Source of the DNA: a virus
Lineage: Duplodnaviria; Caudoviricetes
Length of the DNA: 64,000 bases
IMG/VR virus record: IMGVR_UViG_3300015603_000051
Coordinates: 1,358-65,357 of that record
Direction: 5' to 3' (one strand)
Shown here: one piece after another, positions 1-64,000 of the stretch
How positions within the stretch are numbered: the first letter of the stretch is position 1
How the letters are laid out: every line of letters starts with the position of its first letter
Made by a program: the position numbers and the translations under genes
Notes under the pieces: generated by a model
What the model saw: only the letters and a program-made list of their open reading frames with translations
What the model was told of the DNA's origin: nothing
The model's database searches: none

Positions 1-505
1 AAGTGAAGTGTAGCAGATTGAACGGAAAATAGCCACACTAAACAGTGGAGTGATCGAGATACAACAGTACTACATAGTAACGTGTAACGTAAACACGAAC
101 TGTGCTGTTTTTTTAATCAGATAAGTGTTTTCTACGATTTCATAATGTGAAATGCAGATTTACCTAAAAAGTGCTCAAGACGAGCATCATGTTCCATGCG
201 TAACGAGTCGTACTTTGGAGGCTGTTACGCCTAAGAGTGAGGCTGGGCGCGGGTTTCAGCTTTTTGTAACAGCCAAAGTGGGGTTTTCCAGAAATTATGA
301 GAGTTCCAGAGAAAGGGAGAGAAAAAGCCCTCAAAAGGGAGTACAAATGACAACAAAAACGAAAACAGCATCGACTCTCATAAAATAAAGGTATTACTAT
401 CTATTTATAATCTTATAAGTAGTAGTAGTAGTAGTATACCCGATGCCCGCTCGCCCTATGCCCAATACTCCCGGAACCCACGCCCAGCTTCACTCTTCGA
501 GAATT

Positions 506-524
506 TGTTGTGGCTGCCACAACA
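506..524. repeat. 19-bp palindrome TGTTGTGGCTGCCACAACA, copy 1
   Basis: Exact match to the dispersed palindrome; intergenic. Confidence 0.95.
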
Positions 525-780
525 TTAGCAGTATGTTACGAAAAGCCCGTTTTCTTGTAACAAAGTTGTTGTAACAATAACGAATCGTCTGTTTCGCGCC
601 TAAAAAATAGGCAGTTTCCGCGTGTACTCCCCCGCAGTATGAAGAACTGGCATCGACCCCCGCGCTATCCTTATCCTACGGACTTTTCTATAGATAACAA
701 CCTAAGAAACCTTCACGCGATGAATGCGAGCTGTTTAGTGGTACGTCGGCTAGGCGCGCTATGCGCAGGCGCGGCGACCA

Positions 781-799
781 TGTTGTGGCTGCCACAACA
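781..799. repeat. 19-bp palindrome, copy 2
   Basis: Exact TGTTGTGGCTGCCACAACA. Confidence 0.95.
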
Positions 800-918
800 A
801 CCAACTAATAAAGACCTTACGCTTTTAAGTCAAGCCCTTTCATGTCGCCGAAGGCGACCTGTTTTGATACCAGTTCCTGTTGCCAAAAGGCAACTAAATG
901 GTAGAGAATTTTAGGCGC

Positions 919-943
919 AAAAAAGCCCCGCTTTCGCGGGGCT
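919..943 (-). terminator. Rho-independent terminator
   Basis: Minus-strand hairpin AGCCCCGC-GAAA-GCGGGGCT followed by a T run, just after the stop of 961..1683. Confidence 0.85.
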
Positions 944-960
944 GGATTAAGTTGCGGAGT

Positions 961-1683
961 TTATTTAGCTTTAGCGTTTTTCAGCAATTCCGCTGATACG
1001 ACCGCCAGCAGGTCAGCTGCCATTTTGGCTATCGCCTTTGCTTTCGGCTTAGCCGTTTTATTCGCAGGATTTTCGCACCAGCACGTTAACATCTCGGCAA
1101 GCGCAGGAAGACCGGCGAAAGATTCCTCTTTTAAGGCGCTGAAACTTACGAACATTTTGCCGTCTGGCGTCTTTGCCTTTGCGCCTCTTTCCCGCTTTAC
1201 GCCGTCAGCATCGACCGATTTAGCCAAAAATTGCTGTATATCTACACCTTGTTTTAAACTGCCCTGAATAACTTTCCGAATGTCAGCACAACGCGACCGA
1301 ATGTTATTCGCCAGTCTAATCATGTCAGGCGCGATTCCTTTCGTCTTGCAAGTTGCAAGATAGGCGGATTCTACAGCGGACGAAAATTCAGCATACAGGA
1401 CGCCCTGCTTGGCAACATCGGTGCTGCCTGCCATTGCATTATGGATAATTGTCGTGCAGATCTTCAGGTCCAGAATTGCTTTACACTGAACGGCGATCAG
1501 TGCATTAAGCGATCCGCTTGCTGCCTGCTGGTCTGCCTGCGTGCTGCCGATAGCGGTTGCAATGATCTTGAGAGCAGGAAGGGCCTTACGCGCTTGCACA
1601 GCGTCCGCTTTTGCTTTTGCTGCAATTGCTTTTGCGTTAGCGGCGGCGGTTGCAACTGATACCTTGGTGGTTTGCTTGGTCAT
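961..1683 (-). CDS. Ala/Lys-rich hypothetical protein (240 aa), stand-alone transcription unit
   Basis: Long ORF with AGGAG RBS, its own sigma70-like promoter and a terminator. Confidence 0.8.
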   Translation of the reverse strand: MTKQTTKVSVATAAANAKAIAAKAKADAVQARKALPALKIIATAIGSTQADQQAASGSLNALIAVQCKAILDLKICTTIIHNAMAGSTDVAKQGVLYAEFSSAVESAYLATCKTKGIAPDMIRLANNIRSRCADIRKVIQGSLKQGVDIQQFLAKSVDADGVKRERGAKAKTPDGKMFVSFSALKEESFAGLPALAEMLTCWCENPANKTAKPKAKAIAKMAADLLAVVSAELLKNAKAK

Positions 1684-1735
1684 GACTATCTCCTAATAAG
1701 TTGTTTTGCTTCATGTGCGAAAGTGCACAGTTCCT

Positions 1736-1764
1736 ATTATCAGGATTTAACTGTACATTGTCAA
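1736..1764 (-). promoter_or_regulatory. sigma70-like promoter
   Basis: TTGACA-17 nt-GATAAT on the minus strand upstream of 961..1683. Confidence 0.75.
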
Positions 1765-1773
1765 GTGATATCG

Positions 1774-1792
1774 TGTAGTGGCTGCCACTACA
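1774..1792. repeat. 19-bp palindrome, compensatory variant (copy 3)
   Basis: TGTAGTGGCTGCCACTACA: two symmetric substitutions keep the palindrome; about 10 bp upstream of the -35 box. Confidence 0.9.
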
Positions 1793-2014
1793 GCACAATC
1801 CCGCGCCGCCGCGCCGCGTACCGCGCCAGCCCCCCTTGGCGACCCCACCGCCCCCCTACCCCGACTTTTCGGCGCCCGCGCGCCCGCGCGCGTCCCTCCT
1901 AATCCAGACAAACATTTACCATAGTTGACCAATTAACAACACACTCCGTCCATTTAATAGCAAAAAAGCAAGTAGACAAAAAGACCTACTCCCTAAAAAA
2001 TTTTTCACAAAAAT

Positions 2015-2044
2015 TTGACATGACATACACACCCATGATATAAA
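2015..2044 (+). promoter_or_regulatory. putative promoter of the packaging/late operon
   Basis: TTGACA at 2015 and TATAAA at 2039 (18-nt spacer), upstream of terS. Confidence 0.5.
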
Positions 2045-2079
2045 CTCGGCAACCACTACATCTAGGGGTATACAGCACG

Positions 2080-2652
2080 ATGCCCACTACATCTGCCGCT
2101 TTCGAACCTGAAGTATTCATCCTGCCCCTTCCGCTCGACTTCGATGACGAGCCCTTGGGCGACGTACTCACACGCGCTAACTCTCTGTGCGGCTCCGCCG
2201 AAGCGATAACCGCCGCCATGCACACGACCGGCCAGCCGCTGGCCCACAACGTCTCCGAGCAGGACCACATTGAAGCGCAGAAACTATTCCAAGCCCCCGC
2301 CAAGTCCCTCAACGACACCCCCACCAGCGTAGCCATTGTCTTAACGGCACTGCTGCAGGAATACGATCGCGAGTTCATCGTCAATGCCCAGCAGATACGA
2401 AACATCTGCATCAACACCCTGCTCGAGACGGTGAGCAAAGGCAAGACGACAGAGAAGCTGCGGGCCGTCGAGCTGCTGGGCAAAGTGGCTGACGTCGGCC
2501 TGTTCGTAGAGCGGACCCACCAAGTGATCGAGCACCGCCCTGATGAAGACCTGAAGCAAATGCTCAAGGACAAGCTGGGTAAACTGCGTACCATCGTCTC
2601 CGCCCAGCCGGCCCCCGAAGAAGTCACATTCTCGGAAGTGCCCACAGCATGA
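2080..2652 (+). CDS. probable terminase small subunit
   Basis: 190 aa, overlaps the TerL start (ATGA); LRAVELLGK..VGLF motif typical of the gene in this position. Confidence 0.65.
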   Translation: MPTTSAAFEPEVFILPLPLDFDDEPLGDVLTRANSLCGSAEAITAAMHTTGQPLAHNVSEQDHIEAQKLFQAPAKSLNDTPTSVAIVLTALLQEYDREFIVNAQQIRNICINTLLETVSKGKTTEKLRAVELLGKVADVGLFVERTHQVIEHRPDEDLKQMLKDKLGKLRTIVSAQPAPEEVTFSEVPTA

Positions 2653-5093
2653 GCACCAACAGCACAGCGTTCGACGACTTCACCACAGAAGAGTTGTCGT
2701 TCCTTGTGGACAACATGGACAAGCTGCCACGGCATGAACAGGTCGAACTGCAGACCGTGATCGAGACGCTGACCGCACGCAACGCCAGAAAAGCAGCGCA
2801 ACTGCACTTCCTAGATTTTATGTCCGCCGTTGAGCCATCCATGCTCCAAGGGCCGCAACACAAGATTATTGCCAGTGCGTTCGATCGGATCAGGAATGGT
2901 ACGTTGAAGCGGGTGATTATCAACATCGCGCCACGGCATTCCAAAAGCACAATGTCCAGCTATTTATTCCCTGCATTTTTCTTAGGGAATTTTCCTAATA
3001 AACAAATTATCATGGCATCGCACACCGCTGACCTCGCGGTTGACTTCGGTAGAAAAGTGCGTAACTTGGTAGCCTCTCCCGCTTACACCGAGGTATTCCC
3101 CGGCGTCGCGCTGGCCGCTGACTCGAAGGCGGCAGGCAGATGGAACACCAACTCGGGCGGTCTGTATTATGCCCTCGGTGTGGGTGGTGCGATGGCGGGC
3201 CGTGGTGGTGACTTGGTTATCATCGATGATCCCCACAGCGAACAAGAGGCCAAGTCGGGCAACCCTGCGATCTTCGATGCCGCCTATGAGTGGTATCAGT
3301 CCGGTCCACGCCAGCGACTCCAGCCGGGAGGGGCCATTGTTGTCTTAATGTGCATGGTCGGCGGGACCGACGTACTGCGGGCAGACGGCTCAACAACTAA
3401 GCTGCGGGACATTCGCCCCGGCGACGAAGTGGCAACCTTTGAAAATGGCGAGATAACAACGTCGCGTGTAAACAACTGGATGTCAAGTGGTGTTGATTCC
3501 ATATATACAATACAAACACAATCTGGCATAATACTCCAAGCGAACGAGAGACACCCGTTTCTTGTGGATTTTGATGGAGTGAAAAAATGGACAAGATTGC
3601 GCGACCTGAAACCGGGCATGTTGCTTGTAGCATCGAAGGCTGCAACAGACCCGCAAGAAGCAAAACAAAACCCGGACTCTGCCACGCTTGCCAAGCAAGC
3701 GCTTGCTACCACAAGAAAAATCCAGACGCCCCGCATAGAGGCATTGGGCACCACGGTAAGTGGAAAGGAGTGCTGTGCGCATGCGGAGAACCAGCAAAGA
3801 GCAAAGGGCTGTGCGCTGGATGCTATAGAAGAGAGTTCCCGCCAGCAAAACCTACGTCAGAAAAAACAAGAGCAAGCCGCATCAAACACAGGTACGGAAT
3901 CACAGCTGAACAGTTCGATGAAATGCTGCTCGCACAAGGCGGGCGATGTGCTGTCTGTGGAGAACTGCCAACCAAAACAAATACACGCGCACACTGGAAC
4001 GGAAAGCTGTGCATCGACCACTGCCACGATACAAACGAAGTCAGAGGGTTGCTGTGCAACAACTGTAACCTCGCAGTTGGCTACGGTGAAACTCCAGAAA
4101 AACTCGAACGAGCCGCTGAGTACCTACGTCGTTTTCTTAGACGAGATAGTTAGTATTGTTGAATCCGGCAGCGAAGAAGTTTTTGATGTAGAAATTGACC
4201 GCACTGAAAACTTCATCGCTAACGGTGTAGTAAGCCACAATACTCGCTGGAACAAGCGAGATTTAACGGGCCGACTCATAGAAAATATGGTCCGAAGCCC
4301 GGACGGCGACGAGTGGGAAGTCATCGAGCTGCCGGCCATACTCCCAAGCGGGCTGCCCTTGTGGCCGGACTTCTGGCCGCTGGAGGAATTGAATGCCATC
4401 AAGGCAACGATTGACACCCGCTACTGGCAGGCCCAGTACATGCAGAACCCCGTCAGCGACGAGGGTGCACTCATTAAGCGGGAGTGGTGGCGGCTGTGGG
4501 AGGAAGACCAACCCCCTGCCTGTGAGTTCATATTGGGTTCCCTCGACGCTGCAGCAGAGGTAAATAATCGGGCTGACTATACCTCCATCACGATCTGGGG
4601 CGTGTTCTATCGCCCGGACGAAGCCACCGGGGAACGGGTGGCCAACATCATATTGCTGGAGTCTATTCGCGAGCGGATGGAGTTCCCTGAACTGAAAGAG
4701 TGTGCCTACAGAGTTTACAAAGATTGGGAACTTGATGCATTCATCGTTGAGAAAAAGTCTGCCGGCACCCAGCTGTACCAAGAAATGCGAGCAGCAGGAG
4801 TGCCTGTATCGGAGTTTACCCCCACAAGGGCTACAGGTGACAAGTTCGCACGACTTAACGCTGTGGCTGACATTGTGCGCTCGGGACTCGTGTGGTATCC
4901 GGCGGGTAAACGATGGGCAGAAGAATTGGTGGATGAAATCGCAGGATTCCCCTCCTACGGCTCAGACGATCGTGTAGACACCACATCCATGGCGCTGGCG
5001 CGCTTCCGCAGCGGCGGGTTTATCCGCCTGCCCTCCGACCGGTGGGACGATGACAATGAGAAGACCTACCATCGCCCACGTAAATATTACTAA
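2649..5093 (+). CDS. terL: terminase large subunit with intein (814-aa precursor, 517 aa spliced)
   Basis: Walker A-like APRHSKS, Walker B IIDDP, coupling motif M|TRW split by an intein, RNase H-like C-terminal domain (SLDAA, DDRVD). Confidence 0.95.
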   Translation: MSTNSTAFDDFTTEELSFLVDNMDKLPRHEQVELQTVIETLTARNARKAAQLHFLDFMSAVEPSMLQGPQHKIIASAFDRIRNGTLKRVIINIAPRHSKSTMSSYLFPAFFLGNFPNKQIIMASHTADLAVDFGRKVRNLVASPAYTEVFPGVALAADSKAAGRWNTNSGGLYYALGVGGAMAGRGGDLVIIDDPHSEQEAKSGNPAIFDAAYEWYQSGPRQRLQPGGAIVVLMCMVGGTDVLRADGSTTKLRDIRPGDEVATFENGEITTSRVNNWMSSGVDSIYTIQTQSGIILQANERHPFLVDFDGVKKWTRLRDLKPGMLLVASKAATDPQEAKQNPDSATLAKQALATTRKIQTPRIEALGTTVSGKECCAHAENQQRAKGCALDAIEESSRQQNLRQKKQEQAASNTGTESQLNSSMKCCSHKAGDVLSVENCQPKQIHAHTGTESCASTTATIQTKSEGCCATTVTSQLATVKLQKNSNEPLSTYVVFLDEIVSIVESGSEEVFDVEIDRTENFIANGVVSHNTRWNKRDLTGRLIENMVRSPDGDEWEVIELPAILPSGLPLWPDFWPLEELNAIKATIDTRYWQAQYMQNPVSDEGALIKREWWRLWEEDQPPACEFILGSLDAAAEVNNRADYTSITIWGVFYRPDEATGERVANIILLESIRERMEFPELKECAYRVYKDWELDAFIVEKKSAGTQLYQEMRAAGVPVSEFTPTRATGDKFARLNAVADIVRSGLVWYPAGKRWAEELVDEIAGFPSYGSDDRVDTTSMALARFRSGGFIRLPSDRWDDDNEKTYHRPRKYY
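3351..4241 (+). mobile_element. class 1 intein in TerL (297 aa) with out-of-frame endonuclease
   Basis: Starts CMVGGTDVLRADG; block B-like ANERHPF; ends VFDVEIDRTENFIANGVVSHN followed by Thr+1. Removal restores GGAIVVLM-TRW. Confidence 0.93.
3587..4153 (+). CDS. Endonuclease VII-family (His-Me finger) homing endonuclease nested in an alternative frame of the intein
   Basis: RYGIT..F..ML..QGGRCAVC, IDHCH, VRGLLCNNCN motifs; N-terminal Cys-rich Zn-finger repeats; GGAG at 3576-3579, 7 nt before ATG. Confidence 0.9.
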   Translation: MDKIARPETGHVACSIEGCNRPARSKTKPGLCHACQASACYHKKNPDAPHRGIGHHGKWKGVLCACGEPAKSKGLCAGCYRREFPPAKPTSEKTRASRIKHRYGITAEQFDEMLLAQGGRCAVCGELPTKTNTRAHWNGKLCIDHCHDTNEVRGLLCNNCNLAVGYGETPEKLERAAEYLRRFLRRDS

Positions 5094-5105
5094 AGGACCA
5101 CGACC

Positions 5106-7628
5106 ATGATCGATAAATCCCTCTCCCCCGCGCCACTCGGCCTTGATGCAATGGAAATGGACAATTTCCCAGAAGACAACCTTGAGGTCGTGATCGAAGG
5201 CTCGGACGAAGCCGCCGACGGCAGCATGATGGTCGACCTGACAGAAGGCGAGAAAACCATAACCCAGTCAATGCGGGACAACGCTCCGCACGGCGCGAAT
5301 TTGGCCGAGCTGATGGAGGAAGATGCACTCAACCGCCTGTCCTCCGACCTGCTGGAAGCGATCGATGATGATATCCAGTCGCGCGCGGAGTGGTCCAAAA
5401 CATACGTGGATGGGCTGAAATTGCTGGGGCTGAAAACGGAAGACGTAACCGAGCCGTGGGAAGGGGCGTGTAATGTGACCCACCCGCTGCTGCTGGAGTC
5501 AGTCATTCGCTTCCAAGCAGAAACCATCACGGAGACATTCCCTGCGACCGGTCCTGTCAAGACCCGCATCATTGGCGACCTGACCCCCGAGAAAGAAGCG
5601 GCGGGCCGGCGCGTGCAGGCGGACATGAACGAGGAAATTGTTGACGTGATGACGGAGTACCGCCTCGAGCATGAGCGCATGCTGCTGAACCTGCCCATCG
5701 CGGGCTCGGCGTTCAAGAAGGTGTATCACGATCCACTGCTCGGGCGTCAGACGTCGATGTTTGTCAGTGCGGAGGACTTCATCGTATCGTACGGTGCGAC
5801 CGATCTGGAGACTTGCCCACGGTATACATACCGCGCGCGGCGCACGCCGGACGAAATTGCACGCCTGCAAGACTCTGGGTTCTATCGCGACGTCGAGTTA
5901 GGCGACCCAGTACGTGACAATGAAGACGTACGTGAGCAGAAAGACAAGATTTCGGGCATTTATGAGCACAAAGAGTCGCGCCACACCAACTATGAGACGT
6001 GCGTTGACCTTGATTTAGAGGGATTTGAGTCAGAAAATGGCATTTATCGCCCCTATATCGTCACTACGGACAAAGATTCGGGGGAAATCCTGTCGATTTA
6101 CCGTAATTACGCGGAAGACGACGCCGAATTTAAGAAAATCTCCCATTTTGTGCACTATCAGTACGTAACCGGCCTTGGTTTTTACGGTTTTGGCCTGATT
6201 CACTTGGTTGGCGGGTTCGCGCAGGGCGCCACATCACTGCTCAGGCAGCTGGTGGACGCGGGCACGCTGTCGAATCTCCCCGGCGGGCTGAAAACCAAAG
6301 GGATGCGCATCAAAGGCGACGACGATCCGATCGCCCCGGGCGAGTGGCGTGACGTGGACGTACCGAGTGGCGTGTTAAAAGACAACTTGATGGCGCTGCC
6401 GTACAAAGAGCCGTCGATGGTGCTGGCTGGCCTGCTGGAGAAGATCGTGGCCGACGGGCGCAAGATGGCCGCCGTAGCCGAAATGGATATCGCAGACTTC
6501 GACTCCAATTCACCGGTGGGTACGACGCTGGCGCTGCTCGAGCGCACGCTGAAAGTCATGTCGGCCATCCAAGCGCGCGTGTACGCCTCGATGAAGCAGG
6601 AGTTCAAGATTCTGAAGGCGCTGATTAGCGAGTACGGCTCCCCAGAATATCGATACACCCCAGAAGGTGGCGACCCAGCGACCAAGAAGGCTGACTATGC
6701 GCTGGTCGATATCCTGCCGGTAGCAGACCCGAACGCGGCCACCATGGCACAGAAGATTGTGCAAATGCAGGCTGTGATCCAGCTTGCCCAGACCGCACCA
6801 CAGATATACGACTTGCCTGACTTGCACTCCCGCATGCTGGAGACAGTGGGCATGAAGAATCTGGAGAAATTGATTCCGGCGCTGAAGGGCATCAACGACC
6901 CGATCGATCCTGTGTCAGAGAATATGGCGATCCTGATGGGCAAGCCGGTCAAAGCGTTCTTGGCGCAGGACCATGAGGCCCATATCGCAGTACACCAAGC
7001 AGCAATGCAGGACCCGAAGATCATGGCGATGATGGGGCAGAACCCACAGGCGCAGATGATTTTGGCGGCGGGGCAGTCGCACCTCAGCGAGCACATTGCG
7101 TATGTCTATCGCAATCAGATCGAAGCCCAACTTGGCACTACCCTGCCGCCGCCTGACGAGCCGTTACCCGCTGAAATCGAAGTACAGCTGTCGGGGCTTC
7201 TGGCGCAGGCCGCCAAGAAGTTGCTTGAAGTCAACAAAGCAGAAACCCAGCAGCAGCAAGCGGAAGAGTCGGCCAAAGACCCTGTTGTCCAGATGCAACA
7301 AAAAGAGCTGGAAATTAAAGAACAGGAAATGCTGAACAAGAAAGACATGGCAGATAAAGAGCTGCAGCTGAAAGCGACCGCACTGCTGATGAAGAATCAG
7401 GAAGGCAAGGACAAGCTGAAGGCCGACCTGATGAAAGCGGGTGTTCAGGCGATGGGGCAGCACAGCCAGCGCAAGAGCACCGAGAAGATGGGCATGATCG
7501 GGCACATCGTCGGCGCCCACAACGAGAAGCAGCGCCTGTCGTCCCAAGAGCGCGCGCAGCTGAGACAACAAAAGCAACAACAGCAGGCACAGGAAGTTCC
7601 ATTTACTGAGAAAGGTGGTGACGAATGA
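5106..7628 (+). CDS. portal protein
   Basis: 840 aa directly after TerL; FYGFGLIHL..LRQLVDAGTLSNLPGG region and Gln-rich coiled-coil C-terminus typical of podovirus portals. Confidence 0.85.
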   Translation: MIDKSLSPAPLGLDAMEMDNFPEDNLEVVIEGSDEAADGSMMVDLTEGEKTITQSMRDNAPHGANLAELMEEDALNRLSSDLLEAIDDDIQSRAEWSKTYVDGLKLLGLKTEDVTEPWEGACNVTHPLLLESVIRFQAETITETFPATGPVKTRIIGDLTPEKEAAGRRVQADMNEEIVDVMTEYRLEHERMLLNLPIAGSAFKKVYHDPLLGRQTSMFVSAEDFIVSYGATDLETCPRYTYRARRTPDEIARLQDSGFYRDVELGDPVRDNEDVREQKDKISGIYEHKESRHTNYETCVDLDLEGFESENGIYRPYIVTTDKDSGEILSIYRNYAEDDAEFKKISHFVHYQYVTGLGFYGFGLIHLVGGFAQGATSLLRQLVDAGTLSNLPGGLKTKGMRIKGDDDPIAPGEWRDVDVPSGVLKDNLMALPYKEPSMVLAGLLEKIVADGRKMAAVAEMDIADFDSNSPVGTTLALLERTLKVMSAIQARVYASMKQEFKILKALISEYGSPEYRYTPEGGDPATKKADYALVDILPVADPNAATMAQKIVQMQAVIQLAQTAPQIYDLPDLHSRMLETVGMKNLEKLIPALKGINDPIDPVSENMAILMGKPVKAFLAQDHEAHIAVHQAAMQDPKIMAMMGQNPQAQMILAAGQSHLSEHIAYVYRNQIEAQLGTTLPPPDEPLPAEIEVQLSGLLAQAAKKLLEVNKAETQQQQAEESAKDPVVQMQQKELEIKEQEMLNKKDMADKELQLKATALLMKNQEGKDKLKADLMKAGVQAMGQHSQRKSTEKMGMIGHIVGAHNEKQRLSSQERAQLRQQKQQQQAQEVPFTEKGGDE

Positions 7629-7813
7629 TCTATATGTTTGACGCCCGGGTGAAGGCTGCAGTGAGCGCAGATATTGCCAACATCACTGCCCAGCTGTCTG
7701 AAGGGCACGCCCAGAGTTATGAAGAGTATAAGTTTAAGGTAGGTATCCTGCGGGGGCTACGTATGGCCCTGCAGAGCCTCGACGAAATCGCAATCACACT
7801 CAAAGACCAATAG
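7625..7813 (+). CDS. small head-module protein
   Basis: Overlaps the portal stop; SYEEYK..VG..RGL motif. Confidence 0.7.
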   Translation: MIYMFDARVKAAVSADIANITAQLSEGHAQSYEEYKFKVGILRGLRMALQSLDEIAITLKDQ

Positions 7814-7822
7814 GAGAAGACC

Positions 7823-7972
7823 ATGGCAACGAAGAAAGAAAAACCAGAAGTATCTGTTGAAAACGTATTAGCAGGTTTGATGGAAGAAGTTCTGCAGGCA
7901 GTGGAATATGCAAACGACGAAGTAAAGCACACGATCAGGGCGCTCGTTGCCAAGATCAAAACACACCTATAA
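7823..7972 (+). CDS. small hypothetical protein (49 aa; not in ORF track)
   Basis: AGGAG RBS, then MATKKEKPEV...KTHL; fills the gap between neighbours. Confidence 0.65.
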   Translation: MATKKEKPEVSVENVLAGLMEEVLQAVEYANDEVKHTIRALVAKIKTHL

Positions 7973-7987
7973 TTTTTTGGAGGAACA

Positions 7988-8359
7988 ATGGATAAGAAAG
8001 AACTGAGCCAGCAGGAACTTGAAGACGCGCTTCCAAAGCCGTCTGGCCACAAGATGCTTGTTGCTCTGCCGAAAGTAGCTGACACATTCGATGGTTCGAT
8101 AATTCAAAAAATTGATTCGACCAAGAATGCTGAAACCATTACCTCGGTAGTGGCACTCGTACTGGACCTCGGACCAGATGCATATCAAGACAAAGAGCGG
8201 TTCCCGTCCGGCCCATGGTGCAAAGCAGGCGATTACGTCCTGATGCGCCCATACCAAGGCACGCGGTTCCACCTCAACGGACAAGAGTTTCGTATTGTAA
8301 ATGACGACGCTGTGGACGGAACCGTAGCGGACCCGAAAGGGTATAACCGTGCTGGATAA
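7988..8359 (+). CDS. GroES/Cpn10-like co-chaperonin
   Basis: P.G..MLV, VL.LGPDAY, PWCKAGDYV, FRIVNDDAV.G.V motifs of phage GroES-like proteins. Confidence 0.85.
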   Translation: MDKKELSQQELEDALPKPSGHKMLVALPKVADTFDGSIIQKIDSTKNAETITSVVALVLDLGPDAYQDKERFPSGPWCKAGDYVLMRPYQGTRFHLNGQEFRIVNDDAVDGTVADPKGYNRAG

Positions 8360-9020
8360 GCGCTGTTACACATGCAAAGAAGTTAAGCCTGTTGCATCTT
8401 TCAGTAAGTGCAGCAGAGAGAAAGACGGGCTTAATGGTCGCTGTAAGGCATGCGTAAAGGTAAATATCAATAGGGTAAAGGCTGCGGAAAAATATGTACC
8501 TGCAGAAAAAGCGTGCACTTGTTGTAAAAAAGTAAAGTGCAGCAGTGAATTTTACCCGAGCAGAGTGACTTCTACAGGGATATCGTCAGAGTGCAAGGAT
8601 TGTAGCGTCCGTAGAGCATCTATGTATCAGGCAGCAAATAAGCATCAGTGCAACGCTAGAAAATTTAAGTGGAGTGCGGCGAACCCGGAAAAGAGGGCAA
8701 AAGCATCGTCCGAATTTACGGCGCGTAATAAGCCCTACTACGCGGCAGCAACTAGCAAATATAGATATACAAAATCTAACGCAGCTCCACCGTGGCTTAC
8801 TGAGTGCGATTTGTGGATGATACAAGAAGCGTATGACTTAGCGAAGTTGCGTGAGCATATGCTGGGGGGCAAGTGGGAAGTTGACCACATTGTACCAATA
8901 CAAGGGAAGACGGTAAGTGGATTACACGTACCGTGGAACTTGCAGGTAATACCTATGAATGTTAATAGGCGAAAAAGTAACAAATTAGAAGTTGAATCTC
9001 GTGGATATTCCCGCGCTTAA
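8349..9020 (+). CDS. HNH homing endonuclease (free-standing)
   Basis: N-terminal CxxC repeats; PPWL, EVDHIVPIQGKTVSGLHVPWNLQVI..N..KSN; looks more AT-rich than its flanks. Confidence 0.9.
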   Translation: MLDKRCYTCKEVKPVASFSKCSREKDGLNGRCKACVKVNINRVKAAEKYVPAEKACTCCKKVKCSSEFYPSRVTSTGISSECKDCSVRRASMYQAANKHQCNARKFKWSAANPEKRAKASSEFTARNKPYYAAATSKYRYTKSNAAPPWLTECDLWMIQEAYDLAKLREHMLGGKWEVDHIVPIQGKTVSGLHVPWNLQVIPMNVNRRKSNKLEVESRGYSRA

Positions 9021-9031
9021 AGGAGAAAAAT

Positions 9032-9988
9032 ATGGACCCAGAAAACTTAGTAGAAGACAACACGGAAGTGGAAGTTTCCATTGTTGACGATACGCCTGTC
9101 GAAGACAGGAACCGAAAACCGTTAGACCATGATGCTTTGGCTAAAGATGACGAAGCGGAGCAGTACAGTGCCGGCGTCAAGAAGCGGATGGGAGAGCTGC
9201 GTCGCCAAGCCCACGAAGAACGCCGTGTAAAAGAAGCGGCCATGCGTGAGCGTGACGAGGCAATTAGCTTCGCTAAGCGAGTCGCTGCGGAGTCGGGTGT
9301 CCTGAAGAAAAGGCTTACTCATGGCGAGGCAAGTTACGCCGGTGAAGTGAAGTCGAAAGCGGAAACCACGATCGAAATGGCCAAGCGGAGGTACAAAGAC
9401 GCGTACGAATCAGGTGACGCGGACAAGATGGCTGAAGCGCAAGAAGACCTCACAAATGCAACAATTGCGAAGTCTAATGCTGAAAAATGGCAAAATCATG
9501 CGAATCAGCAAGTAAATGCTTTACAAGAAGACACTAATGATGTATATATACCACAAACGCGTCAAGAAAGTCCTAGACAAGCGCCGGTAGATACACGAGC
9601 GAGTGATTGGGCCAGCGAGAATGAGTGGTTTGGGTCTGAACCTGAAATGACTTCATTAGCGTACGGCGTGCACGAAAAGTTACTTAAAGCAGGTATTCAT
9701 CCCGATGCGGATGCTGACGAGTATTACGAGGCAATCAACTCAGCAATGAGAAAACGATTCCCGGAATATTCTTGGTCTGATTCTGAAACAGGACAGACAA
9801 CCACGAAACACAAACAGGCTGCCCAGCCTGCTGCCAAAAAACCCATGACTAATGTTGCACCTGTGACTCGTTCGAGCGCAGGCAAAAACAAAGTTGTGCT
9901 GACCAGAACGCAAGTCAGTCTTGCGGAGAAGTTCGGACTTACTCCAGAACAGTATGCCCGCGAACTTATTAAATTGAATGGAGCTTAA
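9032..9988 (+). CDS. probable capsid scaffolding protein
   Basis: Acidic coiled-coil protein upstream of the capsid genes; W...NEWFG and C-terminal A..FGLTPEQYA. Confidence 0.65.
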   Translation: MDPENLVEDNTEVEVSIVDDTPVEDRNRKPLDHDALAKDDEAEQYSAGVKKRMGELRRQAHEERRVKEAAMRERDEAISFAKRVAAESGVLKKRLTHGEASYAGEVKSKAETTIEMAKRRYKDAYESGDADKMAEAQEDLTNATIAKSNAEKWQNHANQQVNALQEDTNDVYIPQTRQESPRQAPVDTRASDWASENEWFGSEPEMTSLAYGVHEKLLKAGIHPDADADEYYEAINSAMRKRFPEYSWSDSETGQTTTKHKQAAQPAAKKPMTNVAPVTRSSAGKNKVVLTRTQVSLAEKFGLTPEQYARELIKLNGA

Positions 9989-9990
9989 TC

Positions 9991-10443
9991 ATGACCACTA
10001 ACCGTACCCCCCGTGATTTAACTACGCGTGAAAAAAGTACGAGGCCAGCATCTTGGCAAGTGCCTGATACGCTCCCGACACCGACTCCGCAGGAAGGTTG
10101 GGTGTTTCGCTGGATTAGGTCTGCAACACTAGGCCAAGCTGACCCGACGAACATACATCGTTCACGTCGTGAAGGCTGGGAACCGGTCCGAGCAGAAGAC
10201 CATCCAGAAATCGCCATTATGGGTCTTGGCGCGCAGCATAAGGATGCAGGGATTGAAGTTGGCGGGTTGATTCTTTGTAAAGCCCCAGCCGAGTTTATGC
10301 AGCAACGCGCTGCGCACTATTCTCAGCTTACGGAACAGCAAACACTAGCCGTCGACAACAACCTGATGAAAGAAAACGATCCGCGCATGCCTCTGTTTTC
10401 AGAACGCAAGTCGTCAACCTCGTTTGGTAATGGCACCAAGTAA
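9991..10443 (+). CDS. head-module protein
   Basis: FRWIR, REGWEPVRAEDHPE and GGLILCK motifs; position in the head cluster. Confidence 0.7.
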   Translation: MTTNRTPRDLTTREKSTRPASWQVPDTLPTPTPQEGWVFRWIRSATLGQADPTNIHRSRREGWEPVRAEDHPEIAIMGLGAQHKDAGIEVGGLILCKAPAEFMQQRAAHYSQLTEQQTLAVDNNLMKENDPRMPLFSERKSSTSFGNGTK

Positions 10444-10475
10444 TTGGGGCTCCCTTTAATAGATAGGAGAATGAT

Positions 10476-11078
10476 ATGAGTGCTACTGCAGCTCCGTACG
10501 GCCTGAAGCCCGTCGGACTCATTGGTGGTCAACCGTATACCGGAGCTTTCCGGGAATACAAGATGACTGTCAATTCCGCGACCGGTATTTTTAACGGCGA
10601 CATTGTTGGCCTGAAAGCCGGCCAACCAACCGCAGGTGCCGCATCGCCTACGACCACCATCAGCGACAACACCCCAATCGGTGTTTGCGTCGGTGTTCGT
10701 TATGTGACCCCGGGCCTGAAACAACCAATGCACGCACAGTTCTTGCCTGCAGGTGCCATCACTGCTGGCTACACAGATGTGTTCATCAAAATCGTCGATG
10801 ATCCAGATGTTGTATTCATGGTGCAAGGTGCTGGTTCCATTGATCGTGCTGATATTGGCTTGAATGCTGCGCTGGGTAACTTTGGCGCTGGTTCTACCGT
10901 TACTGGCAACTCGAAGATCAACCTCGTCGATCCTGCTGCAACCAACACCCTCGCGATGCGTGTGGTAGATGTTGTGGACAATATCGGCAACGGTTCGGTC
11001 CCCGGTGATGCTTACACTGATGTGCTCGTTAAATTTAACGTCGGCGTCCATCAGTATAACGTCGTTCTTGGCCAATAA
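10476..11078 (+). CDS. capsid decoration/minor capsid protein
   Basis: AGGAG RBS; PYGLKP N-terminus; beta-rich; immediately before the major capsid gene. Confidence 0.65.
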   Translation: MSATAAPYGLKPVGLIGGQPYTGAFREYKMTVNSATGIFNGDIVGLKAGQPTAGAASPTTTISDNTPIGVCVGVRYVTPGLKQPMHAQFLPAGAITAGYTDVFIKIVDDPDVVFMVQGAGSIDRADIGLNAALGNFGAGSTVTGNSKINLVDPAATNTLAMRVVDVVDNIGNGSVPGDAYTDVLVKFNVGVHQYNVVLGQ

Positions 11079-11090
11079 AGGAGAATACTC

Positions 11091-12002
11091 ATGGCTGCTA
11101 TTAGTCGTTCGCAATTACTGAAGGAACTCCTGCCGGGACTGAACGCCCTGTTTGGTATGGAGTACAACCGTTATGCTGAAGAGCATAAGGAAATCTATTC
11201 GATCGAAAAATCGGATCGCTCCTTCGAAGAAGAAGTAAAACTGTCCGGTTTCGGTGCTGCGCCTACCAAGGCTGAAGGCGCTGGAATCTCCTACGATTCC
11301 GCACAGGAAGCGTTCACCGCTCGCTACACACATGAAACCATCGCCCTTGGCTTTGCGATTACTGAAGAAGCAGTCGAAGATAACCTCTACGATTCGCTGT
11401 CAGCTCGCTACACCAAAGCGCTGGCCCGTGCCATGGCCTACACCAAGCAAGTCAAAGCTGCGTCCTTACTGAACAACGCGTTCAGTGGTTCGTACTTGAT
11501 GGGTGACGGCGTGGCTCTGTGTTCGGTATCCCATCCAACCGTCGGCGGCGCCGTAAACGCCAATACCCCGTCGGTGCAGGCAGACTTGAATGAGACTTCG
11601 CTGGAAGCAGCAATCATCCAAATCGCCGGCTGGAAGGACGAGCGTGGTCTATTGATCGCTGCTAAACCAGTGAAATTGATTCTCCCACCTGCGCTTCAGT
11701 TCGTTGCAACTCGCTTGCTGCAAACCGAAGGCCGCGTAGGTACGGCAGACAATGATCTGAACGCACTGAAAACCAATGGCGCCATCCCCGGCGGCTATTC
11801 CATCAACCACTGGCTGACAGACACCAACGCTTGGTTTATCAAAACCGACGTTCCAAACGGCGCCAAAATGTTTGAGCGCGTGAAGTTGGCTCAATCGATG
11901 GACGGTGATTTTGATACCGGCAATGTAAGATATAAAGCTCGCGAGCGTTATAGCTTCGGTATCTCCGATCCGCTGGCCATGTGGGGTTCGTCAGGTAGCT
12001 AA
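11091..12002 (+). CDS. major capsid protein
   Basis: ISRSQLLKELLPGLNALFG, SDRSFEEE, DFDTGNVRYKARERYSFG motifs; strong RBS; followed by a terminator. Confidence 0.92.
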   Translation: MAAISRSQLLKELLPGLNALFGMEYNRYAEEHKEIYSIEKSDRSFEEEVKLSGFGAAPTKAEGAGISYDSAQEAFTARYTHETIALGFAITEEAVEDNLYDSLSARYTKALARAMAYTKQVKAASLLNNAFSGSYLMGDGVALCSVSHPTVGGAVNANTPSVQADLNETSLEAAIIQIAGWKDERGLLIAAKPVKLILPPALQFVATRLLQTEGRVGTADNDLNALKTNGAIPGGYSINHWLTDTNAWFIKTDVPNGAKMFERVKLAQSMDGDFDTGNVRYKARERYSFGISDPLAMWGSSGS

Positions 12003-12030
12003 TAAGTCTTTAGTATTTAAAGGACTGTTT

Positions 12031-12058
12031 AAACCGCCCTTCGGGGCGGTTTTTATTT
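12031..12058 (+). terminator. Rho-independent terminator
   Basis: AAACCGCCC-TTCG-GGGCGGTTT followed by a T-rich tail. Confidence 0.9.
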
Positions 12059-12081
12059 GTGTGTTACACCGCATAAATTTA

Positions 12082-12110
12082 TTGACAAAATGAGTTAATA
12101 CACGTATAAG
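12082..12110 (+). promoter_or_regulatory. sigma70-like promoter
   Basis: TTGACA-17 nt-TATAAG after the capsid terminator. Confidence 0.6.
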
Positions 12111-12190
12111 TATTTTAACGCTCAGACTGCTTAACCTAAGCAGACTCGGTAGTAGACTGAGCCCCTACAACACTACCAAAGGAAATTATC

Positions 12191-12442
12191 ATGTCTAGGT
12201 CTACGTTCTCAGGACCAGTCGCGCCCACAAATGGCTTCGAAGGCAACCTCACAGGCAATGTCGCCGGTGTAGTAACCCCTTCAATCTCCACCATCGCAGC
12301 CCTTCCCGCAGCCGCAGCAGGCAATGCTGGTCAAATTCGCCTTGTTAGCGACGCTGTTAGTGGCGCAGCTGCTACGCCTGTTGTATCTACCGGTGCAGCA
12401 TGGATTGACCTGATTACAGGCATCGCTGCTACTGCAACCTAA
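12191..12442 (+). CDS. small virion structural protein
   Basis: AAGGA RBS; MSRSTFSGPV N-terminus. Confidence 0.7.
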   Translation: MSRSTFSGPVAPTNGFEGNLTGNVAGVVTPSISTIAALPAAAAGNAGQIRLVSDAVSGAAATPVVSTGAAWIDLITGIAATAT

Positions 12443-12454
12443 TAGGAGAACGAC

Positions 12455-12775
12455 ATGAGTTCGTTTTCTGAAACAATTACCGCAAATGGTGCCACTCCAG
12501 TTCTAGGGAAGTGGTTCGCGCTGGATTCAAAGCAACCGTCATGTGAAGTGGGCATTGGTTGCACTGTGACAGGGACCGTCACTTACGCCGTCGAGCACAC
12601 CTACGACGATGTTTTGAATCCTTCCGTTACGCCTGTTGCGTTTACTCACGCGACGATAACCGGCAAATCTGCCGCGTTTGAAGGTTCCTACTCGACCCCC
12701 GTAAAAGCGTTTCGTGTAAAAACGACTGCTGGCACAGGGACGGTGACAATCAAAGCAGTTCAATTTGGAGTCTGA
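12455..12775 (+). CDS. hypothetical beta-rich virion protein
   Basis: AGGAG RBS; in the structural operon. Confidence 0.7.
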   Translation: MSSFSETITANGATPVLGKWFALDSKQPSCEVGIGCTVTGTVTYAVEHTYDDVLNPSVTPVAFTHATITGKSAAFEGSYSTPVKAFRVKTTAGTGTVTIKAVQFGV

Positions 12776-12776
12776 T

Positions 12777-13199
12777 ATGGCCACAAAGAAACCTAACCCA
12801 TTCATGAAAATGATCGCGGAAAAGAAAGACAAAGCAGGCGACAAAAAAGCCGGCTTGAAAGAAGGTAGCAAGAAGGACATGGCTACTGACAAAAAGAAGG
12901 GCTTCGCTGCTGGCGGAGGCGTACCACCAATGCCGCCTAGCCCTGCTGGCGGGCGCGCGTTCCCCGGGGTAGGTCGCGGGATGGCTCCCTCCAGCCCCAG
13001 TCGCCCTAGTTTTTCTAGTTCTCCGCGTCCGTCAGCACCCCCCGCACCTCCTGCTGGCGGCGCACCTACTGCGCCCCTCCGTCCGAGCTGGTCATCCCCC
13101 AGTTCAGGCAGCGCGCTAATAGGGAAGAAGGTAGGCGCTGTGGGAATGGGAATGGGCATGAAAAAAGGCGGCAAGGTAAAGGCAAAAGGTAAGTGCTAA
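12777..13199 (+). CDS. Lys/Pro-rich low-complexity protein, possible internal head protein
   Basis: GGAG before ATG 12777; basic termini with FAAGG and MKKGGKV motifs; ends before a terminator. Confidence 0.6.
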   Translation: MATKKPNPFMKMIAEKKDKAGDKKAGLKEGSKKDMATDKKKGFAAGGGVPPMPPSPAGGRAFPGVGRGMAPSSPSRPSFSSSPRPSAPPAPPAGGAPTAPLRPSWSSPSSGSALIGKKVGAVGMGMGMKKGGKVKAKGKC

Positions 13200-13204
13200 A
13201 CAAG

Positions 13205-13229
13205 CGGGGGATTCGTCCCCCGTCTTTTT
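13205..13229 (+). terminator. Rho-independent terminator
   Basis: CGGGGGA-TTCG-TCCCCCG-TCTTTTT. Confidence 0.85.
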
Positions 13230-13237
13230 AAGGGAAC

Positions 13238-13924
13238 GTGATGGCTACAGCGACGTACACGATGGACCTAGCAGAAATCATTGAAGAGGCTTTCGAGCGC
13301 GCTTCGGGCGGTACACGCGAGCTGCGTTCCGGGTACGACTACAAGACAGCAAAGCGCTCACTGAACATGCTGATGATGGAGTGGGCGAACCGCGGATTAA
13401 ATTTATGGACTTTCGAAGAAGGCTCAGTCGCGCTCGTACAGGGCACAAGTGCCTACGTCATGCCAGCGGACACCGTGGACTTGATCGAGTTTTCTATCCG
13501 GCAGAATGAAGGCACGACCAATCAGACCGACCTACCGATGCAGCGAGTATCCGTTTCTACGCATGCGGCGATACCAAACAAGCTAGTGCAAGGGCGCCCG
13601 ACACAGGTGTTCGTGCAGAGGGGCGTAACCGCCCCCACAGTCAACGTATGGCCCATCCCTGACACAAACACCTACAAGCTGGTGTACTGGCGCCTACGGC
13701 GCATACAGGACGCTGGTGAGACGGGTGCCGCGACAATGGATGTACCGTTTAGATTCGTACCTGCGATGGTCGCTGGGCTGGCGTTTCATATCGCCCAGAA
13801 AATTCCACAAGGTGAGGCTCGCGCGCAGCTGCTGAACGCAGCTTATGAGCAGGCGTTTTCTCTGGCGGCAGATGAAGATCGCGATAGGTCAACCATCCGA
13901 TTTGTCCCAAGGATACGGCGATGA
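13238..13924 (+). CDS. head-tail adaptor-like protein
   Basis: IEEAFER, A.RSLN....EWANRGLNLW, VPFRF.P..VAGLA motifs; position. Confidence 0.6.
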   Translation: MMATATYTMDLAEIIEEAFERASGGTRELRSGYDYKTAKRSLNMLMMEWANRGLNLWTFEEGSVALVQGTSAYVMPADTVDLIEFSIRQNEGTTNQTDLPMQRVSVSTHAAIPNKLVQGRPTQVFVQRGVTAPTVNVWPIPDTNTYKLVYWRLRRIQDAGETGAATMDVPFRFVPAMVAGLAFHIAQKIPQGEARAQLLNAAYEQAFSLAADEDRDRSTIRFVPRIRR

Positions 13925-14226
13925 ACAAGTTTGCATCCGGCAAGCACGCGAAGGGCACATGTGATGTGTGTGGCTTCACGACGAAGATGAACGCGCTGAA
14001 GGCGCTGATTGTGAAGGGGAAGACGACGGGGGTGCTCGCTTGCGAGCCCTGCTGGGTCCCAGACCATCCGCAACTTCATATCGGAGAACGTAAGGTGGTA
14101 GATGCTCAATCCCTGCGCCGGCCACGCCCAGATGTATCCAGAGAAGCGTCGCGCAACATCGCTTGGGGTTGGAACCCGATATGTGGAGCAGCAGCAGTAT
14201 CTGAGATAGGACAGGTCACAGTATGA
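13921..14226 (+). CDS. small Cys-containing protein
   Basis: CDVCGF, C..CW.PDHPQ and RP.PD motifs; ATGA overlaps at both ends. Confidence 0.7.
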   Translation: MNKFASGKHAKGTCDVCGFTTKMNALKALIVKGKTTGVLACEPCWVPDHPQLHIGERKVVDAQSLRRPRPDVSREASRNIAWGWNPICGAAAVSEIGQVTV

Positions 14227-14861
14227 ATTACACCGAACTCGTAGCATCGATGCAGGACTACCTACAGACAGACGAGGCTTCGTTTGTCACGCACATCCCT
14301 ACGTTTGTGCAGACGGTAGAAAATCGCATCTACAACGAAATACAGCTGCCGGCTTTACGCAAAAATGCTGTAGGTGAGTTTACTGACGGAAATCGCTACC
14401 TGACTTTACCTGACGACTTTCTAGCTCCGTTCTCACTGGCAACGATCGATCCGACAACAGGCGTATATAACTATGTGCTGTTTAAAGACGTGAACTTGGT
14501 ACGTGAAATGTATGCTGACCCGACGGTCAAGGCGGTGCCGAAGATTTACGGGCTGTTCGATGCCAACACGGCCATAGTCGGGCCAACGCCAAACAAGGAC
14601 TTTGGGGCCGAGCTGCACTATTTCTACTACCCGGAGAGTCTGGTCACTGCCGGCACAAGCTGGGTCGCCACGAACTTCCCATCAGTAATTTTGTATGGCT
14701 GCCTGTCTGAAGGGTATCGCTACCTGAAGGGCGACGAAGCCATGCAGAAAGTGTACGACGAACAATACAAAGAGGCACTTAGCTTGCTGCGCAAGTTGGG
14801 TGAAGGACGCAATCGCGGCGACGCGTACCGCGACGGGCAGGCGAAGCTAAAAGTTTCGTAA
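14223..14861 (+). CDS. tail adaptor-like protein
   Basis: MNYTEL...QDY, E.RIY, GPTP, LYGCL.E motifs; position. Confidence 0.6.
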   Translation: MNYTELVASMQDYLQTDEASFVTHIPTFVQTVENRIYNEIQLPALRKNAVGEFTDGNRYLTLPDDFLAPFSLATIDPTTGVYNYVLFKDVNLVREMYADPTVKAVPKIYGLFDANTAIVGPTPNKDFGAELHYFYYPESLVTAGTSWVATNFPSVILYGCLSEGYRYLKGDEAMQKVYDEQYKEALSLLRKLGEGRNRGDAYRDGQAKLKVS

Positions 14862-14871
14862 GGAGAAAGAC

Positions 14872-15306
14872 ATGGCTTTTAATGGATCGACATATTGTGT
14901 GAGCTACTTGAAGGAGCTGATGCTGGCAACGCACAATCACGCCGTCGGAGGGAACGTATTCAAGATGGCGCTGTATACCGACGCTGCAACGCTGGACGAG
15001 ACAACGACTGTCTACTCTGATGTGGACGAAATCGTTGGCACAAGCTACGTGGCGGGCGGGATAACGCTGGTGAATATTGATCCTGTCGCGAGCGCAACGA
15101 AAGCCTATACCCAGTTCGAGAACCCTGTGATTCTGAACGCCACAGTGACTGCTAGAGGGGGGCTGATTTACAACTCAACCAACGGCAACAAGGCCGTGGC
15201 GGTAATCGATTTTGGGTCGGACAAGACGGTAGTAGGCGCTGATTTCACCATCACAATGCCTTTGTTTACTGATACAACCGCACTGCTGCGTATAGCTGCA
15301 GCATAA
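14872..15306 (+). CDS. tail/fibre-associated structural protein
   Basis: FKMALYT, YVAGG, TARGGLIYN, VIDFGSDK motifs. Confidence 0.65.
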   Translation: MAFNGSTYCVSYLKELMLATHNHAVGGNVFKMALYTDAATLDETTTVYSDVDEIVGTSYVAGGITLVNIDPVASATKAYTQFENPVILNATVTARGGLIYNSTNGNKAVAVIDFGSDKTVVGADFTITMPLFTDTTALLRIAAA

Positions 15307-15319
15307 TTAGGAGAGCATC

Positions 15320-15757
15320 ATGGCAGCATATAATAAATTTCTAGATTTCTCAGAGCAACTTATCAAAGGCGTACACGACTGGGACGCGCATGTGTTCAAG
15401 GTTGCGCTTACCAACGTACTACCTGTAAATACGCAGGTATCACTTGATACCGTCACTGCACACGCCGCCCCTGCTGCGGCGAATGGGTACTCGGCAGGCG
15501 GCACCGCCACGACGATCGCAGTCAGTGAGGCGGCTGGCACCACGACGGTTACAGGCACGCAGGTAGTGTTTACAGCGACAGCTGGCGGCATTGGCCCGTT
15601 TAGATACGCCATCGTATATAACGACACGGCAACTTCACCTGCTGATGCGCTGGTATGTTGGTTTGACTATGGGGCGGCAACAACGCTAGCTGTGAACGAA
15701 ACATTGACTGTTAAATTTAATGACGCTAGCCCCGGCGCGATCTTAACCTTGGCGTAA
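15320..15757 (+). CDS. tail/fibre-associated structural protein, apparent paralog of the upstream gene
   Basis: FKVALT, GYSAGG, YAIVYN and FDYG align with 14872..15306. Confidence 0.65.
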   Translation: MAAYNKFLDFSEQLIKGVHDWDAHVFKVALTNVLPVNTQVSLDTVTAHAAPAAANGYSAGGTATTIAVSEAAGTTTVTGTQVVFTATAGGIGPFRYAIVYNDTATSPADALVCWFDYGAATTLAVNETLTVKFNDASPGAILTLA

Positions 15758-15768
15758 TGGAGTAAAGC

Positions 15769-17208
15769 ATGGCTCTTATCATTGCCGACCGCATACTAGA
15801 AACGTCAACCACGACAGGCACTGGCGCGCTCACGCTCGCGGGGGCCAAGACTGGTTTTCGCACATTCGCCTCAGTATGCTCCGTTAGTGATATGTGCTTT
15901 TACGCTATCCAAGCAGAAGATGTTTCTGGTATCGCTACTGGGCAGTGGGAGGCTGGGCTCGGCACATATTCAAGCGCAAACACGCTTACGCGCACAACCG
16001 TGTACGCATCCAGCACAGGCACAGCGGTATCGTTCTCGGCTGGAACGAAAGCCGTATGGCTTGATGTAACTGCGGCGCAGACTACGATGATGTGGGATAT
16101 GGCTAACAATTCACTGCCATTTCAGGGAGGCACGCTGACTGGTAGTTTGAATTTTTCTGGTGTTGGAGCAAGAATTACTGGTGATTTTAGTAACGCCACT
16201 GGTGCTCTAAGAACCTCGTTCCAGTCGAACGTAGTTAATGGAACAACCTTGCCTTACATAATCCCAAATGGAACCGGAACAACCGCAGGTATTGTTGCCA
16301 CAAATTCTTCTGACCCCACTAATTGCTCATTCGGCGCTTTCTTAACAAATGGCGCGACTGATGTTCGCATCCAGTCAGGCGCATTTGGCACAGGCACTAA
16401 CCTTCCATTAGCCTTTATCACAAGTGGTTTAGAGAGACTACGGGTTGGAGAGAACGGCGCATTGGCAACTGCCGTTAGTGAAGCAGGTTTGTACACTGGT
16501 AGAGGAGTCCTGACGGATATATATGGGTATGGCGGTATTAAATTTTATGATGAAACAAGCGGCAATTTAGAAATCTACTCCCAAAGAGCAAGTGCCACTT
16601 ATGGAAATATTAAATTTACCACAACCGCGACGCATCTGGAAAGATTACAAATTGAGTATGGGGGAATAGTACGTCCCGGAGGAAACAATACACAATCGCT
16701 TGGGTCTGCGTCTTACCGCTGGTCAACCGTGTACGCAGGCACTGGAACGATTAATACGTCCGACGCGCGAGAAAAGACAAGAGTACGTCCTCTAACCCTT
16801 TCTGAAATCGCAGCAGCGAAACAACTTGCAAGCGAAATCGGCGCATTCCAGTTCCTTTCGGCAGTAGCTGATAAAGGCGATTTGGCGCGTGAGCATATTG
16901 GTATGACGGTGCAACGAGCCATAGAAATCATGGAATCCCACGGTCTTGACCCATTCAATTATGGGTTCATTTGCTATGACGCATGGGAAAAACAAACCTT
17001 AGAACATCCGGATAGCTATGAGCAAATTCAAATGCCAGAAACTGAAACAGAGCCAGCTCGAACAGGGAACGGTGCCTTAATTAAGGCTGCTTGGACAGAA
17101 ACGCTTCTTGAAGCGGGTGATCGCTATAGTTTTAGATCAGATGAATTACTGTTATTTGTTGCGCGTGGATTTGAAGCAAGACTTGCTGCATTGGAGGCAA
17201 GGCCATGA
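15769..17208 (+). CDS. tail fibre/spike with C-terminal intramolecular chaperone (peptidase S74-like)
   Basis: ADRILETSTTTGTG N-terminus; LGSASYRWSTVYA..GTINTSDAREK cleavage motif; HIG..VQ; C-terminal RLAALE coil. Confidence 0.85.
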   Translation: MALIIADRILETSTTTGTGALTLAGAKTGFRTFASVCSVSDMCFYAIQAEDVSGIATGQWEAGLGTYSSANTLTRTTVYASSTGTAVSFSAGTKAVWLDVTAAQTTMMWDMANNSLPFQGGTLTGSLNFSGVGARITGDFSNATGALRTSFQSNVVNGTTLPYIIPNGTGTTAGIVATNSSDPTNCSFGAFLTNGATDVRIQSGAFGTGTNLPLAFITSGLERLRVGENGALATAVSEAGLYTGRGVLTDIYGYGGIKFYDETSGNLEIYSQRASATYGNIKFTTTATHLERLQIEYGGIVRPGGNNTQSLGSASYRWSTVYAGTGTINTSDAREKTRVRPLTLSEIAAAKQLASEIGAFQFLSAVADKGDLAREHIGMTVQRAIEIMESHGLDPFNYGFICYDAWEKQTLEHPDSYEQIQMPETETEPARTGNGALIKAAWTETLLEAGDRYSFRSDELLLFVARGFEARLAALEARP

Positions 17209-17813
17209 GCTTCATTCTCAAATGGCTCACCTTCGCTGTCGTCCTGCTTGTATGGGGATTTGCCACCCTCCTTTCCACGCTGATCTATATTCCCTCCCTA
17301 CTTGTCATCGGCTGGATACTCGCCGCTTTCTGCGACGAAGATGGCAACCTGATCTACGGACGCAAGCTATGGCAGACCTTCGATGCGTCTTGTGATGAAG
17401 GGCGTAACTGTCGTCAACGTGAGCTTGCTGCTGGACTAGGTGGTGATACATGGACAGCCTTCAATGCCTTCCCGCTAACCGCTTGGGAAGATTATAAAAA
17501 CCGCGCATTATGGCTTTTCCGTAACTCCTGCTACGGCTGGTCTTACTACGTTTTCGGTATCCCTTGGGTGAAAGCCGACTGGACGATTCATACCTACGAG
17601 GACACACCAGAGCGCACCTTCTTCTTTGCCACTTCTGGCTACGCTTTCAATTTGTACTACCACGGCAGATGGGGTATGTATAAGCTAGGCTGGAAAGCTT
17701 GGAATGTCCATACAGTAGTTGCTGGTATAGCTATATTCACTGATAATGCCGGCATGGGCGGGTTAGGTAGAATCCCATTGGTTATCTCGGCAAATCCTTT
17801 CAAGAGGAAATAA
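17205..17813 (+). CDS. Trp-rich membrane-anchored hypothetical protein
   Basis: Hydrophobic N-terminus; WQTFD, WLFRN, LGWK motifs. Confidence 0.65.
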   Translation: MSFILKWLTFAVVLLVWGFATLLSTLIYIPSLLVIGWILAAFCDEDGNLIYGRKLWQTFDASCDEGRNCRQRELAAGLGGDTWTAFNAFPLTAWEDYKNRALWLFRNSCYGWSYYVFGIPWVKADWTIHTYEDTPERTFFFATSGYAFNLYYHGRWGMYKLGWKAWNVHTVVAGIAIFTDNAGMGGLGRIPLVISANPFKRK

Positions 17814-17816
17814 AAA

Positions 17817-18905
17817 GTGCTAGGTTTACGCCCCTTATCAGCAAGCCCTATACGCGCCATTGTACGGCAGCTGTCGGTATCGCTTGAGGCCGGCGCGTAT
17901 GTAGTTTCTGGGACGTCTAGTACGGCAGTAAAAGCTAGAATAGTTTCTACTAATGCGGGTGTATATGCAGTAACGGGTGTCCAGAACTCGTTAGTGCGAA
18001 CTAGAATTCTAACTACAGTGGTTGGGTCGTATACCGCCACAGGTGCCGCAAACACACTTACGCTGGCAAGAAGGCTCCCAACGGTAGTTGGGGGGTACGC
18101 CATATCAGGCGCCCAAAACTCATTCACGCGCACACTAGCGCTCGCTACAGCTACGCGGGCATATACCATATCAGGTGCAGGTAGTACAGCTGTGCTAGGT
18201 ATAGTGCGCACCACTGCCACCGGCGCATATGCAGTTACAGGCGCTCAGAGTTCATTCATACGCTCGCTAGTTCTACCGGCAGCAGTGGGTAGCTACGCAA
18301 CTGCAGGTGCAACGGCGGGGCTGCGGGTTGAGCATATACTCCGCACGGCTCCACAGGCATACTCTATAGCAGGAGTTTCTGTCGGCGTAACAGTCGGAAG
18401 AGTAAGTTCAACTACCGTCGGCACGTATAGTGTAGTAGGTATCCCTTTAGTATTTTTACGTGGAACTGCATTACAAGCATCCGCTGGCATATACGACATT
18501 CAAGGCGTACAAGCAACAATGGTGCGCGACTGCCCATTGCCATTAGAAGCGGGCATATATTCTTTTGCTGGATATCCTGTAGGTGTAGCACTCGCAATTT
18601 ACCCCGCAGGAGTAGAAGCCACAGCGACAGCTGGTGTAGTGGGCGCTGCTGGTAGGTTTGATATAGATGGCGTACTAGCACTGTTCTCGCTGGGCGGAAC
18701 GCACGTACATGTGCCTTGGTATTCTGCGCAGGACCAGCAGGTCGGTCCGTGGGGTGCAGTTACAGACGCGCAAAGCAATGTATGGAGCGCAGCACAGGAT
18801 TCTCAGGCAAATGCGTGGGTAGACGTGAATGATTCGCAAGCCGGCGGCTGGACCGCTGCCCCTGAAACCCAATCTGGTTCTTGGAACCAAATAAATACAC
18901 AATAG
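17817..18905 (+). CDS. repeat-containing virion protein
   Basis: About 11 repeats of 22 aa (GxYxxxG) and six Trp repeats at 11-aa spacing. Confidence 0.7.
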   Translation: MLGLRPLSASPIRAIVRQLSVSLEAGAYVVSGTSSTAVKARIVSTNAGVYAVTGVQNSLVRTRILTTVVGSYTATGAANTLTLARRLPTVVGGYAISGAQNSFTRTLALATATRAYTISGAGSTAVLGIVRTTATGAYAVTGAQSSFIRSLVLPAAVGSYATAGATAGLRVEHILRTAPQAYSIAGVSVGVTVGRVSSTTVGTYSVVGIPLVFLRGTALQASAGIYDIQGVQATMVRDCPLPLEAGIYSFAGYPVGVALAIYPAGVEATATAGVVGAAGRFDIDGVLALFSLGGTHVHVPWYSAQDQQVGPWGAVTDAQSNVWSAAQDSQANAWVDVNDSQAGGWTAAPETQSGSWNQINTQ

Positions 18906-18914
18906 AGGACAATT

Positions 18915-20246
18915 ATGGCTTCAGTAATATCTCCACTTCTACGCCTTGAGCTGATGGCTACTGGCGAGAAAAGCTCCACATGGGGCCTTACCACCAACTC
19001 TAACCTGAAGAACGTGCTGGAATCGGCCATCGCCGGCATATCTACATTCGCAGTGCCTCACACACTGACAGTGGCAAACAATGCACCAGATGAAGCCCGC
19101 AGTGCGATTCTAGTCGCGACCGGAGCCATCGGTAGTGCTCAGAAAATTACAATCCCTGCAGTCAGTAAAGTGTACGTGGTGCGCAATGCGACGACGGGCG
19201 GGTTTGCAGTTACGATCGGTACTGCTGCGGGCGACTTAGCCATAGTCCCATACCAAAGCACAATGACAGTGTACTGCGACGGAGCTAATACCTATCCAAC
19301 CATTGACATGGGGCTAGTAGAAGCTGCAGCTGCTTCGCTCGCCCTTAAAGCCCCTCTAGCCAGCCCGACGTTTACCGGCACGGCTACGTTCTCTGGCACT
19401 GTAGCGGGCATCACAAAGACCACAGTAGGACTAGCTAACGTAGATAACACAACGGATGCACTGAAGCCTGTCTCCACTGCGCAGGGGGCAGCCATTGGGC
19501 TGAAAGCCAATCTAGCATCGCCGACATTTACCGGCACTCCGAAATCGACCACGCCTGCGCAGTTCGACGGCACTACAAACATTGCTACCATGGAAGCGGT
19601 CCAAGAGGCGCTTGGCAGCCTTAGACCAGATGTTGCTTCATACTCCGCAACTAAGACACTGACCGCTGCGGATGTAGGCAAGTCTATTACACTCGGGGGT
19701 ACCGCAGCATGGACCCTGACTCTACCGTCGGGCGTAAACGCGCCTAGCGGAAGTGCCGTACACCTGTACAAAACAGGCGGTGCTGGTACTGTGACAGTAC
19801 GGTGTGGCGGGACAGATACCATAATTACATCTAGCGGCGCAACCCCAACCAGTATCGCGCTGGAAAACGGGGCAGACGTTATGTTAGTGAAACATGGCGG
19901 GCTGTGGATCATACGGGGTGGGTCTGTCAGGCTTAGATATGCTCCAGATTTCGATAGCACTTTCGCTTCTGCAGCTGGCAGTATGTCATTCCCCAACGGA
20001 TTCACTATGCAGTGGGGCGTGCATAGGTTCACACATGCAAGTGCTGGTACGCTGAATGCACTCATAACACTAGAGCACCCGCAGTCTATGTTTTTTTACT
20101 GTGACGCAAACGTAGAAACATCTACACCCAATGCATACTACGCATCCGCAATTATGCACTCTGCGACTCAGCTAAGAGTGTATTCCTATAACGCTGGGTA
20201 TGGCGACGTAGATGTGAAGTATTGCGCGTTCGGGATTAAATCTTAA
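18915..20246 (+). CDS. tail fibre protein
   Basis: LRLELMATGE...WG..TN.N N-terminus; APLASPTFTG repeats; C-terminal PNGF..QWG domain. Confidence 0.85.
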   Translation: MASVISPLLRLELMATGEKSSTWGLTTNSNLKNVLESAIAGISTFAVPHTLTVANNAPDEARSAILVATGAIGSAQKITIPAVSKVYVVRNATTGGFAVTIGTAAGDLAIVPYQSTMTVYCDGANTYPTIDMGLVEAAAASLALKAPLASPTFTGTATFSGTVAGITKTTVGLANVDNTTDALKPVSTAQGAAIGLKANLASPTFTGTPKSTTPAQFDGTTNIATMEAVQEALGSLRPDVASYSATKTLTAADVGKSITLGGTAAWTLTLPSGVNAPSGSAVHLYKTGGAGTVTVRCGGTDTIITSSGATPTSIALENGADVMLVKHGGLWIIRGGSVRLRYAPDFDSTFASAAGSMSFPNGFTMQWGVHRFTHASAGTLNALITLEHPQSMFFYCDANVETSTPNAYYASAIMHSATQLRVYSYNAGYGDVDVKYCAFGIKS

Positions 20247-20300
20247 ATTACTGCTAAGAATAATGGTGTGGCAGCACACAAATACCTAAAGAGAATTATT

Positions 20301-20648
20301 ATGTCAGCACAAGTAGAATATCAAGTAATACTTAATTGGCTAGGTGGGGCCATCTGTGTTCTTGGTGGATGGTTCCTGAATAACTTAGATCGCAGGTTTC
20401 GTGATAATGAAGTCGTGCAAAAGGGGCACGGAGACAAGATTCAGGCTATCGAGTTGCTTGTCGCCGGCGACTACGTGAAACGTGAAGATCATGAGAAATA
20501 CATGGCCGCTATTTTCAAGAAGCTAGACGCCATCGAGGATAAAGTTGATACCGTCCAAGTGGGGGTAGTAGCAGAGTTAAACGAAGTTAAACTTAAATGC
20601 GCAGTCGTACACGGAGGACCTAATGATAACTCCCGCCCAGCTCGTTGA
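20301..20648 (+). CDS. single-TM lysis-cassette protein (holin/antiholin-like)
   Basis: N-terminal hydrophobic helix, YVKRED, coiled coil; precedes the endolysin. Confidence 0.55.
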   Translation: MSAQVEYQVILNWLGGAICVLGGWFLNNLDRRFRDNEVVQKGHGDKIQAIELLVAGDYVKREDHEKYMAAIFKKLDAIEDKVDTVQVGVVAELNEVKLKCAVVHGGPNDNSRPAR

Positions 20649-21159
20649 AATTTATGGATGCTCTTATGAGCGTGCGAATCGGTACGCCGGCCCGCTGTCA
20701 GCTGCCATGGATAGGTTTGGAATCACATCTATAGCGAGTGTGTGCGCCTTCATCGCGCAGGTGGGGCATGAATCAGGGCGATTGCGGTACAACAAGGAGC
20801 TGGCTAGTGGTGCCGCGTATGACACCGGAAGGCTTGCAGAGCGTCTGGGAAACACACCAGAAGCTGACGGCGACGGCCAGCGCTACAAAGGGCGAGGTCC
20901 TATACAGATAACGGGTACAGATAATTATATTGCTTGTGGAGCCGCACTTGGGCTAGACTTGATTGCGAATCCTGAACTGCTGGAAACCGCTGAGTATGGC
21001 TGCGCTGCTGCTGCGTGGTTCTTCTCTGACCGTGGGTGCATCGAGGCCGCTGACGCCGGCGACTTTAGGAAAGTAACGAAGATCATCAACGGCGGGTACA
21101 ACGGTATGGAGGACAGGGAAGAGCTGTTCGCCAACGCACAGGAAGTATTAGGAGGATGA
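20623..21159 (+). CDS. endolysin, glycoside hydrolase family 19
   Basis: AFIAQVGHESG, GDGQRYKGRGPIQITG..NY, TKIINGGYNG..DR. Confidence 0.93.
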   Translation: MITPAQLVEIYGCSYERANRYAGPLSAAMDRFGITSIASVCAFIAQVGHESGRLRYNKELASGAAYDTGRLAERLGNTPEADGDGQRYKGRGPIQITGTDNYIACGAALGLDLIANPELLETAEYGCAAAAWFFSDRGCIEAADAGDFRKVTKIINGGYNGMEDREELFANAQEVLGG

Positions 21160-21160
21160 T

Positions 21161-21382
21161 ATGACTAAGGCTGAGTTGAAAGAATATGTCATTGCGCGTC
21201 TGACTGAGGCTAGCACATGGCAAGGCATCGGATTCCTTGTGGCGCTGACAGGATGCAAGGCAGGGCTAGGACTAGACTGGGGGCAGGCTGCTGGGCTGGG
21301 TGGCATCTTATCTGCGGTGCTGAAAATGATGTTCCCTGATGCACGACCAGAATCGGAGAAACCCAATGTTGAATCTACTTAA
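21161..21382 (+). CDS. putative holin
   Basis: 73 aa, two hydrophobic segments, RL.E.STW.G motif; follows the endolysin. Confidence 0.65.
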   Translation: MTKAELKEYVIARLTEASTWQGIGFLVALTGCKAGLGLDWGQAAGLGGILSAVLKMMFPDARPESEKPNVEST

Positions 21383-21884
21383 CCCCGGAACATGGCTTGT
21401 CGCTATACTGGCGCTCGCAGTATCTTTCGGTGCCGGCTGGATGGAGAAGGGCAAGCGTGTAGAGGCGGAAAAGGCCGTTGCGGCGAGTATAGCGAAGGAC
21501 GAGGCGTTATCGAAGGAGCGGCAGGCGCGCGACGCGGTGCAGGCTACGGCAGCTGGGTATCAACTTAAACTCGCAGAAAACCAGAAGAGGTCAGATGATG
21601 AAATGTCTAAACTTAGAAAAAAACTTGCAGCTATGCCTGTGTGCGCTGTGTCTGGTGATACTGTCGGGATGCTCTACCCCATGGGTGCAGTCAGCCTGCC
21701 CGGAAGTACCCCCGCTGGACTCCGCACTAGCAGCTTCCCCGCGTATGCTGATTCTACCTGTGCAGCTCAACTCGAGCTTGCCGCCCGCAACTACAGAGAA
21801 GTCTGCATCCCAAACGCCGAGCAATTGATAGGCGTGCAGAAAGCGTACTCCGACGTACAGCAGCTGTTTAAAACTAAGAAGTAG
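21366..21884 (+). CDS. Rz-like i-spanin
   Basis: N-terminal TM helix ending in GAGW, then a coiled coil. Confidence 0.7.
   Translation: MLNLLNPGTWLVAILALAVSFGAGWMEKGKRVEAEKAVAASIAKDEALSKERQARDAVQATAAGYQLKLAENQKRSDDEMSKLRKKLAAMPVCAVSGDTVGMLYPMGAVSLPGSTPAGLRTSSFPAYADSTCAAQLELAARNYREVCIPNAEQLIGVQKAYSDVQQLFKTKK
21595..21828 (+). CDS. Rz1-like o-spanin lipoprotein, embedded in the +1 frame
   Basis: Lipobox LSGC after a hydrophobic stretch, Pro-rich mature part, fully inside Rz as in lambda. Confidence 0.7.
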   Translation: MMKCLNLEKNLQLCLCALCLVILSGCSTPWVQSACPEVPPLDSALAASPRMLILPVQLNSSLPPATTEKSASQTPSN

Positions 21885-21889
21885 CTTAT

Positions 21890-21918
21890 TTGACAGGGTG
21901 TGTAGGTGATGGTACTAT
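21890..21918 (+). promoter_or_regulatory. sigma70-like promoter of the RHH gene
   Basis: TTGACA-17 nt-TACTAT. Confidence 0.7.
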
Positions 21919-21925
21919 CCGCACC

Positions 21926-22054
21926 ATGAAACGTACAAACCTACACCTACCTCAGCAGCAGCTAGACGCACTTGATGCACTGGCCCAGAAACTCGGTATT
22001 TGCCGCGCAGAATTGATCCGCAAAGCGATACAAGATTTTCTTGACCAGCGTTAA
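21926..22054 (+). CDS. ribbon-helix-helix (CopG/Arc-like) regulator, 42 aa (not in ORF track)
   Basis: Translated by hand: MKRTNLHLPQQQLDALDALAQKLGICRAELIRKAIQDFLDQR. Confidence 0.85.
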   Translation: MKRTNLHLPQQQLDALDALAQKLGICRAELIRKAIQDFLDQR

Positions 22055-22154
22055 AACTTGCGCTATTTGTTGTTCTAGTGTAAATTAGCCTCACCGAAAG
22101 GCTGCATCACTACCTCGGGCGCTTATAAAACTGTCTCAACTACTCATAACAGAC

Positions 22155-23981
22155 ATGGCGCTCCAGAAACTAGACATTAAACCCGGGGTTTTCAGGAACA
22201 ATACCAATTACGCATCGGAGGGTAGATACTACTCCTGCGATAAGGTACGCTTCCGCGCGGGTGTCCCAGAGAAGATTGGTGGATGGGCTAAGAGTAGTGA
22301 GGGCACTTATGTTGGAGTCTGCCGAGCATTGTATGGCTGGACCATGCTTTCTGGTATACCTCTCGTTGCGCTCGGAACTACCAAGAAATACTATATAGAT
22401 GATAGTGGCACGCTCAGTGATATTACACCAGTCCAGCGCACTGCCACTCTAACAAATGCCGCGCTGTCAGTTACGGCGGATAGCCCAACTCTACGCATCG
22501 CAGATACCCACACGGCAGGTCTGGGTGACTATGTAACTATATCAGGCGCTATTGGGTTTGGTGGAGTAGCCGCAGCGGAGATAAATAAAGAGCACATAAT
22601 TACTGCGGTCGATGCATCCTATGTCGAAGTAACGCTGGCAGTAAACGCGACTTCCACGGCAACGGGCGGAGCGGGTGCTATCTCAGTAGCATATCAGCTC
22701 AACATAGCGCCTGATACGGGCACATACGGGTACGGCTGGGGGGCAGGCATATGGGGGCACGAAACTTGGGGCTCTGCTGCTTCTGTTGGAATACCGTCGC
22801 AACCTCGGCTGTGGGCACAAACATCATTTGGCGAAATACATGTGTTCGCTCCAGTTGGTGGCGCTATCTACTACCACACAGGGTCAAATCTGGCAACGAG
22901 GGCCCTGCCGCTTACAGGTATGGCTGGTGCAAGTGATGTTCCGTTGATGTGCACTGATCTGATTATGTCTCGCGCCGATAGGCACCTGATTGCTTTCGGA
23001 TGCAATACCATAGGCGCCACCGCACAGGACCCGCTGCTAATTCGTTGGTGTGAGACAGAAGATTTGGCGAACTGGACCCCGACACAGACTAATGCCGCTG
23101 GCGATCTACGCGTCGGTGCGGGCAACGCCATCATCTGTGCAGTAAGTGTGAAGCAAGAGATTCTGGTGTTCACTGACGGCTCGCTCCATTCAATGCAGTA
23201 CGTCGGCGCCCCATATACCTATGGCATCACGCCAGTAGGAGATAACATTTCCATCGCTTCAAAGAACGCAGTAGCCACGGCAAATAGCATAGTCTACTGG
23301 ATGGGAGTGGACAAGTTTTACGCCTACTCTGGCTCTGTCAACACACTCCCATGTGACCTGCAAGAATATGTGTTTTCAGACATAAACACAGAGCAATTAA
23401 GTCAAGTATGCGCTGGCACTAACGAGGGGTTCAGTGAAATCTGGTGGCACTACCCCTCAAAAGATAGCCAAGAAGTCGATCGGTATGTCGTATTCAATTA
23501 CCAAGAGCAGTGCTGGTACTACGGCACTATGGGGCGTACCGCATGGCTAGATAACCCAAGCCGTAGGTATCCCGTCGCTGCAGCAAATGGATACTTATAT
23601 AACCATGAGTTCGGTGTAGATGATGACTACTTTGCGCCAATCAACGCGTACATCGAGACGGCTGATTTTGATATTGGTGAGGGCGATCGGTTTGCGTTTG
23701 TACGCCGCATCCTGCCGGATGTGAATTTCAACGGGTCTGATGCTGTAGCTCCCCAAGTGACAATGACAATTACGCCGAGGAACACCCCCGGCAGCGCGTA
23801 CGCCGACAATAATGCAAAGCCTGTTACGTCTACCAACTTGGACATTACACAGTACACAGAGCAGTGCCATGTACGCCTGCGCGGGCGCCAGATGAAGTTC
23901 CGCATTGAGAGCAACCAGATCGGCTGCCAGTGGCGGCTTGGGCATACCAGAGTTGACATTCAGACGGACGGTGCCAAATGA
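22155..23981 (+). CDS. tail nozzle/DNA stabilization protein (P22 gp10-like)
   Basis: 608-aa beta-rich protein before the ejection genes; KVRFR.G.PEKIGGW, IRWC..E and RTAW.D motifs. Confidence 0.7.
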   Translation: MALQKLDIKPGVFRNNTNYASEGRYYSCDKVRFRAGVPEKIGGWAKSSEGTYVGVCRALYGWTMLSGIPLVALGTTKKYYIDDSGTLSDITPVQRTATLTNAALSVTADSPTLRIADTHTAGLGDYVTISGAIGFGGVAAAEINKEHIITAVDASYVEVTLAVNATSTATGGAGAISVAYQLNIAPDTGTYGYGWGAGIWGHETWGSAASVGIPSQPRLWAQTSFGEIHVFAPVGGAIYYHTGSNLATRALPLTGMAGASDVPLMCTDLIMSRADRHLIAFGCNTIGATAQDPLLIRWCETEDLANWTPTQTNAAGDLRVGAGNAIICAVSVKQEILVFTDGSLHSMQYVGAPYTYGITPVGDNISIASKNAVATANSIVYWMGVDKFYAYSGSVNTLPCDLQEYVFSDINTEQLSQVCAGTNEGFSEIWWHYPSKDSQEVDRYVVFNYQEQCWYYGTMGRTAWLDNPSRRYPVAAANGYLYNHEFGVDDDYFAPINAYIETADFDIGEGDRFAFVRRILPDVNFNGSDAVAPQVTMTITPRNTPGSAYADNNAKPVTSTNLDITQYTEQCHVRLRGRQMKFRIESNQIGCQWRLGHTRVDIQTDGAK

Positions 23982-24208
23982 CAATACCAGCACTTCTCCC
24001 TAATATCCCCTCACCGCCAGCGGAGTATAGCAAGGCGTATATGGAGTCTGTCATACAGGCACTCATGCTGCATCTGAGAACTATGAACGCAATCGGGAAC
24101 ATCACAGTGGCGGGTGCCGTGATGACTGCGCTACCAACAAGTGCCGCAGGCTTGCCGGTCGGTACGCTCTGGAATGATGCAGGTACAGTGAAAGTGACAT
24201 TGCCATGA
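23978..24208 (+). CDS. small tail-associated protein
   Basis: ATGA overlaps; LPTSAAGL..G.LWND.GTVKV motif. Confidence 0.65.
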   Translation: MTIPALLPNIPSPPAEYSKAYMESVIQALMLHLRTMNAIGNITVAGAVMTALPTSAAGLPVGTLWNDAGTVKVTLP

Positions 24209-24633
24209 GTGCCGTAGCCCTGACAGATGGACAGAAGAAGCTGATGGCGCTGGAAGCGCAGATGGCTGCATTGCCACAGCATGTGTTCCCTACTCGCCAC
24301 TTCCAAGCAAATGGCTTGTATGCCCGTGAAATCGTGATTGCCAAAGGCGTGCTTCTGACGGGGAAAATCCACAAGTTCAGCCAGATCAATACAATTTCGC
24401 AGGGTGACATTTCTGTCATGACTGAGGATGGGATAAAAAGACTGCAAGCACCATGTACCTTCGTCTCACCAGCAGGAATTAAGCGTGCAGGGTACGCACA
24501 TGAAGACACGATCTGGACTACCTATTGCGGTACAGAAGAGACAGATTTAGAAAAACTTGACGACGCTCTTACCGTAACAACATTTGAAGCATATATAGAA
24601 TTCTGCGCACCAAAGCAGATCGAAGGAGAATAG
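24205..24633 (+). CDS. cupin-like protein
   Basis: HF..GLYAREI.I.KG..LTGKIH, S..G.KR.GYAHEDT.W motifs. Confidence 0.7.
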   Translation: MSAVALTDGQKKLMALEAQMAALPQHVFPTRHFQANGLYAREIVIAKGVLLTGKIHKFSQINTISQGDISVMTEDGIKRLQAPCTFVSPAGIKRAGYAHEDTIWTTYCGTEETDLEKLDDALTVTTFEAYIEFCAPKQIEGE

Positions 24634-24634
24634 T

Positions 24635-25912
24635 ATGGCATTCGTATTTTCAGGAATTTTCGCAGGTACAGCCGCCGCCGGAGCGCTAACCTCTGCCGCA
24701 GCGATCGAAGCTGCACTGGCCGCCGGGACTATTACCGCTGTTGAAGCTGCAGCCGCTACCGCAGCCCTTGGAACAACTGCCGCAGCCGGTGCAGGTGCAT
24801 TAGGTACAGCTGCAGCCACAGGAGAAGCGGCAGCAGGTATTGGCGGGATGCTCGAAGGCGGCGCTGGAGTTGGTGCTATAACTGAAGGCGGTATTGGTGC
24901 ACTAGCCCCAGAAGTTGGGGGTGGTTTCTTAACTGATGCTGCCGCCACAGGTGGCGGAGACTTGGCACTTACACAGGCAGCAACTCCCGGGGAGTATTTG
25001 TTATCTGGTGGCGGAGCAGAGACAGGCGGTATGACGGGCGAGATTGTTCCCGCAGCATCACAGTCAGCCCCCACACTTGCAAACAGCGCACCACTCCAAA
25101 CGATAGGCGAAGGCGCAGGTGAAGTCGGTGGGCTGGGCTCGAACACAGGCATTATGCAAACCGTCGGTGAGGGGGCAGGTGAAGTTGGCGGACTAGGCTC
25201 TGGCACACAGAGCGCGGCGGGGAAAACACTTGGCGAAAAATGGGCAGCAATGACCTTAAAAGAGCAGATGCAGACAGGCATGCTTGGCGGCTCTGTTGCG
25301 CTTATGGGCCTTGGTGCACTGACCAAAAAAGATGATAAGAAGCGTGCACATGCAAAGCCGTATAACAGGCAGTTCGACCCAAGCATGGGCATTTACCCTA
25401 GCATGTCTGGGCAGGGGCTGGGGTTCGCTAAGGGCGGCATTGCATCACTGCCTGCTCCGGGGATGGACGCGTACGCAGCAAAAAAGGTAGCCACGATACG
25501 TCAGCGGTATCGTTCAAAGGCCGACGCAATCGCTGAGCTTAACGACCCGAACAGTGTGGTTGTGCAAGCAGGTATCAATTCTGCAGACGACCCACTATTG
25601 CAGCAGGCTTTCGGGTACACGTCCAGACAAGGAAAACAAGTTGAAAAAGGTCCACAGTACATGGCTGGTGGTGGCATGGCTGGTGATGGCATGTCAGACA
25701 GTATCCCCGCTACAATCGAGGGGCGCGCCCCAGCAAGACTCGCTGCGAACGAATACGTCGTACCCGCAGATGTGGTCAGCCACCTTGGCAATGGGTCCTC
25801 AGACGCAGGTGCACAGCAGATGAATAGCATGGTCGCCCGCATCAGGAAGGCCCGCACCGGCACCACGAAGCAAGCACCGAAAGTCAGCCCGAAAAGGTTT
25901 ATGCCTGCATGA
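24635..25912 (+). CDS. putative ejection/internal virion protein
   Basis: Ala/Gly-rich; duplicated QTxGEGAGEVGGLGS; C-terminal GDGMSDSIPA..RLA..EYVVPADVVS.LGNGSSDAGA. Confidence 0.65.
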   Translation: MAFVFSGIFAGTAAAGALTSAAAIEAALAAGTITAVEAAAATAALGTTAAAGAGALGTAAATGEAAAGIGGMLEGGAGVGAITEGGIGALAPEVGGGFLTDAAATGGGDLALTQAATPGEYLLSGGGAETGGMTGEIVPAASQSAPTLANSAPLQTIGEGAGEVGGLGSNTGIMQTVGEGAGEVGGLGSGTQSAAGKTLGEKWAAMTLKEQMQTGMLGGSVALMGLGALTKKDDKKRAHAKPYNRQFDPSMGIYPSMSGQGLGFAKGGIASLPAPGMDAYAAKKVATIRQRYRSKADAIAELNDPNSVVVQAGINSADDPLLQQAFGYTSRQGKQVEKGPQYMAGGGMAGDGMSDSIPATIEGRAPARLAANEYVVPADVVSHLGNGSSDAGAQQMNSMVARIRKARTGTTKQAPKVSPKRFMPA

Positions 25913-26349
25913 AACTCTACGCCATTCCACATGACAAGCTTTTAGTCGTGTTTCTCGAAATCGCACAATGGATGCCGAAGGCGGCTTCATGGCAAAGTTT
26001 CGACCGTGAGAATGGTGGATATAGGGCTGAGCATGTAGCTGCAGAAATATTTTCAGGTGAAGTATTACTGTGGGTTTTATTGGAAGAAGACACTGAGAAA
26101 GTTCTTGGCTTTCTTACGACAAAGATAGTACAGCGCTCAGCAGGCAAATGCCTGAATGTTGTGCACTGCGCAGGTGAAGAAGGCTGGTTAGAAGCCTGCA
26201 TGGATATGGTGTTTGAAACCTTCGAATCATTCGCGCGGGACGCCGGATGCGTAGGGATTGATTTTTTAGGGCGCCCCGGGTGGGCGCCGTTTGTGAAACA
26301 GCGCGGGTATAGCAAGACACCGCATGTGAATTACTACAAAGCGATTTAA
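25909..26349 (+). CDS. GNAT-like/head-assembly protein
   Basis: E.FARDAGC..I...GRPGW motif; among the ejection genes. Confidence 0.55.
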   Translation: MKLYAIPHDKLLVVFLEIAQWMPKAASWQSFDRENGGYRAEHVAAEIFSGEVLLWVLLEEDTEKVLGFLTTKIVQRSAGKCLNVVHCAGEEGWLEACMDMVFETFESFARDAGCVGIDFLGRPGWAPFVKQRGYSKTPHVNYYKAI

Positions 26350-26359
26350 GGAGAATATT

Positions 26360-27361
26360 ATGGGCGGCGGCGGATCAACAACCTCTACCAGCTACACCTC
26401 GAGCCTGCCAGAGTACGCAGAGCCGTATTTCATCAACATGATGGACCGCGCCGAGAATGCGTCATTGCAGCCTTACGCTGCCTATCAGGGCGACCGTACT
26501 GCGAACACCACAGCAGCCCAGCAGAGCGCCTACAACCAGATTGGCGGCCTACAGGAGCCCGAACAGTTAGGACAGGCCACAGGGCTCACACAGGCAGCCA
26601 CAGCTGCCTCTCTAGCTGGTACTGGCAGTTATCAGAGCCAAGACGTCAACTCGACGTACGACCCTGAGCAGTTCGGTGCGCAGCAGGCAGCGCAGTACAT
26701 GAGCCCGTACCAGCAGAATGTGACTGACTCGGCCATCGCTAAAGCCCAGAATATGTACATGACTGAGCGTAACGGGCGCGACGCCAATGCAGCGAAAGTT
26801 GGTGCGTTTGGTGGCAGTCGTCAAGGGTTGATGGAGAGCGCAGCGCTGAACAACTTCAATACTCAGGCATCTGATCTACAGTACAAGGGCATGCAGGATT
26901 CTTACACGAACGCACAGCAGCAGTTCGGTGCAGACCGTACCGCCCAGCAAAACGCCGCACAGATGCAGCTGGCCGCAGACACATCCAACCAGAGCGCAGA
27001 CGCACAAGCAGCCCAGATTCGCCAGTCAGGCTACAGCGCCGCACTACAGGGCGCGAACCAGCTTGGAACTCTCGGAGCGACGGAACAGCAGATGGCACTT
27101 GAGCGTGCTAATGCCCTGAACACGGTGGGCAAAGAGCAGCAGGCGACGACGCAGAAAGACCTTGACCAGCAGTACGCTGACTTCACAAATGCCCGCGACG
27201 CCGAGCGCAACAACCTGACTTTCTACTCAGGCATCCTGCGCGGTACAAACGGTGTACTCGGCCAAGATTCGACGACCTCGGCACCATCGCCAAGCATGGC
27301 ATCGCAATTAGGTGGTCTGGGCATTGCAGGCGCAGGCTTGTACGGCACAGCTACTAAGTAA
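26360..27361 (+). CDS. DNA ejection/pilot protein
   Basis: MGGGG start, Gln/Ala-rich, YMSPY.QNV, GAFGGSR, Gly-rich C-terminus. Confidence 0.7.
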   Translation: MGGGGSTTSTSYTSSLPEYAEPYFINMMDRAENASLQPYAAYQGDRTANTTAAQQSAYNQIGGLQEPEQLGQATGLTQAATAASLAGTGSYQSQDVNSTYDPEQFGAQQAAQYMSPYQQNVTDSAIAKAQNMYMTERNGRDANAAKVGAFGGSRQGLMESAALNNFNTQASDLQYKGMQDSYTNAQQQFGADRTAQQNAAQMQLAADTSNQSADAQAAQIRQSGYSAALQGANQLGTLGATEQQMALERANALNTVGKEQQATTQKDLDQQYADFTNARDAERNNLTFYSGILRGTNGVLGQDSTTSAPSPSMASQLGGLGIAGAGLYGTATK

Positions 27362-27372
27362 GGGGAATAAAA

Positions 27373-29493
27373 ATGAATCCAATGAAGGCGTACGAAGTAG
27401 CCAAGTCCATGCCACAAGAGCAGCTTCTGGCGGCAATGAAGGGCAAGCTCCCCGAGGTGCCAGCGTATATCGCAGCATCTGTCATGCAGGAGCAAAAGAA
27501 AATCAGGGATTCAGCCCAGAGTCAACCCCCCGCTGACACGCGAACAGTCATGCAGGAGCTGGAGGAAGGAGCCCAGCCACAACCAACTGGTATCGCAGCA
27601 CTCCCGCAAATGGCCCAAGGTGGTGAAGAAGTTCCTGAAGGCGGGATCGTAGGCTACGCTGCTGGTGGACAAGTATCTAATGGCAACCCCACGCCTGAAA
27701 TCAGAGAGCAGATGAAAAACGACAAGAGCGAAAAACTCATGTCTGACTACGCCGAGTACAAAGCGAACGGTGGCACGCTGCCGTTGGAAGAATATGCACG
27801 CCAACCAAAGGGCTACGCCGAAGGCGGCATGGTGGATGATGATCCTGTCGGTGATATTGACGATCTTGAGCGTGAGTACGCCGAGTACGCAGCAATGCAG
27901 GGATTCACCGCACCAGAACAAGCTTCTGCCGCATATACCGCAGCGCCAAGCACAGGGCAAAAGCCTAGTGGCATAGGCACGCTCGCGGACCGCAACAACA
28001 ACCCGGGCAATATCCGCGACAACGGAAAAACCAAATGGAACGGACAAGTCGGCAGTGAGAAAGGATTTGTTAAATTCGAGTCTCCTGAGCACGGCAAAGC
28101 TGCCATGGAAAAACTGCTTGGCAACTACCAGACCAAGCACGGCAAGGATACTGTTGCCGGCATTATCGGGCGCTGGGCACCTAGTTCGGAGAACAACACT
28201 GGGTCGTATATCTCCGCTATCGCTAAGAAACTCGGCGTAGGCCCACACGACAAGATCAATGTACAGGACCCAACAACGCGTAGGATGCTCGCATCGGCTA
28301 TGGCTACGCATGAAGGCTGGTCACAGGGATATGCCGTAGGCGGGCAGGTAGAAGAGGACATGACTGGATGGTCGCCAGAAGAAATCAAATCGTATAACTT
28401 GCGCATGACGCCTGCAATACGGGCTTCCAGAGCATTAGATGCACGATACGATAACGCCACCACGCAAGCGGAACGCATGGCGGTGCAGGCAGAGCGCGCA
28501 GCTGCGCAAGCGCCTAGTAACGTCAATGGTGGATACAACACCGCTGCAGTATGGCATCCAGACGTTGATGGAGATACCCGTGGGATTTACCCACAGCAGG
28601 ATATGGATAATCCGTTTTCTGTACAGCCACTATCAGAGGTAGCCCCTGCAGTAACAACACCTAAAGCCCCCGCTGCGCCCGCTCCAGTAAAACCTGCGCC
28701 AGCTCCAGCAGTACAAAAAGCAGCAGACACCGTAGCTACGGCGGGTATTCCGGCAGCTGGTGCAGCGGTCGGCGCGGGATTCGATTACGATAAAGAATAC
28801 AACACATGGAAAAAACGAGTCAGTGATGAAATCCCGAAGCTCGATCCCAAGTATGCCGCACGCAACGAAAAAGAAATGGCAAGATACGAGCGTGATAGAG
28901 CCAGAGAAGACGCTACAATATTTGGCATGAGTAATGCTGACCTTATACGGCTTGGTGCTAAAACTTTGGCTGGCACTAATCCGAACCCCCTAGTGAATTT
29001 TGGCGAAGGGCTAGGCGCAATGGCTACAGATAAAACTGCAAGACAGGCGCAGTTAGACAAGCGGGGAGACAATCTGTCCCAACGCGACTTACTGCTTGCA
29101 CAGGCGGAGCAGGCGCGCGCAGCGGGCAATGTGCAGCTGGCCATGAAGTACACGATGGAAGCCAAGAAATACGATGTGTTCGCACAAAGAGCGCAGAACG
29201 CTGGAATATCGTCCGACCGTCAGATGTATTATGAGTGGAAGAAGACCAACCCTAACGGTACAATAGAAGAGTTTTATCAAGGCATAAATGGAGCGAAGAA
29301 CTCCGCTAAAGAACAAGCAAAAGCAGATGAACTATTCGCTAAAGATAAAGACTGGAAACTAATGAATCCGAAGGGGACTAAATTAGACTGGATGAAAGTG
29401 AATTTCCCACATCTAGTCCCAGAAGCTGCGGCGGCAGGCGGAAAAGGGTACTCGCTGACCGAGGCCGGTGGTAAGATAACGGCACAACAATAA
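27373..29493 (+). CDS. internal virion protein with lysozyme-like domain
   Basis: RNNNPGNIR, F.SPE.G, II.RWAP..ENNT..Y and HEG motifs. Confidence 0.7.
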   Translation: MNPMKAYEVAKSMPQEQLLAAMKGKLPEVPAYIAASVMQEQKKIRDSAQSQPPADTRTVMQELEEGAQPQPTGIAALPQMAQGGEEVPEGGIVGYAAGGQVSNGNPTPEIREQMKNDKSEKLMSDYAEYKANGGTLPLEEYARQPKGYAEGGMVDDDPVGDIDDLEREYAEYAAMQGFTAPEQASAAYTAAPSTGQKPSGIGTLADRNNNPGNIRDNGKTKWNGQVGSEKGFVKFESPEHGKAAMEKLLGNYQTKHGKDTVAGIIGRWAPSSENNTGSYISAIAKKLGVGPHDKINVQDPTTRRMLASAMATHEGWSQGYAVGGQVEEDMTGWSPEEIKSYNLRMTPAIRASRALDARYDNATTQAERMAVQAERAAAQAPSNVNGGYNTAAVWHPDVDGDTRGIYPQQDMDNPFSVQPLSEVAPAVTTPKAPAAPAPVKPAPAPAVQKAADTVATAGIPAAGAAVGAGFDYDKEYNTWKKRVSDEIPKLDPKYAARNEKEMARYERDRAREDATIFGMSNADLIRLGAKTLAGTNPNPLVNFGEGLGAMATDKTARQAQLDKRGDNLSQRDLLLAQAEQARAAGNVQLAMKYTMEAKKYDVFAQRAQNAGISSDRQMYYEWKKTNPNGTIEEFYQGINGAKNSAKEQAKADELFAKDKDWKLMNPKGTKLDWMKVNFPHLVPEAAAAGGKGYSLTEAGGKITAQQ

Positions 29494-29502
29494 GGGGCGA
29501 AC

Positions 29503-32500
29503 ATGTCATACAGAGTTACGTTACCGAACGGAGATTTTGTCGATGTAGATGACTCTGTATCGCATGAAGAGTCACGCGCGCAGATCATGCAGGCGTTCCC
29601 CGAGCAGTTCCCCAAGGCTGGTGGGTTCGTCAACAACGCTAAAGCTGGTGCGGCGGCTGGGCTCGGTTCGCTTCTTCGCGCTGGGTCTGAAGCGCTGGAT
29701 GGGTTCGAAGGTGACTCTGGTGCCGCTGACTGGCTGAAAAAGAAAAGCAAGGACGCGCACAACTACGCCAACTCAACTTTTGTCGCGACGCCAGAAAGCG
29801 CTGAAGGCTTCGGCAATATGTTCAACCGCAATATCGCGGAGCCTATCGGCGGTATGGTCGGTGCGTTCGCCCCTACAATGCTCGCCGCTGCGGGTGCTAC
29901 TGCACTTGCCGGCCCTGTCGCGGGCGCTGCCACCTTCATGCTCCCTCGCATCGGTACAAACTACGGCCAGAACGTCGAGTACAACGAAGCCAAAGGCATC
30001 GAGAATGATGTAGGCGGGAACCTCGCATCTGCAGTCGGCATGTCTATTCTTGAGCGTTTCGGTGTCGGACGTATTGTGAATGGTCCTATGGGCGCCGTCG
30101 GCCTGCGCACTGCGCAGCGCGTAGCTTCTACCGAGCTGGCTCCGCTTGTACAAGCAGGTAAATTATCTGTAGAAGAAGCCACAGCGCAATTGCCTAGCCT
30201 GCTGAAAAACGCTGGTGTGCACATCGTAGAAAACGCTGGGTCTAATGCCGTCATGATGGGCGGTATCTCCGCACTCCAGCGCGCGCAGGCCGGTGAGTCA
30301 CTGACTGATGGCGAAGCCATGACGCGCTACGGTCACGACCTGAAGATGGCAGCTACGCTGGCACCGGTGTTTGGTCCACTGCATGCGGGGCGCAGGGGTG
30401 CTAAGGGTGAGCTGGAGAAAGGTGCAGAGGGCTTCCGTAAGAATTTTGCAGGCCCAGACGAGGGATACAAAGAGCCGTATAGGCAGAAGATGGCCGACGA
30501 GTCGGCACAGCGCGAAGCCGAGTATGCACCGTATCTTGATGAAGTTGAAGCCGCTCGCGCTGCTAGCGAAGGCTCCGTCGCAATGCCTCCAACACGGGCT
30601 GAGCGCATGGCAGCATTTAATGCCGAGCAACTGGCCCTATCAGAAAAAGCTGCCAGAGGTGTAGTAGGCGACCATACGCCGTTCGAAGCAAACAGTCAGT
30701 GGACTAGGGCTGAAGATGCCAAGGCTGCGTTTTCAGAAGCTACGCCAGACCTGATCGGACAGTACCGCCCCGGGGAGAAAACACTACCTGCACCGACGGA
30801 GAACCTTGAGCCGATTATCGACCCACAGAATCCTAAGACGGGGAAAGTGGTTGGATATAAGCCAGCGGAAACACCGCGCCCAGACTTCGCACTTGAGCCA
30901 TCGAACAAGCAGGTGCAGGGTGAAATGTTCTCGACGGTGCCAGAGCAGGGGCTAGTATCTAGGACTGCTGGTAATGGGCTGCTCGATTTCGCAAAGATAA
31001 CGAAAGCAGATGATTTCAAAGGTGTAGTAGCGCCGCAAACGCGCGCAAAACTAGCTGGGCTCAACGAGTCGAAGTCTGCTGATGTGCAGAAAATCATCGA
31101 CACACTGCGCGCATACAAAAATATAATTAAGCGAAAAGATGGCAACACTGAAGAGTGGATGTTAAGAAATCAAACCGTAGACGAAAGAATAAATTTCTAC
31201 GAGCAGAGGCTCAACGATATAACCAGAAACGAGACACAGCTGGAAATGCTGTCTACCGCCGTGCGCGGTGAAGGCCGTGAGCTGTTCGATGCGACTGATG
31301 GTAGCGGCACTACGAAGGCAGACCCATATCCACGTGCAGCAAGTGAAGGTGCACCGCGCGGAACAGGCAGAGAATTATTTACAGCAGCCCCTGAAGCATT
31401 GGCGAAGACACTTACACCGGAGGGTAAAAATGAGCAAAGACCTGAAGCTAACGTCCAAGCAGCTGGAGTCGGTGTGGGAGAGCGAGATATTCGACCAACC
31501 GCTGCCCCGGAACGTACGACACCTAACACCCTCACAGATATCGCAAGCACTGGACCTGCTGGAGACAATCTACGAGCAACAGAAAAACGCAATAATGCAC
31601 TGACACCCAACACCATCGCGGGGTTAGCAGAAGCTACCGTAGATGCAAATGGACCGCGCCGTGCAGAAGGTAAGGCTGCTCCGGTAGAGCCTTTTATAGC
31701 TGCAAGTGAAGCAGATCGACTATTAAAGCAGGCGGGCATCAAAAACGAGAAGGCACTTGAGGATGGTATGGCGGCCTCGGCGGTTACTCGCGACGGCGAG
31801 GAAGTGTTCAGTAGGGCAAAGCTGGAAGCCCATATAGAAGCGCAGAAGCCTACAACAAATGCGTTTACTACTCGCACGTTAGGCGAAGATTTTATTGCCG
31901 CCGCCAAGGAAAGAGCGCGGGAGAATGAAAAAGATGATCCCCGCCAGTATGCAGAAGCCAAGCCAGCTGAAGGCCAGCTGCACCCTGAAGTCGCGGTAGC
32001 CGTTGGTAGCAAGAAAGGCTTGAACCATACACTCGATGCGATTATCGCGACAGAGCAAGACCCGTTTCTACGCGAAGTGGCGAAGGCGTTGCGCGCGCTC
32101 GGGCTGGAGACGAAGCTTAGTGCAGAGCATCTTGGCGAGAACAAGCCGGGAAGTTTCCACGAAGGCGCCGACCGTATCGCGATCAACCCAGCATATGCCG
32201 ACACCCGTACGATTCTGCATGAAGGTGTGCACGCTGCTACGGCGTGGGCGATCAGTAACCCTGCCAAACTTAACAACCATCAGCGCGCAGCGATACAGAA
32301 CCTGAAGCAGATTTTTGCACAGTTGAAGCAGGAGAACCCTGAGCTGGCCAAGAAATATGGCTTCAAGAACCTGCATGAATTTGTGGCTGAAGCGTTTACG
32401 AACAAAGAGTTTCAGGATGCACTGAAGCAGGAGCGTGGTATCAAGGCTGAGCGCGGTGCGTTTACCAAAATGTGGGACTCGTTCGTGCAGACCATCAGCA

Positions 32501-35490
32501 AATTGCTGGGTGTGAAAGAAGGCACCGCGCTGCATGAAGTGCTGGATGCCGGTACGCAGCTGTTCGATCGCCGTCGCGGCGAGCATGAAGTGCAGGTGCA
32601 CTACGCGGAAGCACGACCAGCTACAGTTGGTGAAGTAGAGCGTGTAGGCGCGACGCCAGAGCGCGCAAGGGGAGTTATCGGCGTAACAGCGGACTTTGTA
32701 AAAGGTATCGCACACGACGCGGCTAGCGCATTTGATGGGGTGCCACAGGCGCAGATGCGGTCTGCCCTTGGTAAGTGGCTGAGCGATAAAATCTACAACA
32801 TAGAGCAACGGCTAGGTGACAGACAGGTAGGGCGCACGCGATATATGCCTACCTCTGGCTACGTTACTGATGCCGCCGGCACTAAGTGGAATGCTGCTGC
32901 TTGGGAAATCAAGGATGGTAAGGCAGCACCAAGCGCACGCTCGCTTGTGCAGGCCCAAGAATATGGCGTAGGTGTTGCAGAAGCCGCGCTGGCATACGGC
33001 AAGGTTGCGTTGAGTAAGGAAGGGATTTTCACGGCCCAGAACGACGCCAACAACCTGCATGCACTCAATGACGCTGCGTGGACAGTCAAGATCGAAGGCG
33101 TAACGAACCCGCTGCGGCTGGTCAATTCTATCCTCACACAGTTTTCCCAGATGGAGCATGAGCAGAACCGCTCTAAAATACGCGACGCTGCCCAGAGATT
33201 CATAGATGAAGGCAAAGCAGATATCGAGCGCTCTAAGTTGCTGGAAGGCGAAGCCTTGTTTGCCGTACGCACGCAGGGTAAGCGCTCTGTAGCAAAGGGT
33301 GAGCAGATGCTTGAGGACTCACCTGAGTACACCCGCCCAGCTGGCATGACGGACGCCACGCTGGAAAAAGCAAAAGAAATGGTTGCAAGCTCACCAGAAC
33401 TGCAGAAAGTTCTGGAGATAAATCGCGGTATGAACATGAACACCATCCAGCTGTTGCAAGAAGGTGGGGTTATCTCCAAAGAAACTGCGGACCTGTGGCG
33501 TGAAAACCAGTATTACAGCCCGATGTTCCGCGTGCGTGAGGACAAGGCACTGAACGAAGCGTTCATGCGCTCCACTGGCAATACCGCCATGAAGAAATTC
33601 AAGGGTTCGGAGCGTGAGGTAGATGTTATGTCTAACCATGTGACCCAGCTGGTGTGGGCTGCAGATGCCGCTGTGCGTAACCAAGCCCAGAAAGCATCAG
33701 TTGACTTCTTCATGCGCGACCCGAAAATGGCAGAAGAAATAGGCATGCAGCGGGTGCACTCAGCACAGGGAGATAAAACCATCAGCGTACGAGTCAACGG
33801 CGAGCAGCAGTTCTATCATGTCGAGGATATCAACGCCTACAAGTCATTCGCTGATGTGCGCGCGGTGCTGCCGGGGTTCATGAAGCCTTTTGAAATAGCA
33901 ACACACATGTTCCGTGAAGCGATCATGTTATCGCCCGGGGCCCAGATACGTAATATTACCCGTGACCCGATGGAAGCGTGGGCTGCTGGGCACACCACTA
34001 GAGGGCTCGTAGGTTCATATGGAGAGTCTGCCAAAATCTTGGCTAAAATATTCCCGGATATGAAGACCACGAACATATCGGCGCTGGGTAAAATATCCGA
34101 GGCTGGCGTATTTAAGCATGGCATTACCGGTGTACGCGAGTTGACCAAACAGAGCCGTGAATTGGACGAAGTATTGCGCCGCGTAAGGCAAGAAGAGGGT
34201 ATCGCCAGTGGCGTAGATATTCCACTAGATAAAATGGATGGGCTGCTGGGCCGACTGCACCACAAAATGCAGGATATTACTCGCGCAGTCGAGGTAGCTC
34301 CACGCGAAGCGGTGTACCAGAACACACTGAAGCGCACAGGTAGTGAGCATGAAGCGCGTATGGCGGCGATCAACACCATCGATTTCCGGCGCCAAGGCGA
34401 CTTTACAGGCATCACATACGCCCGTGCACTGATACCGTTCTTCAACTCACAGATTCAAGGTCTGTATAAAATCCACCGTACGCTGGCGCGCGGCGACTCG
34501 ATGGGTATGTCCGTAGCAGATGCCCGCGTTGCCATGGCAACCAAGATGCTGATGATGGCCGGCGCCGCAACGATGTACCACACAGTCATGTCTGCTACAG
34601 ACGACGAGTACAAAAATACCCCTATGGACGTGAAGGCAAATAACTTCGTCATACCGACCCCACTAGGGCAGGTAAAAGCTGCGCTGCCGTTTGAATTTGG
34701 CGCACTGGCCTACTCTCTCCCACTGCAAATATTAGAAACCGCTAGCGGGCGCCAGAATATGGGCGAGTTCGCTGAGGGGCTGAAGTCACTGACGATGAAG
34801 CAGATGCCGAGCATGAGTGTGGCATTCGCGAAACCGATGGTAGAAGCAAGAACAAACTATGACTTCTTCACAGGGCGCAATATCGAGAGTAAGGCGCAGC
34901 AGGGCGTAGCGCCGGAGCAGCGTGTGAACAAGGACACTTCTAAGGTTGCGCAGGGTGTGGGTAAAGCGATGGGCTGGTCGCCAGTGCAGATCGATCACGC
35001 ATTTAATGGCTACTTCGGCTCAATTGGCAAGCACGTCGTTGGAATCGTGGACTCTATAATCGGTGCTGGCGATGGCAGTGCTGATACCCCATGGCGCCGT
35101 ACACAAGCAGGCAAAGTTTTCTTCACCGACCCAGAGCGCACCAAGCAAACCGACCAGCTGTACAACCTGCACAAGCAGCTCGACGAGTCATTGAATACGC
35201 TCAACCTATTCAAGAAAGATTTACGGGGTAAGGAGTATCAGGATTACGGTTCACGCGAGTCAAGCGTTCCGGGGATCACGAATTTCCAAGCGTCGGCGTA
35301 CGCCAAGCCGGTTGCAGAAGCGATTAAAAATATCTCTAAGATCAGGCAGAATGAATCCATCGTGAGGCATGGTAGTTTATCTGGTGCGGAGAAGCAAGCG
35401 GAGCTGGCAAGACTGGCGGCGCAACGAAACAACATCGCTATGCAGCTAGCCGAGCCGTTACGAGCCCACCTTAATCTGGAATCCCAATAA
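29503..35490 (+). CDS. large polyvalent/ejection protein (1995 aa) with zincin-like domain and LPD38-like C-terminus
   Basis: LHEGVHA and HEFVAEAF; DF.R.G, IPFFN..IQG, PFE.G, N.DFFTGR.IE, SP..IDH...GYFG motifs. Confidence 0.75.
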   Translation: MSYRVTLPNGDFVDVDDSVSHEESRAQIMQAFPEQFPKAGGFVNNAKAGAAAGLGSLLRAGSEALDGFEGDSGAADWLKKKSKDAHNYANSTFVATPESAEGFGNMFNRNIAEPIGGMVGAFAPTMLAAAGATALAGPVAGAATFMLPRIGTNYGQNVEYNEAKGIENDVGGNLASAVGMSILERFGVGRIVNGPMGAVGLRTAQRVASTELAPLVQAGKLSVEEATAQLPSLLKNAGVHIVENAGSNAVMMGGISALQRAQAGESLTDGEAMTRYGHDLKMAATLAPVFGPLHAGRRGAKGELEKGAEGFRKNFAGPDEGYKEPYRQKMADESAQREAEYAPYLDEVEAARAASEGSVAMPPTRAERMAAFNAEQLALSEKAARGVVGDHTPFEANSQWTRAEDAKAAFSEATPDLIGQYRPGEKTLPAPTENLEPIIDPQNPKTGKVVGYKPAETPRPDFALEPSNKQVQGEMFSTVPEQGLVSRTAGNGLLDFAKITKADDFKGVVAPQTRAKLAGLNESKSADVQKIIDTLRAYKNIIKRKDGNTEEWMLRNQTVDERINFYEQRLNDITRNETQLEMLSTAVRGEGRELFDATDGSGTTKADPYPRAASEGAPRGTGRELFTAAPEALAKTLTPEGKNEQRPEANVQAAGVGVGERDIRPTAAPERTTPNTLTDIASTGPAGDNLRATEKRNNALTPNTIAGLAEATVDANGPRRAEGKAAPVEPFIAASEADRLLKQAGIKNEKALEDGMAASAVTRDGEEVFSRAKLEAHIEAQKPTTNAFTTRTLGEDFIAAAKERARENEKDDPRQYAEAKPAEGQLHPEVAVAVGSKKGLNHTLDAIIATEQDPFLREVAKALRALGLETKLSAEHLGENKPGSFHEGADRIAINPAYADTRTILHEGVHAATAWAISNPAKLNNHQRAAIQNLKQIFAQLKQENPELAKKYGFKNLHEFVAEAFTNKEFQDALKQERGIKAERGAFTKMWDSFVQTISKLLGVKEGTALHEVLDAGTQLFDRRRGEHEVQVHYAEARPATVGEVERVGATPERARGVIGVTADFVKGIAHDAASAFDGVPQAQMRSALGKWLSDKIYNIEQRLGDRQVGRTRYMPTSGYVTDAAGTKWNAAAWEIKDGKAAPSARSLVQAQEYGVGVAEAALAYGKVALSKEGIFTAQNDANNLHALNDAAWTVKIEGVTNPLRLVNSILTQFSQMEHEQNRSKIRDAAQRFIDEGKADIERSKLLEGEALFAVRTQGKRSVAKGEQMLEDSPEYTRPAGMTDATLEKAKEMVASSPELQKVLEINRGMNMNTIQLLQEGGVISKETADLWRENQYYSPMFRVREDKALNEAFMRSTGNTAMKKFKGSEREVDVMSNHVTQLVWAADAAVRNQAQKASVDFFMRDPKMAEEIGMQRVHSAQGDKTISVRVNGEQQFYHVEDINAYKSFADVRAVLPGFMKPFEIATHMFREAIMLSPGAQIRNITRDPMEAWAAGHTTRGLVGSYGESAKILAKIFPDMKTTNISALGKISEAGVFKHGITGVRELTKQSRELDEVLRRVRQEEGIASGVDIPLDKMDGLLGRLHHKMQDITRAVEVAPREAVYQNTLKRTGSEHEARMAAINTIDFRRQGDFTGITYARALIPFFNSQIQGLYKIHRTLARGDSMGMSVADARVAMATKMLMMAGAATMYHTVMSATDDEYKNTPMDVKANNFVIPTPLGQVKAALPFEFGALAYSLPLQILETASGRQNMGEFAEGLKSLTMKQMPSMSVAFAKPMVEARTNYDFFTGRNIESKAQQGVAPEQRVNKDTSKVAQGVGKAMGWSPVQIDHAFNGYFGSIGKHVVGIVDSIIGAGDGSADTPWRRTQAGKVFFTDPERTKQTDQLYNLHKQLDESLNTLNLFKKDLRGKEYQDYGSRESSVPGITNFQASAYAKPVAEAIKNISKIRQNESIVRHGSLSGAEKQAELARLAAQRNNIAMQLAEPLRAHLNLESQ

Positions 35491-35522
35491 AAAACACCCC
35501 CGGGAGCGAGCTCGACCGGGGG
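35489..35522 (-). terminator. putative terminator between convergent operons
   Basis: CCCCCGG/CCGGGGG stem with an A run on its left side. Confidence 0.55.
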
Positions 35523-35557
35523 CTGGGACTACAGCTTATGGGAGATAAGCGAGTTAA

Positions 35558-35938
35558 TTATAGCATGCATGGAGAAATACACCATACACGCATGCCGCGC
35601 ACGCCATTTTCTACTACGCCTTTGATGCCTACGCCGCAGCCGGCTTTGTCTGCCGACTCCTGCAAGGCTCGCCTATCGTGCTTCCAGTTTACGCTTGGTA
35701 TGAAAAACGAGCTGGTGTAGTACATCAGATGCCAATCCAAGGCAATACACCAGCCGTCAAGTTCAATTCGGCTTCGCCGGTCCTTCTCCTTCTTCGGTAG
35801 GGGGAATCTCAAGGTGTACGAGGGCATCATCCCATCCTTCAGTGATGTTGAACCAATACGCTCTGCCCGGAGTAGGCGGGAGCGACGTGCCTGCTGCCAT
35901 ACGCTTCGCATCATTCTTGATGTAGTTGCCTGCTTCAA
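35558..35938 (-). CDS. small protein downstream of the primase; true start probably near 35770
   Basis: C-terminal SFFIP...ENGVRG.RVW segment looks coding; the 5' part overlaps the primase gene. Confidence 0.45.
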   Translation of the reverse strand: MKQATTSRMMRSVWQQARRSRLLRAERIGSTSLKDGMMPSYTLRFPLPKKEKDRRSRIELDGWCIALDWHLMYYTSSFFIPSVNWKHDRRALQESADKAGCGVGIKGVVENGVRGMRVWCISPCML

Positions 35939-38681
35939 GCTGCCGGTTCAGGTATGCCTCAAGGTGGATGTTGCGCTCACGGCAGAATTTTCTGAACTCC
36001 GCTGCCACAATGTACAGCCGCTTGCACCCTGTCTCATACCTAGCCATAAGCGCGCCGCGCGGGATGCACACCGGTGGAGCACTCAGCCCTGTGCGTTCAT
36101 CTTTCCGCTCGTCCAGAACGAGGATGTTGGTGATGTTGCTGTTGATGAACTCAGCCAGTACGTTAGCGTCGTTCTCGATTATATCAAGTGCCTCATGGCT
36201 TGAGCTGCCGCCCAGACCGGTACGCATACGCTCGACATACTGCAGAATCCATGTGCGCATTTTGTCCATGTCATTGTCATGCAGCCCCAACTCACTCGCG
36301 ATCTGCCCCGCCACGATGGTAGCTGCAAATGCTGCAGACCAGAAACGCTCGCGGCCAGTAAACCGACCATCACGGTCCAGTGACTCCTGCTCAATTGCTA
36401 CAAGTTTCTTCACGTGTTCCAGATTCTCGACTACGTACTTCATGAAGATAATGCCAGCATGCCCGTAGTTTGTAAGCAGGTGCGGGTACAGCCGGTCAGC
36501 TTCGATCTTGGTAAATGCTGTCGGTGGCGGCACGGTCATTTCAATGATGCGGTACTGCTCACCCTGAGTGCCCTGCCCCTGCGCCTGCAGCATTTCAATC
36601 ATCGCGCCGTTGGACGACGACACAGCGATAGCGCCCCATGTGGTTGTGTTCGCGCGCTCTGTATTCGATGCCGAGTTCATCCGGTTACTGCCGCGCCCCT
36701 GCGTTACCGCCATGGCAAACGCCTTCACGCGCTCGACGGGGGCATTGGTCGCTTCGTCAATACAGATCACGATGTTCTTGTGTACGCCCATCCGGTTAAT
36801 CACTGCTGCCTGTGTATCGTTATAGGAAAGCAGCAGCGCTTTCGGGTCGCCCCAGATGCTCAGCGCAGCCATCTGTGCAGTCGACTTACCGGTGCCGGAG
36901 CCTTCACTGACCAAGTTGACCTGTACACCTGACAACCCTGTGAGCGCCAGCAGCGGACTACCGAAACCGCACATAAATGCGAACGCTTGGGTTTCATGGC
37001 CGGGGAGTGCATAGGACGAAATGACTTTCTTCCACGCTTCCAGCGAGCCTTCAGTGTCAAAGAATTTTGTCAGTGGCGCAAGGCTCGGCGCCGACGGACT
37101 GTACTTAATAGAATTATGCGCTGTGATTTCCTTGTTGCCGATCACAAACGACTTCATATGCTCGCTCCAACCAAATTGAGTTTTTACCATATCAACCTCC
37201 AAATCTTTTGCAAGCGTTTCAAACCATCTGCGCACATAGCTTCTCATGTGAAAAATCTCCTTCTCCCAAAGCAGCATGCCGTTCATATTCAGTATGTCCC
37301 GCAACCTGTCAGGCGCACTGATATCGGAAGTCGACATGATGAAATCAATTACCCCGTCTTTCGGGTGATGTACACGACACTGCACCATGTAGCCCTCAGA
37401 CTCCGCGCGCAGGCGGCGTACCATATAAAAATCTCTGTCATATACTTCAATGTCGCCCGCTTCATCGTCCTTCGGGTTCGGCATGAACACACCACCGTCT
37501 TTACCCCTGAAGTACGGAGCCGGATATTCAGGTATCGTATATACAACTTTTTCATCTTCAACAACTTTGTTTTGGTCGAGCACAATGTTGTCTGCTGCGG
37601 TCGCCTTCGGCGTATACTCACCAATCTGGATAGGTGACGTAATGTTGCCTGACAGCTTGCATCCCTTGCACAAGTCCGGCCAGTTGGCATTGAACGTCGC
37701 GCAGGTATACGGCCCAGCGATCAGTTCTGCTTTCCGTATTGTGGCAACAGGGTCATAGTCCTTGTGGTCCTTGGAAATATTCTGTATCCACAGCTCGCTA
37801 TCTTCACAAAATTTGGCTATCGACAGACCTGCCCGCCAGCGTGGTTCGTCCATCTTTGCGCGGTTTGCATTGATATCCTTTATCTGTGAACAGCCCTTGC
37901 CTGTCTCACTACGCTCAAGCACTAGAGAAAACTTTTTAGGTTTTCCGCCGACAATGCTGCGAGTTATGTCATCGATTTCTATGCCGCGCAGGTACTCTGG
38001 TATGGCGAACAGTGGGTCGGCTTCCTTTACTTCAGTCTGGATTTCCTTCGCCACCTTGCCGTACGATGCATCTAATGCGCCTAGAATTTCCTTCTGAGAA
38101 AATATAAAAACTTCTCCACGCAGTTTCACCTGCTTCGGGTTGTCTTCGTCCTTCAGGTTCAGCGTGCCGGGAATCCGTAAGATGCGGGCCAGATCGCTGG
38201 TCGTGGTCGGGTCTGCATACAGCTTGTGGGTATTACACAACACTTTCAGTTTCTCAGACGCGATCTTGGCCGGCGCCGGTTCCATTGCCGAGTCCATAAT
38301 CCAGTAAGCATGCACGCCGTTGCCGCTATCGACCGTGACGGGCACAGGCATACCTGTGGTTTTACAGAAAGCCAGCAAGCCCTCCATCGCTTCTATTTTC
38401 GTTTTGTACTCTTTGTTCTCGCCCGAATCGATATCCAGTTTCAACGTCTTGACGGAAAATACATTGTCCGCCTTGCGGTTGTCCATATTCTTCAGCGAAG
38501 AGGTGCAAAAGTAAGGATTTAGGCCCGATTCACCCAAGCTTACTGCCTCTGCAATAGCCCCATCGATATCTCCGGGCTCGAAGAATTTCTGTATTGGTTG
38601 TCGTTTAGGCCGTAGCCCAACTACACACATGTGCCCATCGGGGTCAAGCGCCGCCGACAGCAACTGCCGTGCTGCTTCCAT
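35763..38681 (-). CDS. primase-helicase (AEP-like N-terminus, DUF927-type helicase)
   Basis: LDID, SGNGVHAYW and RILRIPGT primase motifs; Cys cluster; Walker A GSGTGKST; Walker B CIDE. Confidence 0.88.
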   Translation of the reverse strand: MEAARQLLSAALDPDGHMCVVGLRPKRQPIQKFFEPGDIDGAIAEAVSLGESGLNPYFCTSSLKNMDNRKADNVFSVKTLKLDIDSGENKEYKTKIEAMEGLLAFCKTTGMPVPVTVDSGNGVHAYWIMDSAMEPAPAKIASEKLKVLCNTHKLYADPTTTSDLARILRIPGTLNLKDEDNPKQVKLRGEVFIFSQKEILGALDASYGKVAKEIQTEVKEADPLFAIPEYLRGIEIDDITRSIVGGKPKKFSLVLERSETGKGCSQIKDINANRAKMDEPRWRAGLSIAKFCEDSELWIQNISKDHKDYDPVATIRKAELIAGPYTCATFNANWPDLCKGCKLSGNITSPIQIGEYTPKATAADNIVLDQNKVVEDEKVVYTIPEYPAPYFRGKDGGVFMPNPKDDEAGDIEVYDRDFYMVRRLRAESEGYMVQCRVHHPKDGVIDFIMSTSDISAPDRLRDILNMNGMLLWEKEIFHMRSYVRRWFETLAKDLEVDMVKTQFGWSEHMKSFVIGNKEITAHNSIKYSPSAPSLAPLTKFFDTEGSLEAWKKVISSYALPGHETQAFAFMCGFGSPLLALTGLSGVQVNLVSEGSGTGKSTAQMAALSIWGDPKALLLSYNDTQAAVINRMGVHKNIVICIDEATNAPVERVKAFAMAVTQGRGSNRMNSASNTERANTTTWGAIAVSSSNGAMIEMLQAQGQGTQGEQYRIIEMTVPPPTAFTKIEADRLYPHLLTNYGHAGIIFMKYVVENLEHVKKLVAIEQESLDRDGRFTGRERFWSAAFAATIVAGQIASELGLHDNDMDKMRTWILQYVERMRTGLGGSSSHEALDIIENDANVLAEFINSNITNILVLDERKDERTGLSAPPVCIPRGALMARYETGCKRLYIVAAEFRKFCRERNIHLEAYLNRQLEAGNYIKNDAKRMAAGTSLPPTPGRAYWFNITEGWDDALVHLEIPPTEEGEGPAKPN

Positions 38682-38692
38682 ATGCGTGCCCC

Positions 38693-38875
38693 TTAAAGAT
38701 AGCTGACTGATTGCAGCTGGGCTCGCTGTTCTGCTGCGGCGCGCAGACGATCATGCTTGTCGCGCATCCGATAAAAAAGTTCCTTCTGTACTGCCGGCCA
38801 GTCTTGAAACGCCCCCGTGACATAGACTTGTTGTACAAGTTCTTCATCCGTTAAATGACTTAACTCTGTTTGCAT
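38693..38875 (-). CDS. hypothetical protein
   Basis: GGAGG RBS; LTDEELV start. Confidence 0.6.
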   Translation of the reverse strand: MQTELSHLTDEELVQQVYVTGAFQDWPAVQKELFYRMRDKHDRLRAAAEQRAQLQSVSYL

Positions 38876-38896
38876 GGTAGTCCTTCTTTTTGTTTG

Positions 38897-39139
38897 TTAT
38901 CCAGCCAACGATTTGTATAGTGCCTCGATCTTGTCGAGAACTTCTTTTTTTGGTTTGTACTCGCCGTCGAGATATCCATACAGCGCCGCACGGGTGATGC
39001 CGACTTTCTCTGCCGCTTCTACCACTGGAATGTTATTTTGGATGCACCGCTCAACGAGCAGGAATACTGGATTGGTCGGGTCTTGTTGGAGTGCAGCTTC
39101 AACCCGTTTGACCAGCATATACGAAAAACCCTTAGCCAT
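38897..39139 (-). CDS. HTH DNA-binding protein
   Basis: VVEAAEKVGITRAALYGYLDG...P motif. Confidence 0.8.
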   Translation of the reverse strand: MAKGFSYMLVKRVEAALQQDPTNPVFLLVERCIQNNIPVVEAAEKVGITRAALYGYLDGEYKPKKEVLDKIEALYKSLAG

Positions 39140-39151
39140 ATATACCTTTCG

Positions 39152-39177
39152 AAAAAAAGTGGGCCGAAGCCCACTTT
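39152..39177 (-). terminator. Rho-independent terminator
   Basis: Minus-strand AAAGTGGGC-TTCG-GCCCACTTTTTTT after the SSB-like gene. Confidence 0.88.
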
Positions 39178-39191
39178 GTCAAACATTAAAA

Positions 39192-40166
39192 TTACTCGTC
39201 GTCCCAAGCAGCCATAACATCGGCTGCGGATTTCGGAGCACTAACTGCGGGCTTGGCATCCTTACGGACCACTGCTACTTCCACGACCTCGGTAACTTCT
39301 ACCACTTCAACCACGTCTTCTGCTACGGAAGCAGGTGCTGGCTTAGGCGCTGGTGCCTTCGGCGCTGATGTTTTTACTGCTGGCTTAGCCATTGCTACTG
39401 CTTGTACCGGCTTTGCCTCGACCGATGCTTTGGCGTCAGACTCTTCTTTGATGAAGAAGTCATGCTTGATGGCTTCCTGCGCTTCGTACGTCTGGCCTTG
39501 CTCGGTACACTGTGCATACTCTTCTGCGGTCAACGGACGCACTGCGCGGAAGAAGATTTTAGGCGTAGCGGAGTTGGTGTCGAACTCCATTTCAGTGACT
39601 ACAGCCGTCAGGTTGATGCGGTGTGCCGCGAGTTGCTTGGCGTACGCCTGCAGTGGCATGTCATTACCTTCTGCCTTACCGAACAGCGACTGTGCGGGGA
39701 TAGACAGCTTGTACACGCTACCGCCGAAATCGTTGTCCAGCACGACTGCCAGATTGCGGCTGAACCGGCATGCGCGCGATGTGCCTTGGCCAGACCCAGC
39801 GATATTCTGCGGGCAGGTAGCGCACTTCGATGCCTGTGGGTTCGGCGCTTTTTCGTCTGGCGTCACATCATCACTCGACCAGCACTCAGGAGAAGCATTC
39901 TCGCCTTCGACGTAGGCACCAGCATACCAAGTACGCTGCGTGTGTGGCGACGCAGCAACAATAACCACGTTCATCTTGCGGTCGGTGTTCTTGGACACTT
40001 CCTCATTACCAGCCATCATGCGCCATACGCCGCCACGGATGGAGATACGTACACCGCCGCCAGCGGAACCCGCCAGTGCTTTGGTTACTGCATCCAGTTC
40101 CAGATTCTGAAGGTGGGCCGGGAGGGTGTTGCCATCCTTTGTAAACAGAGTCATTTCTGTAGCCAT
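39192..40166 (-). CDS. putative ssDNA-binding protein
   Basis: GAGG RBS; RISIRGG, CWS.D, C..CPQNI.GSG...RAC; acidic tail WDDE. Confidence 0.65.
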   Translation of the reverse strand: MATEMTLFTKDGNTLPAHLQNLELDAVTKALAGSAGGGVRISIRGGVWRMMAGNEEVSKNTDRKMNVVIVAASPHTQRTWYAGAYVEGENASPECWSSDDVTPDEKAPNPQASKCATCPQNIAGSGQGTSRACRFSRNLAVVLDNDFGGSVYKLSIPAQSLFGKAEGNDMPLQAYAKQLAAHRINLTAVVTEMEFDTNSATPKIFFRAVRPLTAEEYAQCTEQGQTYEAQEAIKHDFFIKEESDAKASVEAKPVQAVAMAKPAVKTSAPKAPAPKPAPASVAEDVVEVVEVTEVVEVAVVRKDAKPAVSAPKSAADVMAAWDDE

Positions 40167-40179
40167 TTTATTACCTCTT

Positions 40180-40572
40180 TTAGTTAGTTGCACGACGCAC
40201 AACGACGTCGTATTTTTGTTCAACATTGATGCCATTTGGTATTTGGTCTGGGTGAGCATCGATCCACTCACCTGTATTTTTCTGCGCTACCCGCACATCG
40301 AGCATGCCTTCAACTTTATTCTCGATGCAGAATTGCAGGAACGCATCTTTGTCTGCGGTCCAGAACCGGCGCTTGACCACCCGTGTTGCAGTGCCAAACT
40401 CAGTCTTGATCGCCGTGCCGCCAGTCGCTTTGATTTCTTCCTCAATAGCGTGCTTCAGCACATCCATCTGTTCTTCTATAGTGGCTTCTTCCAGTTTGTG
40501 CCGCGCGGCCATTTCGGCCTTTGCATCACGCATCTTGACGAAGACTTTCACCATCTTGTCTACGTTACCCAT
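40180..40572 (-). CDS. replication-module coiled-coil protein
   Basis: GGAGG RBS; KT.FGT motif. Confidence 0.7.
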   Translation of the reverse strand: MGNVDKMVKVFVKMRDAKAEMAARHKLEEATIEEQMDVLKHAIEEEIKATGGTAIKTEFGTATRVVKRRFWTADKDAFLQFCIENKVEGMLDVRVAQKNTGEWIDAHPDQIPNGINVEQKYDVVVRRATN

Positions 40573-40617
40573 GTTACCTCCCATTTAAACTGCAGTGAAT
40601 TATTCACCGGTAGATAC

Positions 40618-40646
40618 ATCATACATACCTTTCTATACTAAGTCAA
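40618..40646 (-). promoter_or_regulatory. sigma70-like promoter
   Basis: TTGACT-17 nt-TATGAT. Confidence 0.65.
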
Positions 40647-42187
40647 GAGTTTTTTAGCTCTTCCCTATACAATTCCAACAGGTCGCGTTGGTCTGCTCCC
40701 CGCGTCTCCAACACCTTGTACAACTTCTGCTCGACAGGACTGCCAACCAGCTTTACTACGGTCATGCTATTTACTTGCCCCGGCCTATCCATACGGGCAT
40801 TGGCCTGATTCCATAATTCTAGCGATGGTACTGGGGTGAACCAAATCGTCGTTGACGCCCTTGTAAGCGTGAGCCCATGCGCCGCAGCGCGCGGTTGCAG
40901 CAAGAGCACCTTCATTTCATCTTCATGTTGAAACGCCTTGATAAGCCTGCTGCGTTCGTCCTTACCAACCGACCCATTGATGATGCCGTGCTTAATATGG
41001 TGCTTGTCTAGGAACTCGGATATGGCAACGAAGCTGTGCTTGAAGGTAGCAAACACTAAAACTTTATTAGGACAGTCATTTATCACTTCCAGCATTTCAT
41101 TTAGTCTGGTCGTGGCCTTAAAGTCTACTACGTTTCCGTCGTCTGAATACACACATCCTGCAGAAATTTGTAAAAGCTTACCTAATAAAACTCCTGCGTT
41201 GACTGCGGTAATCTGCTCGCCTGCGGCATCCATCAACAGCTCAGCTTTCATCTTTTTGTAGTAGCTGGCTTGCCCCGGCGACATTTGAATCTCGCGGGTT
41301 TGATATACGATCGGCGGCAGGTCTAGGCAGTCTTTCTTGTCAAACCGGATCGCCGGCTGCATAGCCTTGTGCACCAATTCCTTCGAGCCCAGCTTCGGCA
41401 CCCATGTAAACATGGACACCTTATACATGGTCAAATCTTTCCAGCTATTGGCAAAGCGCGGCACGCCGTCAGGGTTGACCAGCTTCGCAATACCGTACGC
41501 GTCGACAGGGTTGTTCGCTGCCGGTGTGCCGGTCAGCATCCACAGATAGGTTTCCTCCAGTACCAGTGTCTTGAGCGCCTTCCACCGGTCGCTGCCTACA
41601 TCCTTCATGCAAGTTGCTTCATCAACAACTATCAGATCGAACTTCTCGGCGGCCAGCTCTCGGGTTACAGTCTTGATGCCGTCGTGGTTGATGACTACAA
41701 AGTCACAGTTGCCACGTATTACCTTCAGCCGCTGCTCCCGCGTACCGTGCGCAATGCCGACTGTGCGGTGTATGGCGGTCTGGAAAATGTCTGACTCCCA
41801 CGCCGACTTCAGGATGGACAGCGGGGCAATAACCAGTGCGCGTTTAATCAGCCCCTTCGTCATCAGGTAGTCTGCGGCCCAGATCGTTGCACTCGACTTG
41901 CCTAGACCCATATCGCCAAAGTTGAAGCATTTGCGGTTGAGCGTGGTGAACTCTGCCATGGTGCGCTGATGGTCGAACGGCTTATAAAATCCGGGGTAGT
42001 CATAGTCTTTTATGATCGGGCTCGGCGTCGACTTGAACCCTAGCTTAACCAGCGCTTGGGCATTCTCCATCGTCCACTTCACCAGCACATGCCCGTCGCC
42101 AAGGTGGGCGCTCTGTTCGATTGTTTCAGTTATACGGGCTGGATATCGCGTGCGTAGCGAGATTGCCTTGTTGTCAATTATTTCCAT
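40643..42187 (-). CDS. SNF2-family (SF2) helicase
   Basis: DMGLGKS, VVDEA, LTGTP, HGLTLT, QANARMDRPGQ motifs. Confidence 0.92.
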   Translation of the reverse strand: MEIIDNKAISLRTRYPARITETIEQSAHLGDGHVLVKWTMENAQALVKLGFKSTPSPIIKDYDYPGFYKPFDHQRTMAEFTTLNRKCFNFGDMGLGKSSATIWAADYLMTKGLIKRALVIAPLSILKSAWESDIFQTAIHRTVGIAHGTREQRLKVIRGNCDFVVINHDGIKTVTRELAAEKFDLIVVDEATCMKDVGSDRWKALKTLVLEETYLWMLTGTPAANNPVDAYGIAKLVNPDGVPRFANSWKDLTMYKVSMFTWVPKLGSKELVHKAMQPAIRFDKKDCLDLPPIVYQTREIQMSPGQASYYKKMKAELLMDAAGEQITAVNAGVLLGKLLQISAGCVYSDDGNVVDFKATTRLNEMLEVINDCPNKVLVFATFKHSFVAISEFLDKHHIKHGIINGSVGKDERSRLIKAFQHEDEMKVLLLQPRAAAHGLTLTRASTTIWFTPVPSLELWNQANARMDRPGQVNSMTVVKLVGSPVEQKLYKVLETRGADQRDLLELYREELKNS

Positions 42188-42540
42188 GTGAACTCCAGCG
42201 GGTCTTTTTTAGTTATAGCTGCGTTAGGTATGCTTACGTATCCTTGCCTACCATGTGTGCCAACGCCCTCTATCGAATTGTGGGGTCCTCCTGCCATTAG
42301 CATTAACCACTTCGTATAAATTTCTTTTGGTAGAAAGTCCAACCGGTCAACAATAATTCTGTCGTAGAAGTCATGTTCCCCCGAGAATACGTTAATTATA
42401 GAAAATACTTCCGTTGTACTTCCATCCTCTGTATTAACAAGCGTATGATATTCAATCGCCAATGTTTTTGGCTGCGTGTGTGTTTTGCCTTGCATCGCAG
42501 CGGCGTAAAGGCCATTACTCATGCCGTATGGTGAGCCCAT
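42178..42540 (-). CDS. hypothetical protein (AT-rich insert)
   Basis: ORF filling the gap; ATG at 42540 after AGGA. Confidence 0.55.
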   Translation of the reverse strand: MGSPYGMSNGLYAAAMQGKTHTQPKTLAIEYHTLVNTEDGSTTEVFSIINVFSGEHDFYDRIIVDRLDFLPKEIYTKWLMLMAGGPHNSIEGVGTHGRQGYVSIPNAAITKKDPLEFTWK

Positions 42541-42541
42541 G

Positions 42542-42877
42542 TCAAATCCTAAACCGAGAAAATTCACCTTCTAGTGACGCAACGTGTGCGTATTGCCTTG
42601 GGTAAAAATTTTCATCCACGCCCTGCTCAATAGCCAAGCCATACAGAACAAACGCTTCTGTCGAGTCTGAAGGGTTCCGTATTTTATACTCCCCAAATCC
42701 GGGTATACGGACACCTCTACCAGCAGCGCGAAGTATGAGCATGCGGCTCTTTATCAGTTCTGGCAAACTATCTACATTCCGGCTCCACACGTTTCTATCA
42801 TCAATGTTTGAGATATAACAATGCAGTGCGCCGCCATAAGCACTTGACGGTCCAGTAATATTTATTTTTATAGCCAT
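42542..42877 (-). CDS. hypothetical protein (AT-rich insert)
   Basis: GGGAG RBS; promoter upstream. Confidence 0.65.
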   Translation of the reverse strand: MAIKINITGPSSAYGGALHCYISNIDDRNVWSRNVDSLPELIKSRMLILRAAGRGVRIPGFGEYKIRNPSDSTEAFVLYGLAIEQGVDENFYPRQYAHVASLEGEFSRFRI

Positions 42878-42906
42878 AACTTTCTCCCAAAAGCTTTACT
42901 ATGTAT

Positions 42907-42935
42907 AGTATATACAGGCACCGAGCGTAATGCAA
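42907..42935 (-). promoter_or_regulatory. sigma70-like promoter
   Basis: TTGCAT-17 nt-TATACT. Confidence 0.55.
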
Positions 42936-42946
42936 GGTGCTATTCG

Positions 42947-43210
42947 TTATTTTTTACGGCTCGCTTTTGGCTTGCCGCTCGACGTGCGCGGGTAGGACAT
43001 ATTAGCACTAGGCGATACCAGTCGTCGGTTAGATGCAGCGTTACTGCCGCCCAGACTCAACGGCACGATGTGGTCGATCTGCTTGCCGGTACGGTCAACG
43101 CCTTTGGCATCTAACTCCCTGCGCGCTTTCTGTCGCTCCATACGTAGAGGCAATTCTCCACGCTTTTGCTGTAGATCATACTCATGTTTATAGTCCCGCT
43201 TCGTAGCCAT
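42947..43210 (-). CDS. small HNH protein
   Basis: RDYK.EY, IDHIVPLSLGGSN..SN..L....AN motifs. Confidence 0.8.
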   Translation of the reverse strand: MATKRDYKHEYDLQQKRGELPLRMERQKARRELDAKGVDRTGKQIDHIVPLSLGGSNAASNRRLVSPSANMSYPRTSSGKPKASRKK

Positions 43211-44832
43211 CAATATCTCCTTTTGTTGGATTTAAATTCACACCCGTCTACAGGGCAGAACCCGCATAGCCCTGACGGAGACGGGCTAAACGTACCACTC
43301 TTTTTGGCAACTTCAATGCGCTGCACATCCTGAATCCATTTACGCCATAACAGTTTCTGGTCTTTCTTCAGATACGTCGCCTGCACCAGCTGGTCGACCA
43401 CAAGGAATACCAACCCACCGCGCACCTTGTCCACCTTCGGGAAGTGCCTGAACACCATCAGTGCCATCAGCTCCAACTGCTTCGGGTCAGCAAACTTGCT
43501 GCTCTTGCCTGTATTGTGCGTAGGTATAAAATTTCTAGTACACAAAAAAGTATTGTCTGGCGAGTTTACTGAAATACACTGCGTAGAAACCGGAGCTGTT
43601 TTCTTAACTGATACTACTTTTCTATACCAAGAATTACCGGCCCCCCACTCTACATTTATTCTATCCGCCTTTCTAGGCAGGAGGAAGGGGTTAAACCCAA
43701 TAGGTCTAAATGCAAGTGGATATGCCGTGACAGTCAAACCAAACCCGTGCTGTAGCGTCTTCGCTTGGTTTACCCGCTGCCCCATAGACTCAAGCAAACA
43801 CTTTACATCGTCAGACAGGCGTTTATCGCAAGTAGTAAATACGGCCTGTTTTCTCGTAGGATTTGCGTTCCCGTCGCCATCCATAAGTCCCCGTATAAGG
43901 TCGAGGCGTTGTGCGGAAGAAGCCGTCAGATACTCCGCTGGGATATGTTTATTGTTGAGTACGCCGATTGCTTTTAGTTTCCTAGATAGCCCGTAAATAG
44001 TTCTGGTGGGGCAAGTGTTATTTTTTCCGCTTGTATCTCCCCCCGCTACATACCCGCGTCTAGCTATTTCTTCCCACACAAAAGCATCTGGCTTTGAAAT
44101 TGAACTAGAGCGAGAACTGCCGTCCGCTATCCACAAACCAAGAATATAGGGGTCTACCGTCAGCTTTTTATGCTCTGTTTGTGTAGGCTTACACACAGCT
44201 ATTTTACTACCAACTGCCAGCTCAGTTACAGATACGACTGCCCCATCATAAAGTTTCCACAGATGTACGTCGTCGCATACAACAGAAGTTTTATCGTCAA
44301 ATTTAACTTCGTAGCACTCTCTATTATGTATGCCAGACTTGCCAACAACCTTGCATTGCTCTCCATTGCTGTCGAATACAGTATCCCCCACAGCTAAATC
44401 ACGCATAGTAACGAACCCGCTAGGAGTTGGTATTTCTTCAGTAAGGGCTAACCCTTTCCAGTCCAGCACTCGGGCCGTCGTACCGTTTACCACCAACACA
44501 TCTGCGATACCGCGAACAAATCGATCAGCAGAATCAAAGTCGCAAGGGCGCAGGTTGTAGTCCAAAGCCATTTTATATTCAACGTACCTATCTCCATCCA
44601 TATCCTCTACCTTTTTTACGGCAGGCATGAACTTGGCATGCTGCTCAGGTAGTGGGGTCTTACCATTCAAATGATCTTCGATCGCTTCATGCACCAGCGT
44701 GCCGTACAGCGTAGCCTCATTACCCGAGTCTTTCACATCCTTCAGCACGTATTGGTGCTGGTAACGGCGCGCACATTGTTGAAAGGTTTTCAATGCGCTG
44801 AACGACCATGTGACCGGAATTTCGTTGTCCAT
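43210..44832 (-). CDS. Cas4-like PD-(D/E)xK exonuclease with intein (226 aa spliced)
   Basis: WSFS.L..F..C, G..VH..IE, RGIAD, DWK|TGK, QL, C-terminal LCGFCP...C. Confidence 0.9.
   Translation of the reverse strand: MDNEIPVTWSFSALKTFQQCARRYQHQYVLKDVKDSGNEATLYGTLVHEAIEDHLNGKTPLPEQHAKFMPAVKKVEDMDGDRYVEYKMALDYNLRPCDFDSADRFVRGIADVLVVNGTTARVLDWKGLALTEEIPTPSGFVTMRDLAVGDTVFDSNGEQCKVVGKSGIHNRECYEVKFDDKTSVVCDDVHLWKLYDGAVVSVTELAVGSKIAVCKPTQTEHKKLTVDPYILGLWIADGSSRSSSISKPDAFVWEEIARRGYVAGGDTSGKNNTCPTRTIYGLSRKLKAIGVLNNKHIPAEYLTASSAQRLDLIRGLMDGDGNANPTRKQAVFTTCDKRLSDDVKCLLESMGQRVNQAKTLQHGFGLTVTAYPLAFRPIGFNPFLLPRKADRINVEWGAGNSWYRKVVSVKKTAPVSTQCISVNSPDNTFLCTRNFIPTHNTGKSSKFADPKQLELMALMVFRHFPKVDKVRGGLVFLVVDQLVQATYLKKDQKLLWRKWIQDVQRIEVAKKSGTFSPSPSGLCGFCPVDGCEFKSNKRRY
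43513..44454 (-). mobile_element. class 3-type intein with LAGLIDADG endonuclease (314 aa)
   Basis: Starts GLALTEEIPTPSG; HLW, TQCISV, IPTHN|T; LAGLIDADG-like PYILGLWIADG and LIRGLMDGDG. Confidence 0.9.
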
Positions 44833-44847
44833 ATTGTCCTTTTGTTA

Positions 44848-46773
44848 TTATTTAGCATCGCCGTATGTGTAGCCGAACCCTGCTTCTGCTGAAAGAGGAA
44901 TATCAGGCCACCATGACGGAGCTTGTGAAAAGATTTTTACGGCGTGTTCTACTGCTTCATCTGCTTGGGACTCAGGCACGATAAACCCGGCTTCGTCATG
45001 CGTGCTTGATATGATTCTAGCATATTTGGCAAGTTCTAACTGCTGTTCCATCACAACATTTCTTGACAAATGCTGCACCAGATTCTCTAGGAGCATCGAG
45101 CCATATATCCGGCTCGCGTTGCGCCCGTGCCCATACCGCCACTCCTGCTTGCCTTTACCATTCAGCTCTTTGCGCAGGTCAGGGAAGTACAGGAACCGCC
45201 CGCCGGGGGTAATGATTCTGTCCTTCTCCGTGTAGCACATGCCACCTACATCGACGTTGATAGTCTGTCCATTAAACATTGCGTTGATCGCCGCCTCACA
45301 CCGCCCCCACATACCGTTGTCGCGATCTGAAATGTGCTTGTGCTTCGTACGCCACAGCTCCACTACACGCTTGCTCTCTGAATCTGATATGTCCATCGGG
45401 AACCCGTTCTGCTTACTTAGGTAGCGCACCATCCGTTGAAACGCTTCCCATGCTGCACCGTACTGGAGCCCCAAGTGGGCGGTCTTACCAATAAACCTTT
45501 CTGCTTCATTTTTCTTCGTGACAGTCATATCGAACAGCGTCGATGCAAAATCACAGTACAGGTCAGCGCCGTTGCGCAGCATATCGACCGTGTTCAGCTG
45601 CCCCGAGATACAGTGCGTACCGCGCAGCTCGATGTTGGAACTGTCCACGACGACCACGACATGCCCCTTCGGCGCGCGCAGCGATTGCCGCAATACCTGT
45701 GATGGCTTCGGGTCCTTCTTGTTCACACGCGGCATGTTCTGTACGTTTAACTTCATCGTGCCGCCTTGGCGCCATGTGGTCGCGGCGCAGTACCGGTACG
45801 GCATCGGTAGCTTACCCTCACACACCTCCGCTATGCGGATGAATGACTCGATGCGCGTCTCCAACTGCGACGACTTTACACCCAGCCGGCCAGCCGCAGC
45901 CATAGCGACACGCGAATCCTCATGCTCCAGCAAGTCTGTCATGCCGGCATCGGTCTTGGCCAGCGCCGGTATCATTTTCCCCGGGGCGGTCTTGCTCTCC
46001 TTCATCGGCACCTCTGCACCGAGGCGCGTCAGCAGTCCTGCAAATTGTGGCTGGCTCATAAGGATAGGGCGCATCATGTCCACGCACTCGTCCGCTGTCA
46101 TACCTTCTGCCCACGCACAGGCAGATACCGCTACGCCTAGAATCGCGGTGCGCTTGCGCTCCTGTTCTTCCAGCAATGCCGCACGCAGTTTGGGCACATC
46201 TACTTCAAACGTCGGCTCGACCAGCATGCGGATAGTTGCATCGATGATCTTCAGTTCCGTCTTACTCGTCATAGGCAGCAGATGCTCGAACAGCGCCCAG
46301 CAAATGTCCGTATCGTCGCGGTTATAGATGCGCATCTTGGCAATTTCATCAGGCGTAAAATCTTTTAGCTTCTTGCCTTTCGTGTTCACCGCATCCAGAC
46401 TGCCCTTCTCCATCCCGATTTCTTTGGCCAGCGCCTTCAGCGACCCGCCGACGGTCAGGTTGTAGTGTGGCTTCGCCATGGCCAGCGTGCACGCCCATAA
46501 CTTCGGGCGCACGCCAAAGCGCCACGCTAGGACCATGCCGTCAAATTCCGACAAATTGTGAGCCACAACCATCATGTTAGACCAGTCGATCGCTGCACAA
46601 AACTTCGCTATACGATCTTCACCAAAAATAACTCTTGTCTGCCCGCCGTTCAGCTTCACCGCAATGCTCTGAATTTCTGTCTCGGGGTGCATTACGTATT
46701 CGATCGGGTTCATCTTGGTTAGGCTGTGTTCAACCGACCAAAAAGTTTCAACGTCAATTGCCATTACATCCAT
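44848..46773 (-). CDS. DNA polymerase, family A
   Basis: Exo I DVET; motif A DSSNIELR; motif B RFIGK..HLGLQYG; motif C THDE. Confidence 0.93.
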   Translation of the reverse strand: MDVMAIDVETFWSVEHSLTKMNPIEYVMHPETEIQSIAVKLNGGQTRVIFGEDRIAKFCAAIDWSNMMVVAHNLSEFDGMVLAWRFGVRPKLWACTLAMAKPHYNLTVGGSLKALAKEIGMEKGSLDAVNTKGKKLKDFTPDEIAKMRIYNRDDTDICWALFEHLLPMTSKTELKIIDATIRMLVEPTFEVDVPKLRAALLEEQERKRTAILGVAVSACAWAEGMTADECVDMMRPILMSQPQFAGLLTRLGAEVPMKESKTAPGKMIPALAKTDAGMTDLLEHEDSRVAMAAAGRLGVKSSQLETRIESFIRIAEVCEGKLPMPYRYCAATTWRQGGTMKLNVQNMPRVNKKDPKPSQVLRQSLRAPKGHVVVVVDSSNIELRGTHCISGQLNTVDMLRNGADLYCDFASTLFDMTVTKKNEAERFIGKTAHLGLQYGAAWEAFQRMVRYLSKQNGFPMDISDSESKRVVELWRTKHKHISDRDNGMWGRCEAAINAMFNGQTINVDVGGMCYTEKDRIITPGGRFLYFPDLRKELNGKGKQEWRYGHGRNASRIYGSMLLENLVQHLSRNVVMEQQLELAKYARIISSTHDEAGFIVPESQADEAVEHAVKIFSQAPSWWPDIPLSAEAGFGYTYGDAK

Positions 46774-46776
46774 GTG

Positions 46777-47217
46777 CTACTCCCAAGAATCAAATAATGC
46801 TTTAAGCGCGCGCGAACGCTCTTCTTCTGTCGGCTTGTTCGGATTCGCTCGTTGCACTGCTGCCTGCTGTCCATACTGTTGCTGCTGCATAGCTTGGTTT
46901 GCATGTATCTGCGCTTGCCCTAGTCCGCCACCCGTCCGCAGGCGTAAGCCGTTAAGATAATCCTGTTTCGCTTCCTCCATATCCTGTTTCGCAGGTTCGT
47001 CGTGCTCAGTTACGATCGCCTTCAGCAGCTCCCCGCAGGCCATACGGAGCCGGTACTTCCGCGACGCTTCTTCTATGAGCACCTTTTCATGCGGCTCTGC
47101 ATTAAACAAAATCTTCTCGCATGCAGCCTGTATCGCAGGCGGAACTTTCTCGTCTCGCACATCTATAAAATCAAGCAGCGTCTGCACGGCTGGATGTATT
47201 TCTGGTTTATTTTCCAT
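46777..47217 (-). CDS. hypothetical protein
   Basis: Tightly packed ORF with GGGAG RBS. Confidence 0.65.
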   Translation of the reverse strand: MENKPEIHPAVQTLLDFIDVRDEKVPPAIQAACEKILFNAEPHEKVLIEEASRKYRLRMACGELLKAIVTEHDEPAKQDMEEAKQDYLNGLRLRTGGGLGQAQIHANQAMQQQQYGQQAAVQRANPNKPTEEERSRALKALFDSWE

Positions 47218-47522
47218 TACTTTTCTCCCGATAAGAACTTCTCTACTTCATCGTAGCCTGTAGCCACGCCCAGCTTCGTCAGCCGCACTACGAACGCTCT
47301 GCCGCCCGCTAGTGCAATGTTGTCTAGGTTATTCTGCTGCAGCGCTGTGACGGCTGTGTCTGCCTTTACTTCAATGCCGAAGAACCTTCCGTTCTTACAT
47401 CCGACCACATCAGGAATCCCTGTACTGCCAAACCCATTTGCTGGCGGGAAGAAGAAATAACATGGGTACTTTTTCAAAATCCTGCGCAGCTTATCTTTCG
47501 CTTTCGACTCTGCTGTAGCCAT
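47217..47522 (-). CDS. VRR-NUC-like nuclease
   Basis: E...K, G..GIPD..GC..GRFFGIEVKA, LQ...L..I..AGG. Confidence 0.85.
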   Translation of the reverse strand: MATAESKAKDKLRRILKKYPCYFFFPPANGFGSTGIPDVVGCKNGRFFGIEVKADTAVTALQQNNLDNIALAGGRAFVVRLTKLGVATGYDEVEKFLSGEK

Positions 47523-47738
47523 TATTCGCGCCCCTTAAAAAGTAATGCTCTGATAGCGGTCTTTGATTCTGCGCTGATATGCTTCGTAATATGAGGGACC
47601 GCATACATATTTCTAATAAGCTCCAGCATAATGGCGTGTCGAATTTCTAGCAGTTTTAATTTCTTCTTTTGCAGCCTAATCAATTTGTCGGCGCTATCCA
47701 CGCCCGCTCGAAGATTTTTAACTATGTCATCGTTCATA

Positions 47739-47990
47739 TCAGAACTCCGTTTCAAGTAACTGCTTCTTCGCTATCTCCATCCACCACAAAGTATCTCCGC
47801 AGTCGCCCATACTGCTAGCGAAATAAAGTTCCTTGTCCGCATTGAAGCCGATAACAACTACGTTCTGTAATGCGCTTTTTAGCGCGGCTTCTAGTACACG
47901 TTCGCTTGGAATATCCAGTGTTGTATTAACCGACAGTATTTTTACGTTATCTACGAGTTTCATTACTCCCCCCCCATTTTCTTCATTCAT
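47739..47990 (-). CDS. hypothetical protein
   Basis: T.LDIP.ERVL, VVVIG, YFASS motifs; start uncertain. Confidence 0.65.
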   Translation of the reverse strand: MNEENGGGVMKLVDNVKILSVNTTLDIPSERVLEAALKSALQNVVVIGFNADKELYFASSMGDCGDTLWWMEIAKKQLLETEF

Positions 47991-48220
47991 TTTATGAAAT
48001 CCCTAATAGTTTTTACAGTCCAATATTTAACTTGTGTCCCATGTTTTGTGATATACCCATCCGGCGGCGGGATATGTCCCCGTACAACTGCGGTGTTTAT
48101 ACTGTTACCTGTGGTATACCCAAACATTTTTAGTATTTCCCGAGCATTTAGCCTTCCATCATCACTAAGATGGAGCATCCATTCGGGGGCTACAACTTTT
48201 GCTCTCCGCTTCATAGCCAT
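47987..48220 (-). CDS. AlpA/excisionase-like winged-helix protein
   Basis: GGAGG RBS; L..REI....G, RG.IPPPD, W....I..F. Confidence 0.55.
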   Translation of the reverse strand: MAMKRRAKVVAPEWMLHLSDDGRLNAREILKMFGYTTGNSINTAVVRGHIPPPDGYITKHGTQVKYWTVKTIRDFIK

Positions 48221-48568
48221 ATCATCCTCCCATCCTTTCCTCCACTGCCATGAGCACAGCTGCTTCCACGGCATCCAACAGCGTTGGGTAGTCACGTACC
48301 AGCACCTCCACTTCAGACGCTTCTACGAAGACTTTGCCGCCCCACATATCGGGGTAGCAGCCATGCTCCACCATTAAACGAAACACTCTGTCATACTTGC
48401 CCATGTTACGCCTCCGGCGTGTGTACAGATTCAAACAACTCAAATAGCCTGCGCTGCCACCTAAGCATTTCTTCGTGGTCTGCTATATTATTATGTGTAG
48501 CAAACTCATATGTCGCTTTTCTAAAGCAAGACACCGCCTCTTTAAATTCTTCAGCCAAGTCGTTCATG

Positions 48569-48979
48569 TTAGTTGTCCTGAATTGTGTAGTGCTGTGGAT
48601 ATTTATCGGCGTGTAATTCACGCAGATTGTTTGCTACTTCGGTCAGGTGCATCGTTGCCGCATCCATGCCACTCCCATACTGCCTATCGTCCTCAACCCG
48701 CCCAGCGTATCCTGCATCGATAATAATAGCAATGTCGGACAGAGCACTAGCAAGGTGCGGTACGCCCTCTGCATCACAATCCTCTCCCGCCCAGTACGCC
48801 AGCATGTGGCGCATAATCGCATCGTAGTACACCGACACTTTCACGCCATGCACCAGATAGTCAGACCGTCCGTATTTCAACACGCCATTCAGCATGCCTA
48901 CACAACCGGCAGCGATGGCCGTAGCGGGGAAGGTGTGCACTGGCAATTTCGTCGCTCCAAATTCGTATTTCGCATTCAT
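48569..48979 (-). CDS. dATP/dGTP diphosphohydrolase-like protein (DUF5664-like)
   Basis: G..KLP, G..KYG, YDA..RH..A...GED.D, HLA.A motifs. Confidence 0.75.
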   Translation of the reverse strand: MNAKYEFGATKLPVHTFPATAIAAGCVGMLNGVLKYGRSDYLVHGVKVSVYYDAIMRHMLAYWAGEDCDAEGVPHLASALSDIAIIIDAGYAGRVEDDRQYGSGMDAATMHLTEVANNLRELHADKYPQHYTIQDN

Positions 48980-49254
48980 GTTGATTTCCTTTTCAGTGGT
49001 ACGATCGTAAGCCCTGCTGGTATATTCTTAGGGCGTTGCAGGCACAACATCTTCAAATGCTTATCAGGCTCAACTTCACTGTAGATCAGGTAGCCCTCGG
49101 TATCCCCCTGCTTCATCGCTGCACACCAACCACGATATGCTACGGCGGTTGACGAGTTCAGATAGTTACCCTTTGCATCCTTATCAAAACTCCCCGGCAA
49201 ATCTTTTAGTGCGTCCTCGAATTGCTTGCGTTTCATTTTGTCCTGCCTTTCCAT
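48976..49254 (-). CDS. hypothetical protein
   Basis: Packed ORF in the operon. Confidence 0.55.
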   Translation of the reverse strand: MERQDKMKRKQFEDALKDLPGSFDKDAKGNYLNSSTAVAYRGWCAAMKQGDTEGYLIYSEVEPDKHLKMLCLQRPKNIPAGLTIVPLKRKST

Positions 49255-49613
49255 TCATTTATTTTCTGTATAGCCAGCTGGCACTGCGCAATATCAAACA
49301 TCCCGATGTGGGCAGCTTCTAGTGGCAAGCGCATCACCATGGCCAGAAACGCATACGCTGAACTGCGGGGCATATGTTTATCTTTCCAGAGCGGGTCGAA
49401 CGCTTGATGTGCCTGTATTTTCCAGAACCTTAACTGCCGATCAGCCATCCTACCTAGCGGCTGGTTTTTCTTTTCTTTGATCTTGTGCGTACCGACATAA
49501 GCGTCACACGGCCTGCAGTCCCACACTAGCCCATAACTTCTCCCCAGTCCGTATACAAGTTCACTATCAATAAGTTTTGCATCTGATCCACAGTATGGGC
49601 AGATAACTTTCAT
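49233..49613 (-). CDS. zinc-finger protein (DUF3268-like)
   Basis: CPYCG, C.PCDAYVGTH, PLG.MAD..LR, AH..FDPLW, HIGMFD. Confidence 0.8.
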   Translation of the reverse strand: MKVICPYCGSDAKLIDSELVYGLGRSYGLVWDCRPCDAYVGTHKIKEKKNQPLGRMADRQLRFWKIQAHQAFDPLWKDKHMPRSSAYAFLAMVMRLPLEAAHIGMFDIAQCQLAIQKINEWKGRTK

Positions 49614-49794
49614 TTTATTTCTTTCTCTTTATCCACCACTCGTATGCTATCCAGCTCAGCGCCACTACTAAAAACAGAATCCCCATGCTGTACTTCAACA
49701 GTACCTGTCCCATAATTTTTCCTCCCAAAAATTGCATCAAAGTTTTCGTTGTATTTCTCTACATCAAACGCGCGTTGCCAGCTGCCCTTAGTGC

Positions 49795-50259
49795 TCATGT
49801 ATTCCCCCTTGATTCGATAGCCCTTGCGAAAGCGCTTAAATTGAACGGAACGGAAGTCGTGAAAAGGTCTGATTCCGCGGCGACTTCCATTTCGCTAATC
49901 TCCCGCACGAGGCGTTTTATGTCGAAAGGTGTCAAAGGCTTGCGCTCTACTGGTGCTGATGCTGCGAGGATTGCTCTGGCGAATATGATTGGGTTATATA
50001 AAATGTGATTAGTGATGCGACCTTGTATTAAGTGGCTATCCCATAATTCTTTGACTCTTTCATCACTCAGTTCCCGCGCTGGTGCTGGTCTGCGATTCCA
50101 AGCGGCTATTGCTTTTGCCAATCCCGCATTATTTATCGCGTCATGCTTTCGAGTAATCGTCAACAGGCAATAATCGCATCGGACTACAGCTTCCATGATT
50201 AAGTTTTCTGTATAGGCTTTACCGCCACAGCATGGGCATGGTTTCAGTTCTTCGCTCAT
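49795..50259 (-). CDS. Lar-like (restriction alleviation) N-terminal domain protein
   Basis: ELKPCPCCGG, V.C..C, AIAAWNRR. Confidence 0.7.
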   Translation of the reverse strand: MSEELKPCPCCGGKAYTENLIMEAVVRCDYCLLTITRKHDAINNAGLAKAIAAWNRRPAPARELSDERVKELWDSHLIQGRITNHILYNPIIFARAILAASAPVERKPLTPFDIKRLVREISEMEVAAESDLFTTSVPFNLSAFARAIESRGNT

Positions 50260-50262
50260 GGC

Positions 50263-50451
50263 TTAATACTCCAATTCAACTGTGAATTCATGCCCACATT
50301 CAGGACATGACGTTTCATAAGTACAATCAACCGCAAGTGGTTTAATTCCTGATTGCTTGAAACTATCAGAATCAATCAAGTCAAAAAAGTGGTCACATTT
50401 AGGACAATCTACCGCCAATGAAATACTCCATAACGCACTTATTGTTTTCAT
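50263..50451 (-). CDS. small zinc-ribbon protein
   Basis: CPKC and CPECG pairs; AGGAG RBS. Confidence 0.65.
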   Translation of the reverse strand: MKTISALWSISLAVDCPKCDHFFDLIDSDSFKQSGIKPLAVDCTYETSCPECGHEFTVELEY

Positions 50452-51410
50452 GGATTATCTCCTTGTTCTGGCTGCGATTTATCAGGGCAATTTCCAAAAT
50501 CCATACGGGCGCAAGCAGGGCAGGTTCTATCCCAGTGCTGCATAGGATGGTCAATGTGTGCGAATCCTGCGTTGATAAGAGAGTCAATACCCGCTTGCGT
50601 TTCAGGCTTTTGTTCTGGCTGCACCTGTACAGCGTTGAGGATTGCTTGCCATTCTGCTGACTCCATTTTTATACGATAGACAGTTGCACCATCGCCCCGT
50701 TCATCTATTGTCTTGAAAGTTATAGCGTTACCAACCGCCACCCTGATTGCTGATAGCTGTGCTTGTAGTCTTTCTTCGGAGCGATATAGTTCATCAATCT
50801 TATTTGTGAATCTCCACTCATCAAGTTCTTTCCGCAACGCTTCCAGTTCTGCTTGTAGAGCATCTAATTTGCCATCAGCGAGCAAGGCTGCATTTAGGTA
50901 CGCCCCCGCAAGTCCTTTTTCGCCTAACAAGTCTTTCCGCAACGCTTCCAGTTCTGCTTGCTGGTTGGGTTGTGTAATACCTGTCGCCATATTGTCTATC
51001 TGCGAAAGCACTCCAGCCATATCATCAAGTGGTCGCCATTGGGTGACGGTCGGGTAAAACTTTCTCGCCATGTATTTAGCTATTCCAATTGCTGACTGTA
51101 ATTCCGAAGCCATTGCCTGATCTACGCTAACGGGTGCAGGGGTAGGTTTAGTGTTAGCCACATGGACAAAAGGTTTTTCATATAATGGCTTGTTTTCGTG
51201 ATGTGGCAGCGTGGTCGGTGTAAAGAATAAACCGCTCCAGCCATCACCAGCTTTTACATGGTACGCATACGGCTCCTGTTTCTCTGCTGCCTCAAGTCGG
51301 TCTGCAAGGGCGCGGAGGTTGTCGCGGGTAGTTCCGGTTTGCCCACTTGCAAGCAGCATGTCTGCCGCTTCCCGTATTAGTTCAATATCGTTTTTCATAG
51401 TTCCTCCCAC
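50448..51410 (-). CDS. mosaic hypothetical protein
   Basis: Long ORF with internal duplication QAELEALRK at DNA and protein level. Confidence 0.65.
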   Translation of the reverse strand: MGGTMKNDIELIREAADMLLASGQTGTTRDNLRALADRLEAAEKQEPYAYHVKAGDGWSGLFFTPTTLPHHENKPLYEKPFVHVANTKPTPAPVSVDQAMASELQSAIGIAKYMARKFYPTVTQWRPLDDMAGVLSQIDNMATGITQPNQQAELEALRKDLLGEKGLAGAYLNAALLADGKLDALQAELEALRKELDEWRFTNKIDELYRSEERLQAQLSAIRVAVGNAITFKTIDERGDGATVYRIKMESAEWQAILNAVQVQPEQKPETQAGIDSLINAGFAHIDHPMQHWDRTCPACARMDFGNCPDKSQPEQGDNP

Positions 51411-51663
51411 GTTTTGTAGTAGCTGTTGCCTTGCACTGTGCCGTCCGGCAGTAATGCTAGATACTCTCCGCCCGGGCGCTTAACCAATCTCCGGCAGTTC
51501 AATGTCTTCGCCCTATAAAGCGTAATCTCGCCACAGTTATTTATCAGCAACACATTCGGTTTTCTAAATTCTGGCAGTATCTTCCATATGCCCAGCGCTG
51601 CCCATATGCCAAAAAGTGAACATGTTATAGACAACACCGTCATCGCAAATATTTGTTCATTAC

Positions 51664-51819
51664 TCATTTTGAACCCCCCATTTTATTAAATGTTGCTACA
51701 TCTTTTCTGATTTGTTCCACGGTCGCTTTATCTTCCAGCCCCCGCAGTACGCCAAGCAAAAAGAACACAAGCGCGAATGTTGTGGCAGCCACAACAAATA
51801 TAATCAGCAGGCGTTTCAT
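51664..51819 (-). CDS. small membrane protein containing a palindrome copy
   Basis: MKRLLIIFVVAATTFALVFFLLG hydrophobic N-terminus. Confidence 0.55.
   Translation of the reverse strand: MKRLLIIFVVAATTFALVFFLLGVLRGLEDKATVEQIRKDVATFNKMGGSK
51778..51796. repeat. 19-bp palindrome, copy 4 (centre A)
   Basis: TGTTGTGGCAGCCACAACA, intragenic. Confidence 0.95.
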
Positions 51820-52162
51820 AAGCACAGCATCGGCCATGGACCCCACCACGATGCCTTAGCGGCCTTCACTTGCCCACTCTTGGCCGGTACAACCTTCACC
51901 TTGCGGCGCCACGTATCGGTGTTGTCTTCGTCGGAAACCCACTCAACAGTATACTGTTTGGTGAACCCGTTGTATTCATCATTTTTTGTACGCCGCACCA
52001 TACCAACAAGCACCATTTCTGAAAGCACATGCCTCGCGCGGTTGTGCGATAAATCTAGCTTCGATGCCAGTTCTTTCACTGCGGCAGTTGAACACGCTAC
52101 GCCGCCATGTTCCTCAATAAATGTTTTTACGACATTCGTGTATTTTTGTTTGCTTGCTTCTT

Positions 52163-52606
52163 TCATATACTCTCCTTCTCCCATTTGCCAAATAACGCTT
52201 CTATGAGCGGGTCCCGTACCGCTGGCAGTGCTGCCTTACGCTTACGTTCTGCTGCCCGTGCCTTTATCTCCAGCGTCTGGCTAGGGTTCTTCGTTACGTA
52301 CTCTGCGTCCACCCCCGGCCCGTACGCAAACACCCGTATAGGCGATCCCGGGTTGTCTATCCATCGCTGGATGTGCATGTAACCTAACTCATGCATCACG
52401 CTCAGCACCCCATTCGACGTGGACTTCGACACACACAGCAATGCCTGTATGGACTTCGCCGTCTGGCTTGATGCACGTAATGCCTCAAGGACTTTAGGTA
52501 TATGTTTCTGGTAGAACTTCTTGCGCTGCGCGTTGCTCCTGCCTGTCAACGCAAGTGGTGCATTTCCATTTCCTGTTGAGCCCATTATTGTAAACCTCAT
52601 ATTCAC
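52163..52606 (-). CDS. putative winged-helix protein
   Basis: Helix-turn-helix-like segment, HI.RW, YGPG.DA, RDPL..ALFG. Confidence 0.55.
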   Translation of the reverse strand: MNMRFTIMGSTGNGNAPLALTGRSNAQRKKFYQKHIPKVLEALRASSQTAKSIQALLCVSKSTSNGVLSVMHELGYMHIQRWIDNPGSPIRVFAYGPGVDAEYVTKNPSQTLEIKARAAERKRKAALPAVRDPLIEALFGKWEKESI

Positions 52607-53030
52607 CTACTGTTGATTTCTCGCGGCAGCTAGCGCACAGCCGACCCGCGCCCCCAAAGATGTTCCAGTATTGTTGTTGGTTCAATCTTCCACCCAGAAA
52701 ATGTTATCCGACACCCTCGTACCGACCCCCTCGATACGAGTACCCACATCTGATGCGGTCAGGACGTTGTACCGCTTGCGCAGCGAACCCCCCACCCTAG
52801 CATCGTCGATAGACTCCACATAGAACGCACCGCCGACCGCCACCAGCGTATCGGCGACGGGGTCAAAATCCCCCAACTGCTCCCCGATATGCAGGCGTCC
52901 ACCCTCTAGCTTTTCAATGCGCCTCATAGAGCCATTCTCCAGTTTGTATCCAAGCCTGAATCGCAGGATTTCTAAAATGATTTGCTCTGGTGGTATTACA
53001 TGTAGTATGTCCATAGTACACACCTTTCTG

Positions 53031-53906
53031 TTAAATTGCAAACTTTCCTCGCATCGTTTTCACATCTTCACGTACGCTTGCGCGTACGCCTGCTTCCTCC
53101 CGCAAGTCCTTCGCTGTAACCCCGAGCATGATCGACTCCAGCTCACGGCGCGCCCGCTCCAGCCTAGTATCGCCCGATACATTCAGGCTTTTCAGCAGCT
53201 CACACAGCTCCACAGCGTTCTCCACCAGCGAGTCCCTGAATACGTTAGGCTTGCCTTCCTCGTCTGCACCAAGGCGCTCTGCTAGCTTGTCAAGGCACGA
53301 CTTGAGCCTATCCCACAGCAACAGGTTCACTTCTGCTATGCGGGCGTTCATGGTCTGCTCGTAGGCAGCGCGTAGTTCTTCACGTAGCGAGTTCTCTGCG
53401 TCCACCCTGAAGTCACCCGATGTGGGCACCGGTGCAATATCCCAACTGACTGCGAACTTGCCTGTGATTTCCTGCACACTCGGGTACTCCGCGCGGTTGA
53501 ACATCGCCCCGAGTTTGAACGCCATGCCGGACACCTGCACGTTGTAGTCCTGTATGAAGTCAGTCACCTTCACATCGAAGTCGTACTTCATATCATGCAG
53601 TTCCTGCATCACATCATTCAGCAGCGCAACAGGCAGCATCTTCAGGTTGCCCATCCACGGCAGCGTCACGCTCGGCAGGTAGTTACGGATAGCACTTGCC
53701 TGCTTGTTGATCGCATCCAGCTTCGGATTGTCCACGAACAGCCGCTTGGTTACAAGGGCTGCGTCCTTCGACTGCGCGTGGTTATCTGCGACTACTTTCT
53801 CCGTGTTGGTTTTGTCTTTCTTCCTGCCAGCCCATACAGATATGTTCAGGTCTAGCAGCACTGCCGACGACACGATGCCGCCGATTACGTCTTTGTGGGT
53901 GTTCAT
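53031..53906 (-). CDS. early protein (DUF3150-like) linked to the AAA/VWA module
   Basis: AVL.DL.IS.W.GRKKD, TLPW, F...EYP, GDFR, FRDSL..N, LN..GD..LE; AGGAG RBS. Confidence 0.65.
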   Translation of the reverse strand: MNTHKDVIGGIVSSAVLLDLNISVWAGRKKDKTNTEKVVADNHAQSKDAALVTKRLFVDNPKLDAINKQASAIRNYLPSVTLPWMGNLKMLPVALLNDVMQELHDMKYDFDVKVTDFIQDYNVQVSGMAFKLGAMFNRAEYPSVQEITGKFAVSWDIAPVPTSGDFRVDAENSLREELRAAYEQTMNARIAEVNLLLWDRLKSCLDKLAERLGADEEGKPNVFRDSLVENAVELCELLKSLNVSGDTRLERARRELESIMLGVTAKDLREEAGVRASVREDVKTMRGKFAI

Positions 53907-53915
53907 AACATTCTC

Positions 53916-54134
53916 CTATAGAAGTTTCCGTGCGTTAATTTCCGTACGATAAGATTTTTCTCTTTCTGGCGCCATGATGGTCGTGGTTTGCTTGAACTTA
54001 TCGGACACGAACTGAATCAATTCTCTCGCATCCCATGTGGTCGGCAGCTTGCCCTGCTCGATCTGCTCCAGCACACCCTTGCCTACTGCCTTGACGTGCG
54101 CCACTACAACTGCGAACTGCTCTTCCTGCTTCAC
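53916..54134 (-). CDS. hypothetical protein
   Basis: Packed ORF; G.LP..WD..EL. Confidence 0.55.
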   Translation of the reverse strand: MKQEEQFAVVVAHVKAVGKGVLEQIEQGKLPTTWDARELIQFVSDKFKQTTTIMAPEREKSYRTEINARKLL

Positions 54135-54352
54135 TGTAGCCCCCTGATCTTCACGCCTAGCGTTGCGCGGATACCCCGCGTTGGTATGCCTGTCAGCTCA
54201 TGCATCTTGATTACGAACATCGCACCTACCGGCAGCACGCCGTTTCTATACTTGCTAATTACCGGCGGGTGTATGCCGAGCATCTTGCCTAGTGCTGCAT
54301 CATTCTTGGCGCCTGTTATTTCTGCTGCGATATCGATTACATTTTTATTCAT
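54131..54352 (-). CDS. XRE-like HTH protein
   Basis: KNDAAL...LG..PPVISK.R.G.LPVG..I..HE.T motif. Confidence 0.8.
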   Translation of the reverse strand: MNKNVIDIAAEITGAKNDAALGKMLGIHPPVISKYRNGVLPVGAMFVIKMHELTGIPTRGIRATLGVKIRGLQ

Positions 54353-54691
54353 GCTATTTCTCCCTTAGCTTTTTTAAATTAAAATATCTTTTCGTTACTA
54401 GTTCATATGCAGTTTTCTCGGTGCCGGTTGCCACCCTAGATAGCAACTCGTTCACCATCAATACGTGTGCTGCCTCTTCATCGCCCTCCAAGATCGCATC
54501 TGCATACATATCCCACCCTGCTGAAAGTTGCCGTGCAGCTCTGTTTGCGTATATTTTTTCTGCGTGTTTCGTGTACTCCTGTTTTAGTTCCTTCGACGGG
54601 ATGCCGATAACCTTAACTACCAAGCCGGCGCTGTCAAAACACTTTTTAAGCTTTTCCATAGCGCACCTCTATCAGTCCAGCGTATCTTGCC

Positions 54692-55006
54692 TCACTTATT
54701 ACTATGTACCCCTTGCGCTTCATCAAGTGTCGTGCACGTTTGTACAGGTACTCGCTTGTGTAAGTCTTCATGCTTTATCTCCCTGATAACATCGTTGGTG
54801 TAGGCTTCCAGTCCGGCCCCGTCAACACTCCAGTAATCTTTCCAGAGTATCCTGCGCAGCGCCATGCCTGTGTTCTGCGTTTCTAATATCTGCTCAGGCG
54901 TAGGCACTTTCGGGAACCGCAGCTTCAGCATTAGGAATGTCTCCATGTCATTTGTTGTGGCTGCCACAACATTTCGTATCTGCTCATAGAATTTATCTAA
55001 GTCCAT
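54692..55006 (-). CDS. hypothetical protein containing a palindrome copy (NVVAATTN)
   Basis: AGGAG RBS; packed ORF. Confidence 0.6.
   Translation of the reverse strand: MDLDKFYEQIRNVVAATTNDMETFLMLKLRFPKVPTPEQILETQNTGMALRRILWKDYWSVDGAGLEAYTNDVIREIKHEDLHKRVPVQTCTTLDEAQGVHSNK
54953..54971. repeat. 19-bp palindrome, copy 5
   Basis: Exact match, intragenic. Confidence 0.95.
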
Positions 55007-55334
55007 ATTCGTCTCCTAGTTCGCGCACGTAGTGTTCCATCGGTGCCCAGTGCGCCGTCGGGATTAAGTTGGTGCTTCCGTTGAACGACTTTTTGACCCC
55101 GTGATGCATTGCATCACGGGTCTGTTTCACACTTGTAGAACTTAGCATGCGGTCAACCACAAACGCAACGCATCCTTCTATATCCTCCCACTTATGCATT
55201 TCGACTTCGAACCTTTTATAGTTCGGGTAGGTATTAGCCGAGTATGCCTCTTCCAGCTCACGGGAATAGCTCAGCGCCATATAGATTCCGACCGCTTCCT
55301 TCACTACAAGCTTGGCTTTATCTAGGATGTTCAC
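54993..55334 (-). CDS. hypothetical protein
   Basis: Packed ORF in the early operon. Confidence 0.55.
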   Translation of the reverse strand: MNILDKAKLVVKEAVGIYMALSYSRELEEAYSANTYPNYKRFEVEMHKWEDIEGCVAFVVDRMLSSTSVKQTRDAMHHGVKKSFNGSTNLIPTAHWAPMEHYVRELGDEYGLR

Positions 55335-55518
55335 AACAGCACCACATGAGTAACCACACCCTCTTCTTTCCGCAGGATGCGGGATACGTACCGCGCTGTG
55401 CGCACATCAGGGAACGACCGCTTGATTACAGGGCGTGTGTCATACTCAAAGCTGCCGTTCATACTCGTCACCCACCGCCCCGTGTCAGGTGCATAAAGGT
55501 GTACTGTTTGTTGGTTAT

Positions 55519-55860
55519 TCATAGCCATTCCCTCCTAGTTCTGTTCGTATAGGTAATGAGGTAGATAAATTCAACCGTTTCTCTTTTGCGCCTGTCCATG
55601 TCCCACATATACACAAACCCGTTGTCTCGCGCCATCCTCCTTGTTTGTCCGTAGGCGAGCATATTCTTCACAAGTAGGTCTTCCGCTCCCTCCCCCCACG
55701 CTTTGACCGCAACGTCGAAGTCTTCTACCAATTCGGCCTTGTTTGCGAGCGAATATTCTTTCGCATCTACTACCAACACTACGTTGTCTACCGCTGCGAA
55801 CACAGGTTCTAGCTTTCTCTTAATGCGCGAGTACCGGCGGAGTTTTGTTTTCGTTTTCAT
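55519..55860 (-). CDS. hypothetical protein
   Basis: AGGAGG RBS; ATGA overlap. Confidence 0.65.
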   Translation of the reverse strand: MKTKTKLRRYSRIKRKLEPVFAAVDNVVLVVDAKEYSLANKAELVEDFDVAVKAWGEGAEDLLVKNMLAYGQTRRMARDNGFVYMWDMDRRKRETVEFIYLITYTNRTRREWL

Positions 55861-56618
55861 GACGCCCTCCTTTTCTTAGGTAACTCGCCTGCGGGTACAG
55901 GCACTTTATCAAACGCATCGAATTGGTCGTACGCTGCCCATCTAACATTCTCGAACACCGCGTTCGACCAGTACGCCTGTCTCCCCCACCCCATCAAATA
56001 CGTCCCGCCAAGTGACTTCTTCAAGATGTACATGAGAACATCGTCTTCGTTCTTCCCATTCTTGATATGCTGCGCTATCCCCGCTGCCGCTATCGCAGGT
56101 GTATCGGCATATAGCCCACTGCTCGGTGTTGTTGCCGACATGATCGCCTTGGCACGATCGAACACAGGCTTCAACCTTGCCCGTACTTCCTTCGCCCTGT
56201 CCTTGTTCAGCACATAATTGAACTCAGTTTCAGGGTTCAGCACGACACCATCTTTTATCCGCAGCCCTTCACGCGGTATTGCATACGAGCCGCCACTCAC
56301 CCCAACGCGCACTCGGTTCTGCTCACGCCGCACACTGAATGGCGCAATGCTATGCATGAACATCGTAGTGCTTACCGTCTCCCATCCTCCATGGTTTAAC
56401 TCGATCGTGCCGTCAGGGAAGAAGCTCACACAATTCGTACTGTGCAGCTTGAAGTGAACCACTTCCCTATCCATATGCACGACCATCGCGTTGTCGCTGC
56501 TGCGCTTGCCGATGTGCCTGATGCCAGTAGTGCGTAAAGGCTTGATGCTGTCGTGGTAGCGCTTGGCACTGTAGTAGCCGGACAGCGAAGGTACTGCGTC
56601 ATAGTTTCTGTTGTACAT
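55857..56618 (-). CDS. hypothetical protein, apparent paralog of 60307..61287
   Basis: GGGAG RBS; shared motifs (see findings). Confidence 0.7.
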   Translation of the reverse strand: MYNRNYDAVPSLSGYYSAKRYHDSIKPLRTTGIRHIGKRSSDNAMVVHMDREVVHFKLHSTNCVSFFPDGTIELNHGGWETVSTTMFMHSIAPFSVRREQNRVRVGVSGGSYAIPREGLRIKDGVVLNPETEFNYVLNKDRAKEVRARLKPVFDRAKAIMSATTPSSGLYADTPAIAAAGIAQHIKNGKNEDDVLMYILKKSLGGTYLMGWGRQAYWSNAVFENVRWAAYDQFDAFDKVPVPAGELPKKRRAS

Positions 56619-56670
56619 ACTTATCTCCCTAAGTGTGTGAACTGCGGGGCGCTACTACTGCCCCGCTACT

Positions 56671-56689
56671 TGTTGTGGCTGCCACAACA
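56671..56689. repeat. 19-bp palindrome, copy 6
   Basis: Exact match; intergenic, next to a GCGGGGC/GCCCCGC hairpin at 56644-56666. Confidence 0.95.
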
Positions 56690-56692
56690 TTT

Positions 56693-57229
56693 TTACTTCC
56701 AAGCAGCGAGCAGTTGGTCGAGCTTCGCTTCGATACGGTCGAGCTGCGAGTTACCGCCCCAATTAGGCAAGCTGGCAACCGTTACAACACCATCTTCTTC
56801 ATCCAGCATCTGCCGCACTTTGCCCGTGATATAGCGCATAGCCAAGTCTTTGTCGAACATATAGCGAGTCTTGCCATTGCCTGCTGGACTCGATGTGTGC
56901 GGCACCCCTGCTGCGATCAGTTCGTCACGAATCTTGCCGTCTGCCGCTGGTACACCACGCTCGCGCAGTTCCACCACGACTGCGTATGTGGACATGGTTT
57001 CTGATTTCGGCTTCACCGGCACACTAGCGCTCACCATATGCTTGATGTAGTTGGCCACAGTCAGAGCATCATAGAAGCGATAGATGCGCTTGCCCATCGG
57101 TATTTCCAGCTCAGTTGCACCCATATCAAGCAGTGCTTTCGCTATGATGTTAGACTCCGGTGCTGCTACGCCCGCTGCACGCAGTTGCTCGGATACTTGG
57201 AACAGTGATATTTGCTTAGTCGATTTCAT
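56693..57229 (-). CDS. hypothetical protein with two similar HTH-like halves
   Basis: GGGAG RBS; S...V..LR..GV.A...I...L...G...Y.(F/M) occurs twice. Confidence 0.65.
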   Translation of the reverse strand: MKSTKQISLFQVSEQLRAAGVAAPESNIIAKALLDMGATELEIPMGKRIYRFYDALTVANYIKHMVSASVPVKPKSETMSTYAVVVELRERGVPAADGKIRDELIAAGVPHTSSPAGNGKTRYMFDKDLAMRYITGKVRQMLDEEDGVVTVASLPNWGGNSQLDRIEAKLDQLLAAWK

Positions 57230-57270
57230 TTTGATTCTCCCATAAGATTAAAAAGATTTACTACGAGGTA

Positions 57271-58503
57271 CTACACTTCCAAACGAATTGTCTTCCCTAC
57301 TGTCGACACGATGTTCGATGTGATGCACCACAGCGTAGGCACATTCCACTGGCCGAAGTCATTGCCTAAGTACCCATCTGTTACCTGAACCACAGCCACA
57401 ACATCCTGCATACCATGGACGATCTTAGCCATGTCGAGTACGCAAGTGCCGCCACCGCCCGCAGGTTTAGTCGAAGTCAGGATGCTGTCATAGTCTCCCT
57501 GCTTGTACACTTCATGCGCTGCGACTCGCGTATCCCAATACATCAGGTGCACTTCGGACGGGTTCATCGTCTTGCACAGGGCTACGAACTCACTCACGGC
57601 TGCCGTCAATTCTTTACTACCGATCGAGCCCGAGGTATCAATGCCGAACACAACCTTGCCAACGGACTCGCTGATCGTGCTGGGCAAATACAAATCCTCA
57701 TGCAAGAACCTGCGGTTAGGCCGGCGCCATGTAGCTTCATCATTACCCTGACAAGTCTCCGTTATAAAGTCGGACATTTGCTGCTTCCAGTCTACCTTCG
57801 GCTCAAGCACTTCACCCAAGCCACGGTGCACATTACCACCGAGCTTACCCGCCAAGTACGCACCTTGACGCAACGCGTCTTCGACTGCGGCTCTGATCTT
57901 ACCCTCGACTTCGGCTTGCTCTTCCGGCGTACCCGCTGCGGTTCCTTCATCATGCAGATGCTCGTCCATGCCCGCTTCGCTACTACCACCCTTACCTTCC
58001 CCCTTACCACCCTTACCTTCCCCCTTACCACCCTTCTTGGCGCCCTTCATCAAGTCCTTGAATACCATCGGCACAGACCAGCCTTGGTACTTGCGATCAA
58101 GGCATCCCATCTGCTTGCCGTCCGGTGTCTTAGGCATGGTTGCGAAGTTGCCGTCAGAGTCGCCGTCCACGATCATGTTGTTGACTACATGGTCGATCGC
58201 TTGTGCATATGCTTCTGCGTTTACTTTGTGCAGGTTGCTGTAGTCGAACACATGAAGCAAGGCGAAGTGCGTAATCTCATGCAGCACAAGAAAGTTAAAT
58301 TCTTTCTCGTTCAATGCATCCATGAACTTCCTGCCGTACTTGCGATTGCCCGCCCTGTCGATGCTCGCCGTGGGTGTTGTCTCACACACCTCTGACTTGC
58401 CCATGAAGATCAGACCGCTGTATGCACACCATGTGGGGTGTCGTAGCATCTGATAGTGTGTGCGCTCGAGCCTAGACTCGACGCTGTGTTTTCCTGTTGC
58501 CAT
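57271..58503 (-). CDS. metallopeptidase-like/VWA protein (DUF2201-like)
   Basis: LHEITH, W.RPNRR, MIDAS DTSGS, GGGGT, TDGY. Confidence 0.85.
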   Translation of the reverse strand: MATGKHSVESRLERTHYQMLRHPTWCAYSGLIFMGKSEVCETTPTASIDRAGNRKYGRKFMDALNEKEFNFLVLHEITHFALLHVFDYSNLHKVNAEAYAQAIDHVVNNMIVDGDSDGNFATMPKTPDGKQMGCLDRKYQGWSVPMVFKDLMKGAKKGGKGEGKGGKGEGKGGSSEAGMDEHLHDEGTAAGTPEEQAEVEGKIRAAVEDALRQGAYLAGKLGGNVHRGLGEVLEPKVDWKQQMSDFITETCQGNDEATWRRPNRRFLHEDLYLPSTISESVGKVVFGIDTSGSIGSKELTAAVSEFVALCKTMNPSEVHLMYWDTRVAAHEVYKQGDYDSILTSTKPAGGGGTCVLDMAKIVHGMQDVVAVVQVTDGYLGNDFGQWNVPTLWCITSNIVSTVGKTIRLEV

Positions 58504-58543
58504 GATTTATCTCCCAATAAAGTTATGCTGTTTGCCTACTATC

Positions 58544-58777
58544 CTACTGTTCATTTGTTGTGGCAGCCACAACATCTTCCGGTTCCCGTATTACCATCAC
58601 CTTCTCGCCACCGTAGTATTTACGCTGGTAATCGTTGTACACTTTCATGTACTCCATCGGGTCGTCAAGGATATGCTTGGCGTACACCATCGCTATCATG
58701 AATTTCTTCTGCCAGTACAGCCCATACAATAGCCCTGCGACAGCTAGCGATAATGCCACCCACTCAAATGTCGTCAT
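58544..58777 (-). CDS. small membrane protein containing a palindrome copy (DVVAATTN)
   Basis: AAGGAG RBS; N-terminal TM segment. Confidence 0.65.
   Translation of the reverse strand: MTTFEWVALSLAVAGLLYGLYWQKKFMIAMVYAKHILDDPMEYMKVYNDYQRKYYGGEKVMVIREPEDVVAATTNEQ
58556..58574. repeat. 19-bp palindrome, copy 7 (centre A)
   Basis: TGTTGTGGCAGCCACAACA. Confidence 0.95.
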
Positions 58778-58787
58778 GCAGTTCTCC

Positions 58788-59879
58788 TTACCATATGTTT
58801 TTCAGTTTCGCCACGGCTTTTGCCATGCTCGGATGCTGCGCTGCCCATACCGATGTGCTTGGCGTGGACAAAATACGATTGATAAAGATGCCATGCATTT
58901 CAGCATTGAACCGATCGACATACTCCATCACCGCTTTCAAGTCGCCCTTCGTTACCTTTACCAGCAGCGAGAATACCAACAACAGGCGCGCGGGTGGCGA
59001 GTCAGGGATAGGGCACTTCGCAGGGTTGGCAAGAATCGCTTTGTAGTCAGGCAAGCTCTCTTCCAGATTTACAAAAGTCATCATGCTGTTTGCCGTGTTC
59101 ACCCCGACCGTACCCGACAGTGCTGCGTGCAGCGTAGCCGATGTGAGTTTCTGCTTGTTCTCCAGTACCGCATTGCACTTGAACAGTGAGCGTGGGGTAC
59201 AGACCGACCGTTGCACCTTCTTCGGGTTGTAGATGTACGGGTTCGCACCATCGGGGTCGTCGCGATACGACTGGAATATCTGCGGGAACTCTTCTGCAAA
59301 TGCCAGCAGGGTTGCGTTCGCACCGTTCTCCATGCCCCACGCTTGCCATTCCTCGCTGCTCGGGCTGCGCAGTTCGACTTCCGTGATGCGGTTGCGTACA
59401 TGAGCTTGCATATCATCACCCAGCCCTTCTTCCTGCAAGTTGGAAGAACAGAACACGATCGAGTCAGGGTGCAGCACCGTACTACCCAAGCGACGCTCAA
59501 GCATCAGCGGCAGCAGCATATTCTTCACATCACGCGTGCCTTTCAAATACTCGTCCAGCATGATGCAAACAGGTACGCCAAGGTGCAGCTTGAAATGCTC
59601 GTTCGGATAGAAGCCGGTGCAGCGCTCGTCCTTGTTAATCACAGGCATCATGGTGTCACCGAACGAAAGGTTCGCGCAGTCGATGTATGCACCGACCATG
59701 TTTGGCACAGTCTTACGCATCTTATCCAGCACCATCTTCTGCAGCGAGGACTTGCCGATGCCAGTTGGTCCGCGTACCAACACCGTGTTGCTATGTCCAG
59801 TGGCGCAGATCAGGTCAGTGACTTCGGAATGGTTAAGGGTAGCTACACCTGCGACTGCGTTTGTTTTTATCGTTGCCAT
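58788..59879 (-). CDS. MoxR-like AAA+ ATPase
   Basis: Walker A GPTGIGKS, Walker B MLDE, sensor N, RNR, TPRS; start reassigned to 59879 (GGGAG RBS). Confidence 0.88.
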   Translation of the reverse strand: MATIKTNAVAGVATLNHSEVTDLICATGHSNTVLVRGPTGIGKSSLQKMVLDKMRKTVPNMVGAYIDCANLSFGDTMMPVINKDERCTGFYPNEHFKLHLGVPVCIMLDEYLKGTRDVKNMLLPLMLERRLGSTVLHPDSIVFCSSNLQEEGLGDDMQAHVRNRITEVELRSPSSEEWQAWGMENGANATLLAFAEEFPQIFQSYRDDPDGANPYIYNPKKVQRSVCTPRSLFKCNAVLENKQKLTSATLHAALSGTVGVNTANSMMTFVNLEESLPDYKAILANPAKCPIPDSPPARLLLVFSLLVKVTKGDLKAVMEYVDRFNAEMHGIFINRILSTPSTSVWAAQHPSMAKAVAKLKNIW

Positions 59880-59897
59880 TTTGAATCTCCCATAATT

Positions 59898-59916
59898 TGT
59901 TGTGGCTGCCACAACA
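59898..59916. repeat. 19-bp palindrome, copy 8
   Basis: Exact match; between the promoter and the RBS of the AAA gene. Confidence 0.95.
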
Positions 59917-59973
59917 TTTACTACGCCCCGCATCCGGCGGGTTCGGTCATACAAACATTTCCTACTAGATAAC

Positions 59974-60002
59974 ATTATAGCATTGTATCTATCCTATGTC
60001 AA
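59974..60002 (-). promoter_or_regulatory. consensus sigma70 early promoter
   Basis: TTGACA-17 nt-TATAAT with TGn extension. Confidence 0.88.
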
Positions 60003-60046
60003 GCGATTCTGGACGTGATACAACTTATTTCAGTGTGTTTTCTGAT

Positions 60047-60310
60047 TTATTTTGCTGCTACTTCACGGTCGTATCTCTCGCCCATCATCTGCATGGCGAG
60101 GTACTGTGCTTCGCATATCACTCGCATGGTTATGTCTGGCTGGTTTGTTATGCAGATCATATCCGTATACTTCCCATCGAGGTTATTCGCGCTTACCTTC
60201 TGCGTGTTAGACATGGCACGCATAAACATAACCCCTGCTTCGAACGGCATCACATAGCTCTCATATCCAACCTTGATTATGGCGTACCCTTCATTTGGTT
60301 TGGTTTTCAT
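60047..60310 (-). CDS. hypothetical protein
   Basis: ATGA overlap; AGGA RBS. Confidence 0.6.
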   Translation of the reverse strand: MKTKPNEGYAIIKVGYESYVMPFEAGVMFMRAMSNTQKVSANNLDGKYTDMICITNQPDITMRVICEAQYLAMQMMGERYDREVAAK

Positions 60311-61287
60311 TTTTTCTTTCCTTTCTTTTTAGGTACAGGTAACACGAACGGCATGGCGAACGACCTGCCTTGTGGCGCAGAGCCGATCGGCTGCGGGGTT
60401 ATATCGTACACATCCATGCTCTCGTACATAATCTGATGAAGCTTGCTTCTCGCTTTCTTAAAGTCGAGATAGGCTGCCCGTATCAACTTCGGCGGGTCGA
60501 ACTCGTATGTACCTGCCCTCGTTCCGTTGTTCCAAGTATACCGCCCACGATGCAGTTCCTCTGCCTGAAATGCGGCGATCACACAGCTGCCGACGATATG
60601 CAGGATGTTGTCCTCGTTGCCCTCGAGCGCGTCCTGTATGAACACCTTGCGCGCTGCCGCGCTACTCTGGTAGCCGAAGTCCACCTGCTTCTTTTGATAA
60701 ATATCGTATGCTTCTCGCGGGTTCGCTGCCCCGCAGATGTTCTCCAGTATGGTCACGATGTGCTTGTACTTGGTGCGTGCTGCCTTGCTGCGCTCCTTGT
60801 TGATAGTCGACTTGAACTCCTGCTGCGGCGTGAGGGGATGCCCTGTTGCACTGATCGTCAGCCCCCGCTTACCCACGCGGTAATACTTCTTGTCCTTGAC
60901 CAGATATGCTGCATCCCGCACCTTCTCGAAGTAGTACGGTGTGAACCGTGTCATGAGCGATGTGATGTAGTTGCTCGCCCACCCTGCCGCTGTCGGGTCG
61001 TTGTAGTGCTTGGTGCCGCCCACCCGTATGCGTCCGTCCGGCAGGTAGCTCACGATAGCGTTCTTCCAGTTCCTGATCGTGTAAATTGAGCCGAACTTGG
61101 TGTCGCGCTTGGTCATGTGGACGCTGCCCCGATAGCCTTGGCTTGTGTACTCCATCGGTATGCGCCCTCGACGCTCGCTCGTTGCGTCTCGCGTTTTTAC
61201 CCTCGGTTCAGTGGCATAGTGCTTCGCCGCCTGTGCATATGACTCGATTGGGTAAAAGTTGTACATATTTGTCGATCCCCAGCCCAT
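60307..61287 (-). CDS. hypothetical protein, apparent paralog of 55857..56618
   Basis: 326-aa ORF; GGGAG RBS. Confidence 0.75.
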   Translation of the reverse strand: MGWGSTNMYNFYPIESYAQAAKHYATEPRVKTRDATSERRGRIPMEYTSQGYRGSVHMTKRDTKFGSIYTIRNWKNAIVSYLPDGRIRVGGTKHYNDPTAAGWASNYITSLMTRFTPYYFEKVRDAAYLVKDKKYYRVGKRGLTISATGHPLTPQQEFKSTINKERSKAARTKYKHIVTILENICGAANPREAYDIYQKKQVDFGYQSSAAARKVFIQDALEGNEDNILHIVGSCVIAAFQAEELHRGRYTWNNGTRAGTYEFDPPKLIRAAYLDFKKARSKLHQIMYESMDVYDITPQPIGSAPQGRSFAMPFVLPVPKKKGKKK

Positions 61288-61339
61288 GATTATCTCCCTA
61301 AGAATTGTTTAAAGTTTAAATGTTGTGAACGCTACGCTA

Positions 61340-61495
61340 TTAGTCGTTTCCCTCTGGGTCTTTCATGCTGCATATGATTACCCCTACAACAACCCACACT
61401 GCTGCTAGCCACCATAAATTGTGACTAACACCACGTCCTCCCAACACGATTACTATGCTTACCAGCAACGCTATCACTACTATAAATGTGCTCAT
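61340..61495 (-). CDS. small two-TM membrane protein
   Basis: AGGAGG RBS; two hydrophobic helices. Confidence 0.6.
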   Translation of the reverse strand: MSTFIVVIALLVSIVIVLGGRGVSHNLWWLAAVWVVVGVIICSMKDPEGND

Positions 61496-61512
61496 AAACC
61501 CTCCTGTGTTTT

Positions 61513-61530
61513 TGTTGTGGCGCCACAACA
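61513..61530. repeat. palindrome variant lacking the centre base, copy 9
   Basis: TGTTGTGGCGCCACAACA just upstream of an RBS. Confidence 0.9.
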
Positions 61531-61609
61531 TTATTCATCTGGTCCTTTGTTTTCCCACCGGTAGCAGATGATTACTACTACCACGCACGCTACGATTAAA
61601 AGCCATAGG

Positions 61610-61927
61610 CTAAAGTTGCTCATTTCGTTCTCCTTGTATTGACTGCTCAAGTTCATACCGCTCGCGTAGCTGTTCTAGCCCACGGTCAATGTTCCAATTC
61701 CATTCTCCCTCACAAGGTACTACGCAAAACTCACAAGCTAGCGTAATCACAGGGTCTATGTCTCCCGTCTTGAGTGCCAGCTTAACTACTTCCAGAGTTT
61801 CCTTATTATCAGGGTATGAACCATTAAGAGTTGATGGGTGCTCACTCGCCCGTACTACTGATGCCAGTACCTCAAGCGGTGGGCGTATGCGCTTCCATAG
61901 CGTAGTTGCTCGAATAGCCATAGTCAC
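61610..61927 (-). CDS. hypothetical protein
   Basis: Packed early-region ORF. Confidence 0.5.
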   Translation of the reverse strand: MTMAIRATTLWKRIRPPLEVLASVVRASEHPSTLNGSYPDNKETLEVVKLALKTGDIDPVITLACEFCVVPCEGEWNWNIDRGLEQLRERYELEQSIQGERNEQL

Positions 61928-62059
61928 TCACCATACCTTTCTTTAGCAGCAACCTGTTCACGCACCGCATCCAGCTCGGCTTGCCTGACAAACGAGGGCG
62001 TGTGTATTGCTGCCATGTACAGCCAGATGGTGTACAAGTGTTTCTCGAAGTTGACCATA

Positions 62060-62344
62060 TCAATTCCCCCTTTTCACATCCGCATCGTAGATATACTCGG
62101 CGTTCTTGCGGCTCCAGTAACCAATCTTATCGACCCCATCTTTCGCATCTGTGCACTCTAGCGCCCAATCTAGATACACTTTCACAAGGGCATCTATCTC
62201 TTTTGTTTTGTGATAGGTATCCCAAGCGTCCTTTCGCTCTGCCAGATCACACTTATCAGTTCTTCTATCAGGGTGTGCTGATGGGTCTACGACTTCAATC
62301 AGCAAGTCGATCGCATCAAACACCCGATGCTTAATGTCGTCCAT
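62060..62344 (-). CDS. hypothetical protein
   Basis: Packed early-region ORF. Confidence 0.55.
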   Translation of the reverse strand: MDDIKHRVFDAIDLLIEVVDPSAHPDRRTDKCDLAERKDAWDTYHKTKEIDALVKVYLDWALECTDAKDGVDKIGYWSRKNAEYIYDADVKRGN

Positions 62345-62532
62345 ATCTCACCCCGCCCGAAATGAACTATATGGCAGCAGCATACCTTCGTCGTCGCCAC
62401 CCCGCACTAGGTCACGCAGTATTGCCCGCGTGCTTACCCGCACTTTGCGTGTTGCCTGTCTGCGTAAGTGCTTGCCGATCGCACTCGGTACAGATTTACA
62501 CATATCACACCCACATGATTTAGGTCTGCATT

Positions 62533-62853
62533 TCATACATCCTCCAATGTAAAAGGCTCGGTGAGCCACTGTGAAAGTACATCGTTAATCTTTTCTTCGT
62601 AGTGCACTGCATCATCTTTCGTTGGCCCTTGGTGCATCTGAAACCATACCAACGCTTGCAACAGCAAGTCCTCGTCCTCCTTGCCCACGACATACTGCAC
62701 CAGCGAGTACGCCCCACCGCATACTTCATAGGGAATATCACCTGCCCTGCGTAACTGCGTGGTCAGCTGCGCTTCGAACTCACTTGAGTTGGTTATGGGC
62801 TGCGCTAGCAACCACGCGTCTCTCGCTATGCGTACGAGTGTCTGTTCGTCCAT
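62533..62853 (-). CDS. hypothetical protein
   Basis: GGAGG RBS. Confidence 0.65.
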   Translation of the reverse strand: MDEQTLVRIARDAWLLAQPITNSSEFEAQLTTQLRRAGDIPYEVCGGAYSLVQYVVGKEDEDLLLQALVWFQMHQGPTKDDAVHYEEKINDVLSQWLTEPFTLEDV

Positions 62854-62854
62854 G

Positions 62855-63085
62855 TTATCCTCCGAACGCCTTCACGACCTCGGTGTGCATATGCAAGGCA
62901 AGATCGTTCCATGCCGCAGGTGCGATGACTGAGAACTCGCCCCACACATGTTCATCCAGCGGCATCTCGACTAACCGCTGTGCATAGGTAGCCACCGCTT
63001 CGAGCATGAACGCTTGCATCAGTGGGTTCGGGTGCTTGAGCATACGCGCGATGAACTTCGCTGCTGATTCCTGTTTCGTTTTCAT
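62855..63085 (-). CDS. hypothetical protein
   Basis: AGGAG RBS; LMQAF.LEA...YA motif. Confidence 0.7.
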   Translation of the reverse strand: MKTKQESAAKFIARMLKHPNPLMQAFMLEAVATYAQRLVEMPLDEHVWGEFSVIAPAAWNDLALHMHTEVVKAFGG

Positions 63086-63351
63086 GGCTTATCTCCTACG
63101 CTTATCAGGTGTTGTACATATGCAGCTTGCATTTCCAAGTTCAGGTCTGAATAGGCAAGTGCTCGCTTCACTTGAAAGTTATTAGTTTTATCAGGGGCAT
63201 AACGAAATACATATTCCCACTTCTTGAATGTGCCCATTTGAATAATCTCGTAGTTTTCATCCACGAACTGCACATCCACAGGGTTAAACTTCTTGGTCGC
63301 CATGTACTCAAGCAAGTTCTGTTTAGATGGTGTGAGTGGTATCTTTTTCAT
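63082..63351 (-). CDS. hypothetical protein
   Basis: GGGAG RBS. Confidence 0.65.
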   Translation of the reverse strand: MKKIPLTPSKQNLLEYMATKKFNPVDVQFVDENYEIIQMGTFKKWEYVFRYAPDKTNNFQVKRALAYSDLNLEMQAAYVQHLISVGDKP

Positions 63352-63364
63352 TTTGTATCTCCCG

Positions 63365-63619
63365 TTAAAATCGAAACATACGCTCGTTGATGTTACGCAG
63401 TACCCGCCCGTTCTCTTCTACCCGCCGGTCAGCGTACTCTAATAAGAAGCTGTTCACTCCACTCGAAGTCAGGTTAGACAGCATCTGGTCTGGTGCATCA
63501 TGCTTGCACATTTTCAGGCTATACAAACGGTTCGCCTGTTCGTACACATGGTAGCTGCCAGCATCGTTTGCCAGTGCGCCTTGCTTGAGTAATATAAACG
63601 CCTGAATAATCTTTTTCAT
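63365..63619 (-). CDS. first gene after the early promoter, hypothetical
   Basis: GGGAG RBS; start reassigned to 63619. Confidence 0.65.
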   Translation of the reverse strand: MKKIIQAFILLKQGALANDAGSYHVYEQANRLYSLKMCKHDAPDQMLSNLTSSGVNSFLLEYADRRVEENGRVLRNINERMFRF

Positions 63620-63635
63620 TTCAATCTCCCTAAGT

Positions 63636-63654
63636 TGTTGTGGCTGCCACAACA
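63636..63654. repeat. 19-bp palindrome, copy 10
   Basis: Exact match; between promoter and RBS; followed by a partial copy GTGGCTGCC. Confidence 0.95.
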
Positions 63655-63710
63655 AGTGGCTGCCCCGTTACCGCCTAACTACCTAATCAACACACTCCAC
63701 CTACAATAAC

Positions 63711-63739
63711 ATTATAGCAAGATTACTAGGCTATGTCAA
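63711..63739 (-). promoter_or_regulatory. consensus sigma70 early promoter
   Basis: TTGACA-17 nt-TATAAT; shares CTTGACATAG...TGCTATAATGTTAT with the promoter at 59974-60002. Confidence 0.88.
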
Positions 63740-64000
63740 GCTTTTTAGAAAGAAAAACACACTAATTTAGTGTGTTCTAGAAATTATTTTGGTGTGTTTT
63801 AGCGTAGCGCTTAGGACGCTTTAGCGAGTGTTAGCGGGGCACTGGGTCAGCGTCAATCAGGGCTAGCATGGCGGATAACATAGCATGGGCACGCGATTTG
63901 AACGGTTGGTACAGCACGCCCTTGTAATCGTAGCCATATTTGCCGTTCGGAGTCTCGAAGGTGTAGCACTGGTGTGAGTTCAGCCATGCCCGCATCGCCA

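Follow-up and report, generated by a model that had tools for sequence, protein, structure and literature searches.

The window, a stretch of 64,000 nucleotides from a caudoviral genome (positions 1,358 to 65,357 of IMG/VR record IMGVR_UViG_3300015603_000051), carries a gene for the large terminase subunit (TerL) that is interrupted by an intein. In the list of open reading frames, the TerL precursor spans 2649..5093 on the plus strand, as do all features described here, and comprises 814 aa including the intein. Its identity is given by a profile search (PHROG 38, terminase large subunit, E 1.3e-88) and by Pfam Terminase_6C (E 7.2e-12), with Terminase_6N matching weakly. As placed by alignment with 22 homologues, the N-extein with the ATPase part (2649..3350) ends in ..GGAIVVLM at the intein border. 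It is followed by a class-1 intein of 297 aa (3351..4241; CMVGG...VVSHN), which begins with Cys1 and ends with His-Asn before Thr+1, and by a C-extein (4242..5093; TRWNKRDL...) with the remaining ATPase and the nuclease domain. Removal of the intein from between ..VVLM and TRW... leaves a TerL of 517 aa. The C-extein is 74% identical to that of the nearest relative, L033. The GC content is 0.50 in the intein versus 0.55-0.57 in the exteins, a gap too small for dating the acquisition from base composition. The phage genome has direct terminal repeats.

The intein frame matches Pfam Intein_splicing (PF14890) with 56.2 bits, against a cut-off of 35.8, and also Hint, and these were its only matches; no nuclease family of Pfam or PHROGs was found in this frame. 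C1, H68 and N297 are invariant among 14 aligned inteins; the conservation of H296 is 90% or more. In Block B, the invariant H68 is accompanied by an invariant Asn at the position usually held by Thr (N65, giving NExH). All 20 aligned sequences that extend to the junction have Thr+1 of TRW, a count that excludes L009 and L014, which end before it, and L023, which lacks the N-terminal part. The AlphaFold2 model contains two confidently predicted splicing lobes, an N-terminal one (3351..3647, residues 1-99, pLDDT 85-97), which is 54-71% identical to its homologues, and a C-terminal one (4113..4241, residues 255-297, ...EEVFDVEIDRTENFIANGVVSHN, pLDDT 91-96). The latter is 65-91% identical in 20 of the 22 homologous loci that cover it, the others being L022 (47%) and L122 (62%). 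The 155 residues between the lobes (3648..4112, residues 100-254) form a stop-free linker that matches no family and is predicted to be disordered (pLDDT 26-36). In a Foldseek search with the intein model, mini-inteins were the top matches (TM 0.75-0.86 on the target; 55 matches with E <= 0.001), among them 4o1r (E 8.5e-9, TM 0.85 on the target). The two splicing lobes are modelled as a mini-intein fold joined by an unstructured linker.

The DNA that encodes this linker contains, in the +2 frame relative to terL ((3587-2649) mod 3 = 2), a second open reading frame of 188 aa (3587..4153), which consists of a Cys-rich N-terminal half and an Endonuclease VII domain. Its TAG stop codon overlaps the Val-Ser codons of DEIVSI in the intein frame. 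The nested protein contains the motifs RYGIT, CAVC, IDHCH and RGLLCNNCN, and it is assigned to Pfam Endonuclease_7 (PF02945) by a match of 68.5 bits (cut-off 23.6, E 4.7e-19) that covers residues 97-181 and 80 of the 82 profile positions, and to PHROG 2914 'endonuclease VII' (E 4.6e-32, residues 19-183). The original prediction had described the 297-aa intein with its splicing blocks and, in the shifted frame, the 188-aa ORF with these four motifs and a GGAG 7 nt before its ATG, ending where DEIVSI begins, and had expected an Endonuclease_7 match in that frame only; each of these points was borne out.

The nested protein is 47-66% identical to its 14 aligned homologues, and 47 alignment columns are invariant. 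Its N-terminal half (3587..3871, pLDDT 34-82) has two Cys clusters (C14, C19, C32, C35 and C64, C66, C76, C79), of which all but C79 were found to be invariant; they are probably zinc-binding DNA recognition modules. The catalytic domain of the Endonuclease VII / His-Me finger type (3875..4129, residues 97-181) is predicted with a pLDDT of 77-93, compared with a mean of 75 for the whole model. A profile built from 15 nuclease sequences matches T4 endonuclease VII (1e7d) with E 2.2e-5, and CxxC, DHxH and GKVRGLLCNxCN are aligned. C121, C124, D144, H145, H147, C157, C160 and N161 are invariant in the 15 sequences and align with CLIC, DHDH and CNLCN of 1e7d, so that all Cys, His and Asn positions aligned with the T4 enzyme have been kept. 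From the roles of their T4 counterparts, we take the four Cys to be zinc ligands and the DHxH...N residues to be catalytic. The model has the order of elements of a beta-beta-alpha-metal fold, with strands at 142-145 and 152-156 and then a helix at 158-167. Its structural matches, Hpy99I (E 3e-4) and T4 endonuclease VII (1e7l, E 2e-2), are modest (TM about 0.28), because the model consists of two loosely packed halves.

The putative start signals of the nested gene are embedded in conserved codons of the intein. The Shine-Dalgarno-like GGAG (3576..3579) lies 7 nt before the ATG on a conserved Gly codon. Among 20 loci, GGAG occurs at the same place in 13, AGGGG in four and AGGA in one, and two have a weak site. 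At the underlying Gly codon, all 14 distinct loci use GGA or GGG, versus 41% GGR among the Gly codons of the C-extein, a binomial comparison that ignores the shared ancestry of the loci; since GGAG overlaps a conserved Gly codon, part of its conservation stems from the intein protein. The start codon is present in all 20 loci (ATG in 16, GTG in four) and overlaps the TG of a conserved Trp codon. In 15 of the 20, a stop codon in the nested frame is located 3-21 nt upstream of the start, and in L010 it abuts the start. A run of six A (3582..3587), immediately before and extending into the ATG, is a possible slippage site in the window's genome only; it is not conserved among the homologues. An internal promoter was considered and rejected, as a sigma-70-like site at 3504-3532 (+) lies in a region with three such sites versus 1.6 +/- 1.2 in shuffled sequences, which is not evidence for a promoter.

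It should be noted that two open frames in a single sequence are not in themselves exceptional. When the nested protein of the window was recoded synonymously 1000 times, the host frame stayed free of stops in 15-25% of the recodings; shuffling of the codon order left it open in 1.4%. With a recoding probability of about 0.15-0.25, the openness of the window sequence is weak evidence, and the argument is carried by the pattern in the family. The host frame contains no stop in 16 of 16 diverged homologues, whereas the third frame contains 3-36, and the frame offset is the same in every nested copy found. An open host frame in all homologues together with a constant offset is far beyond chance.

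The variation within the family is concentrated where it spares the nuclease. The entropy at nested codon positions 1, 2 and 3 is 0.75, 0.60 and 1.31 (19 distinct sequences, 170 codon columns). Over the overlap, the mean pairwise amino acid identity amounts to 0.59 for the nested and 0.36 for the host frame, with the nested value being the higher one in all 171 pairs. In three distinct close pairs, substitutions that affect the host protein alone are more numerous than those that affect the nested protein alone (18 v 7, 16 v 6 and 8 v 2); three further distinct pairs gave 10 v 6, 1 v 0 and 1 v 1. Two population variants within the overlap, at 3703 and 3808, each alter the intein protein and leave the nested one unchanged. 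Comparison of the sequences thus indicates purifying selection on the nuclease frame, with substitutions mainly at its third positions. The intein frame across the overlap is only kept stop-free, as a poorly conserved, disordered tether. Two further proposals of the original prediction, that the intein frame serves as a stop-free linker and that the nuclease is a separate overlapping gene, agree with the absence of stops and the low pLDDT of the former, and with an Endonuclease VII match and a concentration of conservation that both lie in the frame of the latter.

The element is found in some close relatives of the terminase and is absent from others. Among the 80 closest relatives by C-extein, 78 have exteins that abut directly, i.e. 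an empty site (consensus ..VVM|TRW..), which argues that the element is mobile. The sister locus L033, placed with a support of 100 on the extein tree, has an empty site, and the empty locus L035 and the occupied locus L005 share an identical flank of 48 nt. At least five gains or losses are implied by the extein tree of 100 rows, a count that is indicative only, since rows chosen by similarity to the window are mixed with rows chosen as carriers. Of 30 viral loci found to carry the nuclease, 21 have it nested at the +2 offset, as have the viral locus L076, 13 of 45 bacterial-genome loci and all three actinobacteriophages that were checked (Angelicage, Chandler and AlanGrant). The insertion site is common to all nested copies, and in the loci examined the nested nuclease is always flanked by both splicing lobes. 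The pairwise identity of the splicing lobes tracks that of the nuclease (Spearman 0.77) more than that of the extein (0.25). Carriers among isolate genomes include Bradyrhizobium, Oribacterium, Dysosmobacter and Mycolicibacterium, and the element also occurs on MAG contigs labelled with other groups. A search with the intein N-lobe matched 39 of 50,697 phage records, all of them phages of Mycobacterium, Mycolicibacterium or Gordonia. L033 has a second, unrelated nested gene, which lies in a different terminase intein and in another frame, and which is conserved in 12 loci.

Several other explanations of the overlap have to be weighed. Two compensating indel errors might have created it from a nuclease that is truly in frame with the intein. 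Indels are possible in metagenome assemblies, and an N in L014 breaks its terminase frame, but the identical +2 offset recurs in the 21 viral loci, L076, the 13 genome loci and the three isolate phages. Such indels, which the original prediction had named as a potential refutation, were looked for in contigs from four runs of two studies; no letter is inserted or deleted over the parts covered, although run X1, as the possible source of the window itself, is not independent. In-frame combinations of intein and nuclease were sought among 452 candidates in a search for longer proteins, and no true case was found, an absence that is weak evidence. The one match, P0001, is a fused form in which N-extein and N-lobe run into the nuclease frame and stop there, that is, a truncation and not an in-frame intein. 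An artefact is effectively refuted. It is also very unlikely that the nuclease arises fused to N-extein and N-lobe, through -1 ribosomal frameshifting or slippage during transcription. The six-A run does sit at the required frame switch in the window, and in P0001 and L128, naturally occurring deletions have joined the N-lobe to the nuclease frame. P0001, however, is a single sequence on a contig of 2,097 nt, while L128 is interrupted by a stop in the N-lobe and resembles a prophage copy in decay. A start codon is present in all 20 loci, and the stops upstream of it in 15 of them and the lack of conservation of the A run leave no conserved slippery site.

The nested enzyme might instead serve the phage, as a packaging-linked junction resolvase that is co-expressed with the terminase. 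In phage T4, endonuclease VII clears DNA branches for packaging, and the nested ORF is the only gene of this family in the 65-kb genome and lies within a packaging gene. Yet the nested nuclease is absent from 78 of the 80 closest terminases, L033 included, and in the loci examined its close relatives occur within a terminase only inside this intein. Intein and nuclease move together between very different terminases, and the additional Cys-rich half is shared with free-standing phage nucleases annotated as endonuclease VII (H61-H62). We therefore regard a role in packaging as unlikely. A terminase-adjacent HNH cofactor of the kind found in cos phages was ruled out because of the same 78 terminases without nuclease, and the direct terminal repeats of the phage speak against it as well. 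That the ORF is a decaying, unexpressed relic, held open only as a side effect of the selection that acts on the terminase frame, is a possibility raised for such inteins by a 2025 preprint, and the AlanGrant copy is indeed altered in its DHxH and RGLLCN motifs. A second frame, however, cannot be held open by selection on the terminase frame; 3-36 stops occur in the third frame, and the pattern of variation shows the nested frame to be protected. Moreover, the 47 invariant columns include all catalytic-motif positions in 15 sequences with identities down to 47%. A relic is accordingly highly improbable. The terminase insert of roseophage DSS3_VP1, which in the part of the report available to us is called an intron that carries a 'Type VII homing endonuclease' (PMC8323127), was considered as a mis-called copy; as the N-lobe search matched only phages of Mycobacterium, Mycolicibacterium and Gordonia, this insert is not the element described here.

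We consider it quite probable that the locus contains a mini-intein carrying a separately translated homing endonuclease, i.e. a composite selfish element. The terminase frame runs without a stop through the nuclease gene. The element lies in the terminase ATPase, in the region of the coupling (C) motif, and a once free-standing homing endonuclease gene of the Endonuclease VII type would have settled in the +2 (= -1) frame between its two splicing lobes. Ribosomes would start independently at GGAG-N7-ATG within the terminase message and produce a nuclease of 21 kDa, while the precursor of 814 aa would be spliced to the terminase of 517 aa. During co-infection, the nuclease would cleave intein-free terminase alleles close to the VM|TRW codons, and repair of the break would then copy in intein and nuclease together.

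A wider interpretation has, in our estimation, an even chance of being correct. The nested copies might represent one old dual-coding lineage with the same overlap phase, its start codon built on a Trp codon and its ribosome site on a Gly codon, which has moved among terminases of phages, and also of prophages, from several bacterial phyla. The second nested gene in the L033 intein, conserved as it is, suggests that inteins may have a recurrent and stable route to mobility in taking up free-standing nuclease genes out of frame, which would then be no short-lived accident, and many of the 'mini-inteins with long linkers' in the databases may hide such genes. In the annotation tables of Angelicage, Chandler and AlanGrant, the nested ORF is unlisted in all three records; gene callers miss overlapping genes inside inteins. 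The evidence for selection suggests that the hidden gene is functional. The results support the idea that inteins become mobile when they capture free-standing nuclease genes, and the conserved pairs of empty and occupied alleles are ready substrates for tests of homing and of dual-frame translation.

The layout of an intein with an out-of-frame nuclease is not new. The 2025 preprint describes this architecture, a same-strand nuclease ORF that lies between the splicing blocks in frame 3 with respect to the intein, in homologous inteins of Gordonia phages, and the original prediction, which mentioned reports of such nucleases in actinobacteriophages and called the architecture rare rather than certainly new, was right in that these phages carry the homologous element. 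What is new is its presence outside the actinobacteriophages, for which alone the Endonuclease VII-in-intein layout had been published, namely in uncultivated environmental phages and in prophage-like regions of other phyla, together with the evidence for selection and the second out-of-frame nested gene in a neighbouring intein; the intein clusters of the preprint may already include more hosts. The intein of the Gordonia phage Angelicage is homologous to that of the window (N-lobe 54%, C-lobe 71%, nuclease 55% identical) and has the same site (..M|C...SHN|TRW), the same +2 offset and a terminase as host gene. At the DNA level, positions 3887-4256 of the window are 67% identical to Angelicage, blastn gave 66-67% identity to Angelicage, Affeca, Keitabear and Sedona, and by tblastn the window's nuclease is 54-55% identical to the described Gordonia phage members. 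In contrast, the phages themselves are unrelated: the N-exteins are only 32% identical, the GC content is 0.68 in Angelicage versus 0.52 in the window, and the window's portal is nearest to those of Pelagibacter, Roseobacter, Caulobacter and cyanobacterial phages (34-41%). The nucleases also differ in length, as that of the window has 188 aa and has kept the first Cys cluster, whereas that of Angelicage has 151 aa.

The gp6 intein of Chandler (TerL6-f, from cluster B3/B4 mycobacteriophages) belongs to the window's intein family and has the same nested nuclease frame, the host being an actinobacteriophage. According to the portions of the 2016 mBio study at hand (PMC5050341), it splices in a reporter, its site, which is that of the window, is named the ATPase coupling C-motif, and identifiable nuclease domains are named only for two other TerL inteins, TerL1-b and TerL1-c. 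T4 endonuclease VII (gp49; 1e7d, 1en7, 1e7l) and the restriction enzyme Hpy99I (3fc3) represent the catalytic family of the window's nuclease and have a matching fold; gp49, unlike it, has 157 aa, acts as a free-standing junction resolvase and lacks the Cys-rich N-terminal half. In the phage ShiLan, as far as the accessible text describes it, an insertion in a DNA methylase likewise conceals an HNH endonuclease, encoded in a different frame, in a stop-free in-frame insert, with a different host gene and nuclease subfamily (PMC11855218). A cellular dnaX intein has a LAGLIDADG-like nuclease and belongs to an unrelated intein lineage in a cellular host gene, but it resembles the window's element in several respects: an ORF lies between the lobes on the same strand in the +2 frame, the in-frame linker is disordered, a Shine-Dalgarno-like site is present, the nested frame is under purifying selection, and the distribution is sporadic.

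The window comprises the whole 65,357-bp viral record minus its first 1,357 bases; the record has direct terminal repeats and is rated complete. The terminase large subunit (TerL) is encoded at 2649-5093 (814 aa; PHROG 38, E 1.3e-88; Pfam Terminase_6C), and residues 235-531, encoded at 3351-4241, form the 297-aa intein with splicing blocks that had been proposed in the original prediction: it matches Pfam Intein_splicing at 56.2 bits (cut-off 35.8), begins with CMVGG and ends with VVSHN, followed by TRW. The 188-aa ORF proposed in the +2 frame (3587-4153), with a GGAG 7 nt before its ATG, was likewise confirmed in all details. It lies entirely within the intein and matches Pfam Endonuclease_7 at 68.5 bits (cut-off 23.6), as well as five PHROGs annotated endonuclease VII at E < 1e-6, a number that rises to seven at E <= 0.01. 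As anticipated, the nuclease family is found in the shifted frame only, and across these bases the intein frame has no family match in the Pfam and PHROG searches.

The intein was modelled with AlphaFold2 on an alignment of 14 sequences; residues 1-99 and 260-297 have pLDDT values of 85-97 and 91-96, respectively, and residues 100-254 have values of 26-36. In Foldseek searches, the confident part groups with mini-inteins (55 matches at E <= 0.001), including the NpuDnaB intein (4o1r; E 8.5e-9, target TM 0.85) and the splicing domain of Mtu RecA (TM 0.86). For the nested protein, modelled from 15 sequences, mean pLDDT is 75, with residues 61-180 at 77-93. The profile of the nested family matches T4 endonuclease VII (1e7d, E 2.2e-5) and Hpy99I, with which its CxxC, DHxH and GKVRGLLCNxCN motifs align; the Foldseek matches of the model to Hpy99I (E 3e-4) and 1e7l (E 2e-2), with low TM, agree with this result. 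C121, C124, D144, H145, H147, C157, C160 and N161, which correspond to the zinc-binding and catalytic positions of the T4 enzyme, are invariant in the 15 sequences, as are C14, C19, C32, C35, C64, C66 and C76 in the two Cys clusters of the N-terminal half. In the nested ORF of Mycobacterium phage AlanGrant, DHDE replaces DHxH and RELLCN replaces RGLLCN, so that, judging from these altered catalytic motifs, this copy may be losing activity.

Where one frame encodes a structured part, it overlaps a weakly structured end encoded in the other. The nested ATG combines the final base of one host codon with the TG of a Trp codon that is invariant in the intein, and the nested stop falls within the first codons of the C-terminal lobe. 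The start codon occupies one alignment position, with ATG in 16 of 20 loci and GTG in four, and a stop in the nested frame lies 3-21 nt upstream in 15 of the 20, directly adjoining the start in L010. A Shine-Dalgarno-like site is found at equal spacing (GGAG in 13 loci, AGGGG in four, AGGA in one, weak in two). The GGAG sits on a conserved intein Gly codon, which is GGA or GGG in 14/14 distinct loci, versus 41% of C-extein Gly codons, a comparison uncorrected for shared ancestry. In the window, a run of six A that could permit slippage precedes the ATG; because this run is not conserved, independent initiation of the nested gene is probably the conserved solution. At 3504-3532 (+ strand), 55 nt upstream of the nested start codon, is a sigma-70-like site (TATACA, 17 nt, CATAAT with TG); the regional count of such sites is not higher than in shuffled sequences.

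The original prediction had raised the possibility of compensating indel errors that conceal an in-frame nuclease. Independently assembled contigs from four public runs of two studies, which cover 3300-4300 partly or fully, contain no indels in this region; one of the runs, X1, may be the source of the window itself. Moreover, the layout recurs. A search of viral contigs with the nested protein yielded 30 loci, and in 21 of these (L003-L023) the nuclease ORF lies within a long ORF whose phase is one base downstream, which is the +2 relation of the window; three of the 21 are incomplete (L009 and L023 at contig ends, L014 because of an N). The other nine are free-standing nuclease genes. One further nested copy, L076, was met among terminase relatives. 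Bacterial and archaeal genomes were scanned as well, with 45 loci found, 13 of which (L115-L127) have the N-lobe, nested ORF, C-lobe and exteins in the arrangement and phase of the window; one (L128) is a broken copy, and 31 are without the intein. In Gordonia phage Angelicage and Mycobacterium phages Chandler and AlanGrant, insertion site and offset are identical to those of the window.

In L128 (2100-3900; Alphaproteobacteria MAG, 911-kb contig), the N-lobe contains a stop, the nuclease is joined in frame to the N-lobe, and C-lobe and C-extein are in a different frame, while the nuclease frame remains open; this copy resembles a prophage terminase in decay. In P0001, a 476-aa protein of a single 2,097-nt contig and close kin of L004, N-extein and N-lobe pass via an internal deletion directly into the nuclease frame and terminate at its stop, so that P0001 represents a defective variant or else an error of assembly. 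The L005, L007 and L015 terminases (host ORFs of about 1125-1151 aa) have two inteins each: the upstream one is of the ordinary kind, with LAGLIDADG in frame, and the one at the C-motif site contains the nested Endonuclease VII gene. The 1262-aa open frame of L119 may resemble them. L120 (Oribacterium) and L121 (Dysosmobacter), which bear similar strain labels, show equal identities and match coordinates in all pieces compared, which may mean that the two share a phage or that there was carry-over from one assembly to the other.

It should be noted that the window's intein frame stays open in 15-25% of random synonymous recodings, so that one sequence alone is unconvincing; it stays open in 1.4% of codon-order shuffles. 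Across 16 sequences, the intein frame has no stop in any, and the third frame has 3-36. Over 170 ungapped codon columns of 19 distinct sequences, entropies at nested codon positions 1, 2 and 3 are 0.75, 0.60 and 1.31, and mean amino-acid identity over the overlap is 0.59 in the nested versus 0.36 in the intein frame, the nested value being higher in 171/171 pairs. In close pairs, differences silent only in the nested frame exceed those silent only in the host frame (18 versus 7 for L009/L012, 16 versus 6 for L017/L019, 10 versus 6 for L018/L019, 8 versus 2 for L017/L018), and two overlap variants from other runs, 3703 T>C and 3808 G>A, are both nested-silent and intein-changing. The dual-coding intein and nuclease element is genuine and well conserved.

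Intein and nuclease most likely constitute a homing unit. Among the 80 top-ranking relatives of the terminase C-extein from viral contigs, the N-extein directly adjoins the C-extein in 78, and one carries this element; in the nearest, L033 (one of the 80; 74% identical), the site is empty and a different intein lies 43 residues upstream. A FastTree tree was built from 100 C-exteins: that of the window plus 20 from carriers and 79 from non-carriers, with L009 and L022 omitted because their matches were short or weak. In it, the window and L033, whose site is empty, form a pair with support 100. The tree implies at least five gains or losses, four by well-supported branches, versus 19.3 on average for shuffled labels (0/500 as low), a count that is indicative only because the rows were picked in two different ways. 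The 24-nt flanks on either side are identical in L035 (empty) and L005 (occupied). Window and Angelicage N-exteins are 32% identical and the C-exteins align over only 33 residues, versus 54% and 71% identity for the lobes and 55% for the nuclease; lobe identity correlates with nuclease identity (Spearman 0.77) versus 0.25 with extein identity (91 pairs, not independent). The empty site of L033 (2977-3024) differs from the window flanks (3342-3350 and 4242-4250) at two post-junction codons, ACA AGA versus ACT CGC, both Thr-Arg, and by two silent differences upstream.

The intein of L033 (1900-2870), in the Walker B region (GSDL|CVNL...LTHN|CVIDD), is unlike that of the window and contains its own nested ORF (2198-2782, 194 aa, host +1 frame), which matches PHROG 3377 'HNH endonuclease' (E 2e-48) and no Pfam family. 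Of the 38 loci found with homologues, 25 were checked: in 12 (L160-L166, L171-L175) the homologue lies nested within a long ORF, and in 13 it is free-standing. The four non-canonical types listed in the accessible text of a 2025 preprint (bioRxiv 10.1101/2025.01.02.630785) do not include this one.

The intein N-lobe was found in 39 of 50,697 isolate phage records, all from Mycobacterium, Mycolicibacterium or Gordonia phages. The window phage is not of this kind: its GC content is 0.52, versus 0.67-0.68 for the actinophage loci, and its portal is nearest to those of phages of Pelagibacter, Roseobacter, Caulobacter, cyanobacteria and a gammaproteobacterium (34-41% identity across the 13 records with a named host). 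Isolate genomes with the element include Bradyrhizobium tropiciagri (948-kb contig), Oribacterium, Dysosmobacter and Mycolicibacterium vanbaalenii. Contigs of MAGs labelled Caulobacteraceae, Geobacteraceae, Microbacteriaceae, Saccharimonadales, Chloroflexota, Anaerolineae, Vulcanimicrobiota, Oleiphilaceae and Gallionellaceae also carry it, labels that are weak host evidence since phage contigs are not reliably binned into MAGs.

The original prediction had mentioned a precedent in actinobacteriophages, and this is borne out: the 2025 preprint, a survey of actinobacteriophage inteins, describes this architecture in Gordonia phage inteins, which it calls previously unreported, and names Angelicage, Affeca, Keitabear and Sedona; exactly these four phages are matched by window DNA 3887-4256, at 66-67% identity. 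A full-text literature search (intein with endonuclease VII; out-of-frame intein nucleases), with the supplementary tables of that preprint outside its scope, found no report of the element beyond actinobacteriophages. Chandler carries an element homologous to that of the window, and its gp6 TerL6-f intein, located in the ATPase coupling C-motif, splices in a reporter, according to a 2016 mBio article (PMC5050341). A cyanobacterial dnaX intein with an out-of-frame LAGLIDADG-like nuclease is described in a 2026 preprint (10.64898/2026.09.14.751524), which attributes the first hint of such a nuclease to Gorbalenya 1998. The element of the window belongs to a kind that has already been described; the copies beyond actinobacteriophages are new here.
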